From Azolla caroliniana (lineage: Eukaryota > Plantae > Polypodiophyta): 64,000 nucleotides of DNA. Location of the stretch: assembly GCA_043228905.1 (NCBI GenBank), contig JBHGNT010000014.1:13206001-13270000 (forward strand), read 5' to 3'. The notes beneath the pieces were generated by a model. The model ran no database searches, was not told the origin of the DNA, and saw only the letters and a program-made list of their open reading frames with translations. This document shows, in pieces, positions 1 through 64,000 of the stretch; the first letter of the stretch is position 1; each line of letters opens with the position of its first letter. The translations under genes and the position numbers were made by a program.

Positions 1-467
1 AATACAAGTATCTAAAACATCGTGTGAAAAAGAGGTAAGCATAATCGATGCTTGCATGATCGAGGGAGATAAAGAGTGCGAGGCGGACTTGATTGAGGAG
101 GTCGTCATGAAAGATGACATCGAATTGGAGGTGGCTATGGACGAATCAATGGCGGATGGCCATATGAAGACTTTCCCACCACTAGTTCTAGAGACTTCGG
201 CGGTTGCGTTCGAAAGGCAACGTGAGACCAAAGAGACGGAAGGTGGCGGAGAGAAAACGAAGGCCGAAGCTGATGCATACAATGGAATGATAGCCAAGAA
301 GGTGGATATGCGTGAAACGATGGAGAACAATAATAACGAGGATAATAATGGCGGTTGTGTCTGAGAAGCAACGTGAGACCGGAGAGACAGGAGGTGGCGG
401 CAAGAAAGGTAAAGTCGGAAGCCGGTTTAGATGGAGGATGATCCAAACGGAATTCCGATCCGAAAGA

Positions 468-862
468 AAGCTGACCCGAAAGGGGGTCGACTCGATCAAA
501 ACCGATCGACCAAGTCTAATTCGGCCGAATGCAAATACGGATGGAAGCCGATCTAGTCGAAAGCCGATTGGACGAGACTGATCCGGAAAGAAGCTAATCC
601 GACTTAGTCGGAGGTTGAACCGGTCGAGGCCAGTGAAAACGAGGAAAAGAAAACCAACCGAAACCGAAACCGATAGATCGAAACCAACCCGGAAGGGGGC
701 CAAATCGGTAAAAACCGATCAACCGAGTCCGAATCGGCCAAATATGAATCCGATCGGAAGCCGATCCAACCGAACACCAATCAGACAAGACCGATCCAAA
801 AAGAAGCTAATTCGACTCAACCGGAGGTCGAAGCAATCGAGGCCGGTGAACACGAGGAAGAT
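468..862. repeat. Diverged ~213-bp direct repeat, 2 copies (~468-650 and ~681-862)
   Basis: Co-linear blocks such as AAAACCGATC(G/A)ACC, GGAAGCCGATC, AAAGAAGCTAAT(C/T)CGACT, TCGAGGCC(A/G)GTGAA; probably retroelement internal or 3' region. Confidence 0.7.
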
Positions 863-1349
863 GCCAAACAAGCACACTACCACAAACGACAAGGGCCAAG
901 CGGATTTGAAGGGTATTATTAACGATGAGATCTTAACAAAAATGGTGAGCTCTAACATGAAGATTATCAACTCTAACACGAGAATATATGACAAAGGTGA
1001 ACAAAGTGGGAAGCATGGCACATGCACAAAACAAGGAGGGTTATGCTCAAGAGGATCACAAGGAGCCATGACAACCGGCCATGGCAATGCAAAGAGAGAA
1101 CAAAGAATATGGTGGATTGGATGGCGACAATGGTTCAGGTGGAAAGAGTGGATGTGCTCAAAATGGAGAGACAAAGTCGACATAGCAAGAGAAATGGAGG
1201 GGATTGCGAGTAAAGGAGAAATACAACAGCCGACAACCGGTAACCGGGCGGAGCAACATGAACATTTTAGAAAAGGCATAGAGTCTATCTATAGAAAAAG
1301 CATGGATTGTTAAGACTCTCTCATCACTATATAAGGATGAGGAGCACAA

Positions 1350-2308
1350 TGTAATATGTGTGTGAAATATTTGGGAAATTGGATATATTTCCTAAAACAC
1401 AAATTAATAAAATATATTCGTGGGATTCACGAAGTTTTATATAATCTACTCTTCCAATCTATGCTAAAGTGTTATTAGGATTCTAAATATTAATAAATCT
1501 AATTATATATACTTGTGGGATTAACAAGTTCTTTTATCTTTTTCTTATAATCTATTCATAACTAGACTCGTCTCAAATTCTTCCACCTCCTAGTCCTAAA
1601 CCCTACTAGCTCCCACTCGACTCACGCAAAGATCTTGCGTCGAAAGGCACGACAATAGAGAAAAGTAAAAAGAGAAAAAGCTGATCACCCAAAAACTCTT
1701 CTATTTGTCACCCAAATATCATGTTTAACTATAGGTTAGAAAGCTTGTAAAGAGAGTTATTAGTAACTTTTTAAATCTCTAAATTTGGAGCTCGGATGAA
1801 GGAGATATGACGATTAGAAGGTCGTTGTGTCTTAACTAAAAATAGTCCGAGCTAAAAAGCTTCTAAAAATAGCGTGAACGAAGAAGAAGAGGAAGATTAT
1901 AAAAGAAGAAGTAATATCTTTAAAGAAAGAGGGGGAGAGGAGGACAAGTCTGGGTAGAGGAAAATAGAGTCTTAGAAGTGGAAGAGGGAGGCGTAGTCGA
2001 AGGAAAAAACGATTAAGGAAGAATAGTGAAAGACATTTGGGTGTTTAGGTGATTGGAAGTCAAGAAGTTGTTTGGTTTTTAGTTGAATTTGGAGTTTATC
2101 CCCTTCGTATGGTTTGGATAGTTGAATATTATAATATTCTTATCTCTTTCTCATCTTCTCTATCTTTTGTCTTAATTTCTTGAGTCTTCCTCTCTAATTC
2201 ATAGTTCCCTTGGTCGTTATATTCTATTTGAATTCATAGATTTCTCTAATCGGCCTGGTCAAGCTCTCATATTCTGTATGACTATCATTTGTCTCAAACA
2301 CGCTATTA
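1350..2308 (+). mobile_element. Putative LTR of an old Gypsy-like host element
   Basis: Starts TGTAATA after the purine tract AAGGATGAGGAG, ends near TATTA and is followed by PBS-like TGGCACTCCAGG; no partner LTR in the window. Confidence 0.35.
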
Positions 2309-2607
2309 TTTTGGCACTCCAGGTGTCAGGAATAGTACTAAGCAGAGATGGAATTAGTACTAAAGAAGAGCAGTACTATTAGTACTAAGAGGACGAGACT
2401 ACGTAAGACTCCCGAGAGAGAGAGAGAGAGAAGCGAAAAGAGAGATAGCGAGGATGAGAGAGAGAGAGATGATGATGATAACAACCAATATATTATGTGA
2501 AGGATAAGTACAAAATGGCTAAGAGGCTTAAGACTGGCGTTGAACCAATTTGGTTCAAAACAATGAATGCCTTGTGCCTCCTTTTATAGTGTTTTTAGGA
2601 ATAATCC

Positions 2608-2627
2608 TGAAGCTTCTAGAATGTTCC
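2608..2627. promoter_or_regulatory. Heat-shock element in LTR
   Basis: tGAAgcTTCtaGAAtgTTCc = four alternating nGAAn units about 20 bp upstream of the minus-strand TATAAAAG (2581-2588). Confidence 0.8.
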
Positions 2628-2695
2628 AGAGAGATCTGGAATATACATCAATTTTCTATGATAAAACATAAATGAAAATAATATCCTACAAATTA

Positions 2696-2766
2696 CAATT
2701 CATAGTCTAATGGTAAGAGCTCGACCCATGTAGCATAAGTTCATGGGTTCGAGTGTTGCCATATCA
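2696..2766 (+). other. tRNA-like Pol III A/B-box module in LTR (antisense to the element)
   Basis: A-box TAGTCTAATGG 2703-2713, B-box GGTTCGAGT 2746-2754; cloverleaf degenerate. Confidence 0.6.
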
Positions 2767-2782
2767 TGACACTATCTCCCCC

Positions 2783-5700
2783 TTAAAGACGACGAGTGGA
2801 ATGAGTCGGCGCTAATTGCGGGTTGGGTTTGTCCGGATACTTTTGCTGGAAATAAGCAAGAAGATCCTGTGCATTGGCAACATGCTCGACGGGTTCCCAA
2901 GTACGTTCACTCGGACTATAACCAAGCCAATCAACCAAGTAATAAAGTTTGTTGCGAACAAGTTTGGAATCGAGGATGGCAGCAACTTCATACTCCGGGC
3001 CGGCGTCGAACTCCAGTGGGGGCGGCGGTGGTGTCACACGATCAGGAATGGTGTTTGCTTTATAAGGTTCAAGAAGAGAACAATGGAAAACCGGATGTAT
3101 TTGAAGTTGCGAAGGGAGATCAAGGCGGAATGTTACATCATTAATCTTACCCGTAATACGGAAGGGACCGAGTCGTCGATAATCCAACTTGTCGCATGGT
3201 CGAGTAGTCTTGATGTGACGACGTAAGAGCCATACTCGATCTCCGATGGCAAAAGAGGAGGGAATCCGATGACGATCCGCATAAGTATTTTGTGTGTGTT
3301 GAGCATGACGAAGGGTAGCCTCTTCAAATGATCCTCGGCACGAGGGTTGGTAGGTAGCTCCGGGGTGTCGATCATCGACCAGCGAGGATGGAAACCGGTA
3401 TAAGCGAAAAATGGGGAGACTCGAGTCGAGGAGTGAATAGCATTATTATACGCAAACTCCGAAAAGTGGAGAATCTCGGCCCAATCGTCCTGTTGATAAC
3501 TCAGGAAACACCGGAGATATTGCTCCAGCGTTTGGTTTGTTCGTTCCGCCTGCCCGTCGGTCTGAGGATGGTAGCTGGAGGAGAGGTTGCAGGAGACCTT
3601 GAGCATCTTGAAGAGATGTTGCCAAAATTTGGAGACAAATTGCGGTCCTCGGTCACTGATAATACTGTCTGGGAGGCCATGATGCCGAAATACCTCATGC
3701 ATATAACAAGAGCGGCGGTTTCCTCGCTATTGATGGCTTTAGTACACGGCACAAAATGTGCCATCTTCGTATATCGATCGACGACGGTTAGGATAGCATC
3801 GAACCCCTTCGAAACTGGCAGATCTGTGATAAAATCAAGACAAATAGACTGCCATGGCTTACTTGGAATTGGTAAGGCTTCCAATAAGCCATATGGATGG
3901 TGTCGTGGCATCTTTGCTCGGCAGCAAGCATCATAGGTCCGAACGTAGTCGTTGACAAAACGGCGCATGTGGGGCCACCAAAAAGATCGGTGCACTAGCT
4001 CCAACGTCTTAGTACTACCGAAATGTCCCGCCGTATGAGTGTTGTGACAATACTGGACGATTTGAAGGCGACAGGAGCAATAGGGGAGATATACGCACTT
4101 TTTAAAGAATAACAAACCATCATGATATTCGAATTGTCGGTAGTCAATAACTGGTTGTTGAGATCGAGAACAGGATGCCCGAGAAGTATCAATGTGCGCC
4201 AGGATGTCTTGAGCAAAACTATCCGTGTTCAAGGTTGCACGTATGTCATCGGTAATCCGTGAATCCATTGGGGTGTGAAAAATCCGCGTCGTGTGCAATC
4301 GTGTTGGTCCCAAGATTACTTGCTTTTGATTATCAAATGTTGCGTCACCAGGACGAGGTGCAATATATGAACGCCGTGATAGTGCATCTACCTTTTCCTT
4401 GCTGCTTCCCGGGTCGATATGTGATTTTGAAGTCGAAACGCATGAGGAATTGTGCCCACCGAGCTTGCCGTCGATTTAGTATGCCACCGTTCTAAAAATA
4501 AGCAAGATTTTTATGATCGCTAAAGACAAAGACCTGATGTGGAGAGCCCTCTAAGAAATGCCGCCATTGTACAAATGAATCCACGATGGCTAATAACTCA
4601 TTGTCATGTATTTCGTAGTTGATTTCTGCGACATCGAATTTGCGTGAATGGAAAGCCACCGGATGCAACTCTTCTTTATCTCCTTGTTGAGAAAGGATGC
4701 TACCGAGGGCAAAATCTGATGCGTCGGCCTCCATGATGAATGGTTTGCTTGTATCCACATGAGCTAGAATCGGTGATGATGTAAAGGCTTTCTTAAGATG
4801 CCGAAAAGCCATATCTGCTTCTATGGACCAAAGAAATGCTTGGCCCTTCTTCGTAAGTTGTGTGAGAGGTAAAATAATCTTCGAGTAATCCTGTATAAGA
4901 GGATGTGCATACCTATTCCGGATGGTGACTTTATTCAATCCACGGTTATCAACGACAAGACGAAGTGAGCCATCTTTCTTCTTGACAAAGAAGATGGGTG
5001 CACCGGCCGGAGATTTCGAATGACGGATGAACCCGCTTGCCAAGTTCTCCTCTATGTAGGCTTGAAGGACTTCTAACTCGGTGGGTGACAAGTTGTAAAT
5101 TGGTCCCCATGGTGGCTCGGTTCCTGGTTGTAAATCGATGGGACAGTCATAGGGACGGTGATGAGGAAGGGTACCGGCTTTTACCTTGTCAAATACATCA
5201 GCATAAGGATGATATTTTGCCGGAAGTTGTACTGAGGAGTCCTTCTTAATAGTGCTAGAAGGATGTACTGATATTGCAAATAGGAACATTGCCTCCTTGG
5301 GTCCTTCTTCGCGTAGTTGATGGAGTGAAATGGTCGAAACTCGGTGAGTTGATTCTTGGGGTGGTCGATATCGGACTTCTCTTGTTCTCCAATCTATGGC
5401 TGGATTATGAAATTCAAACCAAGGTAATCCTAGGACAATGGGATGCTCTAGACTACTAATTATATTAAATGATATTACACACACAAAACTACCTAGGACA
5501 ACTTGAATGGGTTCTGATTCTTCTACAATATTCCTGGAAGCAATGGGACGACGATCAATGACTACTACAGATGCGGGACAAGGAAGTTTTCTTAAGGATA
5601 TCTGAGAAGCTTGGGCAAAATTTCGATCCATGAAACAGGAATTAGCTCCGGAATCTAAAAGTGCTAGGATGGGTACTAGGGTAGTACTTTTAGTACTAAC

Positions 5701-5817
5701 AATGACTTGGGCTAGGAACACATTGCTAACTTGCTTGGAAGGAATGGAACCACTAATGGGCTGTACAGATCTAGGGCTGCTGTCCAACCAAACGGCTCCT
5801 ATTTTGGCTGGACTCAA
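2783..5817 (-). pseudogene. Disrupted pol of element 1 (protease, truncated RT, RNase H, integrase, chromodomain)
   Basis: LLDSGAN protease; [12 protein letters not shown] RNase H; GHFG..KT and CDxC-like zinc motif; SDRGPQF and QTDGQAER integrase; YEVAAILD...YLVDWLGY...TWEP chromodomain; RT YxDD missing; stop at 4492 and frameshifts. Confidence 0.92.
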
Positions 5818-5980
5818 TCGTTTAACTCTTCATCTAATTTACTAAGGATTTCAAATTTATTTGAGATACTTGGGCTATTAGTACTGTGAATGCTATCAAA
5901 CACTCTATTAGTACTATTAATACTATCAGACACTCCTAAGGGAAGAATTGACTCGGGTTTAGTACAGGCTACAATTTGAT

Positions 5981-6975
5981 TTACCTATCTTCTTGGCCTA
6001 TGGGGACAATTGATTGCGATATGCCCTGGTCCACCACAATAAAGACATAATCGATTTGCACGTCGTTGTTGCTTTTCTTCTTCCAATAACGGGCCACATC
6101 GACGCATGGTATCGATCTCCATCGGTGTCGAAGTATTTGCATGAGGTATGTCTCATGCAAACGGTTTAGCCGCGACTGCGGCGTAAGTGGGCTCCGGCCT
6201 AGCGTGTGGTATCTGTAATTGACGTTCCGAACGCCGTTCAAAAAGGCGGTTGTCACATCGGACTGCTTGACTAATTGTCTTCGTAAGAGATTTTGGTTCT
6301 TTGGGGAAGGTTAGAAGTAGATCTTTGACACCATTTCGTAGGCCATAGCGAAACTGCTCCATTAGTGCTTGATCATCCCAGGGTATGTCAGAAGCGAGTA
6401 GCTGGAAATCTGCCGCGTAGGCAGAGGCTGGACGATCGCCTTGACGCAATCGCCGGATCTTGTTGATCGCCGTCCTAATGTTGTCGGTGTCTCCAAAGCA
6501 GGCTTTGAACTCACTTATAAAATCTTCAAAGTTATTAAACAAGGGCGATTGTTTTTCTAGAAGCGGAGCAAACCATGCTAAGGCTGAGCCGCTAAGCAAC
6601 GTGCCTATTAAGCCGACTCGGGATGCATCAGTGGGGTATTGGGAAGGATGCATTTGGAGGACTAATTGTACCTGATTAAGGAATCCCCTGAATTGCGATC
6701 GCGTTCCATCAAATTTCACAGGAAGTCCAATCTTCGGCTCTTTATGAAATCCTTGGGGACTTGATCCTTGTTGTTGCAATGCCGCTTCGAGTTGTTGCAC
6801 CCCTAACGCTAACTCCCCATGCTGTTGTTGCGTTTGTTCCTTTTCTACTAAGAGCGATTTGTTGCAGATTCCCTATCAGCTGTTGGTTTTCTTGTTCCAA
6901 GGCAACAAATTTTTCTTTTAAGCATTGTAGCTCGGAGAAAACGGATTGATATTCTTGGGCACTAACAATAGCCAT
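5981..6975 (-). pseudogene. gag of element 1 (frameshifted)
   Basis: PVKFDGTRSQFRGFL...LLSGSALAWF capsid motif; CLYCGGPGHIAINC zinc knuckle around 6010-6050. Confidence 0.85.
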
Positions 6976-7000
6976 AGTATAGGGAAAAGGGTAGGAGGAA

Positions 7001-7012
7001 AAATTGGTTCAA
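7001..7012 (-). other. Self-priming type primer-binding site of element 1
   Basis: TTGAACCAATTT 2 nt downstream of the 5' LTR; no TGG tRNA-type start; complementary to LTR 7247-7236. Confidence 0.8.
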
Positions 7013-7014
7013 AC

Positions 7015-7462
7015 TGTCAGGAATAGTACTAAGCAGAGATGGAATTAGTACTAAAGAAGACCAGTACTATTAGTACTAAGAGGACGGGACTACGTAAGAC
7101 TCCCGAGAGAGAGAGAGAGAGAGAGAAGCGAAAAGAGAGATAGCGAGGATGAGAGAGAGAGAGAGAGATGATGATAACAACCAATATATTATGTGAAGGA
7201 TAAGTACAAAATGGCTAAGAGGCTTAAGACTGGCGTTGAACCAATTTGGTTCAAAACAATGCCTTGTGCCTCCTTTTATATTGTTTTTAGGAATAATCCT
7301 GAAGCTTCTAGAATGTTCCAGAGAGATCTGGAATATACATCAATTTTCTATGATAAAGCATAAATGAAAATAATATCCTACAAATTACAATTCATAGTCA
7401 ATGGTAAGAGCTCGACCCATGTAGCATAAGGTCATGGGTTCGAGTCTTGCCATATCATGACA
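7015..7462 (-). repeat. 5' LTR of element 1 (HSE 7300-7319, TATA 7273-7280, A/B-box module ~7388-7457)
   Basis: Direct repeat of 2324-2771. Confidence 0.95.
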
Positions 7463-7589
7463 CTAGGGAGGGCGAATCCTTTCTATATAGGAGGGAGGTC
7501 CTATTCTTTCTTGGTGTTAGTGTATTACATTAACTAAGCAATGTAGTTCGCGTTTTCGGGTGAAAGAACACAAGATGCTGGTGCGTTTT

Positions 7590-8383
7590 TTGCATCCTTT
7601 GAGCATCATGCCATCTCTATTAGACGTGTCACTGACCATGAGATGTTGCCGTTGTTGGTAGCTATATTCTATGGTCGAGCTCGAGATTGGTATGAGTCTC
7701 TTCCACCAAACGAACAAGGAGAATATCAATTCTTAGTACACCAGTTTCGTTCCAGATACATTCCATGATGAAGTGCAACGGAAGTAAGGGAGGAGCTTTT
7801 TTGACTAGATATGGAATCATCTTTTGGTTTTATACAGTATGAAAGAAATTTCAAGGATTTGTGGACGATGTGGATTCGTCTTCATGGTGGCATTGAAGAC
7901 GATTGGTTTAAGATGGAACGATTCAAGATGGGGCTGGACATGCATTTTCGTTTGGAGGCAAGCTTGAAGGATCCAACAACTTTTCAAGCACTTCTCCAAG
8001 TTTGTCAAGGTAATGATCGACAAGTGAAGATGATGAGTTCCATGGGGTTTCCCCAAATGACGACTTTGGATGCAAATTTAATGCCTCGCACCAATCTTCA
8101 ATCCTCATCTTCAATTGTGCACGGTGGACAAGTGTTTCCAAATGTGTATACTACCACAACAATAAATCCAACAAATATATCTCAAGAAGTGGAGCAAGTA
8201 AAGAGTGAACAAGGTACAATGGCCTTGGTGAATCAATGCTTTGATGAAATGATGGCCCATTTGCGACAATCCCAAGAAATTCACAACTCTATTCCCGAGG
8301 GTGGTGGCTCTAGAGGGCATCAAGGAGTAATTAGTTATTGTTGTCAAGAGGAGGGACACATCTCAACAAGATGTCCTCATTGA
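7590..8383 (+). pseudogene. Degenerate gag of the old host retroelement
   Basis: FYGRARDWYESLP gag-like motif upstream in frame, with stops; C-terminal YCCQEEGHISTRC zinc-knuckle remnant. Confidence 0.65.
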
Positions 8384-8460
8384 CCAGAAAGAAGTATGGG
8401 AAGAGGCATGTATCAAGTGAAAAGGAATGGGCAACAACCTATCAACAATGGAGTCGAAGC

Positions 8461-8564
8461 TGTCATGAACAGTACTGAGACAGAGAAGGAGTTAGTACTA
8501 AACGAAGGATTAGTACTATGAGAGGTGTGGAACTTCTTCGAGAGAAGGAAAAAGTGAGCGAGAC

Positions 8565-8603
<39 letters not shown>

Positions 8604-8898
8604 TGATAAGAAAGATATTTATTATATGAAGAGAATATACAACGGTGGCTAAAAGGCTTAAGACTGGCGTTGAACCAATTTGGTTCAACATAATGCCTAG
8701 TGCCCTCTTTTATAGTGTTTTCAGGAGTAATCCTGAAGCTTCTAGAATGTTCCAGAGAAATCTGGAATATACACTAATTTCCTATAATAAAATGTAAATG
8801 AAAATAATATCCTACGTATTACAATAGATGGTCTAATGGTCAAGAGCTCGACCCATATAACCTAAGGTCATGGGTTCGAGTCTTGCCATATCATGACA
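8461..8898 (-). repeat. 3' LTR of element 2 (HSE 8734-8753; A-box 8829-8839; B-box 8873-8883)
   Basis: Homologous to the element 1 LTRs, with U5 side diverged and U3 side conserved; 8-bp terminal inverted repeats. Confidence 0.9.
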
Positions 8899-9573
8899 CT
8901 ATCCCCCCTTTAAAACGACGAGTGTCACGAGTCGTCTTGGATTGAGGACCCGGTTTGTGTGGATATTGACGATGGAAGTCTTCAAGAAGAGCACGAGCAT
9001 TGGTTACATTCTCGATCGGTTCCCAAGTACGTTCGCTGGGACTATAGCCTAGCCAATCGACTAGATAGTAGAGCTTGTTGCGAACAATCTTGGAATCAAG
9101 AATGGCGGCAACCTCGTACTCCGGCCCATCTTCAAGCTCGATCGGGGGTGGAGGTTGGATAAGACGTTCTGGGATGGTGCTCTCGTGGTAGGGTTCGAAG
9201 AGAGAACTATGAAACACCGGATGTATCCGAAGTTGAGGAGGTAGATCGAGACGAAAAGCAACATCATTAATCTTTCCAATAATACGAAAAGGACCTAATC
9301 GTCGATAATCCAACTTCTCACATGGGCGAGTAGTCTTGATGTGTCGTCGTAGCAACCACACCCGATCTCCAATATTAAAACTAGATGGAAGTCGATGACG
9401 ATCCGCGTAGACCTTGTGTGTTTGTTGAGCTTGCTGGAGATGAGTAGATAAATCCGCTTGTATCTTGCGTAACCGCTCCAAACGATCCTCCGCGCACGGA
9501 TTTGTGGACACCTCTGGGGTTTCAAGTACACTCCACCGGGGGTGACATCCCGTATAAGCATAAAATGGCGTAA
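8891..9573 (-). pseudogene. pol C-terminus of element 2 (integrase C-term, GPF motif, chromodomain)
   Basis: KLDYRRLGPF, IHPVFHSS, EYEVAAILDSK...YLVDWLGY...TWEP. Confidence 0.9.
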
Positions 9574-9578
9574 CTTTA

Positions 9579-10196
9579 TGTTGGGATTATGGTCCCTTTC
9601 GGATGGGATGGTCGGATGTCCGAAGGTGAATGCCGACAAGCCCGGTTTCGGTTTCGGAACCGGATGATGAAGACCCCGGTTTCGGTACCGGATGACGAAT
9701 GTACCCGGAGAGAGATCCGGATGCGGGGACATATCTGCGAATATGTTTGCCAAGGGCCCTTGAGGCTATAGTTGTAAATAGCCCTAAAAGTCATATGTGT
9801 ATAAATATGACTTAGGGCAAACAGTTTTGTCGTTGCTATTCATTTTTCTGTTTTTCCACTCTAGAGGAGTGAAGAGAGAGAGCAGCCGTGAGAGAGAGAT
9901 AGATCGCGCGAGAGAGAGAGAGGAAGAGGTCGACGCCTCTGTGTATTTCCACCGCCTGTGGCGAGGACAACGAGCTCAAGGTCGTCGCCTTGCAGCTCGC
10001 CATTGTATACTTCTCTTTGTATAGTGTTGGTTTGGAGTCTTGTACTCCCGTGGTTTTTCCCATCTAGGGTTTTCCACGTTAATCCTTGTGTTCGCGTTTT
10101 GTTTCTCCGTTTGGTTCCTATTTTCTGCTGCATTGATCCGCGATTACTCGGTTGTGGCCGAGTGGAGAAGGTGAATCGAAGTGTCGATTCTCCACA
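9579..10196 (+). repeat. Copia 5' LTR
   Basis: Direct repeat of 14311-14928; TATAAAT near 9799. Confidence 0.97.
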
Positions 10197-10226
10197 AACT
10201 GGTATCAGAGCGAACTGCTGCAGAAA

Positions 10227-13200
10227 ATGGAAGGCGGCGGCAGCGGGCAGCCGGGGATGATGGTGCTGAATGCGCAGAATTACGCCGACTGGAAGATCAA
10301 TATGGAGGATCTTCTGATTGTTCGGGACCTGTACGAACCGATTGACAGGTCGGAAATACCGAAAGGGGTACTTGAGTCGGAGTGGAAGCTCCTGAACCGG
10401 AAAGCCGTAGCGACGATCCGACAATATGTCGATGTAAGCGTCCTACAACATGTGGCGAACGACACCAACGCATGTGAGATGTGGAAGAAGCTGTCGGGCC
10501 TCTACGAGAGGAAGAATGCGTTGAACCGGACCTCCCTGATGAGGAAGATAGTGAACCTCAAGTATCGGGACGGCGAGAGTATGGTGGAACACGTAAGCAC
10601 GTTCATGGGATTCGTGAATCAGCTTGCGGCGATCAAGTTCCCGTTGGAGGATGCAATGCAAGCCATCATCCTGATGTGTACATTGCCGGAAAGCTGGGAG
10701 AACTTGGTGGTGACTCTCAGCACCTCCTGCACAGAAGATAACTTGTCCTTGCAAACGGTAAAGACGAGTATTTTGAATGAAGAAGCGCGTCGGAGAGATA
10801 AAGAACCGGCCTCCGACCCGAAGGCGCTGCTTACCGAATCGGATCGGGGAAGACAATGGAACCGGAGTCCGCAAAGACGGGAGAAGTCGGGGACCCGGTC
10901 GCAGTCAAGAGGAAGGCCCACATGCTTCCACTGTGGGAAGCCGGGGCACTTCCGAAAGAATTGTCGGCATTACCGAAAAGACAACGGAGCCGACGACACC
11001 GATTCGAAGAAGTCACCGGAGAGAAACGGTGCATACCGGGGAGCCACGGACCGGAGAGGTTCGGATTGGCGAGGGCAGGACAGGAAAGGAACGACGGCAC
11101 TCGCGGCAAGTGAGGAAGAAATCATGGTCATCACCGAAGAAGGTGAACTAAACATTGCTGGCGATGAGACGACCTGGGTGGTCGATTCCGGAGCATCGTT
11201 CCACCTGACCCCGGAGAGAAGATACTTCTCATCCTACACAGCCGGTGAGCATGGCTGTGTTCGAATGGGAAATGAAGGTACGTGCCGGATTGCCGGCATA
11301 GGAGACGTGTGGTTGACAACCCCGACCGGATGCAAAATGCTGCTGAAGGATGTCCGACACGTTCCGGAGGTTCGATTGAACCTGATTTCGGCCGGGAGGC
11401 TAGACGATGAAGGCTACACAGGTAGCATCCGGAATGGCGTGATGAAGTTCAGCAAGGGGAGCCTGATAGTGGCTCGGGCCCGTAAAGACAACACACTGTA
11501 CCTTATGAATGCCCGGTTATGTCCGGAAGAGCTGAATGTGGCAGCCGACACTACCGGTGAGCTGTGGCACAAAAGACTGTGTCACATGAGTGAGAAGGGG
11601 ATGAAGAGGCTTGCAGAAGACAACCTTATTCCAGTGAAGCATGTGCACCTGGAGAAGTGCACCGATTGCCTGGCCGGTAAGCAGAACCGAACCTCCTTCC
11701 ACTCAAGGCCACCGACGAGACGTAGAGCACCATTGGAGTTGGTGCACACCGATGTGTGTCAGGTAGAAACGAAGTCACATGGCGGAGCCCAGTACTTCGT
11801 AACATTCATAGACGATCATAGCCGAAGACTGTGGACGGCACCGATGAAGACAAAGGACCAAGTGTTGTCCGTCTTCAAAGAACTCCACGCGAGAGTGGAA
11901 AGAGAATCCGGCAAGAAGCTGAAAGCGATACCAGCGGATAACGGAGGGGAATACCGGGGACAGTTCCAGGAGTACTGTCGCTCGAAGGGAATCCGGCTCG
12001 AGATTACTGTGCCGAAGACGCCGGAACTGAACGGGCTGGCCGAGAGGATGAACTGGACCATAATGGAGAGGGTCCGGAGCATGCTGGCACATGCGAAATT
12101 ACCCAAGGGGTTTTGGGCTGAGGCAATGTCGACGGCGACATATGTGATAAACCGATCACCCTCAGTACCTTTGGACGGAGACACGCCGCAGAGAGTGTGG
12201 ACCGGTAGGGAAGTATCCTACCGGCATCTGAAGGTGTTCGGGTGTCTCGCATACGTGCATGTGGCAAAGGACCGGAGAGGAAACCTAGATCCAAAGACCC
12301 GGCCATGCATATTCCTCGGCTACGGCGACGACGAGTTCGGCTACCGAGTATGGGACCCGGTCGACAAGAAGATATTCAGGAGTCGAGACATCATCTTCAT
12401 GGAGAACAAGACACTCGCCGACTGGGAGTCGGAGAAGAAGATGAAGAGCTCCAAGTCGATCGGTGAGGATCAACTCTACGAGGAGCAGTCCCGACCGGCA
12501 AGGGACCGGTTAGCACTCGAGGATCCGGCCGAAGACGGTGAAGAAACAGAACCGGCCGAAGAAGATGAAAATGATACCGGAACCGGCCCCGATCCCGAAA
12601 TGGATTCGGATGAAGAAGAATCGGAAGAACCGGTTACCGAAGCTCCAGAACGGAGATATCCTCTAAGAGAGAGAAGGGCCCCCCGGAGATTTCCGGAACC
12701 AGAGCACCTGTTGCTAACCGACGAGGGGGAGCCGGAGAACTTTGAAGAGGCAAAGCATGACACCCAGAGCCGCAGGTGGTTGAGTGCCATGCAGGACGAG
12801 ATGGATTCCCTGCATGAGAACCACACATATGAACTTGTGGAGCTGCCGAAAGGAAAACGGGCACTCCGTAACAAGTGGGTGTTCAAGCTGAAACCGGGAG
12901 ATGCCGGAAACCCCCCGAGATACAAAGCCAGGATCGTGGTGAAGGGGTTTCAGCAGAAGAAGGGCGTCGACTTCGACGAGATATTTGCCCCGGTAGTGAA
13001 GATGACCTCCATCCGGACGGTGCTGAGCATAGCGGCAAGCATGGACCTCGAGGTAGAACAGATGGACGTGAAGACGGCATTCCTTCACGGTGACCTCGAT
13101 GAAGAGATCTACATGCAGCAACCGGAAGGATTCGAGAAGAAAGGGAAGGAGCACCTGGTATGCCGGTTGAAGAAGAGCCTTTACGGACTGAAGCAGGCCC

Positions 13201-14300
13201 CCCGGCAATGGTACCGGAAGTTCGACTCCTTCATGAACGACGAAGGGTATCTCAAAACGCAGTCCGACCACTGCGTGTTTGTGAAGAAGTTCGAAGGAGG
13301 AGACTTTCTAATACTCCTCCTGTACGTGGACGACATGTTGATTGTCGGACGGGACCAGGTCAAGATACGGATGCTGAAGAAGGCTCTTCACCGAACCTTC
13401 TCAATGAAGGACCTGGGTTCGGCGAGACAAATACTAGGGATGCACATCATCCGGGACCGGAAGAAGAAGCTGTTGTGGTTGTCACAGGAGAAGTACGTGA
13501 CGAAGGTGCTTCACCGGTTCAACATGTCGAAAGCAAGACCGGTCGGATCGACCCTCCCGGCAAACTGCAAGCTGTCCAGCAAGCAAAGTCCCAAGACAAA
13601 GGCTGAAAAGGAGGATATGATGAAAGTGCCGTATGCCTCAGCCGTCGGGAGCTTGATGTACGCCATGGTGTGTACGAGACCGGACATCGGATATGCAGTC
13701 GGAGTGGTGAGCCGGTACATGAGCAATCCCGGCAAAGAGCATTGGAACGCGGCCAAGTGGATACTCCGATACCTGAAGGGCACGGCAAACGTGTGCCTCC
13801 GATTCGGCTCCGGTAAGCCCGAACTCGACGGCTTCACCGATTCGGATATGTCGGCTGATGCAGATACCAGCCGGTCCACATCAGGGTATGTGATGACGTA
13901 TGCAGGTGGAGCTGTTTCATGGCAGTCGAGGCTGCAGAAGACGGTTGCGTTGTCAACCACGGAGGCGGAGTACATGGCGGCTGTTGAAGCCGGCAAGGAA
14001 ATGATATGGATGAAGGACTTCATTAGAGAGCTCGGTATCCGACCGGAGGAGTACCGACTCTACTGCGACAGTCAGAGCGCAATCCACCTTGCGAAGAACG
14101 CGGCCTATCACTCCCGGACGAAGCACATCCAGCGAAGATATCACTGGATCCGGGAAAGGATAGAAGACAAGGAGTTCGTGCTGACGAAGATCCACACGGA
14201 CGAGAACGGGTCGCATATGCTGACCAAGGTGCTTACACCTGACAAGCTGGAAGCATGCCGGAAGAGGATAGGATTGGAGAGACATCCCATACCGAAGTGA
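10227..14300 (+). CDS. Copia gag-pol polyprotein (1357 aa)
   Basis: Uninterrupted ORF: CFHCGKPGHFRKNC knuckle, WVVDSGAS protease, WHKRLCH..CTDC, DNGGEY integrase, QMDVKTAFLHG and LYVDDML RT, FTDSD/TEAEY RNase H. Confidence 0.96.
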   Translation: MEGGGSGQPGMMVLNAQNYADWKINMEDLLIVRDLYEPIDRSEIPKGVLESEWKLLNRKAVATIRQYVDVSVLQHVANDTNACEMWKKLSGLYERKNALNRTSLMRKIVNLKYRDGESMVEHVSTFMGFVNQLAAIKFPLEDAMQAIILMCTLPESWENLVVTLSTSCTEDNLSLQTVKTSILNEEARRRDKEPASDPKALLTESDRGRQWNRSPQRREKSGTRSQSRGRPTCFHCGKPGHFRKNCRHYRKDNGADDTDSKKSPERNGAYRGATDRRGSDWRGQDRKGTTALAASEEEIMVITEEGELNIAGDETTWVVDSGASFHLTPERRYFSSYTAGEHGCVRMGNEGTCRIAGIGDVWLTTPTGCKMLLKDVRHVPEVRLNLISAGRLDDEGYTGSIRNGVMKFSKGSLIVARARKDNTLYLMNARLCPEELNVAADTTGELWHKRLCHMSEKGMKRLAEDNLIPVKHVHLEKCTDCLAGKQNRTSFHSRPPTRRRAPLELVHTDVCQVETKSHGGAQYFVTFIDDHSRRLWTAPMKTKDQVLSVFKELHARVERESGKKLKAIPADNGGEYRGQFQEYCRSKGIRLEITVPKTPELNGLAERMNWTIMERVRSMLAHAKLPKGFWAEAMSTATYVINRSPSVPLDGDTPQRVWTGREVSYRHLKVFGCLAYVHVAKDRRGNLDPKTRPCIFLGYGDDEFGYRVWDPVDKKIFRSRDIIFMENKTLADWESEKKMKSSKSIGEDQLYEEQSRPARDRLALEDPAEDGEETEPAEEDENDTGTGPDPEMDSDEEESEEPVTEAPERRYPLRERRAPRRFPEPEHLLLTDEGEPENFEEAKHDTQSRRWLSAMQDEMDSLHENHTYELVELPKGKRALRNKWVFKLKPGDAGNPPRYKARIVVKGFQQKKGVDFDEIFAPVVKMTSIRTVLSIAASMDLEVEQMDVKTAFLHGDLDEEIYMQQPEGFEKKGKEHLVCRLKKSLYGLKQAPRQWYRKFDSFMNDEGYLKTQSDHCVFVKKFEGGDFLILLLYVDDMLIVGRDQVKIRMLKKALHRTFSMKDLGSARQILGMHIIRDRKKKLLWLSQEKYVTKVLHRFNMSKARPVGSTLPANCKLSSKQSPKTKAEKEDMMKVPYASAVGSLMYAMVCTRPDIGYAVGVVSRYMSNPGKEHWNAAKWILRYLKGTANVCLRFGSGKPELDGFTDSDMSADADTSRSTSGYVMTYAGGAVSWQSRLQKTVALSTTEAEYMAAVEAGKEMIWMKDFIRELGIRPEEYRLYCDSQSAIHLAKNAAYHSRTKHIQRRYHWIRERIEDKEFVLTKIHTDENGSHMLTKVLTPDKLEACRKRIGLERHPIPK

Positions 14301-14310
14301 AGGGGGAGTT

Positions 14311-14928
14311 TGTTGGGATTATGGTCCCTTTCGGATGGGATGGTCGGATGTCCGAAGGTGAATGCCGACAAGCCCGGTTTCGGTTTCGGAACCGGATGAT
14401 GAAGACCCCGGTTTCGGTACCGGATGACGAATGTACCCGGAGAGAGATCCGGATGCGGGGACATATCTGCGAATATGTTTGCCAAGGGCCCTTGAGGCTA
14501 TAGTTGTAAATAGCCCTAAAAGTCATATGTGTATAAATATGACTTAGGGCAAACAGTTTTGTCGTTGCTATTCATTTTTCTGTTTTTCCACTCTAGAGGA
14601 GTGAAGAGAGAGAGCAGCCGTGAGAGAGAGATAGATCGCGCGAGAGAGAGAGAGGAAGAGGTCGACGCCTCTGTGTATTTCCACCGCCAGTGGCGAGGAC
14701 AGCGAGCTCAAGGTCGTCGCCTTGCAGCTCGCCATTGTATACTTCTCTTTGTATAGTGTTGGTTTGGAGTCTTGTACTCCCGTGGTTTTTCCCATCTAGG
14801 GTTTTCCACGTTAATCCTTGTGTTCGCGTTTTGTTTCTCCGTTTGGTTCCTATTTTCTGCTGCATTGATCCGCGATTACTCGGTTGTGGCCGAGTGGAGA
14901 AGGTGAATCGAAGTGTCGATTCTCCACA
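14311..14928 (+). repeat. Copia 3' LTR
   Basis: Direct repeat of 9579-10196. Confidence 0.97.
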
Positions 14929-17047
14929 CTTTAGTGGATGCGTGGATAGAGTTGTTATAGGCAAATTCGGCGAAGTGGAGAATATCTGCCCAGTCGTCCT
15001 GATGATAGCTGAGAAAGCACCGCAGATACTGCTCCAACGTTTGATTTGTTCGTTCAGCTTGGCCGTTAGTTTGTGGGTGGTAGCCGGAAGAGAGGTTACA
15101 AGTGACCTTGAGCATGTTAAAAAGGTGCTTCCAGAATTTTGACACGAACTGGGGTCCACGGTCGCTGATGATACTATCGGGGAGTCCATGATGCCGACAT
15201 ACTTCACGCATGACAATTTCGGCAGTGTCTTCACTGGAGATCTCCTTAGTACATGGCAAGAAATGAGCCATCTTCGTATATCGATCGACCACCGTTAGAA
15301 TCGCATTGAACCCCTTAGAGACTGGAAGATCTGTGATGAAGTCTAGAGCAATGGATTGCCACGGCTTGCTTGGAATTGATAATGGTTCTAATAAACCATA
15401 TGGATGATGCCTTGGCATTTTCGCTCTGCAACATGTATCACAAGTCCGAACAAAATCCTCGACAAATTGTCGCATACAGGGCCACCAGAATGATCGTTGT
15501 ACTAAATGTAATGTTTTAGTACTACCAAAATGCCCAGCTGTATATGTGTCATGACAGTTTTGTACTACTCGAAGGCGGCAAGAACCATTAGGAACATACA
15601 AAAGTTCTTTAAAGAAGAGTAATCCATCATGGTATTTGAATTGCCGATAGTCCGTACCTGGTGGTTGCGACTGTGAACACGACGCTCGAGAGGGATCAAT
15701 TTGTGCTAGTATAGCTTGGGCGAACGCATCTGTCTTCAAGTCTTCACGTATGGTATCGATAACGCGGGAATCCATAGGCATGTCAAAGATTTGTGTTGCT
15801 TGTAATCGTGCCGGTCCCAAGATGACTTGTTTTTGGTTATCGAAAGCTGGCTCGCCGGGACGGGGTGCTAGATACGAACGCCGTGATAATGCATCTGCCT
15901 TCCCTTGGTGCCTCCCCGGACGATATGTAATTTTGAAGTCGAAACGCGTGAGGAAGTGGGCCCACCGAGCTTGATGTCGATTCAACACACGAGCATCCTG
16001 AAAGTAGGCAAGATTCTTGTGGTCACTAAATACGGTGACTGGATGAGAGGATCCCTCCAGAAAATGCCTCCATTGCATAAAAGAATCCACTGTTGCCAAT
16101 AGCTCCTTATCATGGATTTCGTAGTTGATTTCGGCAGCATCAAACTTGCGTGAGTGAAAAGCCACAGGATGTAGCTTTTCATCATTCCCCTGTTGTGACA
16201 GAATGCTCCCCAATGCAAAATCCGATGCATCAGCTTCGATAATGAATGGTTTCTCCGGATCGACATGAGCTAGAATTGGAGCCGATGTAAATGCTTTTTT
16301 AAGACTCTCGAAAGCCATGTCCGTTTCTTCAGACCAGGTGAACGGTTGTCCCTTCCTGGTAAGTTGTGTGAGAGGTAGAACGATCTTTGAGTAATCCTGT
16401 ATGAACTTCCGGTAAAAATTGGCAAAGCCTAAGAAGCATTGCACATCCCGTACCGAACGCGGAGTCTGCCATTCTACCACCGTTCTGACCTTAGCTGGGT
16501 CCATGGAGATGCCTTCTAACGAAATGATGTAGCCGAGAAATTCCACTTGGTTGCACCCGAAACTACATTTTTCTAGCTTTGCATACAGACCATGTTCTCG
16601 AAGTCGTTTTAGTACTAATAGTACATGAGAATCATGTTCTTCTTGGGTCTTTGAATAAACCAATAGATCATCCAAATAGATGATCAAACAATCATCCAAT
16701 AGATCTCGGAATATATCATTAGCCATGTGCTGGAAGACTGTCGGCGCATTAGTGAGGCCGAACGGCATGACAGTATACTCGAAGTGCCCATATCTGGTGC
16801 GAAACGCGGTCTTCCATTCGTCTCCTGGTCGGATCCGTACGAGGTTATATGCTCCCCGTAAGTCGATCTTCGTGAAGAACCTGGCACCATTGATCCGTTC
16901 TAAAAGACTTGAGATAAGGGGAAGAGCATACCTATTCCTGATTGTAACCTTATTCAAGCCACGGTAATCTACAACGAGACGAAGCGATCCATCTTTTTTC
17001 TTGACGAAGAAAATGGGCGCACCGGCTGGAGATTTCGAATGCCGAAT
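14929..17047 (-). pseudogene. pol of element 2 (RT, RNase H, integrase core), open up to the Copia insertion
   Basis: KIDLRGAY, MPFGLTNAP, YLDD, EADASD, CDTC, SDRGPQF; frame continues (STKV|TPFYAY) across the TSD. Confidence 0.93.
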
Positions 17048-17147
17048 NNNNNNNNNNNNNNNNNNNNNNNNNNNNNNNNNNNNNNNNNNNNNNNNNNNNN
17101 NNNNNNNNNNNNNNNNNNNNNNNNNNNNNNNNNNNNNNNNNNNNNNN
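17048..17147. other. Assembly gap (100 N)
   Basis: Run of N; sequence after the gap is not element 2. Confidence 1.
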
Positions 17148-17842
17148 AACCCCATGATAATCCAATTTATCGAACCATAATTGGTCTTATTACTTGTTTA
17201 TTTATATCTAGCTCTTAAGTCGACATAAAATAGTAGTGAGCTTATTGGTAAGATTAGATCTTTCAAGAGAGGTAAGGAAGAGTTTGCAAGGTTAGCAATT
17301 CAATAGTCCTTTACAATTACCTCACCTGAATCAGCAGCAACATGGTATTGAATAATCTACGATCTCCAAAGAATAGTCAAGGTATACAATAGTCTGGACA
17401 CAAAGGCGTAACTCCACCAATACAAAGATGTATGATCACTATGAACACCTTGACCACACACATCATTTTGGAGTCATGGTTGGGAACTCTAAGACCATGA
17501 CTAGAAGTCATGAGTAAGTTCTTCATAAGATCTCAAGGCAAACCTTCTTTACCAAGGGATGGAAGGAAAGAGGTAAGAACGAGGATGTTGTAGGTATCAT
17601 AATAAGAACGAGTGTTGTAGGTATCATAATAAGAATGAGTAAAGGCTAACTGGGAGGAGTTTTTTTTACCATAAAACATATGCTCCATTGGTATTAATAA
17701 AAGGCCCGGAGGCAGTATACAAATAGTACATAATATTGTTTCATCTCAACAAATATATATTATCAAAAACAAGACCAAATATAAGCTTTGGCATTTATCA
17801 AGATACTGGTAATTATTTTTGTTAGGATAAGTGATGTTGGTA

Positions 17843-18210
17843 GAAATCAAGGACATGGCAAGGCAAAACTTGGAGTCGATTAGCGAGAAGGCGAGATGGT
17901 TGTTGTGGATGTAAGAAGCAATTTCTTATGAGCAATAAGGATGAGTGTAGATGGTGTGGGGGTTGAAGAAGCATATTATCATGAGTTGGTGAGGGAATTT
18001 TTACATTAATTTGTTTGCGGTCTATATGGCAGGATGCTTGATGGAAGGAAATCAAGGACATGGCAAGCCAAAACTTGGTGCCGATTAGCGAGAAGGCGAG
18101 ATGGTTGTTGTGGATGATGCTTGATGGAAGGAAATCAAGGACATGGCAAGCCAAAATTTGGTGCCGATTAGCGAGAAGGCAAGATGGTTGTTGTGGATGA
18201 TGCTTGATGG
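17843..18210. repeat. ~70-83-bp repeat, 3 copies (17843, 18048, 18131)
   Basis: GAAATCAAGGACATGGCAAG..CAAAA.TTGG.G.CGATTAGCGAGAAGGC.AGATGGTTGTTGTGGATG. Confidence 0.85.
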
Positions 18211-18567
18211 AATTTGGTGGCATGGCACGGAGTGAAAAAGATTTTAGGTTTCATCTTAGGGAGTGCAACAAACATGATAGTCTTCTAGTTGTTGTCATGT
18301 AGTTATTGTCTTTATAGAGTTTATTCATAATGAGAGGATGAGTGACGATGGTGTGGGGGTTGAAGCAAATATATGAGGGGATGAGGAAGCATTTTATAGT
18401 CACTTTGTTATTATGTATATAGGAATTTGGTGGTAATCGGCGAGATGGTTGATGTGGACTTAAGAAGCAAAATTGTTTTGAGGGATAAGGATGAGAGAAG
18501 ATGGTGTGGGGGGTGAAGCAGAATATTATGAGTAGGTATAGGAATGGAACGTATGGTAGTCTCTAAT

Positions 18568-18880
18568 GGTAGTCTTTGCCAGATTGCTACATGCATTGGA
18601 ATACTTTGTGCCCTGGTAATTGGGCTTCCAGTAGAAATTGTTCCTGGCTGTTGGAGGAATTGATTTTGGATATCCATCTTGCCTGCTACAGTGCTCTTAG
18701 TTGGGATGGAGTTCTGTTCTAAGAGCCTGAAATGGTCAATTGGAGCAACCATGTTTGTTTTGCAACAACTCTCTGGAATCAATGTTGTGTTTTATTTCTG
18801 TTTTATTTCTCCCCAACAATATTCAGAAATGCTGGAATCAGTTCTGTTTTGTTCACAAGTGTTTATGTTGGGATTGTAGA
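18568..18880 (+). pseudogene. Intronless fragment of a plastidic glucose transporter-like MFS sugar porter
   Basis: GSLCQIATCIGILCALVIGLP...WRN*FWISILPA...GMEFCSKSLKW|SIGATMFVLQQLSGINVVFYFS; in-frame stop and 11-bp duplication; partial second copy ~19144-19250. Confidence 0.8.
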
Positions 18881-20988
18881 TCCAGACCTAACATATATGA
18901 TTGGGAAGACAAAGGACATGGAATATCATGTGAAAGACAAGTTTTCTGAGGAGGTGTTATTATGTGGCTCATTTGGTGACATTGTCGCCTCCTCTCCTTC
19001 AAAGATGTTGGTCTTTGTGTGATTGAACCATTGAAAAAGCTGGATATTCATAGATGTTGTTTATATGTGGGGTATGGTCTTCAGTACATGTGAAACAAAA
19101 GGCGAACATGAAGTTTTCAAACTACCAGCCAGGGTGGACAACTAGTGCTCTTAGTTGGGATGGAGTTTTGTTCTAAGAGCGCAAAATGGTCAATTGGAGC
19201 AGCCATGTTTGTTTTGCAATAGCTCTCTGGAATCAATGTTGTGTTTTATTCCCGCCACCGGCACCATCTTTAGTATAAATAACATGATATAATATAGATG
19301 ATTGTTGATAAGTGGGAGGAGTTAGACCTCTTATGCATATCTTTAGTTTTTTCTTTTGTTGTTGTAATTAATATTTTTCTTTTCCTAATCGTTTGAACTT
19401 CGGTGATTAGTTTCGTTTTTAATTTGAATTTTTAGAATTTGATTTTTGCATTTTTTTGGTTTATTTTATTGTAGAAATTTAAGTATTTTACTCTCTCTCA
19501 CTACCTAGAGAAAAAAGTACTACCAAGGTATAAAGAATCTACAATTTGCTTAAAATCCCAGGAAGAGGAAAGACCAAGTACATGACACTTTAATTGTTTT
19601 CGCCCTTTGGGAATTACTCGATGACAAACCTTGAGTGTTTTATGTTGTTGGGATGTGGCTTGTGCATAGGAGGAAAGTGTTTAGAACCAAGTTTACAATA
19701 GGTTAGGATTATAGGCAAGGAAGTAGAAAGGATAAGTGAAAAACCAGCAAAAATGAATAACTTAATTAACAAGAATGAACTCTTAGGATGATAGGTGTAA
19801 GGGTTTGACTCTTGAAATAGATGATGAGGAGCAAAAGATGATTTATAGTACATAAAATGGTTAAACAATGAAAAGATGCCCAAAACTATAAAAGGATATG
19901 GAGAGTTCATTTCTAGGGATCAACATTTTAAAACAAATGCACACCCACATATTGACATACACTTACATACATATACATAAAAACCCATACGTTCATATAT
20001 ACATACATATACGCACATCCAAGTACAATTCACACACTATATATACATTCCTCTTGCACATTAGCATACACTTCAACATATACATAAATATGTACATGCA
20101 CATATAATTAAGACAAATACATAGCATGCGCCTAAGTGATACATAACCTCACACATATACTTATGTACTCGAACTTATGCTTACATGTAGTATTTTACAC
20201 ACATACATAGTCACATTGTTAAAGTCTGTCAAATCATTTGACCTAGAATTGATTACAACCAGCAATTAGAAAGAATTTTGAAATGATCAATTCAATCGGT
20301 AAACCCATCTTCCTTGGTTCAGGTTTCTAGTAGTTCACCTCACATTTCACATTCATGCACATTACTTTGGGACAATGCAAAGGGAACACATGAGCCCATT
20401 ACCAAATAATTTTACACAATGTTCATTTCCAAAGAGCTCATTACCTCACTAGAATGCCAAAACTCGAATACACAAGAAAACTAAATGATAACCATATTTT
20501 TGTGATGTCGTATACCAAGAAGATGGGTTACACACAAGGATTTCAACCCCAACAATGGACTACACATATCTCTCAAGACGTCCACAACTATTAGCCACTT
20601 TGTCCAATCTAGAACCATCTTCCACGTCAAAAATAACTCTAAGAAATTATGGACTTAGCAAAAAGAACATATCAACCATTTCTAGGATGCTTCATTCTCA
20701 ACATGAGTTAATGCAAACTAGTCCATTGAATGATTAATTACATTTAAGTCAACAAGATTTGAAGGTTACTACTAATCCCACTTCATCAAAATGGTCTAAA
20801 TTGTTTGACTTCATTTAAAAATAGTAGCAACACTACTTTCTTTACATACATTCTTGTTGCTTCACGTCAATGTTTGTCACTATCATCCATTGCAACTTCT
20901 ACTCCACCTTCATCTCCAAAACTATGTACCGATATCCAACTAATACATATGCACAATTTGATCAAATGGAAGGTTATTTCATGAACTT

Positions 20989-21633
20989 TTTTTCCCATAA
21001 CAACATATTCTTCCATTAGTTTTAAAAAGGCATATCAGATACATAATACAATATAGAGAAGCGACAATTCTTCCCAACTCGTCTTGTGTAAGACGATGGC
21101 TATGCATGGATCCTTCATTTGATAGAAATGATTGAGCACTTCCTGAAATTTCCCCATTCTCAGCATCTCGAGTATCACCACAAACTTTCAAGCAAAAACC
21201 AAGTACAAATGTATTTGGCAAGATATTATGTGTTTGCATCTCCTTCATGAGGTTTAGTGCTTCCTCACCATGCTCATGTTCTACATAACCAATTATTAGT
21301 GCAGTCCATAGGATCACATCTTTGATTGGCAAGTTATCAAAAACTTGACATGCTACTTCAATCAATCCAATTGCCAATAAGAAGATGTTTGTCGAATCCT
21401 TTCTTAATTATCTCAGCATGCATTTCTTGATGAATACTAGACTATTGTATGATTTCACGCTGCAAAGTAATGGTATAGTGTCTTGAGAAACACCTTTTTG
21501 TTACATTTTCTCAATACAACAGATCACCTTCTCAACATCCCCACATTCAGTATATCCTGAAATTAATGCATTCCACAATACTACATCTTTACTTGTGAGT
21601 TTGAGAGACACATGTTGAGTTTCTGCAAGAAGC
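20989..21633 (-). pseudogene. PLS-class PPR gene fragment inserted with a 10-bp target duplication
   Basis: VFDNLPIKDVILWTALIIGYVEHEHGEEALNLMKEMQ and KDVVLWNALISGY motifs; flanked by TCATGAACTT at 20979-20988 and 21634-21643. Confidence 0.8.
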
Positions 21634-21641
21634 TCATGAAC

Positions 21642-21965
21642 TTGAACCATGAAGCTCATTTATAACAAGATTCCAACCTTTTGTGATGGCATCGATCTAT
21701 CAACCAAAGATGCAGTTTCAACATATGCACAACTTGCTCAAATGGAAGCTTATTTTGTTGAGTCGAACCATGAAGCTCAATTATAAGAAGATTCCAACCC
21801 TTATTGATGGCATTGATCTATCTGGCAAAGATGCACTTTCAAGGTATGCAGAACTTGATCAAATGGAAGTTTATTTGGTGAACTTGAACCATGAAGCTCA
21901 TTTATAGCAAGACTCCAACCCGTAGTGATGACATCGATTTATCAGCCAAAGATGCACTTTCAAGA
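21642..21965. repeat. ~121-bp tandem repeat (~2.7 copies), continuing at 20946-20988
   Basis: Recurrent GAACCATGAAGCTCA.TTATA..AAGA.TCCAACC...CAAAGATGCA. Confidence 0.85.
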
Positions 21966-22756
21966 CCAAATTATTGTACCAAATGAAAAAAAAAATGTGA
22001 TTGAAGAAGAGATGAAGATTTAATAGAAAATTGTACTTGAATCCTAGTCGAGCCTCCAAGAATTGTCACATAATTGTCTCCAATTAGTTGGTCATACATA
22101 TCTAATGAGATGTTCATGGTAATCTAATTCACTTTTATGTGTTATGTGCATAACCATAACTTATCATGAGATAGGTTTTCCATAGTTTTCTTTAATCCTA
22201 CGATGAGTACATGTGTGTAAGTACAAAACGAATTAAGGTTATGAATTGAATTACTATTTGACGGTATGAGATAACTATAGAGTGTGTTACCATTTGACTA
22301 TTTCACATGAAGTAGTCAAGTTTATGAACAAACCAAGGCCTAGGGTTTCTACCTAGATAAGAATGCTAGCTACCTTCTTATCAAGGGAGTCGTGGTCAAT
22401 GTGGTCATGGCTTTTGTTACCTAAGCACATGTGATCTTAGTGGAACCCAAACTACAACTCACATCACATGAAGAATACTTATTGAGGTTGTGATAAAGGT
22501 CATGGAGATGAAGGAGATGGTCGGTTTCGACATGGGAGAGGATAGTTGTGGGCTAACCAAGGTGGCCCACCACGTTTTATTCCAAGGTGGAGACTAGGTT
22601 AAAGGAAAACAAAGGAAAATTGTTCTCATTAGGGAACTCGAGGACATGGTCACATTCAAACGAAGGATAAAGTTCTATGTTCATTACATGTACAATGTCT
22701 CATGTCATTCCTTTTTTGTCTTTCACTACCCTTAGTTGTGGTTTTCAAAGGTCATC

Positions 22757-23087
22757 ATGGCTACAACCATTGTAATGTTTTTTCGTCTAATCATTTCATC
22801 ATGCATATTTTGTTCTACTAATGAAGAATATTTTTTGTTTTCGAAAAAAACAACTACAACTCACATCAATACTAGATGGTATGGGACATCAAGGAGGTTT
22901 GGGTTTTTTCACACCATCGATATGGCTACAACCATTGTAATGTTTTTTTCGTCTAATCATTTTGTCATGTATATTTTGTTCTACTAATGAAGAATATTTT
23001 TTGTTTTGGAAAAAAAAAACTACAACTCACGTCAATACTAGATGGTATGGGACATCGAGGAGGTTTGGTTTTTTTCACGCCATTGAT
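22757..23087. repeat. ~165-bp tandem duplication
   Basis: ATGGCTACAACCATTGTAATGTTTTTTCGTCTAATCAT...TACTAGATGGTATGGGACATC occurs twice. Confidence 0.9.
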
Positions 23088-24131
23088 AGGGGATGGTTGA
23101 CATGTGGTTTTGCACCCTTCTTTTCTTTCTTTCACCTATTTTTCCTTATATTTTGCTTGCTGATTAGTTAGACTCTTAACAACGTTGAGACTCATGTCAT
23201 CACTTGAGACTTTTCCCAAGAACTCGGGTTTTCAATTGTCACTATTGGTAGCTAGATGATGACCTTTACCTATAACACCCGATCCAAATCGTTTGACTTT
23301 TGTCTTTTGACTAAGTCAAAGAAAATTGATTTGGTGTCTTAGGTTTGCAATTTGGGGCACCAAGTCCAAGCAAGGTTCTATTGTAGACCTAAAAATAGAA
23401 ATGTTGGTAGCATTGGCCCCAAAAGTGGAGTCTCGGTCTTGTTGGTGGGAATAGTGGCAAGCATTGGCCGAGGTTAGCGATATGCCAACCTTAGAGAGGT
23501 GTCGCTTATACGGCGAAGGGCTAGAAAAACCCATTGTATGTGAAGAGCATCATGATACATGGTTTCATCTTCTTTACATTTACTAGAAACTTCGTGAAAA
23601 TACACCCGTTAACCAAACACGAAGAGACGCATATTGCCCCATATTATTTAAAACTAATATAATTTAAAACTACTTTTGCATTATCTTTATTGGGGAAACA
23701 AACCCAACACCCATGTGTACAGGGAAACATTAATATATAGGAGTCCGAATTACATAAATAAATTCTTTCACTTTACCATCTCCAAGCTTTCATTGTAGAT
23801 TAAATGTAGAAGGTATACTCGGTGGGTACATGAAAGTCTATAAGAAAGAATTAACATGCATTGCCATGTAATTCAAGAACACTCCAAACACATGAGTACA
23901 TATAACCAATGACTTGGAGCACCAACTCTTAGATCACATGGCTGTCTCCGATAGTTCTACTACTTACTTATTAGAAGAAAAAAAGCAACACAAACCGTGC
24001 ATATGAATGCCATAGTTTTTTGTTGTAGAGCCAATTGTGGTGGATGTTTCATTTCTTTTATTTATCATAAGTACATCCAATCCATCCATCCATTCTACTC
24101 GTTCCTCCATGCCATTTTGGAGTGATTTTAG

Positions 24132-25159
24132 TTAGAAGAGGGTGGTGATGTCCCGGCCGGGGATGCATCCGCTGTCGGACGTCTTCTTCAGGCCGTCGCC
24201 GTACGGGAACAGCGTGGATGCCAGGTCAGCCACCTCCGCCCTGCTGGCATTCAGTGACGTGGCGAGCGCACGTGCCGGCACCTGGAACAGCGCCAGGCTG
24301 GCGGACTGCATGCACACACACACACACACACACACACACGTATCATACACACAAAAAACATATATAAGATGATAAGCTTGTTGAAACACAAGCAAGAGAC
24401 ATATGAAGAATGAAGGAATGAGGAGCTAATGAACCAACCAGTGTGCCCGGGTTCTGGCTGTTAAGGGCGGAGATGTAGTCGGCCGTCACTTTGCCGACAT
24501 TGATCTCGAAATGCAGGAGCCCGCGTGGGAAGAGCGTGACATCGCCCGGGTACAGAATGTTGATGTGTGGAGTCCCTATTTGTTTTTGATGAAAAATTCA
24601 ATCATTAAAAATTAGATGATATGAGGAATCCATCTAATTTAAATGCCTAGTAACACTACTAGAGAAGAATAATTTTAAAAACATTTGTTTCAAACTTGTG
24701 CGCACCCGAGGTGTCGACGAATCCGACTTGGAGTGGTCCCCCGGATATGAGCGTGAGGATCTCGGTCGCACGCGGGTGAGTATGCGGCAGGTTCACACCG
24801 CACGGCACCATGTTGAACCGCACGTACGTGATCCCCTCCGACCTAAAACAAAATATAAGGAACCATCAGTCACTATAAAGATAGAGGAGCATGTTAAAGG
24901 GCTTAGGTGTTAGAAGAAGGAATGTCGTATATTACATGGTGAGGGGTAGGTTGGTGATGTTAACCGCGGCCCTAATACCTCCACTGTCTCGTGTGACGGC
25001 ACCATTAGTTAACAAATCTCGGAGGACGAATTGACTCTCGGGTGCGGTCGTGGGGATGTCCACCAACGGATCCGGATCTGCTCCATTAACCATTGTCATC
25101 ATAACCACCATCATTATAGTGGTGAAACCCAAGATGGGGATCAACGCATTCATGGCCAT
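24132..25159 (-). CDS. Germin-like/spherulin-like cupin, 4 exons (25159-24936, 24842-24706, 24575-24439, 24305-24132), 223 aa, signal peptide
   Basis: All GT-AG junctions keep frame; DPDPL after the signal peptide, PCGVNLPHTHPRATE germin box 1, GDVTLFPRGLLHFEIN box 2, ALNSQNPG. Confidence 0.93.
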
Positions 25160-25730
25160 AATAATTAGAATTTAGGACTATGAAATAAGAATTGAAACGG
25201 AAAGTATGCTAGGATATAGATAGATAAGTCACTAAGACCAATCAAATATTTTACTCAAGAATGTTGGTTACTCTTGCTTCTGCTGTTTCACTTAGCAACA
25301 ATGCCATTTTATACCCATATATTTATATTTATAATTGCGTGTGCGCGTGTGTGGATTGCTCAGTCATGATAGTCTCCAAATAGAAAACATAATTAGTCTC
25401 CACATGAACAATCCTAGTCTAGTCTTTGTCACTCTTTGAATGGTTTTACATTTACCGTGTGGCCCATCCCATGTCTAATTGTTATTCTTTCCCTAGGGAA
25501 CCTCCATCTCTATATTAATTCATTTTCCTGATGGCACATAAACAAGTCGGTATTATTTGACGCGGTTTTTTTTGTTTGTTCCATAATAATTCTAGCTACG
25601 AGTTTTATGTCAAGCTAATGTTGCACCTACATGTGTTGGCCATTATTCGACTTCCAAAGGTTTTTAAGAAGAAGAAGAAGTGTATTAGTGCCTCTAAAGA
25701 GGTCATGCAGTTGTAAAACTTGCTCTCTTA

Positions 25731-25803
25731 TTTCACAAATGTAATTTAACTAAAAATGATATTTCACAAATGTAATTTAACTAAAAATGATATTTCACAA
25801 ATG
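25731..25803. repeat. 31-bp tandem repeat (~2.3 copies)
   Basis: TATTTCACAAATGTAATTTAACTAAAAATGA repeated. Confidence 0.85.
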
Positions 25804-27076
25804 CTTCTAAATGATATTGGCTCTTATATAGTTATGGGGAATGTCTCATTCTTTTCCATGGTCGTATGGGGCCTTTCTTATATCCAAGTTCCTCATCTCT
25901 CTCTACCACAACTTACAAGTTCATTTGCATGTCATGTACTCTATTTGATCATATATTCGTTGTGGGGTATGTGGTATGTGGGTTAAACAAGGTCAATGTC
26001 TATGTGCTCCTCTTATATTGGGTATGAAAGTGGCATCCTATCTTTCAGTATAGTTTATCTTACTATGTTTCTTAGCAACTAATGAACTCTAATACTTTAT
26101 ATAACTTAATGATATGTGTTGGTTGTGAGAAAATTGATTAATCAGTACCTTGGAATGATGTGAGAGACAATAATAATAACTATATGGATTGTTCATATCA
26201 GAGCTTGGCATGTGATGCTAATGTCTCATTGACGCCAAAAATATTCATTGTTGTCCATTCTAGGATATAATTACCCACCTATTGTAGAGTATCGTTGCAT
26301 AAAATGGAAAAGCTTGTATTACTAATAGTAATAACCAAGGGACAAAATACACAACGTTTACTTAGGTGGGAATCCTATTTGGTCCATTACAAGATAAACT
26401 ATATACACACATTCTAATCAACCCACAACACGTTAGCGTTCAAAAGTGGAAGGATCGCACACAATTGGAAGGATAAGGAATATTCCGTTTGATTTTAAGG
26501 TTTTTTTAACCTTCTCACAAAACATGTGATACTTGTATGACATGTCCTCCAAGACTCATCATTTCATAAAACTAAAAATTCACAAAATTAGGCAAATTTC
26601 ACAAATTTAAGCCATGTTTTTTACCGTAAAATTAACAACTCAGGCTTTTTTATAACAAACAATATTCACAAGGAGCGATTGATGTAAAAACAATTAAGCT
26701 TTATATCATTCGAGTTCTTACAAGCTTATATTGTTAATTGTTCATGCCAAAAATACAATCAAGTGTTATTCCTCTCATAAGAATCACTACTATAGAGCCT
26801 AGTATACAATGTTGACTCATCTTCCCCATCATTAGATGTACCAATCAAAGTATTTTCTTCATCTAAAACCAAATGTTGCGACTCCAAATAATGTGTAGAA
26901 GATCTGGTCCGCCTTCGATCTGAGAAGTCTTGTAGAAGTGGCAATCTCTCTCTCTCTCTCCTGCATACTATTTATTCTCAAGCTTTCAATTAAACCTTGT
27001 CTCTATTTTCTATTGCTATTTGGCTAAGCCGGTTTGTCTAAGCTTCCGCACATTAACTTTCACAATAATAACACCC

Positions 27077-27108
<32 letters not shown>

Positions 27109-27343
27109 AATAATACCCAAAAGAGACCAAGCCTTTGATGATTTTGTTCCTATAATTTAAATCACCAAGCCAGCATGTGAATCGCAAATCGTGTAGGTAG
27201 ACATCCATGATGTTGCATGGACTATTCATTGCCTTTAATGGCCCTTGATTGTTGTTTCATGCATTTAAATGAGAGTATAGCAAACAGCATGGTCACTATT
27301 TGATACAGAAACATTAAATAGTAAGAGCCCGTGAATCTAGGGC

Positions 27344-27395
27344 TTGGACGGCCCTGAACTCATCTCAGGAATCCTAGATGATCAGGGCCGTCCAA
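27344..27395. repeat. GC-rich inverted repeat / hairpin
   Basis: TTGGACGGCCCTGA...TCAGGGCCGTCCAA perfect 14-bp arms plus inner TCATCT/AGATGA and AGGA/TCCT. Confidence 0.85.
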
Positions 27396-29381
27396 TATTG
27401 TTCATCTAAAGAAAAAGGAAAAGGAAAAAGTAAGAAGATAAAAAATAAAAAAAATTTAAGTAAATATAGGAAAGAGAACTTTTGGGGGGATTTTTGAACG
27501 TGCCTCCTCCAGTGTTGGGAAAAGTTTATAACCCCTACCGGAAATTTTCCTGCTGCATATGATCCTAACCAGAAATTAAAAATTTTAACCGGCCACTTTC
27601 CTACTAGTGATAATGTCAACCGGAACATGCTAAAAAAACATTTTTAGCACATACCAAATTTTTTTAGCACAATATGAGGTTGCAACATAGATAGAGGACA
27701 TTATATAAAGCAAATGTGCTCTCTCCCCTTCTCTCCATATACATATGGACATAGAGAGTCAACTAATCATTATGTTGTCCTAGATAATATATATCAAAGT
27801 ATCCGCACCACATGAGATCATTTGAGTTCAATTGACAAAACCCTCCCCCCTTGATAATAGAAGCATTGTTCCATCAGTCCAAAACAATTACCGATACCAC
27901 TAAATCCATACATACTAGTTATGATTTAGTGAGTTCTAACATTATAGTCGAAAGTTTGTTATTGGCCAGCTCTCACAAATGTAAAAAAGGTCAAGGCAAA
28001 AGAATGGTACTACAAAGAAAAACAAATATACAGAAGCTAAACATGTGGATATCGATAGCTATGCAAACGTAATAAATTCCAATATATATACGTAGTCCAA
28101 GTAAGATAACATACAATACATAGCACATAGCAATAAAAAAAGAGTCACCATCATTTCCATCTTTTCTAGAAACCAAAGGAAATGGCTTTCGAAGTGTGCA
28201 TCTTTTCCAAGGGTAATTTGAGAAACAACTATTAAGATTCAAGAAACAATTTCTAAATTCATGGATTACAAGGAAGAAATTATAGCAGACTCTTGTTGTG
28301 GTACATAGTATATATGCACCCTTAGATTCAGATTCATTTTCACTCTCAGTATCAAAAAATTTGTCTTCTTCATGTTCATCAGCACTGAAGTCATCTCCAA
28401 TTGACTTAATGTTAGCCACTTTTTCATCACCATCCAAGGCCATAGAAGTTGCATCATTAATGATGTCAGGTAAATTAAAACAGCGGCCAATCTTTCACAT
28501 ATAAGAAAAGGGAATTCAAATATGTCAGAACACATAGAAGGGAAACCTAAACTTCCACAGAACATAAAACGAAACCATAACTACCTTTCACTAGTTCATA
28601 AGACAAAACCATATTTATCTTCACAAATTACCCGTAGCCAACCCTAACATTTCTTTCATGGAAAGAAAAATGCATCCCTAATTCCAGAGAATTAAATAAA
28701 ACACGAGCACTTTTCAGCTTGATATAATAAAAAGAAACCTTAATTATCTTCTAGGAAACACAAAAGGAATCCCTAAATATCTTTCACGGATTGAAAGGAA
28801 GCTCTAAACTTACAACCGTTGTCCACAGAGGTAACCATATGCATAAATAAAGCAAGTCTTTCCAATGGACAAAACACAATAGCGAGCACCAATCTTTCAT
28901 AGAGAACAAGACGAACACCGGATCATCTTTCACAAATTGAAAACGAGACCCATAACCTTTCAAAACTCAAGCAATTATAGAAGAAGGAAAGCATAACATT
29001 TCACAGAGAGTACTTACAGACCTTTCATAGAAAGAAAAATGATACCTTAATCTTCCTAAACTCAACGAAAATCCAGCTATTATAGACCTAGATTTTGCAA
29101 TCGATGAGATGGGAGATACTTTTGTTGGGGGGAGAGTAGTAGTAACATATCAAGGGAGAGGTGTGAGTGCACAAAGAGAGAGAGAGATACCTTAGAACAA
29201 CGAGCTGGAGATGTCACGCAATCGGCGAGCAGGGAGCAGGGAGCGGCAAGCTTCGAGCAGCGATCAGAAGGAAAACATGGAGCAGTTGTTGCTAGTGATT
29301 GTCAGTTGTGGGTTCGAAACCCAACTTCCTCACCTCTCTATTATATACTTCTTATATATCTCTTAATTCACTAGATGCCAT

Positions 29382-29450
29382 TGTGAAATATAGGGGTCGA
29401 ACCCATGACCACCTAGTCTCCATTGGGCAACCTTACCAACTAAGCTACAT
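29382..29450 (-). mobile_element. tRNA-derived (SINE-head-like) sequence
   Basis: Minus-strand A-box TAGCTTAGTTGG (29447-29436) and B-box GGTTCGACCCC (29403-29393); no intact cloverleaf. Confidence 0.6.
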
Positions 29451-29483
29451 CCATCTGGGCTCTCTCTTTCTTTCTCTCTCTCT

Positions 29484-29542
29484 ACATACTTCCACTATGG
29501 GCTTCAACCTTCCTCTATGTGCTTCTTCGGCCTCCAATTTCA

Positions 29543-29621
<79 letters not shown>

Positions 29622-29682
29622 CATACTTCCACTATGGGCTTCAACCTTCCTCTACGTGCTTCTTCGGCCTCCAATTTCAACC
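29484..29682. repeat. ~62-bp direct repeat flanking a long (CT)n microsatellite
   Basis: CATACTTCCACTATGGGCTTCAACCTTCCTCTA.GTGCTTCTTCGGCCTCCAATTTCAACCT twice around (CT)n 29544-29616. Confidence 0.9.
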
Positions 29683-30929
29683 TTTCGGTGGAACAACAGG
29701 CAGAGTTCATGAACGGCAGCTAAGAAAGTAAGTAGTTTTCTATTATTCTTTCCATTTTGGTCATGTTTGGGGTGTTTTAAATGACGAAGTGGCAACAAAC
29801 ATTAGAGATTGAAATATAAGAATTGATCGCATGTTCATGAGCTAATGTTTTCTTGCAACATTTAGCTTTAAGCTTTCATTTCACCTTCTCCTTTCTCGTC
29901 TTTGTCTTCTCATTCTCTTGAGGTTTATTGGTTACAAGAAAAGAGTTATAACCATACTTCTTCATCTTTCCTCCATTGATATGGTGATAAGATACGGTTA
30001 TATCAAAGGTGTTATTTACAATATAGATAGAATGCCTTGAGCATAGATACAATTCAAGTAATGACTACTAGCGAGTTCATGAACAGCCGGTAAGAAATTA
30101 GGTATTTTTCTGTTATTCTTTCCATTTTGGTCATGTTCAAGGTGTTTTGTAAGATATCATGGCAACATTGCAATCATTGTGATAGCATGTTGCCCTTAAA
30201 TCATAATCATAGTGATATCTCGATTGCTATGAAAACTTTGAAGGGCCAACGTATATTGATTGATGATGGGGGTAGAGTGCATAACAAGTGCTACAATTGT
30301 TGATGTTCATTACCCAAATGTTGTGGGAGAACGATGGTTCACAATAATAAATAGTGATGGAGTATCTCACTAATATTTATGCTTCAAAAGTTAGAATTCT
30401 TGCAACATAGATTTGTTGTTTAAATATATTTGTTCAAACTTTGGTGCAATTCAGTTTTGCTAGGTTTGATTCTCATTCCTAAATCCATGTTTTTACTTAT
30501 TCCTATAGTCATATTTGTTAATTGTTGAATGGTAACCTTGTTTGGTGCCTTTTGTAGGGTCCATGGACATGAGAAAAGGCATATGCCTTTTTGCAACTAG
30601 TGTGGTCGAGATTCTTCTCATCTGATATTTGACTAAGCTACGTACAATTGTTCACAATAACAAATAGTTTTGGAACATTGTATCTTCACTTTTCAACATT
30701 TGTAAAAATTATACTCAAACAACATATCTTTTTTCAATATATGATCCTTGAGGAAACTTGTGTTCCATTTGATTATGTGTGTCTCTTGATTGATTGTGGT
30801 ATTTTTCAAAAAACTATAATATGTAAGTGTTGAATTATGTTGAATTAGCAAGAAGGAAATTTGAATTAGCCATTTTGTTGGGTTTTTTCTATTCTTCCAA
30901 GTCTATAATCATATGAAATTCCATTTTGA

Positions 30930-32328
30930 AAGCATGTGGTATTGTGGGATATATGCTGCATGGCTTAATACATTGGAAGAGGAAGAAGTAACAACCTCTG
31001 AAATTGCGTGGACAGGTCTTATAGATGCTGAAAACTGTTTAATTGGCATTAAGGGAATGAAAGTAGAATCGACCGAGGTATGCTACTACAAACTAGAGCA
31101 CGGAAGGGCAAGAGGTGAGCAACCAGTCTTTCAAAGAGAAAAGCCGATTAGGCTGATCGTAAAAACTGGCAAGAATATGATTATTGACCCTAAGCCAAGG
31201 GAGATCACACCGGCGACAGTGTGTTGGCCTATAGAAGGGCATTTGGATCAGTTATCATGGGACCCAACCAGGTATTTTTGGAGAACTCAAGGACAAACTG
31301 ATGGGGAAAAGCTGGTCCAATTTTTCAGGTATAACACGAAGATTGGGAGGCAAATTCTTCTAGAACAAAAACATGACAAGGTTGCGGCAAGGAAATTTTG
31401 GATGCAGGAGGGCATAAGTGAAAGGAGACTAGATCAATTCTGGAAAATGATATGGCATGACAAATATGACCGCAAGATAATGATGTGTTTATGGCTTATT
31501 GCACATAGAGCCTTGCCGGTAGGGACGTGGGGTAAAGGCCCCAATGTAGACCCTCGATGTACTGCATGTGGACAGATAGAAAGCATCTCCCATTGTCTAT
31601 GGGAATGTCGTGATGCAATGGTTGTATGGGGAAGGGCACTTCGTTTGCTTTGCCATGCCTCTAGTTCGTTCACCCTCAACTGGGGACATGCTTGTTGGAT
31701 GTGTCTTGATGTTGATGTGGCGACATACGATAGCACATGCAATGCTAAGTACAGAGGGGAGAATGGCATTGTTCGGCTGATCCCTAACAACGGGGTACCT
31801 ACAACTTGTGTACAGAATCAAAAACTTGAAGATCTTTGGATGTTGCTTGCCCCCATTACTATATGGCATATATGGACAGCAAGGTGTACCAGGGTATTTT
31901 CCGCACACAAACGCCCTCCAGCTGAATCGATTAAGCTAATTTGGCACACACTCATAACTACACTAAGAGCTCAATATGAGCAGATTAATGGTACTAATGA
32001 TGTTGCAGACCTAATGAGGCTGAATTTTCGAAAAAGATGGTGTACGACACCGATGGCCGCAGCAAATGGAATGGATATACTATGGAAGTATGATGTACCC
32101 AGATGGTTGTTTCCCCCTCCCATTAGTTGAACGAGGGGCGTGAAAGACATGGCAAGTGGGATAGTGAAGGTAGGTGATGTATCTGAAAGGATGGCTTGAG
32201 TCATATGTAAAAGTGTAAGATAAATAAGTGAGATCTCGTATGTAGGCTAGGATAATCTTGGCACGGCCTACCTGAGAAAGGGATCGTGTTCATGTATATT
32301 TTAACTAATGGAGTATATTCTTTTTTGG

Positions 32329-32363
<35 letters not shown>
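30930..32363 (+). mobile_element. 5'-truncated LINE (L1-like): ORF2 C-terminus with zf-RVT, 3' UTR and poly(A)
   Basis: Open frame to 32130 with WLIAHRALPVG...CTACGQIESISHCLWEC and IWHIWTARC; 35-nt poly(A) 32329-32363; 5' end approximate, TSD not found. Confidence 0.85.
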
Positions 32364-32365
<2 letters not shown>

Positions 32366-32962
32366 AGTAATGGGTTTGATAAAGATTGAGCTATACAAAA
32401 TGCTAGTTTGAAATGCATCCAGAGTGTGAAAATATATGTTCTATTACATCTTATGAGTTCAAACTCAATTATTTATGGGTTCATGAAAAGTTGACGAGCA
32501 TTATTGCCTAGCATTTGTATTGTCCTCATGTTTTAATATATACACTGCTTTTTTTCTCTTGATCTTTTCCTTCAATATTGTTTGCAATATATTTGTCCCC
32601 TCAATTTCTTTCACATTTACATACATGGATTTGCATGTGCATGTAAGCTAATGTGAGCCTTCCTCTTTCTTCTTTATTTTTTGATAGATTGGAAGATCCA
32701 TAGTGGAAACTATCCTTTATTGTCTCATAATCTTCCATATATCCCAGGTATTTTAATCTTTTTATTGTATTTAGAATAGATGGAAACTTTGTAAATTTGA
32801 TCTAATTTGTGGATTACATGGATTGTGTATATGTGTTTCCCCTTCTTATAAATGGAATCATATATTATGTTAGTCCAGCATACTCTACGTCATGGCCTCT
32901 TGATTGCCCATCTCATCTTTGTTTTTTTTTCTAAGTTTCTGAATTTTCTCGGTTTCAAGAGT

Positions 32963-35160
32963 ATGTCTTGCCCAAAAAAATACAACCCACACCAACCTTC
33001 TATCAAGAGTATGTTTTGCAAGGGAGCACATGTTAATGATACTCCAAATAATGAGCAAGAGGTTGTTACAAATGCAAATGGGTCAATAGCTTCTTCTAAT
33101 AAACAAAAAAGGAAGTGGAGAAACCAGTGGATTTTGTGTCACCCATGGGCATATGTGACAAAGTCCTTATTAGGTGATGATAAAATCAAATGCATGTAGT
33201 GTAAAGATACAAGAAAAAACAATGTTTTTACAGATGGTGGATCTGAAAGCATGCAAATGTCTTCATTGAATGAACATGCCAAGTCATCCAATCATGTAAT
33301 AGCAAGTGCCATGTATCATGCAAAGATACAAAAGGAAAATGCAAATATGAAAGGCCCAATGGATGACAAAATTTCAGAAATCATGCATTTAGAATATGAG
33401 ATGATACTCTTATGCATGAAGTTGGTTCCTTTTTATGCTTGCAATGATGCAATGATATTCCATTAGAGAAATATGTAAAACAATGTAAGTTACAAAGAGA
33501 ACTTGATACTCCAAATGCCCTTGCCTCAAATGAATATGGTGCTTATGCTAATGTTAAATCAGCAAGAGACTTCTTAATGGCATTTAAGAACCACACAAGG
33601 AAACTCTTGTATGATGAAATTTGTGGAAGCCCATTTTTCTTCATCTTGATTGATGAAAGCACTGATCGTACATTGAAAAAACCCCTCATTATCTATGTCT
33701 TGTACTTAAGTGAAGGTGGCAAAAGGGAGCCACAATTGTAAATTTGTGCGTCTTCTTCCAGTGGAAGATGTGAAAGTTAAAGGTATCTACAATACTATCA
33801 ATGAATTCATTTTGGAGAGCAATTTAGATTTAAAAAAACTTGTGGCTTTTGCAAGTAATGGGGCATCATCTATGATAGGGAAGAACAATGGTGCGATTTC
33901 TAAGTTTCAATCCATGGTGCCTAATATTTTGGGAGTGCATTGCATTGCACATCGTGAAGCACTTGCCATAAAAGATGCATATATAATTTTTCATGCACAT
34001 GTGTTTAGCTTCCTTGATGCATTTGCAAATAAAGTATATTCTTGGTTGGGAAAGTCAACTAATAGACACAAGGAGTTTAAAGAAATAATGAAACGACATG
34101 GTAAGGGTGATTTGAAGGTGCTTAAAATTCACTCCATAAGATGGTTATCTTGAGGCCAAGTAATGGAGAGACTCGTTACACTTATGCTTGCAATTTTAGA
34201 ACAATGGGAAAAACATGAGAAAAAATGGTATGAGTATGCTACTATATTCCAAGTGCAATTTATGTTACACCTATTGGCAGATATTCTTGTGGAATTAAAT
34301 AAATTAAATGAGCAGTTCCAAAGGGAATTAATGGATGTAACTATGCTTGGTGTTCAATTGGATATCATCCATGAGAAACTTCGAAGACGATATTTATCTT
34401 GTGAAACATTTGGCACCGGGTCTATATTTCTTGCAAACTTTCTATCTAATGTGAAAGATGGCATACTCGCATATATTGGATGTGATAATGTTACTCCTTC
34501 ACATCCATTGAAGTTTATACCAACTCCAAACCCAAAGGAGGTAACAAAACGATTAAGAAGACTAATGAGTGGGCCTGATAGTGAGAATGAAGATAACGAT
34601 TTCAACTTGAATATGTTTCATAGTAATGTGGAAAATGGTAGTTTGGATTAATGCATTAGCATTGGAAAAGACTTTGTCCAACATGTCATTGATGCCTTAA
34701 ACAATCGTTTCTCGGATGTTACATTTTTCAATGATGTCAAGTTGTTTAATCCATCTTCATATCCCATTGAGGAAAATGAAAGAGAGAAAAAGACAACTGG
34801 ATGGTTACACAAACTTATTGGGAAGTTTAATATTGACGGGCAAATTGTTGACATGAAAAGATGCTTCAATGATCGGGAAGATTGTGTTGGTATGCTTGTT
34901 AGAATTGCTAAAGGAAGAGGAATGCATGATGCATGAGATATTTGTTGCAAAGCACAATCTTGGTGGCAATTATTTCCGAGTATTATGCAATTGTGGCAAC
35001 TATGTATGACTATTCCTATTAGTACAGATGCATGTGAACAAGGCTTTTCACGTCAAAATATCATAAAAATGATATTAGAAATGGTTTATCTTTGGAAACT
35101 TTAGATGCTTTGATGTTTATATCCTCGAAAGCTCAAGAGACATCAAACATTTGTTGGAGG
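32963..35160 (+). pseudogene. Decayed hAT transposase (ZNF862/TTF zinc-finger type)
   Basis: RKWRNQW..HPW, C..C..H zinc finger, ILIDESTD, ASNGASSMIG, HCIAHREAL, IRWLS, PISTDACEQGFSRQN dimerisation motif; many stops and frameshifts. Confidence 0.88.
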
Positions 35161-35191
35161 GGTATATTTATATCCTCCAATATTTTGAAGA

Positions 35192-35227
<36 letters not shown>

Positions 35228-36511
35228 AGGATGGTATCATTGAAGTAGACACATATTGCACCATGCTTAATATGAGTAGTCGTTGTATGATAAACATTTT
35301 TTTGTGTTTTTTGGGCTTTAAGAAAAATATGTGATGATTAAGTATTCAATTTGTATGATTTTGTATGATTTCATTATCTTTGTGAGGTAGTTATGTTTAT
35401 TTGTGTATCTTTGTGTACTTTCTATAATAAAATGTATAATGATGAAGCATCATATAGAGCTTTTCATTATTAAAACTTATATGTCAAATGACATGTTAAT
35501 TTTTGCATTCTCATGTCGTATGACATACATCTTTAAAAAATGCCCATCAAAAAACTTAAAGACTAACCCGTCAAATTCAGGCCCTACACAAGAGGTATTT
35601 ATTCAACTAACAAAACACAATGTGGTTTCATGGCGTACATTGTCATGTGGATTTGCATAATCTATCTTAAGCTTGATAAAGACAGGAGAAGTAGGTGGCC
35701 ATATAGATCTCTTGAACACTTTTTGTAAAGCTAATATTGATAATATGCATAACTCTTACAATTCAATGTGCCATTGTTTTGTAATATAGACCTATGATTT
35801 TGGGGAGATCTCAAATGCTTTTATTGGCATGTACAATTGAGCATTGATAAAACGAATGAAGTCGGAATTTTTCTATAACATCTTCTAATGTAGTAATGTC
35901 TTGCTACTCTGTGCATGCGTGTGTGCGTGTGTGTGTCTTATATCCTTGGCCATTTGATGATTGATCCCATGGTGCCAACCAAGATCAATGCATTTCCAAC
36001 TAATGTTTTCTTTTAAAGTTGCCTTCTACAATCTAAACATGAATAAGTTTGCAAAAGATATGGAGAGGTTTATGGCTCTTCTCCATGTGGAGATTATGTA
36101 CATTTCCTAAATGAGTTGCATTCCAAATGACTATATTCCCCTTTATTGTGCTTAAATAGGTATCAAAGATTGCATAGATATCCACCAATCAAATCTATTT
36201 ATGTCTACGCATCATTGACCTCCTCAAGAGGAACTGACACTAATGTCTCCTGTATTCATAAACTTTAGATCCCTTACTATGCTCCTTCGTAGTGGGCATA
36301 TATGAAGATATGATAATAGATTGACTTGCTTCTGTGTCCAAAATGGAAAAAAAGTGTATGGCAAAACTCTTAAATAGTCTTTGCTGTCATTTAGAGAAAA
36401 GGCTATTGGTTCCAACTTCCATATACAAAATCAAAATAATAAAACAAGGTTAGCAATTGGAATAGATCATATGTTGAAACCACTGACTTCTATTTCAAAC
36501 TTCAAGATAAA

Positions 36512-36598
36512 AACTACAACAAAACATCATCACTCAACATAACATTGTATTGTAGTTGAGTGATAAAGTTTTGTTGTAGTTATCACTCAACTACAATA
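36512..36598. repeat. Overlapping inverted repeats
   Basis: 36548-36566 and 36580-36598 form a perfect 19-bp IR; 36512-36538 and 36555-36581 form a 25/27 IR. Confidence 0.85.
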
Positions 36599-36711
36599 AA
36601 TCGTTATGTTGAAACAGAAACAAGTGAGGAAGCACGTGAGGAGAGGGGGAGAGAAAGAGAAACAAGAGAGGAAGCACAAAGAGGAGGCATGACAAGATTT
36701 GGAATGCTCAT

Positions 36712-37016
36712 GTATAGAACCCCTCGTAATAAACACATCAATAGCTATAATACAAATTCATATTACAGTGCAAATAAGAAAAAAGAAAACAATAAAACTA
36801 CATGCAAGATTATATTATGAAAGTAAAGATGAACTAAATGTACATGATAAGATTTGGTATACATACTTACATATAGAAGAACCCCCCGTGTTAAAAACAT
36901 CTATAGCCATCATACAAATTCATATTACAGCACAAATAAGCAAAAACAAGAAAACAAGAAAACTACATGAGGCACTTGCTCATGCAAGATTATATTATGA
37001 AAATGCAGAAGATGAA
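36712..37016. repeat. ~160-bp diverged tandem duplication
   Basis: ATACAAATTCATATTACAG..CAAATAAG...ACTACATG...CAAGATTATATTATGAAA twice. Confidence 0.8.
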
Positions 37017-40000
37017 TGAGTGCATCAGTGTGTTTCCAGTGAAGTTACACTAATGGAAGATATCTCGGATGATATGGTTTACACATATATTATGGTGCCA
37101 TATACACACTATAACAGATATGGTGATTAGGTATGTCCTCCAACGTAAAAAATAAATTCCTTTTACAAAGTTCCCAAAGAGCCCAACATAAGCCATATAT
37201 ATACGTTCAAGGTTATGGAATTCGTAAAATGATGTTTGCATGGGGTGAATTCTTAGTATAGAAAAATGGTGGTCAATTCTCTACCAAGGACTCCTAATTC
37301 CACTGCAGACCAAGTTCCAGATAAATTACACTATCTACAGCTTGGAGATTGAACAAGACTTCTCAATCACAACGTGAAAAAGAAACATGTGTTGCAATTG
37401 GCAAGGGATATATAAATTGTGAAAAAACTAAAAATATGTTCAAGTATAACTAAACAATGCATTGTTTTGGGAATCAATGGGATATAATAGAATTCCAATA
37501 GGAAAACATGGCTCAATAGATTGACCTCCAGCAAATCCAAAATATATGCTTCTCTAATCACACCAGAACTTACAATTGAGTGTGGCATCCTTCTATAAAC
37601 AATATATTGAGAAAAGTCATTGTAATTAAAAGACAAAAAAACTTCCCTCGCCTCAGGTTAGTTAGCATTAGTCAAGAAGTAAAGCTGTGTTTTAAAATTA
37701 ATCCAGGACTAGGCTATTGGCAACATTCCATGACTTATAAAAGGTGAAACTGAAGGTAAAAAAATAATAGCCCGGCACTCTTTTGAGCTTCCATATCATG
37801 GATCAAATGACACTGCAACTTTCTATCTACCTTCTTCATAGAGTAAATGCAAATTTCCAACCTGATTCTCCATTAAATTGATAACATCATGACCTGTCAG
37901 AAACAACAATCAAGTGTCATTCGTGAAGAACAAAGGCGACTTTCAAATGCAATAAATAAAATCCTTCTATGTTTAACTGAGCACAATAAACATAGTTGCA
38001 TAAACATTAACATCAACTCAAAACAGCCTAGGAGAAATGTCAGTGAAAGCCAGGATGCTAAGAGAAGAACATAAAGATAGCTAATGAACAAATATTTGCA
38101 TCACAATTAAATGTGGAAGAATCATGTACAAAATCAGTTAGGCTAGACTGGAAGGTCGACAACAAGATATCGAAATGAGAAGTCAAGCACCCACTATATG
38201 TTCAAACAGAAGTAAAAAGGCTAAGGAAAGGCCATTAAAAATTAAGATCCTCATACATGGCTATGGCTAGTGTAAAGGGAAAAAACTAAAGTAAAAAGGT
38301 TAAGAACTATTATTAAACATTAAGACAAAAATGCAGTTATTAAAAGAAGCACAAATTAGTGAATATTGGGATGAATGACCTTGTGTGAGACCCTTATTTT
38401 AAATTTAATCTTCTAGATAAATAGATGTACATATATATTCTATATTTCTGAATTCGTACCATATGTACAGATATATATAAAAATATACACATGGAGGCCA
38501 CTAATTGCAACGATTGACTGTCTCACAAGAATTAAAATACTATAAACATTATATTTATAGATACATATAAAATACATATTTTGCATTGTAAGTTTGGTTT
38601 TCAATTTTCTCTGTCCTTATACGCTCTCTGTTCCCATTTTCATCTAACTATGAAAGTGACATCCTAGAGATGTGGACGACCCACAGGAATGGTTTCAAAG
38701 CCTGAGCACAGAAGGGATCCATTAGCACAATAACTTAAGCAGCAAAGAGGAATTACAACGTTAATTTTCTTGACCTATGCTTCTAATAAGTTCACATGGG
38801 CTATTCTCACATCTGACCATCTCCCATCAGCCTCATCAAATCACGGTAACACGGTAGATACAGATTTGACAAGTTCCTCCCAGAGAAAACAAACAACTTT
38901 CTCTGCCATTAAACCATCTCTTTCAACACTCCAATCTCCTTTTAAATAAACTCTGCCTTTCCCCTTCCTATTGGATTCCTTCACATTGCCTTTTCTAGCA
39001 TCTTCAAGTTTCCACAGGTACTCTGGCATTCCAGATGTCTTCCCATTTACTCTTTGTGCGAACCTGTCTTTCACCTCATCATAGTCATCTGATCTACTAT
39101 CACAATCTTCGACCTCTCGCTTCCTCCCATCAGCCATAGCTATAATTTTCACTACACTTGAAAGAGCACGAGCAAAAAATCGAAACACTGTACCTGGATG
39201 TTTCAATGTACTGATGATCTCCATTCTCCTCTTAGTTTACCGTGCATTATTACAACCATATACACAGCTTCACCGATACACCCCACCCAGCCATTGAATC
39301 CTCAGAGGACAGTAAACTCCAATCAATCCAACAATTTAGCTCCATTTCACTACTGGAGATGTTTACTATAAACAAAGAAAGGTCAACTTAAGATTTTCAC
39401 TCACTATGTATTAGTTTCATATTCAGGAAGCTAGATTTCCCCTGGACAAAGAATTTGACTTCCTGTTGGCCCGAAAGACTGGCACCCTTTTCAGAATTCG
39501 CTTTATTGATAATTCATTGAAGATAATACAATCAGATATTACCCAAACCCTAGAAAGACACGTAGTAGTCTTTAAGACTATTTAAGCTCTAAAACTCAAA
39601 TGAGCTTCCAACGTGTTCTCTGCTGGGTACATTAGCAAAGAGTTTTTCAGCCTATTTTAGTATTAAAACACATATATAGAGCTGCAAAGTATTTTCTGCA
39701 CAAAATACTAGCAAAGAGAGTATGAATCCTGAATTGTTTTGCTCTTTATCGTGATTCCTTCTTCTTTCCAAGACCAATTTTGAGGTTTTCATCAAAAGAG
39801 GGGTTTGTTTGCATATGGTGGCACGTCCTTCTCACACTGCCAATTGTCACTTCTTTAAAAAGAATACCTTAGCCCTTTCAATTATCCACCCTTAAAACTT
39901 TTATGTGGAAGTTTGTAAGGCTTTATAAGGTACAATGTTAGAATTGACCGCACACACTTACAAACACATCAGAATCCAATGCTAACTGGAATTGACCACA

Positions 40001-40899
40001 TGCTCATCCAATGTTGGCCATGGCTCGCCGGTCTACTGTGGACCGTTTCACAGTGGACATGCAATGTCATAATGTCCAAGGTCAAGAGTTCAAACGATAA
40101 AATTAAAACCAAAATAAAATAAACTAATTAATAAATCATGTAGTAGAAGCAAACAGAAAGCACCTCCATGTGACAGTAATTCTAGCCAACTATAAGATGA
40201 AAGCATGTAGTCCCTTATTCTAGCAAAACAATGCTTAGTCCCACAAGGCCCGTTTATGTTCAAAAAGTGCTTTCGAAGAAGGTTCAACAACCACCCTTCA
40301 CAGAAAGTGCTAGAAAGAATAATACACTATTTCTTTTCAAATATGACGATTTGTTGAGTGCCCAGCTAGTTGAAAATAAAACACAGTTTATTGCATCCTT
40401 CCATGTAAAAGAAAAGCAATGTTTTTAGAGCGCAAAATGCAAACTCATGTAGCATCTGATTTGCAAACACCATTACAGAGGACCTAGGGGCTCAGGCTTT
40501 TGTAACATGCCACGAACGGCAGCAGCCGAAGATTTGAAAAGCTTAAGACATCGATAATGACATATATAATAACATTCACATCAGGGGCAACATGACCCAC
40601 TGGAGAGAATTACAGAAAATTCATTTTGGTTTGTGTACAATAACGCCTTCAATGAAGTAGCCAAAGCCAGAACTAGATGAATATGCATACATATATGTAT
40701 GTACATGTATATGTATGTTTGTGCAGCCTCATGAGAGGGCATTAATATGGCACCAATTCATCAAATACCTACTCCAGAATTATTTGAATCATCCTTAAGT
40801 TACTAAGGGGAAAAAAAGCAAGAAAAATAACAAGATAACAAAAAAAGAAAAAATGGGCACCTTTGCTTGAATATAGGAATAGATATGGGGGGGCAAACA

Positions 40900-41313
40900 T
40901 CAAGCCTTAGCCTTGAGCGAGTTGTTCTCCTTGACACGGCGGCGGTTGTCGAGCTTAACGAATCGATGAAGCTCATGCAGGGTCATGGAGTGTGCATCAC
41001 GGCGCTCTAACTCACTGAGTGCCAATGGGCGGTCTAGAAGGGAGAAGAGCCAATTGGGGTAGTCGGAATCGGGGCGTACAGGGGGGTCTGCGCCCTCCTT
41101 CAGGATGTTGGCTCCCAGAACCGATTTATTCCTGATCTCCTTCTCCACAGTCGGGCCAACAGGGGTTTCTACTTTAGCTTTCTTTGCTTTTGCGGGTGCT
41201 TTTGAGCTAGCTTTCCCACCTCCAGCTGCCCTCATGAGGCGATGGGAGGACCAGAATATGGCTCTGCTACGCACACCTCCTCCACCCAATACAAACCCTA
41301 GCCCTGCTGCCAT
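40900..41313 (-). CDS. MRPL54: Mitochondrial large ribosomal subunit protein mL54 (L37/L54), 137 aa, single coding exon
   Basis: GANILKEGADPPVRPDSDYPNWLF signature and RFVKLDNRRRVKENN; Arg/Ser-rich N-terminal targeting peptide. Confidence 0.9.
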   Translation of the reverse strand: MAAGLGFVLGGGGVRSRAIFWSSHRLMRAAGGGKASSKAPAKAKKAKVETPVGPTVEKEIRNKSVLGANILKEGADPPVRPDSDYPNWLFSLLDRPLALSELERRDAHSMTLHELHRFVKLDNRRRVKENNSLKAKA

Positions 41314-42109
41314 CGCCAATTCTCTGCTCTGCTCTTCTCTTCTCTCTTCTCTCACAGAAGAGTCACCACATATGTATGTACATACATATATGGATGTACA
41401 TATACATATACATATTTCTACACATATGATACATACATACATATTCATATACATATACATACATATTTCTCTGATACATACATGCATGCATGCATATTCA
41501 TATACATATACATACATACATACATATTTCTATACATATGATACATACATACATACATATACTGTATACCAACAACCTACAATAATACCCCTAGAATTTC
41601 TTGATCATTCACCGGCATGCCCCTTGCATGTTGTCAGCAAGGGCCCGTTGCATCCTCTTTCGGAGTTGATGACACTCGCTCCATCCTCCCAACAGATCGA
41701 TAATTCCCTCCCAATAGTACTTGACCCGATGAGCGAGTTGAGCTGCATTAGTTATGCGCGTGTGCTAGCATAAGTGGGGAAGCCAGGAAGAGATCGTCGG
41801 CTCAATTCCATCGATTGATGATGAGCTCGGCGTGACTTTCGTGAGGATGGCTTGCATTATGAAAGATCTACGAATGACACAAGCTCGGCCATGGTGCTCC
41901 ACTCATGAGAAGAATCTAGTTGTGTGATCCAGCTATGACAACTACATGGTGCAAACATCGCTTCGCTCCCCTGATGAAAGTAGTAGTTGTGCGCTAGTTG
42001 GAAATGTTTGCAAAAGTGTCCCATAAACTTATGTGGGCTGAAGAAATTGATGAACACATTTGATATCTCTAAGACAATGAAAAGTGTGACCTCGCCCACC
42101 TTTTCCACA

Positions 42110-42480
42110 TAAGAATGTCATTGGTTTTCAATGGGTCTACAAGGTAAAGTACGACTATGATGGCTTCATCAATCATAATTACAATGGTTATTCAAGAACT
42201 CACGACATCAAATGTGATGACACCTTTCTTCCTATGGAACAAGTGATGATCCTACAAATCATGCGAGAACTTGTCATGATGAAGAGATGGCACCTCCGTC
42301 AAATGGATGTGAAGAATGCCTTCCTCCAAAGAAACTTAATGATGAGGTCTACATGAAACAAGTACATGTATTCATGTTGTAAATCTACCCATGTGTGATA
42401 TGTTGGCTCAAGAAGCCATTGTATATCCTTAAGAAATCATTGAAGTTGTTGCACTTGAAGATCACGCTATGCCTATTGAT
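42110..42480 (+). mobile_element. Degenerate Copia RT remnant (likely continues ~43380-43620)
   Basis: NVIGFQWVYKVK, WHLRQMDVKNAFL, DEVYMKQ, LKKPLYILK; downstream AKKAIQYVKNT. Confidence 0.75.
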
Positions 42481-43870
42481 AACAGTTCGGTTCAAGTTCA
42501 AGTTTTTGTAAATGGTTCTATTCAATTCGAGCTTTTATCAGCTAAATGGTTTCCAATTTAAATTGTTTGGAACTGTGGTTTAAACGGTTTGAAGGTTTAG
42601 GATTGGCACTTCATTATTTTCTTCATTATTTTTTTGAACAAACTTTTCATTTTTAAGCCTAATTTTGATATTTTTTAAAAAATCAAAATTCAAAAGTTGA
42701 CCTAACTTGGAAATCAAAACCGAACAGTGAAACTGTAGTTTTAACAGTTTGGAAAACTCTAAAACAATTTGGTTTGAGCTTGATTTTTTTTTTAAATGGT
42801 TCAATTTGAACTATTCCAGTTTAAACAAGCTAGTCAATTGATACAAGGTTGGGTGGTAGAACACTAGAGCCATGTCCATCCATCGAATGACAATGTTGTG
42901 ATATCTGCAAAAATGTCCAAGGTTATTTTCCATGGAAGGGACATGGGCAATAAAGTAACCTTTTGTGGGTAAATGTTATACTCAATATTGCTAATGGCAC
43001 GAGCCTTCCAATTCTATCAAAGTTTTACTCATGCATTACATAGGTCTATTTCTAATCAAGCATTTTTCTTTGTATTTTCTTCCAATTTGGATTTTATTGC
43101 TACATACTTTTAAATGAGTAGGGACTCTAATCGCATAGGCCTAAAGCATCTCATGTCCTCATGTTGATGTGTTTACCATACACTAGCATTATGGCTTCTT
43201 AACCATAGACTAAGTAAAAAGGAGTGGAGTGTGTAGAAACTAATATAAATGTGACAAAAGCCCATAGTGTCATGTGGCTTTGTTGTTCCCTATTAAAATG
43301 TGACACCACTATATTTTTGGTTGATACCAATGTACCATGCACAAAATCTTGTTGGGGCTTTCAGCTTGGCTATTTCATCTAGGGTAGTAGGGGGTGTTGT
43401 TCTAACGAGTGACCATGAGCTCACCAATTCATGCAAGCATTGTGTGACTAGGCACTTTGATCATGCTAAGAAAGCGATTCAATATGTGAAAAACACCACA
43501 AAATGTGACATACTCTATGAAGCAAGAGTCACATGTATGTCGATTGGGGTGTATCACATTGGATATTATTAACAAGTTGCTTTTGACATGAACAAGTGCA
43601 CCTCTTTCATGTAGGGCTTGGATTATGTTTCACATTAATCCCATTGGTGCAATAGTCAGTCGGATATATCATTTTTAACTAGACACATGTCTAAGAGGCT
43701 AATGAAATCAATCCCCCAAATCTCAAAATGTTGTTAAGCCATGAACCACTGAAATGGGTTGTGGTTCGACTAAGTGTGTATGGCATTAACGTTCCTCTCT
43801 TCCTTTCACATATTCATGTGTGTCTCTAAAGAATGTGCACTAGTCCAAAGTTCAAACCAACTTGGAGGTT

Positions 43871-44145
43871 TTTCTTGGATGTTATATTTGCACCCCAAAT
43901 GCCCCATGTTGTTACCTTAATGAGATTGCCCCACGACGAACGTTGTAGTTCGTTATGCATATTCAGAGTAAGTTGTCTTGGCTTCTCATGTATAAGTTCC
44001 CATGTATATTTCTTGGATGTTGTATTGGCACTAAAATGCACCGTGTCGTTACCTTAATGAGATTGCTCCATGACGAACATTGTAGTTTATTATGCATATT
44101 TGGAGTAAGTTTTCTTGGTTTCTCATGTATGAGTTCCCATGTATC
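43871..44145. repeat. ~138-bp tandem duplication
   Basis: TTTCTTGGATGTT...GTTACCTTAATGAGATTGC...TTATGCATATT...AGTTCCCATGTAT twice. Confidence 0.88.
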
Positions 44146-44745
44146 ATCGAAATTGGTTAACACCATCAAAGTAAAGCACACACATCCTCCTTACTTAGCT
44201 ATTGGATGATAAGAAGACTTCCATTTGAGAATGCAAACAATGTTAGATGTCCATTCACAGTCTAGGTGATTGGCAAACAATGTGACATTTACAACTTCTT
44301 CAGTGAATCCAATATGTCTTTTCCCTAATGGTCAATCTCAAGAAATGGTCTACTACTTGATTCTTTCCTTTTCATGTAATCCCTTTGAAATTGAACTCAA
44401 ATTGTGTGACTGTCCAATTGGAGATTCACATACAATGGGATTGGCAACTCCAAGTTCCATATCTTACAATAACTCTTGCCTTCTAAACATAAATAATGTC
44501 TTGTGTTGTTACCAGTGTCCACATAGACTTTATACCATTCACCACATGCATGGACAATTATTCTAACCTTAGATGTGTATTGTTGAGAGCTTGGGAGTAA
44601 TAGGCCCCTCACTTTGGTATTAGAAATATTTCAATCCTAGGCCATTTGAGCTAGAGGTCCCAAAATATGTGCTTTGTTAAGTTATTCCTTCCCACTAGTT
44701 GATGAATATACTTCCATGTTCAAACACCATGTTGAGCACCATCTT

Positions 44746-45070
44746 TTTTTTTTCTTTTTTTTTTTCAAAGTAAAGCTACTTTCCCATTAGTTAGGAAGGA
44801 TTATTACATAGAGTCTATAAGGAGATTTATACACACATCGGGGAGACTTCCTCCGATCAAGCCAAAGAAGATGAGCCACTTACATTGCCTTGCGGCCTAA
44901 CTTAATGTAAGAAGCTACCTATATCCAAGGCAATGCCCTTCAATGTGGCCTCGTACGAGTCGGCTCTTGGGGCCTACACCGAAGAGAGGGTGGCAGGTGA
45001 ATAGGAAACAACCAACGTGGGGGCTGGTAGTTCCACCTCGAGCCACTCCCGCCTTGCATCACCATAGGTG
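44746..45070 (-). mobile_element. Short 5'-truncated LINE insertion with 16-bp TSD
   Basis: TSD TGTTGAGCACCATCTT at 44730-44745 and 45071-45086; poly(T) at the left end; minus strand encodes ...RWNYQPPRWLFP. Confidence 0.9.
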
Positions 45071-48000
45071 TGTTGAGCACCATCTTGATCACCCATGACC
45101 CCATTTGCTTATACCTTACACTAAATCTACAACCCCCTTGAAAGCTTGTTAATATCCTAATGCAATTAATGGTTGGTTTGTTTAATTTATTCTCAAATGT
45201 TTGGATGTGTTTGATTTCTTGTAACTATATGTGTAGGGAGAACGTATGAGCCTCTCTTTGTTTTAACAATTAGGACATGTGACTCCAAGTAATGTGACAT
45301 AAATTTTAAAAAGGTTAATTGTTAAGCATATCGAGGAATCTCTAGATCATAAAATGTTGTTTGAGAGTGAGTGAAATGGTCAAAGGAGACAAGTAATTTG
45401 TTGTTGTGAAATTGAACATCTCTTACAAGCTTGCCTAATCACACATTTGAGCATTTAATGGCAGCATCATTGTTATTTGTATGGTATAATTTGTCATGGC
45501 TATACAAAGGAAGGCACTCAATTTTGACAGCTCAATTACTTTGTAAACTTGAACGGCCTTTTATTTTTCATGTTATGATATATATTGTATTAAAGACTTC
45601 CTAAACTCTTTAGTCTAAGATTATGACAATCCACATGCATAAAGAAACAAATATCTACCATAGCTCCTTCCAAGTAGGGGATTGATAGGTTGCATCCATA
45701 CCTATCTTGTCTATAGTTTTCATCTTGAAAATATAATTTGATATGTGCCAATTCTTCTTGGAAATATATCCCTTAACATATTTCTAGAGTTTAGGGTTTA
45801 GTTCTAAAATTTAAACGACACATAGTTTATTATGGAGGGTGGCTTCACTATTTCCAATAACTATCAGCCCACCCTTTGGATGTCGCACTTCTATAGGTTT
45901 TGTTCTTCCTTATTTCCAACATTTGGCCTAGATATATGCCCACCATTTCTCTAGTTTTTGCTCGCAAAACCATGTTCTTTGTTTCATCCTCAACTTCAAT
46001 TCTTATTTCGAAATTCTCTTTTCTTGTTTTCTAGAGTTTTCTCGTGTTCTGATTAACTAAGTGCGCAAATGTGGAGAATATAGAAAGGTCTGTAAAATAT
46101 AATAAGAGATGGCATATTGTTTTCTTTTTATTTATACCCACATTCACACACTTCATTAATTTTGACTATTCACATGCAATTCCAAACAATGCTTGTTTTG
46201 GGAGGTTATGTGCAATGACTAATTATCACATCCCATTATATTTTTGGAAGATAATGCATAACCCATGTCAGGTTCACACACTAGCTTAGTTCCACATCTT
46301 CTTACATCGCCACATCAATAATAGTCTTATAACTTGAGACATCAACAATAAAATCTTAGCATAACCCACACATTGGAGTTGAGGGTGATGAAATTCATGC
46401 AACATGTTATGATCTATCGATTTGGATGCTTCCCCATAATCATCTTGTTGCAACATCTCCTTCAAAGGAACATTGATGGATGTTAGTTTCTCAACTACTC
46501 GATACTCCTTAGTTGATTGCAATGTGGTATTATGTCCATATAAATGTGCAACAATACATTAGGTATTCTTGAGTTGGTGTATAACTAAGTATTTCATTAA
46601 GCACTTATTAATTGTAATCAAGCACTTTCATGCTATTGATGGCAACCTCATGCATGTCTATATACACGTGCAACTAGCACATTATGTATCACTTAGTTGG
46701 TAGCGAATTAAGATTTCATAGTACCAAGCTCGATGCTCACCAAGGAATTGCCTAACTTCTTTTTGTATGCATTGATTCCTTTCATAAATAAAAAAACCCT
46801 TGTTCTAATAGCTAAGAGTTTGTGAAACGTTCACAAGCTTCAAGGACATTGAATAGTAGTTCACTTTTGAGTTAGTGGTATCGTTTTCAATCCCCAACTT
46901 GTGGAAAGTTAACTCGCAAAACCATTTCGAGGACCAAATTGGTAGCATGATGATCTCAAGTGAAATATATAAGCTTAGCACTACATAACAACACCAACTT
47001 TATATATTAATTTTAAACATTCAAAATTGTGCCAATAATTGGCCTCAAATTGTTCTGATGTTTACAATCTTAATAAGGAGATAATGCTTACACGTCAAGC
47101 TTTATTTAGGATATCAATTGTAATGTTTGTTTATTTTGCAATTTGTCATAATTCAAAGAAGGTTTCAAATTTATTGAACACAATCTCCCATAGGAAGTTT
47201 GTTTTGTTTCATATAGTTATTAAGCTCATCGAGGAATCCACTCTAGGGGTTTGACCTTCGATGGAGTGTATAGTTGAGGGTGATCTCACAAATCTATTTG
47301 CCACCCATCTTTGGCCATATACATGTGGGGGAGGGGGGGTTAATCTTTTGACATAATCCATAGACTAATAATAAATCCATCTTTTCCATAAACTAATAAT
47401 AAATCTAGGTTTCCCGTTATAAGTCTATATCCCTTCAAGCCACAATGCCTTACCTAAATAAAGAGGGAAAATCAATAAGCCTGGGTCAATAATTTACATG
47501 CAAACCCTTATACCTCTCCCTTGTCAATGCCATGCAAAATCATGTATCATGAATCATAATCCCAGTAGAATACCCAAGATATTTCTACTTTTTAAAATTC
47601 TTGATGTTCCAGAATCCATATTTCAATAAAAAATGTCCAATTGCAAGTGTCACTATAATGAAATAATTCCAATATCCCTTTGTTATTCTATTCTAATATA
47701 GTGTATCCGAACCACTTATGACTTATGAGTATTAGCCGTTGTTGCAATGAACTGACAAATTAAGCGCAATTATCATTGTGCATGATTGTTCTTGTATTAT
47801 GAAATATTCACTTTTGGCAACATTAAGTGTTGTCATGATGAATTGAATAATAGAGCATGCACAACCGCAATGGTACATGCATGATCCATTGCTTTGCAAT
47901 GTTGATGTATACACACACACTCAATCGACAATGCATCATGCATAAAACAATATCAAATATTAGCTTTTACACAAAATTGAGTGACATGACTGAAAACAAT

Positions 48001-50020
48001 ATCAAACATTCGGCTTTATAAAAGAACTAAGTAGCATGATGGGAAACAATATCATAAAGTGTCCTTCAAGGTATCATTGTCATTGGAATGTAACTGGGGT
48101 TCACTAAAAAGGTGATGGAAAATATTTCATCCAACCTTTAGCAAGAGAAACATTTCAACAATCATGAGAGGTTATATTTGTGTGTGGTGTCATGTACTTA
48201 GGGCCCATCCCATAGATGACTCTTAAGGTGTTACCATTTCCTCCAACTTTAGACAGAGAAAGATTAACCCAAACCTCTTTGATTCACAGTTGGAGATTCG
48301 TGTACTATTGGAAATTGGGTGGTCTACTTAGGAAAGAGGCCACCACCACAAAAACTAAAGGTGGTGGTGATGGCCTAAACAACTAACTATCTCCTTAGAA
48401 GTTCCCAACTTTAGCAAGAGACCCAATTTCCAAACCTCCTTTTGGAGTAATGATTAAAGGAGATCTAGTAAAAGAGTTATGTGGGGGTGATCCATATACT
48501 TAGGGCCACTAAAAAGGTCATGGTTCGTTAACATGCCCTCTAACTTTAGTAAGAGAGATATTACTCCAAGAGATCCTTCTATTGTCTATTGTGAGCGATT
48601 TTCCTTTATTTATTTATTTATACTTAGGGGCCACCACCACCACTACCACTACCTAAAGGAAGAAGGGGAGGCGGGCCTGTAGTTAAACTAGAAGAACCCA
48701 GCTTCTACATCTATCTATTTATTCCAACAAATATCTACACCCATTTGGAGTTGTTCTATGATTGATAGATGAGTTTACATTGGGTTAGTTATTGGTACAT
48801 ACTGCTGATAGTTAACAATGAATGGCCTACTACTATATTTGGCTAGAAGAGAGAAGGGGGGGAGGGAATGATTCCATATATATCATTAGAGATTCGGAAT
48901 CGGTTAGCAAGATGAGTGAGTGTGTTGTAAAAGATGAAGAAAAAAGACCATTCAATTTTCTTCCTAAGTTTGGCAAGGTGTTAAGTTTTTCAAAAAAGAA
49001 AACGGTTCGAAGAGGAAAGAAAAGAAGAAGAAAAGAAACGAGAAGAGATTGGAATGATGAGAATTAACAAAAGAAAAACATATAGGAGACGAAGAAAGAG
49101 AAATTTGGAGCTAGTTTTAAGGAAAGGGGGGGGGGGGGGGCTAAATTTGGGGGGCGGTAAAAAGAAAGAATAGAAGAAGTAAAAAAAAGAGAGGAAAGAG
49201 GTGTAAAGAAATTGCAAGCCGAGTTAAAAGAAGAAGGGAAATTAATTTAAGTAGAGTTAATTGATGAACCCACACACCATGTCACACATATGTAATACAT
49301 TCATTTACGAGTCTTATTATTGTGATGGGGTTCGATGATTCATAGTTTCTTTGAAAGTTTGATTTTTTTTTTCTTCTTCTTCTTTCTTTTAGAAGACCGT
49401 CTTTTAGACTTAAGAGAGAGAGAGAGAGAGAGAGCATCCACATCCATATATCCCATCCACAGTATGAACCATACGCACCATACTCACATTCGCGAATGTT
49501 TAAATCATTCGAGTATGGTAAAACACCCTCAAAAGAATGGTAAATACTAAATACCATACTTTTGGATTAACTATTTGTTATGAGATAAATAAACCCCCCC
49601 AAAAAACAAAAACACCCCAAAAAAAAAAAAAACTTAAAAAAGGGGAAAGAAACAAAAACAAAAAACACACAAAAAAGAATGTTTGAATAACATTCGCATT
49701 CGTGTTCCAACGTAGGAAACGAATGTTATGTTATGTTATGCTAGACGAACACGGGATATTACGTAACTATGTTTTTTATTAAATCCATCCATTCTCATCG
49801 GAACTTAAAATCTAAAAAAGAATGAAACGAAACAAAACAAAAAAAAAAAAACCTTCTCAATTTAATGCTTTTCCTCTCTCTCTCTCCTTCCTTTTGTGTG
49901 CGTGTGTATTTTGTGTGCGTGTGTGTATGTATGTATGTATGTATGTGTTTTTTTTTACTGGGTAAAAAAACACACACAAAACGAAAGTGAAAAACCGATT
50001 AGAGCCGTTATCTAATCCGA

Positions 50021-50023
<3 letters not shown>

Positions 50024-50105
<82 letters not shown>
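50024..50105. repeat. Compound (CT)n(AT)n microsatellite
   Basis: Direct reading. Confidence 0.95.
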
Positions 50106-50110
<5 letters not shown>

Positions 50111-50172
50111 CCTATTTTGTATGTGTGCATCATCACCTACTTCATCACTCAATCTTCTGCTACAACTAATAT

Positions 50173-50197
50173 CCCTAACCCTAACCCTAACCCTAAA
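50173..50197. promoter_or_regulatory. Telomere-like (CCCTAA)n tract / telo-box-like element in the 5' leader
   Basis: CCCTAACCCTAACCCTAACCCTAAA ~70 bp before the ATG. Confidence 0.5.
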
Positions 50198-50266
50198 CCT
50201 TCACCTTCTTCTTCTTCTTCTTCTTCCCCCTCTCACACTCGCCTCCTCAGACATCCATATCCAAGC

Positions 50267-53245
50267 ATGCATTTCCGCAGGGCCAAGCGTTCCGCCTCTG
50301 TGAAGGCCGACAAGGAGAATGCACCCACCGCCATCGCCATCGCCATCGCTGAGAGCAACGCCACCACCATCATCAGCTCAGAAACCAACCTCCACGCGCC
50401 ATCGCTGTCTTCATCCTTACCTTCTTCTTCTTCTTCTTTTTCTGCATCATCATCATCATTATCATCGTCCACTCTGTGTATAAGCTGCAGCAAAATAGTA
50501 CTCCGCCCCGCTCATCCCCAACCTTCCATCGCAGCTCCTGCTAATCAATGCAGCAGCAACAGCATCCCCCCTCGTCTCTTCCGCTGCCACTCCGACAGCT
50601 CCCAGCGAGTCATCTGCTCCGATGTCAACCTTAACACATCCTGTACCCTGAAAAGCAGTTGCCCCTCTACTACTACCTCCCATCATCATCAACATCATCT
50701 TGTCCATCGCCATGCCTTCTCTGCCGAAGAGAAAATGTCCAATCTTCAAGACCTCAACTCTACCCTTGTCAGAGAAGTTTCGTCTCTGCGTGCCTCGCAA
50801 TCGAACATGAAAGCCCTGCAAATCCAGCTCCAAGCAACATCTTACACCGCTGAATCGCTGCGTAGGGAGAAGGAGGAGCTTGAAGAAGATGTGGAGAACA
50901 TCCGATCCGAGATGAGTGAGAGAATCGAAGCTGAAAGGAAAGCTGCGGCCACGGCTGAAGATCGTCTTCTATCCGTCAGCTCTATGGTGGAGAACCTGCA
51001 GAGCACTAACGATCGTCTTGCAGCTGAAGCAGCTAGACTAAGAGAGGAAGCAGAAGTTTCCATGGCTGAGAGGGGGAAACTGATGGATGAGATGGATAAG
51101 ATTCTGGGAGAAAAGGATATTCTGGAAGATCTGGTCGAGAGTTTGCGACTTGGTGAAGAAGCTCTCACTCGAGCTCTCGCAGAAACACGTGCAGAGAAAA
51201 CTGATTTGGAAGCAGACAAACAGAAGCTCTTGTCTGAGAACGGAGAGCTTCGCGACTCAAATGAGAAGCTTTCTGAGAATGTCCTGGAACTCACGTCTGA
51301 GAAAGACGTATTAGCAGAAGAGAAGTTAAAGCTTCGGTTAGAGCTTTCGACTTTGGAGAAGGAGAAGCAAAAGCTCGTCTTTGAGAATAGAGAGGTTCAG
51401 CACACAAATGAGAAGCTTTCTGCGAATGTTTCAGAGATCAACTCAGAAAAGAACGTCCTAACAGAAGAGGTAGCGAAGCTGAGGTTGGAGCTTTCAGCTA
51501 TGGCCGAAGAGAAAGAAGAAATGAAGCTTAACCTGGACGTCACCGCAACTCTGTACGCGCGGGAGGTCGCCTTAGAGAAGGAGAAAATGGCGGAGCTGCA
51601 AAAGGAATACGATGGAGCGATGGAGGTGTTACGTAAAGAGAAAGAAGCTCACAAGAAAAGCATGGATGAAGCTTCTCAGCTTCGTTTCTTCAACAAGAAG
51701 ATTAACGATGAGAAAGAGAGATTGAAGAAGGATGTCCATAGTTTGCAGAATGAAAACCTGCGTCTGCTATCTCAGGGAAAGATGCAGCAGGAAGAGCTTA
51801 AAGACATGCACAAGGAGCTTCTTCACTCCAAGAAGGTCTGTGAAGAGACCGAGATCCAGAAGAAGGCAGCCATGAAGCAAGCGGCTATGGTGGATGAGAA
51901 GCTGAAGACTGTTACTGATTCCAACGAAATGATCACCTTGAAAAATATTGAGCTCCAGAAGGAGCTTTCTGCGTCCACAAAAGTATCGTCTAGCCTCAAA
52001 GATGAGCTTTTCAATGTCCAGAACGAACTTTTGTTTTGCAAGGAGACCTCTGCTTCTTTTGAAACTCTGTCAGTGAAAGCTGTAGCTCAGATAGGGGAAC
52101 TCGAAGCTAAGCTTGAAGAATCGTACTCTGCAAATGGAGTTCTGCACGCAATGATGGAGAAGCTAGAGTCCCAGCTCTCCGTTGCAGAGAAAGATTTCCT
52201 TCACGCTCGGGAACAAATCAAAGATTTGAAGGAAGAGATTCTTCTCTCTCATAAATCCTGTGCTGAATCAGAAGAACGAAACATGAAGGCCAGCGAACAA
52301 GCAATGGTGCTTCAAGCTGAGATCTCTTCGAGGAACAAGGAATTTCATGATGCCCAGGAAGTGATTGAAACGTTGAAGGAGGAGATTCTTCTGGCTGAGA
52401 AAGTGGCTGCAGAATCGGATATGGAAAAGAAAAAAGCTTTCAACCAAGTCACGAGTCTCCACGCAGAGCTATCTGACTCCAAAAAAGCGATGAATGAGTC
52501 TAACAGAAAGCTTGAAGAAGCTTCCTCCCAAGTGTCAGCTATGGAGGAGAAGCTTGCTGCTGCAGAGAGGCGAGAGAAGTCTCTGGATTCAAAGATTACC
52601 TCTATGAAACATGATCTGGATCGCTTGCAAGAACAGAAGAACGATGAACACCAAAACTTCAGTAAGCGTCTTGAAGAGAATTCAAAGCAAATCTCGATCC
52701 TGAATTCGAAGCTAGTGTCTGCCGAGAGGAGAGAGGACACTCTAAAAGCCCAAATTCAGATAATGAAGGGAGACCTTCTCGTAGCAGAAGAGGCTGCCAT
52801 GGAAGCTGAGAAAAAGAAGAAAGTTGCAGAAAAGGAGAGCAAAGCTATGGTGGAGAAACAAACAAGAGAAGCCTCTCAGAAGATCTCCGTGTTGGAGATG
52901 AAGCTTGCCGACTTTGCAGGAAAACATAAGGAGATGGAGATGCTCGTCAGTGTGAAAGAGAACGCTTGCAAGGCAGCCATGAAAGCAGAGCGAGAAGCAA
53001 AGGCTGCCATGGTCGCTGAGAGGGCAAGGTTGCACAGAATCATGGATCAAGAACAGTTGGAGCTTTTGAAGTCTACAGGGTTGGAGATGAAGATGAATGC
53101 GATCAAGATAAACAGGTATATTGCATCTCTGGAGGACGATTTCTCTGCAGCGAAAATGGAAATCAAGCTACCATTATCAGATGTGTCTAACAAATCGAGC
53201 AAGAATAGTAGGAGCAAGAAGAACAAAAACAGGTGTTCATTGTAG
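50267..53245 (+). CDS. Long coiled-coil protein of unknown function (992 aa), single exon
   Basis: Open 2979-nt frame from ATG 50267; Ser/His-rich N-terminus then ~800 aa of E/K/L heptads; DKENAP near the N-terminus, KLPLSDVSN near the C-terminus. Confidence 0.85.
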   Translation: MHFRRAKRSASVKADKENAPTAIAIAIAESNATTIISSETNLHAPSLSSSLPSSSSSFSASSSSLSSSTLCISCSKIVLRPAHPQPSIAAPANQCSSNSIPPRLFRCHSDSSQRVICSDVNLNTSCTLKSSCPSTTTSHHHQHHLVHRHAFSAEEKMSNLQDLNSTLVREVSSLRASQSNMKALQIQLQATSYTAESLRREKEELEEDVENIRSEMSERIEAERKAAATAEDRLLSVSSMVENLQSTNDRLAAEAARLREEAEVSMAERGKLMDEMDKILGEKDILEDLVESLRLGEEALTRALAETRAEKTDLEADKQKLLSENGELRDSNEKLSENVLELTSEKDVLAEEKLKLRLELSTLEKEKQKLVFENREVQHTNEKLSANVSEINSEKNVLTEEVAKLRLELSAMAEEKEEMKLNLDVTATLYAREVALEKEKMAELQKEYDGAMEVLRKEKEAHKKSMDEASQLRFFNKKINDEKERLKKDVHSLQNENLRLLSQGKMQQEELKDMHKELLHSKKVCEETEIQKKAAMKQAAMVDEKLKTVTDSNEMITLKNIELQKELSASTKVSSSLKDELFNVQNELLFCKETSASFETLSVKAVAQIGELEAKLEESYSANGVLHAMMEKLESQLSVAEKDFLHAREQIKDLKEEILLSHKSCAESEERNMKASEQAMVLQAEISSRNKEFHDAQEVIETLKEEILLAEKVAAESDMEKKKAFNQVTSLHAELSDSKKAMNESNRKLEEASSQVSAMEEKLAAAERREKSLDSKITSMKHDLDRLQEQKNDEHQNFSKRLEENSKQISILNSKLVSAERREDTLKAQIQIMKGDLLVAEEAAMEAEKKKKVAEKESKAMVEKQTREASQKISVLEMKLADFAGKHKEMEMLVSVKENACKAAMKAEREAKAAMVAERARLHRIMDQEQLELLKSTGLEMKMNAIKINRYIASLEDDFSAAKMEIKLPLSDVSNKSSKNSRSKKNKNRCSL

Positions 53246-54586
53246 AGCTTCCATGGATTTCATTCGAAGAGCTTAATTTTAATCGTCTGAATAAAAAAGC
53301 AGGAGCTTCTCCCAATTTGGTTCAAATCAGCCAGCCACATCTAAAATTCCCACCTCGAGAGCAAAGCTTTCCATTTATTTGTTGCTTCTTCCATTCCCCG
53401 ATCAAATGAGAGAGAGAGAGAGAGAGGACATATGAACTCCATATCTCTTCCAATTTTCTGATCAAATCAGACACACAGAGAGAGAGAGAGGAGAGGGGGG
53501 GGGAGGGTTATAAAAACGATTCCTACCTTAGAGAGTAGTGTATGTCTCAGTCATTATCAACAATCGTCTTGATCATCATCATCAGTCCTTTCTGGTTCGG
53601 GTTTCTCATTCCAATTTCACTATCTCAGAGTTTAGGGTTCACTATCATCATCCATGGTGGTGTGTGGATCTTCATTCTCTTTGAAATTAGGTTTTTTTTT
53701 TTTTTTCCTGATGCAGTCTGCGTCCAGTAGACTGGTTTTGACTCCTTTTCCTGGTTATTATTATTGTCATCACCATTATTATTATTAATTGAAATTGTTA
53801 TTGTCACATTCGTTTATTAATTTCGGATCCTTGTCTAACTGTTATTAGTAGTATGATAAATTAAGAATCCTCAGAAATAATAATCCTCAAAAGACCTTGT
53901 AAATGAAATGAATGTTTTTGTGTCCATGACCAATCCTAAATTTATCAATTGGTCGTCCATGTTCAATCCCCAATCTACGCTTCACCCATTGATCGATTGA
54001 TTTGTGACATTTGTCCTTGATCAATGCCTGATATATCCAATCTTACCCATCGATTGATTGATCAAGGTATCATTGATGTTTCATTTCGTGTTGTCTTATT
54101 GACGAATCATTGTCCGTGTTGATCCTATATGTTGTGTAGGCAGCACTTCGTGTTTTTCATACAAATAATCTAAATTGGTATAGGGTATTTGATCTACATA
54201 TCACAGAACCAATGTATTGTTAGATACAATCCTCCATCGTTTGGACAGGAGGGTGGATATGATCTAGAAATAAGCAAGTAATATGAAGAGGGTGGTCTAC
54301 GAAGGCCATTAAGCAAAGGCCCTTCATACAATATTTGTAGGGTTCGTATGTTCATACGAAATTGTTGTTTGGATGCCCAATGGCTTTTAAAGATTTGAAG
54401 TGTTGGACTAGCTCTATTTTTGTCAAATGAACACAACCAAGCATACACACTCCGAATTCTCTAGGATGTGTAGCTCCCAAATTTAAGTCTTCTCCTTAAT
54501 AACCCTTTTGGGAGCTCACATGGAGAAAGAAAATAAACTACTCCTGAGATGAGGTGTGTTGGAGGAGGCCATTGAGTCGTAGTTTC

Positions 54587-54798
54587 TGAAGGGGAATGTT
54601 AGGCAAACAATCTTTATTGGGATCTATCACTTTGAACCTATCGAGAACAAATCCTAGGAGAATGAATCCCAGCCTACATGTCAATTGAAGGGGAAATGCT
54701 AGGCAAACTAGGCAAACAATCTTTCTTGGTATCTATCACTTTGAACCTATCAAGAACAAATCCTAGGGGGGATGAATCCCAGCCTACATGTCAATTGA
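54587..54798. repeat. ~100-110-bp tandem duplication
   Basis: TAGGCAAACAATCTTT...ATCTATCACTTTGAACCTATC...ATGAATCCCAGCCTACATGTCAATTGA twice. Confidence 0.9.
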
Positions 54799-55656
54799 TG
54801 AGCCTGTGCATTAGATCAATATGTTTGGATGGATTTTAATTTATTGTCTGAGAAGCTCTCACAAGAGGGCACTTTCTTTCCAGTGTATTAGATTCTCTCA
54901 TGTTCTTTAGTAATTTAGACAGATTGTCATGCACGAGTGAGGTTCGACAATAGTCAAGCAAGTAACCCTTCACAGTAATTTCTTTGTGAAATACGAGAGA
55001 CTTATTCTCACCTTTGGTAATTTCAACAGATTATTATGCAAGTGTGAAGTTCGAGGATCATGAAGCAAGTAACACTTCACGGTAACATATGATCAATCGA
55101 AGATTGTCAAGCAAGTAACACACTTCATGGTAACATATGATTAAGGCTGTTTGCTCATGAAAAAACTTATGCTCCCCATCCCTCCCTTGCTGCCAACAGA
55201 TATAGAGGTGCAAAATATTATTACATTTATTTGTTGACATGGACATACATACATGCCAAGCTGAAAGATAGCTACCATAGGTTTTTGATATGGCCGCAGT
55301 GCAATTTGTAGTGCAATAGACATGGTCGAGAGTTGAGGACCAGAGCTTTTGTTTTCAAATTCATATGCCATTCAAAAACAATACACACACACACACACAC
55401 ACACACTACATTCTCCATCAGTAATTAGAAATATGCAATTAGTGACAAGTATATATATGGTTAAAGTTAGCAGTGTTTAGTCACCTGTTTAGTCTCAATA
55501 ATCATGTCCATTTCGCAATTATTATTTTTTATTAAATCTTCCAGAGTATTATGGTCAAAGTTCCAAAGACTGACGAAAGAAAACCAAAAGCACCCGTAGA
55601 ACGCACATTATATTTTATCTTGGCATGGCTTCCAAGGATTTTATATACTCTTATCT

Positions 55657-58600
55657 TTACCAGCTAGCTGACTGTGTCCTGCGCAAAATGCGTTTTGGCC
55701 TTACAATTTTACTTGTGACTGGGACAAGTATCTGCATCAACTGCCAATGCCAAATATCAAATGATAAATTAACACCCATTCCTTCATTGTTCAATTAGAC
55801 ATCACAAATAAATTACAATATGTTTCCTCCAAATTGATTAGTGATTAAGAAACACTTGAAAAAAGGGGATAGATTTAAAAACAAAAATGTAGAGGACAAA
55901 AAACAGGATTGAAAGAAAAAAGTAGGTTACAGTAAGAACAATGTTAATATACAGAATTGCGATCTATAACATAGAACCATATGTATTTAACACGCATATA
56001 TCCAGGCATTTCATCAATGTTCCAAAATTTTGAGATGTCACTCGCATAAGATGCATACATTTGTTCATACAAAATAACTAGCTCCAGTGGAACTTGCATT
56101 TGCTAGTAATTTTCTTCATTGTAGGGGTTTTGGAAGCTACAGGACATTTTGGAGATTTCGAAGTTTTACTATACGACCCAAGGAGGACCTACTGTAATAC
56201 ATCTCTCTTTATCAATTCTTAAGCTCAAAATACTCTAGTCTTATAAAGATGTATGCATATGCCTGTGTGCATTTCGTATGTAGGAGTAAGATATGTAAGA
56301 AAACTCTACAGAGAGATGAGAATAAAAATATATGGGGAAGAAATCATATATTTACCATTTAAGAGACTTAAAAAAAATATCATAATACCGTCGACATAGC
56401 AGAACGAAATATAATTCATTATAGCAAATTAAAGATGATGGAAACGCGTACTTTGAGAAAAATCAATCTATAGAAGGAACTACATACACTGTTACACTAT
56501 AGCCTGGATTAGTATTCTAGAACTATAATATCCTTTGTTCTAGCATAAAAGATTCATATTAATTAAAATCATATGTCGATTCAGTCATTCATTAAATGCA
56601 TATTCTAAGATTTCTATCATACACCAGCAAAGATCAAACCACAAATAAATGTGTTTACTATTTAATTGCTCTTCTAAATTAAGAAAACCAATGAAACAAT
56701 AATTTAACAATGAGAAGTACCTCTTTTCTCCTCCGCTTTGTCATTTCAGCCTGAAACTCATGAAAAAAAGAATATGCATAGGAGTCAATATTGTTTATTA
56801 GAAACACAGAAAAGACTTCTCTATGATAATACCCATTTTCTTAATGCAAGAGAATAGTATATTATCGGAAAATTCATCAATCTCTGGAAGTAGGAAATAA
56901 CTATCATATATAGATAGTAGGAAGTAATTGATATTGACCCCATCTAGCAAGGATAACAATTCAATTATAGGTTGTGCCACATTTTTTGCTAGTTGATATA
57001 GTGTTTTCTTGTTTTCGTTTAGACCCTGCTGTGCATTTTTTTCTCCAACCAATTCGAGCTTTTTTGGGGGGTTTATTGAAACTTGAAACCTAATGACTTT
57101 TTATGAATTGAGCTCCAAAAGAATAGTGCAATTTATGATTCTAGTAGTAGTGAATCATGATCAGGGTTCCGAGCTTGTAATCAAATGGTGATCAATGACG
57201 ATGCCTCCTCTAGTGATGCATTGTCTTAGATATATGTTATCATTTATTATTGATAGAACATATTCATTTTGTTTGAAGTTAATCATACAGATACATATGG
57301 ATGCCCTTTTTCATAGAAGGAAACCATTTATTTTACCTTATGAAGTTTTTGAGGCACAACATGGTTTTTTCCAAAAACAATTCTATGGTCTATCTTGATG
57401 ATTTTGCCATGCAAATTTTGCAGAACCTTGTTACCATGCCTCTCATTATTACCATATCATTGATTATGAAAGAGCATAGAATACATGTTTTCCGAACTAA
57501 TGAACACTAGTGAGGAAAAAAACCTGCTGTTGCAAAATTTTTGCATTTTCCTCCTTTAGCAATGTTACCACAGACTCGAGCTCTACAGTATATGCCTTAA
57601 GAAAAGAGATGCAGAAAAAAATTAGGCTCCATTAGTAAAGGAACATGAATTACCATACCGACAGTTGACTGATAGCAGCACATAGGTATTCAAAATACCC
57701 CTAGGTTTTTCTTTATTTCCCAAATACCTTTGTCAAATCCCTCTCAAGCAATTATATTGTCAAATCATCCCTTTTTCAAAAATTTGTCGTGCTATTTAAG
57801 CAATTATATGGTCAAGATGTCCCCTTCTCCTTTTGGGGATTGACCAGGGGCATTTGGTGAAACAAGGAAAACTTAAGGGCAACTAAAGAAAAGGTCAGGA
57901 GTATTTTGGGGTTTGCCCAATACTTCACACTAACCTGTTTTCTCGCTCTAGACCTGGCAGCAGATTCTCTATTCTTAATCATTCTCTTTTGCCGTGGATC
58001 GACTGATTTTTCTTCATGCATATCAAAGAACCGCTTTCGACCAGATACAGCAAGAGAGAGACTGCCTGTGGCTGGATCATAAGGAGTATCAAAACCATTG
58101 GAATTTGTTGATGATGGCAAGCTAGCTGTAACAACACTAGGGGCAACCAACATTCCTGGAAAACCTGTGGCAGCATCCACCTGATATCGATTCTGATGTT
58201 GAGTTTGTTGCACTAGTTGATGTTGATATTGAAGCAAATGTTGGTGAGGCATGTTGCTCTTCAGTTGGAAATTCAACAAATCAGCCTCTGATGAAGTTGC
58301 CTGTGATGTTTGTGAACTGCTTCCTATACCAGTTACAACACTATTGTTACTATTTGACGATGGTTCAACCTCGATTTCTTCTATCACAACTCCTGCTTTC
58401 ATCAAGAAATCTTCCAATGTTGTCTCTCCCAATGTCGTCTGACATTGATAGACATTGTTTGTAGCAGTATAATGGTTACTAGCCTGGTGTATTTCTTTCC
58501 AGACCTCATCCACAGTTTTTCCTGACAAATTCTTAGGCAAAGATAAACTCGTCTGCCTTTGCAATCCAGAAGGCAGATATGAAGTACTTCCTGTCATAGA

Positions 58601-58834
58601 AGAGCTATTATTACCTTCAATTGCATTTGTCATAACTTGGCATTCCTCTACAGTGCATATATTCTTGAGAAACTCTTCCATGTTCATGCTACCAAAGCCC
58701 TTTCCTGGCTCATTTACTGCATTCTGTAGCTCCTCAAGTGTGAGCATGTAAATTGAGCTTTGCCGAGTGAGAGAGGAGAAGGATGCCAGAGGAGCTCTAA
58801 GGGGAACTGAAACATTTGATGCTGCAGACTTCAT
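55657..58834 (-). CDS. Group A bZIP (ABI5/ABF/AREB-like), exons 58834-57935, 57595-57524, 56750-56721, 55740-55657; 361 aa
   Basis: C1 LTRQSSIYMLTLEELQ, C2 LQRQTSL..KTVDEVWKEI, C3 TLGETTLEDFL, basic region RQKRMIKNRESAARSRARKQ|AYTVELE, 72- and 30-nt exons, C4 LRRTQSASW*; all introns GT-AG, phase 0. Confidence 0.95.
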
Positions 58835-58900
58835 CTCACGATACTGTTTCTCTTTGTAAGGAGACAGATATCAAAACATGCTCAAAGATTCAATATCATG

Positions 58901-59860
58901 CAAAATGCTAATGTAATGCAAACTGCACTCTGCGAGAGAAGGTGCTGCAATCAAACTTCTGGAGCCTCACAAAACTGTTCTTTTGCAAGGATATGGATAT
59001 CTGTGATTATGAAGAGACAATTTGATAAAGTGAAACTTCTTCAAATCATGTTTTAGAAATGCAATATATACAAAATGCTAGCACAAAAGCAGAGTATCAG
59101 TGGTAGCTGAGCATGAAGAACAAGCTATGAAGCTTCTGAAGTTCTTTTGCCAGAAGACAAATTTCTACGATGAAGTCGAAACATTTCAACACAACAAAAT
59201 GTCTTCAAAGTATTGCTTCAAGCATGTAAAATCACACCAAATGCTATTGTCGGTGATAAATGAGCTACCCCGAAGATGTATATGAGTGTGAAGAAGGAAC
59301 TCTAAAGCTTCTGAAACTGCGGCTTCAAACAGAAATGCTCTCTTGCAAGGAGATATATCTCTTCGATGATAAAGAGAGAATTCAGCATAGCAACCTGTTC
59401 AAAGCAGACAAAACGCTAGTGTAGAATCAAAACGAGATTGCATGTGGAACACATTGCTTTTCCTGAATGGGAAGAAGATATGGAGCTTCTGAAGTTGTCC
59501 TCTTGCAAGAATATGGCTCTTTGATGAAGACGAGGTCACGATTAAGTACAACAAACCTTGTCAAAGCATAATCCAGGAATGCAATATCACACAACATGCT
59601 AGCGTGGTGCAAAAAGACCTTGCAGAAAGCAATCACCACTGTATCTCAGTGCAATTGAGAAGGTATGGAGGTTCTGATGCTGTACCTTCAAGCAGGGCTC
59701 AGCCACAGCTCTCTTGCGAAGAAGAGAAAACTGAACACAGAAAACCTGCCCAAAAGCATACAACATCATACAAAATGCTAGTATAGAAGCAAAACGAGCT
59801 TGAGGAAGGAAGGCACACAGCACTGTCAATGATGCTTCTGAAGTCGTTGAATGCCAAGGA
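58901..59860. repeat. Ancient ~170-bp motif-periodic array (about 6 units) in the putative 5' UTR intron
   Basis: Unit starts (C)AAAATGCTA-like at ~58901, 59071, 59238, 59409, 59592, 59771, each followed by (G)CTTCTGAA-like and, in the first five units, TC(T)TTGC. Confidence 0.6.
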
Positions 59861-60286
59861 GAAGCCTAAGGATTTCTCCAATGTGTAGCTTCAAACAGAA
59901 CTCTTCAGAGATCGACGAAAAGGCATTTCTGCTTACATGAATGCATAGGAAAAGCCATGGATCTTCAGAATCCTTGGCATCAAACAGAATGCTTCAAGAT
60001 TTTTGATGGAAAAAAAAACGGCGTTTCTGTGCACCTGAGTCAAGGAGGAGAAGCAGTGGTGGAGATGGCGTTGCTGTGACAGAGGGAATGGATCGGGTCC
60101 TGCCTATATGTGGGGGCGTTCGCCATAGCTGTCCCCTCGAAGCTTTCTCTGCGAGCAGAGCAGAGCAGAGCAGGATACGACTTATTCATTTCATTCATTC
60201 ATTTTATTTTATTTTATTTATTTAATTGATTTATTTAAATATTATTTATTGGTGTATGTATGTATGTATGTATGTATTTGAAGGGG

Positions 60287-60296
60287 GCCACGTGGC
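60287..60296. promoter_or_regulatory. G-box/ABRE palindrome upstream of the bZIP gene
   Basis: GCCACGTGGC about 45 bp upstream of TATTTAAAT (60232-60241); putative leader-exon donor CAG|GTGCAC at 60035/60034. Confidence 0.65.
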
Positions 60297-62299
60297 AGAA
60301 AGTAATTGGCTGGAGTTGCAACCCGGCGACAAAATCGCTCGATTGCTCGTTAAGTGAATGTAGCAATCGGATCGGAGAGAGAGAGAGAGAGAGAGAGAGA
60401 TTCTCTTATCGTCTTCGGATCTCAAATATGACCTATGAGACCAAAAAGTATTTACATTTTCACGTAATACATGTGAAGCGACTCTCAATGTGTGTGAGTG
60501 TGAGAGAGTGAGTAGGGCAATACCATTGACAAGGTCACTAAGACAAGGATGGCCATGGAGTCCATTATTATTTGCCAGTTTGGTAGTATGCGTGGAAATC
60601 GTTGGTATGGCTTTACCATTCGGGAACTAATCAATAGCTCAAAGCCTTCTTGGCACATGCTTCGTTCTCATTTCTCAAAGCTTTACTTGATAATATAGGT
60701 AAAGCCATGGAGATGTGATTTGGTTTATCTTGGATGGTGTGACCCAATATCGTTGGTTATATTTAAATAGAAAGGTTAAAGCATAAATAAAGAAAGAGAA
60801 TATGGATGAGGATCTTATCCTCAAATAGATATAATGTCACAATACAATATCATGATTCATAATGGTCTCTCTCAAATGATGATATTCACCTCTTCCATGT
60901 GAGGTGTTTATATACATACTATTGTATGCTTAGTGCATGCATGAACATGACATGCCGCATGATACTCGTAAACTTCTCTATTGTGCCAGGCAATCAAAGA
61001 TTATTAATGCCACTCACTTCAACTTTGAAGAAAAGTTTCAACCCACTTCTTCATCTCAACCTTTGTTATACTACGGGTATAGGTTGTTCTGTAATGAATG
61101 AATAGATTTCCCCGCAAGTACATGATTTTTCAATTTACCCGTAGCATCTCCCTTGCTGAAATGGTAGATAAAAGATACTTGGATAATGCATTCACATATA
61201 ATTCTGAAAGAACGAAGTAAGATAAGATAAGCTTATTGAAAATTTGAGAAACTGACCACTTTGAATGTGACATCTTCGTTTCATTAGGAAATTCCTTGAA
61301 AATGATAAGATCTATTTTGGATACCTTGATTGTCACATATAACTATCATTGTGAATCATAACTAAAGTCTAAGTATAGTAGTAATTGGTATTGACATAAT
61401 GAGTGTGGCTAGAACTACCAAAAAACCTCGTTGGAGGAATATCATTTCTAAGAATCCAAGGACACAAATATTGTTTGGTAGAGTGACCAAAACTTTGTTG
61501 TGAGAATGAAGATATAGATATGACCATAGATATAATTAATATTTTATTTATTTTGAGGATTTAATGTATCTTAGTGGGGGTGGGGGTGGGGGTGGGGGAG
61601 TAAAGTCTTTGATATACATAATTGGTTTGTAAATCAAGTCTACATGAACTTCTATATAGTATATTTTATGTTTTACTTACTTTCAAATATGTGCATATTA
61701 CATAATGGGAATGTATATTGGCACTTAGGTTACCCTATTGACGTTGATATCTCACCGTCTCAAAGTTTGAATTGGATATCAAGTCCAATTTTAGATATGA
61801 GTATTTATTAGAAGTCTCACGCTTTAACAATTTTGTACTCGTCTCAAAGTGGTACAAGCAATAATGATTCCAATGAATTCTTCTTTTTTGCCATTGTTAC
61901 CATGGACAAAGAAACACTAAATTATTTGGTTCATTCACTAAAATACACCTTGAGGAATAAAGACTCAAATTTTGGTATTTACGAAGAGCGGCCTAAATAA
62001 TTTTGGAAGATCACATGGTGGCCGAATGATTTAACCTTTTAAAAGCTATGTGCATATACACTCAAGCTTGGGCAGAACTAATTTGTGGAGAAGGTGGGTA
62101 TATATGTACCATGGAAAAGTGAGAATTACAACTTTATGGTGGCCTGTTATTAAAAGTACTTGGGCATTTAAATGTTCACAATCCATCGTGGTCTAACAAT
62201 TAGTGCTCTCTTAGCAGCAACCTCAAGATTGTGATGGAAAAGGAAATCTCAAGTCATAGTTTAATCGAACGACAAGGCTTGGCTTAGTAATTGTGGAAG

Positions 62300-63010
62300 A
62301 TACTATCTTAGAGTCACGTAGGAAAATTATGGCCTTTCGAATAGTCGGAAGTAGGTTTGATATATCACATCGATATGGGCATATATTTGGCAATCAATAT
62401 TGGCATTGCCTAGTCAAGATTCCCTAATTCTAGGTTGGTGGTCAAGGAAACATCGAAAGATTGGTCATTTGGTAGTGGAAAACAATATTAGCAATGCACA
62501 CTAATGATGTATATCATAAGTTGGTAGAAGTTAAAGCTTGGCTAGCATAGAAGGTTTGGGATACTTGGCACATTACTTTATGTGTGAAATGGTAATGTCA
62601 AGCTTTTGGTGTGTGATGATCGGTGCATTACCTTTGGTGATGACTTTAAAATGAAGACATGTTTTGAAGGGACATGTTTCTTGCGTAAAGTGATTGAGAA
62701 ATATCACATGCATAGGTTCATTAGATGCCCACTTACTAAAGCCATTTGGGTTGTTATATCACAAATTTGGCCATCATTAATAGGTATTGTTTTGTCACCT
62801 TTTAAATAGGTTTTTATGGATGATGTTGGAGCATTATCCACCCCATCATATGAGGTGGTGTTTGACTACCTTAGGTACTGGGGGATGTAGCATAATGAGA
62901 GCAGGAGAAATGGGTTCTTGTTTGATGGACTTTGTGGGTACCACAACAAATTCGTAGTTGAAAGGAAAGTTGATTGGGCAATTCAACATGTTCCACTACA
63001 CATTAGTGGG
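62300..63010 (+). mobile_element. Degenerate LINE zf-RVT remnant
   Basis: TCFLRKVIEKYHMHRFIRCPLTKAIW; boundaries approximate. Confidence 0.55.
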
Positions 63011-63088
63011 TGATCATATTCCATTGTGACACCCATTGTAAGCAGTGTTTTTCACACATTTATTAATATAATTGTTGGTTCTCACCAA

Positions 63089-63145
<57 letters not shown>

Positions 63146-63159
63146 CTACTAATATTTTG

Positions 63160-63522
63160 TATCATCGCGCCGTTGAGTCTTTTGGATGGTTATCAGCTAA
63201 GGTTGAAGAAGAATGGAAAATACACAAATCTGATCATGGGTGGTGGCAGATCTTAAAATGTAGTTGGCATTCTAAATTGCTACTTGTAGCAAAGGCCTTC
63301 ATTTGGAGAGTTTTGATTGGAGGATTGACTTAGGATTAGCTCTGAAGCATCGTGGACTAAGAACGGGGAATTGCTTCTTTTGCACAATTCAAATGGAAGA
63401 TAATACTCATCGTTTTATACAATGTACAATTGCCTGTTAGATTTGGAGTTACATTTCTCAAATTTGGCAAGTTTTATGATAGTGTTATTTGACGCCTAGA
63501 CAGTGGGTGTTTGCACAATTTA
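63160..63522 (+). mobile_element. Degenerate LINE zf-RVT remnant
   Basis: AKAFIWRVLIGGLT*G...NCFFCTIQMEDNTHRFIQC. Confidence 0.7.
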
Positions 63523-64000
63523 TGTTATGGGCATGACCATAAATTATCCTGTTGTAAGATTGTACCGTAATATTGTTGGGTGAACAAGCTCAACATGGGC
63601 TGATCGGCTAAATAAGCCAAAAGTCGGATCGAACATAGGTCAATCGGCTAGGCTTGAATTGAGTGAATAAGTCGTAAGCTGAATAGATGGTCGAGTCGAA
63701 TGGAATTCGATAGGTCGTTAGGGAGCCTAGATGTCTATTTTAATAATTAGGCCTATTATAGGTTAGTGTTAGGCTCAGTTAATGAGCATTCAAGTACCTG
63801 ATAGTACTTGTCAACCCTTTGTTAGGGCTTGTATAAAAAGTGCATTACGCACACTTGTATGAAGAAGAACAGAGTTTTTTGTAATAGTGGTTGTGTGTTG
63901 TCTACTTAACTCAGTCTAAGTCTCTCTCTTTATCCCACACTGTGTTTTCCTTAACTATTTGTTTTTTGTTGTCCAGCCGAGCTGGCTGTGTTTGCACATA
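63523..64000 (+). mobile_element. Possible LTR start, running off the window
   Basis: LINE homology stops abruptly at TGTTATG; TATAAAAAG near 63832; no partner LTR visible. Confidence 0.35.

What the first reader, a model, noticed from the sequence alone, without database searches (positions are those of the whole stretch)
8822..8893. Chromovirus LTRs carry an antisense tRNA-like Pol III module at the U3 edge
Seen: all three LTR copies (2696-2766, 7388-7457, 8822-8893), from two diverged subfamilies, end in T(A/G)GTCTAATGGT(C)AAGAGCTCGACCCAT-N13-ATGGGTTCGAGT(C/G)TTGCCATATCA just inside the terminal TGACA. This gives an A-box and a B-box at tRNA-like spacing (~43 nt); the 7015 LTR has a 1-nt A-box deletion. 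The arms CTCGACCCAT/ATGGG(T)TCGAG also form a hairpin whose loop varies while the arms are fixed. Established: Cassandra TRIMs carry 5S-derived Pol III promoters in their LTRs, and TFIIIC-bound B-boxes can act as chromatin barriers. Inference: the module could insulate the heat-inducible promoter from flanking heterochromatin, or drive an antisense RNA over the PPT and chromodomain from the 3' LTR. I do not know of this being described for plant chromoviruses.
Basis: partly seen in the sequence, partly recalled or inferred. Interest (0 to 1): 0.8.

Follow-up and report, generated by a model that had tools for sequence, protein, structure and literature searches.

The report
tRNA relic inside retrotransposon end hairpin
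A high-copy fern retrotransposon carries a tRNA-like stretch, backwards, at the start of its terminal repeats; it was likely captured from a tRNA and is likely kept as a predicted hairpin used in copying the element, rather than as the Pol III promoter it resembles.

Summary
All three LTRs carry an antisense A-box and B-box at tRNA spacing (43-45 nt). An independent tRNA profile scores copy 8829-8888 at 15.7 bits against a shuffled maximum of 8.0, and one outside copy reaches 22.7 bits on a tRNA covariance model. tRNA (or SINE) origin is therefore likely. The promoter reading is weak. The cloverleaf is lost and the stretch folds into a 19-22 bp hairpin (z about -5). Across contigs from several related species, conservation follows the stem (2 of 36 paired positions vary, 22 of 34 unpaired), not the boxes. 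The unpaired part of the A-box is the most variable stretch, with a consensus G changed in 0-47% of depth. There is no T-run terminator in the LTR. Distant self-priming chromoviruses also start their LTR with the motif pair TGTCARGA...TCYTGCCA, and one shares a 13-mer with the fern arm. Best reading: a tRNA fragment merged into an older U3-edge inverted repeat that likely serves replication or integration. No compensatory pairs and no RNA or ChIP data were obtained, so TFIIIC binding is not excluded. New variant of a known kind (Helenus-like, but autonomous and antisense).

The parts
8829..8889 (+). tRNA-like module of LTR c (tRNA positions about 8-67), antisense to the element
   Evidence: tRNA HMM 15.7 bits, E 8e-4; CM 7.3 bits, E 7.7
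8829..8839 (+). A-box-like 11-mer; first 7 nt unpaired and variable, last 4 nt paired and invariant
   Evidence: 11.1 bits, p about 0.003-0.006; variation
8873..8882 (+). B-box-like 10-mer, inside the right arm of the hairpin
8836..8889 (.). Long imperfect inverted repeat (19-22 bp stem, 11-13 nt loop) at the U3 edge of LTR c; folds on both strands
   Evidence: z -5.2 on +, -4.6 to -4.9 on -; DNA parameters z -4.6/-4.9
2703..2762 (+). Module and hairpin (2710-2762) in LTR a; B-box last C changed to G
   Evidence: (8.1 bits)
7395..7453 (+). Module and hairpin (7401-7453) in LTR b; 1-nt deletion in the A-box
   Evidence: (13.8 bits)
2324..2771 (-). 3' LTR of chromovirus copy 1 (2324-7462; 5-bp target duplication with one mismatch at 2319-2323 and 7463-7467)
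7015..7462 (-). 5' LTR of chromovirus copy 1
8461..8898 (-). 3' LTR of chromovirus copy 2 (body interrupted by a copia element 9579-14928; 5' LTR not seen beyond the N gap at 17048-17147)
8899..8911 (-). Polypurine tract directly outside the U3 edge (also at 2772-2783)
   Evidence: sequence
7001..7012 (-). Self-priming site: 12 nt complementary to the LTR's predicted transcript start (palindrome, 8670-8688 in LTR c); no tRNA primer site
8734..8753 (.). Four alternating nGAAn/nTTCn pentamers (heat-shock-element consensus; label recalled, not from a call)
   Evidence: sequence
8708..8714 (-). TATA box of the element's own Pol II promoter, about 30 nt before the self-primer
   Evidence: sequence
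8969..9118 (-). Chromodomain at the end of integrase (also at 2840-2992)
   Evidence: Pfam PF00385, E 7e-15 and 1e-13

Best explanation
The module is a tRNA-like sequence, likely captured from a tRNA or SINE head, that lies antisense at the U3 edge and forms a predicted long hairpin, which is likely kept as a signal for copying or integrating the element rather than as a Pol III promoter. Shown: the tRNA-like sequence, the folding potential, conservation of both arms, and a matching motif pair at the LTR start of distant self-priming chromoviruses. Inferred: an ancestral U3-edge inverted repeat (TGTCARGA...TCYTGCCA type) had short matches to the tRNA D-loop and T-loop. A template switch onto a tRNA-like RNA just after PPT-primed plus-strand initiation would leave exactly this: the complement of tRNA positions about 61 to 8, a few bases inside the LTR end. 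The anticodon arm was then remodelled to pair with the T-arm. The hairpin would act in single-stranded form next to the PPT. A weak tilt in tolerated changes points to the antisense strand (first-strand cDNA). The role could be plus-strand initiation, primer removal or end recognition; which one is not resolved.
For: Origin: the 18-mer covering V-loop and T-arm occurs in 74 viral loci, 61 of 74 inside ARAGORN tRNAs; a control 18-mer from the left arm occurs once. An HMM from 78 phage tRNAs lacking the core 10-mer ranks the three LTR copies 2nd-4th in the window (15.7, 13.8, 8.1 bits; best of 21 null windows 8.0), on the + strand only. The A-box alone scores 11.1-11.7 bits in 3 of 9 copies (tRNA median 11.6; p 0.001-0.006) at modal spacing. 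Copy L006 has an intact D-stem and a 17-nt anticodon arm, CM 22.7 bits, rough E 3e-5. The likeness survives nulls that keep the lineage letters: 0 and 1 of 20,000 reach 15.7. Maintenance: 2 of 36 paired versus 22 of 34 unpaired positions have a minor allele of about 5% or more in any of 4 runs, and two of three left-arm bulge-zone positions vary. Divergence among 7 copies is 0.03 (left arm), 0.055 (right arm), 0.16 (loop), 0.20 (A-box 5' part), 0.15 (spacer). Lineage: 3 of 7 distant LTR starts have TCYTGCCA exactly, 5 of 7 with at most one mismatch (chance about 0.5% each). L113 (47% Pol identity to a close relative) has a perfect 10-bp stem and a 13-mer identical to the fern arm (1 of 4,976 null windows scores as high). 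Selaginella SM-Tcn1 shows the motif by eye.
Against: No compensatory change in 20 pairs over 8 copies, so pairing itself is not proved and invariant arms could be a protein-bound inverted repeat. Only L113 among 7 distant LTR starts folds clearly better than shuffles (z -3.3; the others +1.2 to -2.0), and the motif was defined after seeing L113. The B-box lies wholly inside the stem, so B-box selection cannot be separated from stem selection, and the bulged T of the B-box shows no variant at 2% or more. The variation data are depth-weighted, unphased contigs; contigs with indels are clipped, positions are not independent, and matching may favour conserved stretches. Both strands fold well, so the acting strand is uncertain. 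The template-switch origin is inference only.
Confidence: 0.58

Rival explanations
1. A working type 2 Pol III promoter makes an antisense hairpin RNA (pre-miRNA-sized 54-nt stem-loop, as in foamy-virus U3 cassettes) that runs over the PPT from the 3' LTR, or into host DNA from the 5' LTR, and regulates the element.
For: Both boxes score like real tRNA boxes at correct spacing. The upstream region is AT-rich, with a TATA-like run at -39 to -30 in LTR c and CAA at -7 to -5 in LTR a/b, the places reported for plant tRNA genes (sequence; PMC3082873 passages). Seven of nine listed stem variants keep a G-U pair on the antisense strand. SFV LTR miRNAs use A/B boxes with hairpins (PMC3993851 passages).
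Against: A-box consensus letters T1, G3 and A7 vary: G3 is changed in 15, 17, 21, 47, 33, 0 and 0% of depth in seven runs, T1 in 29% and A7 in 23% in one run, and G3 is changed in 3 of 6 outside copies. There is no T4 in the LTR after the hairpin; the first T4 lies at 2841, 7553 and 9825, whereas SFV cassettes need a terminator at the stem base. Each subfamily has only one of the two upstream motifs, and such matches are common in AT-rich DNA.
Confidence: 0.12
2. The B-box alone binds TFIIIC (ETC-type site) and acts as a chromatin boundary or organiser at the LTR edge, shielding the heat-shock promoter; the A-box is dispensable.
For: High-affinity TFIIIC binding comes from the B-box, and B-box-only ETC sites exist (PMC11724288 passages). 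The B-box is nearly invariant, including its bulged T. A perfect four-unit heat-shock-type array lies about 120 nt away.
Against: It does not explain why the non-box left arm is equally invariant and complementary. The B-box C56 (8877) changes to T in 9.7, 8.3, 5.1 and 1.5% of depth, 3 to 8 times more than its B-box-neutral CpG partner, although strand-biased mutation could cause this. Transitions at both stem CpGs suggest methylated copies, which would hinder binding (inference from general knowledge).
Confidence: 0.1
3. No tRNA was captured: the lineage's U3-edge inverted repeat supplies the GG/AAGA and TCGAGTC letters, and the rest of the tRNA likeness is chance.
For: L113 has the same arm letters without any tRNA score. 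Rfam and ARAGORN see nothing. The scan covers very many windows, so rare chance hits will be reported.
Against: With those letters fixed, only 1 of 20,000 null modules reaches the observed score. The V-loop, D-stem and exact 17-nt anticodon-arm spacing in L006 have no hairpin role.
Confidence: 0.1
4. The arms are a double-stranded DNA inverted repeat read by sequence (integrase subterminal site or a dimeric transcription factor), with no hairpin role.
For: The arms are invariant rather than covarying. The TCYTGCCA motif is kept by sequence in distant elements that fold poorly. It is a near-complement of the integrase end motif TGTYANR given for Sushi-type LTRs (PMC3601003 passages).
Against: Integrase specificity is reported for the terminal 8-15 bp, while the conserved arms reach 63 bp inward. 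Tolerated changes favour wobble pairs on one strand, which a duplex site would not predict; this tilt is weak.
Confidence: 0.1

Closest known systems
Helenus (tRNA-bearing TRIMs; 'TRIMp3'; Kojima 2024, PMC10886601; parts 1-5 of 6 of the text, figure legends and a supplement passage read)
   Same: tRNA-derived sequence with A and B boxes inside an LTR; cloverleaf mostly non-functional; one plant case (Selaginella). The paper also says that 'not a few' Repbase LTRs contain part of a tRNA.
   Different: Helenus is non-autonomous, 311-1263 bp and tRNA-primed. In the consensus sequences I saw the tRNA is in the sense direction, as a proposed promoter for the element. Here the element is a coding chromovirus with its own TATA promoter, self-primed, and the tRNA part is antisense, at the U3 edge and folded into a long stem.
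Cassandra and Ajax (5S-bearing TRIMs; as described in PMC10886601)
   Same: Small-RNA-gene sequence in both LTRs.
   Different: 5S (type 1) promoter, non-autonomous; transcription shown for Cassandra. None of this applies or was shown here.
Tcn1-clade chromoviruses (Novikova 2010, PMC2864245, passages and supplement S3; Neumann 2019, PMC6317226, passages)
   Same: Gag-Pol with C-terminal chromodomain, about 445-bp LTRs, 5-bp target duplication, self-priming instead of a tRNA primer site.
   Different: Those papers report the clade in mosses and club-mosses; this host is a fern. The SM-Tcn1 LTR shows no A/B-box module by eye. Neither paper's passages mention a U3-edge hairpin or the TCYTGCCA motif.
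Sirevirus U3 inverted repeats and palindromes (PMC3601003 passages; PMC4728375 abstract)
   Same: Inverted repeats at the 5' end of U3 near the PPT; hairpin-forming LTR regions that can feed small RNAs.
   Different: Copia lineage; the Sirevirus repeat pairs with sequence upstream of the PPT; no tRNA origin.
Simian foamy virus LTR Pol III miRNA cassettes (PMC3993851 passages)
   Same: A/B boxes together with a hairpin in the LTR of a retroelement.
   Different: They have a T-run terminator at the stem base and proven expression. Here there is no terminator and the A-box is not held.

Membership tests
Helenus / TRIMp3 | tRNA-derived sequence in the LTR | tested here: met
Helenus / TRIMp3 | Short non-autonomous element without coding region | tested here: not met
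   Copy 1 is 5.1 kb with gag, RNase H, SH3 and chromodomain matches
Helenus / TRIMp3 | tRNA part in the sense direction, able to transcribe the element | tested here: not met
   tRNA score only on the + strand; the element is on -
Helenus / TRIMp3 | tRNA primer-binding site | tested here: not met
   12-nt self-complementary primer site
Type 2 Pol III gene | A-box and B-box at tRNA spacing | tested here: met
   43-45 nt; both intact in 1 of 3 window copies
Type 2 Pol III gene | Boxes conserved above their surroundings | tested here: inconclusive
   A-box 5' part not conserved; B-box conserved but inseparable from the stem
Type 2 Pol III gene | T-run terminator closing the unit | tested here: not met
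   No T4 in the LTR; first T4 at 2841, 7553, 9825
Type 2 Pol III gene | TFIIIC/Pol III occupancy and transcript | not testable with these tools
   No usable RNA run or ChIP data
Functional tRNA gene | Cloverleaf with acceptor, anticodon and T stems | tested here: not met
   ARAGORN 0, Rfam 0, CM 7.3-7.4 bits for window copies
Tcn1-clade chromovirus | Integrase with C-terminal chromodomain | tested here: met
   PF24626 and PF00385
Tcn1-clade chromovirus | Self-priming, no tRNA primer site | tested here: met
Tcn1-clade chromovirus | Placement in the Tcn1 branch of an RT/RH/IN tree | not tested
   No tree built; likeness to SM-Tcn1 proteins judged by eye only

The most novel reading that the evidence does not exclude
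An autonomous, heat-responsive plant chromovirus has grafted a tRNA promoter onto an ancient U3-edge replication hairpin, so one 60-nt element does two jobs: a structural signal beside the PPT, and a TFIIIC/Pol III site that makes an antisense hairpin RNA or sets a chromatin boundary at thousands of LTR ends.
Probability: 0.17. Interest if true: 0.8.

Novelty: new variant of a known kind. Interest (0 to 1): 0.47.

Why it matters
tRNA-derived LTR sequence has been described for short non-autonomous elements, in the sense direction. Here it sits antisense in a coding, self-priming chromovirus of very high copy number across several related host species. It gives a candidate route for small-RNA-gene capture at the plus-strand start, and a warning that A/B-box matches in LTRs need not be promoters. 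The motif pair shared with distant self-priming chromoviruses points to a cis-signal at the U3 edge that I did not find described, and it can be tested on short templates. If TFIIIC does bind, thousands of LTR ends would be candidate chromatin organisers in a fern genome.

Tried and rejected
No whole genome is held for this window, so no genome-wide LTR alignment was possible. No RNA holder was listed; run X19, guessed as RNA, was relabelled 'probably DNA'. Neither bears on expression. ARAGORN at relaxed thresholds is uninformative: 226 calls in the window at -ps70, and the one call on LTR c is on the other strand. blastn against phage records gave only 18-19 nt matches at E 2-6, three of ten rows under annotated tRNAs. 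Viral contigs gave no relatives of the element, and the gapped module pattern gave none in genome contigs. I considered that the module came from the solo tRNA-like element at 29381-29454, which shares 14 nt. Rejected as unsupported: its alignment scores (40-48) do not exceed the best of 78 unrelated tRNAs (50-57), and it lacks the hairpin (z -0.2). I considered a general, strongly folding U3-edge hairpin in all relatives: only 1 of 7 has a clear z-score. The sigma-70 promoter and terminator scan does not apply to a plant. The DNA of the close sister families found as proteins could not be obtained. Searches of our earlier findings by place and by sequence gave nothing on this module.

Full report
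Setting. The window is from a fern: the best named relatives of a ribosomal L54 gene in it are from Ceratopteris (64%) and Adiantum (61-67%); the genus was not determined. Two copies of a chromovirus lie on the - strand. Copy 1 spans 2324-7462 with LTRs at 2324-2771 and 7015-7462 and a 5-bp target duplication with one mismatch. Copy 2 has its 3' LTR at 8461-8898 and is interrupted by a copia element. Integrase ends in SH3 and chromodomain. There is no tRNA primer site; 12 nt after the 5' LTR are complementary to the LTR about 30 nt past the TATA box, which indicates self-priming, as reported for the Tcn1 clade (PMC6317226, passages). No tree was built, so 'Tcn1-like' rests on these features and on likeness by eye to SM-Tcn1. 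The family is very abundant: 2,723-5,058 contigs per run were laid on a 321-nt stretch in 4 runs, and runs under at least five organism labels hold it.

Observation. It is confirmed. Only LTR c has both boxes intact.

Is it tRNA-like beyond chance? Standard finders say no: ARAGORN found 0 genes and Rfam gave no tRNA match at E<=10 in 8 kb or in 131 nt. Sequence-level tests say yes. The 18-mer spanning V-loop and T-arm was found in 74 viral loci, 61 of them inside ARAGORN tRNAs of many isotypes; a left-arm 18-mer was found once. I built a profile from 78 of 101 phage tRNAs (type I length, three-letter anticodon, core 10-mer excluded). It ranks the LTR copies 2nd to 4th in the 64-kb window (15.7, 13.8, 8.1 bits), on the + strand only; the best score in 21 null windows was 8.0. 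Given the B-box position, the A-box scores 11.1-11.7 bits in 3 of 9 copies, 8.6-9.2 in 2, 6.0 in 3 and -0.2 in the deleted copy. A covariance model from 70 of those tRNAs gives only 7.3-7.4 bits in the window but 22.7 and 16.7 bits for outside copies L006 and L003; the other 3 of 6 with a module match gave 7.5-9.6 bits and L007 gave none at E<=5. L006 has a paired D-stem and a 17-nt anticodon arm. These models are bacterial and phage tRNAs with rough E-values; no plant tRNA set was available.

What is conserved? The stretch folds as one long stem: z -5.2 to -6.3 on +, and -2.1 to -4.9 on -; real tRNAs over the same positions have a median longest stem of 7 pairs against 19-22 here. In contigs from 4 runs (40 of 41 variant rows shown), 2 of 36 paired and 22 of 34 unpaired positions have a minor allele of about 5% or more. 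The seven unpaired A-box positions all vary. The consensus G3 of the A-box (TNGNNNANNNG; PMC11724288, passages) is changed in 15, 17, 21, 47, 33, 0 and 0% of depth in seven runs. The left arm, which is no promoter box, is as fixed as the B-box. The same holds among 7 copies: window a, b, c plus L001, L004, L006, L007; L002 is cut short, and L003 and L005 were left out as near-duplicates. Against a structural reading: no compensatory change in 20 pairs over 8 rows, and the B-box's bulged T is fixed too. Limits: contig depths are unphased, indel-bearing contigs are clipped, positions share ancestry, and L001-L007 may be collapsed repeats and were picked by the heat-shock motif, so that motif's conservation is partly built in.

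A wider pattern. An alignment of 15 close Pol relatives found two distant elements among eukaryotic contigs mis-binned in bacterial assemblies, and more in the same bins. Seven had a locatable PPT and LTR start. The five for which the last reading frame was translated end in a chromodomain-like stretch, and 4 of 7 show a self-primer; none was found in the other three, where the contigs held may lack the needed part. Their hosts are unknown. L113 begins its LTR with a perfect 10-bp inverted repeat and shares a 13-mer with the fern arm; it has no tRNA score. The motif TCYTGCCA, near-complementary to the terminal TGTCARGA, is exact in 3 of 7 (one of which prompted the motif) and within one mismatch in 5 of 7, and is visible in Selaginella SM-Tcn1 (by eye). 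In the fern LTR the same pair sits 10 nt further inside and forms the outer stem. So the GG of the A-box and the 3' half of the B-box coincide with older lineage letters. Even so, nulls that keep these letters reach the observed tRNA score in only 0 and 1 of 20,000 trials, so both signals are real.

Mechanism. Most likely (0.58) a tRNA or SINE head was merged into the older U3-edge repeat and is now kept as a paired structure or end signal beside the PPT. The antisense direction and the position are what a template switch onto a tRNA-like RNA early in plus-strand synthesis would leave; this is inference. Seven of nine listed stem variants keep a G-U pair on the + strand (first-strand cDNA or antisense RNA) and two do so on the sense strand; biased mutation could also give this. 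A working Pol III unit (0.12) lacks a held A-box and a terminator. From LTR a the first T4 is at 2841, at the edge of the chromodomain, so such an RNA would cover the PPT but not the chromodomain; from LTR c none occurs before 9825. A B-box-only TFIIIC site (0.10) cannot be excluded. Chance likeness (0.10) and a duplex protein site (0.10) remain.

Literature. Ten full-text searches were run; I saw their listings. None listed a paper on a tRNA-like antisense module in a plant chromovirus LTR, or on the U3-edge motif. The closest is Helenus (PMC10886601; parts 1-5 of 6, legends and a supplement passage read), which is non-autonomous and sense, and which notes that many Repbase LTRs hold part of a tRNA. 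Others read: PMC2864245 (passages, supplement S3), PMC6317226 (passages, supplement list), PMC3601003, PMC11724288, PMC3082873 and PMC3993851 (passages), PMC4728375 (abstract and outline). The library lacks most subscription papers, including the 2008 moss chromovirus survey. The REXdb table and fasta were too large to read, and five DOC supplements of PMC2864245 were unreadable; they may bear on novelty.

Verdict. A real feature and a new variant of a known kind. tRNA origin is likely (about 0.85). The promoter or insulator role is not supported by conservation but is untested at the bench. Interest 0.47.

Noticed in passing
window 29381-29454 (-): Stand-alone tRNA-like or SINE-head-like sequence with good A and B boxes; the best tRNA score in the window (HMM 20.2 bits, CM 20.6 bits), not called by ARAGORN at default. 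A lone T-arm-like hairpin lies on the opposite strand at 29309-29323.
   Followed up: partly
L113 4473-4510; L139, L140, L135, L136 LTR starts; G005:C540:1441-1478: Motif pair TGTCARGA...TCYTGCCA(C) at the start of LTRs of distant chromodomain elements; a candidate lineage-wide cis-signal.
   Followed up: partly
window 8795-8810 (and matching places in LTR a, b): A 16-nt AT-rich block is identical in all 8 aligned LTR copies within an otherwise variable spacer; role unknown.
   Followed up: no
window 8734-8753, 8670-8688: Four perfect alternating heat-shock-type pentamers, and a palindrome that holds the self-primer.
   Followed up: partly
PMC2864245 supplement S3, SM-Tcn1 497-510 and LTR about 394-406: By eye, the bases after the 5' LTR are complementary to a stretch in the LTR after the TATA-like region, suggesting self-priming, which that paper reported not finding.
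   Followed up: no
window 9579-14928 (+): Young copia element (618-nt LTRs 99.7% identical, one 1,387-codon open frame) nested in chromovirus copy 2.
   Followed up: no
window 4895 region of copy 1: Copy 1 lacks most of the reverse transcriptase region that copy 2 has (the alignment jumps from 16402 to 16914); it is a defective copy.
   Followed up: no
G005 (record behind L113): A bacterial genome bin of 7.8 Mb holds 145 matches to a retrotransposon Pol profile, so it appears heavily contaminated with eukaryotic repeat contigs.
   Followed up: no
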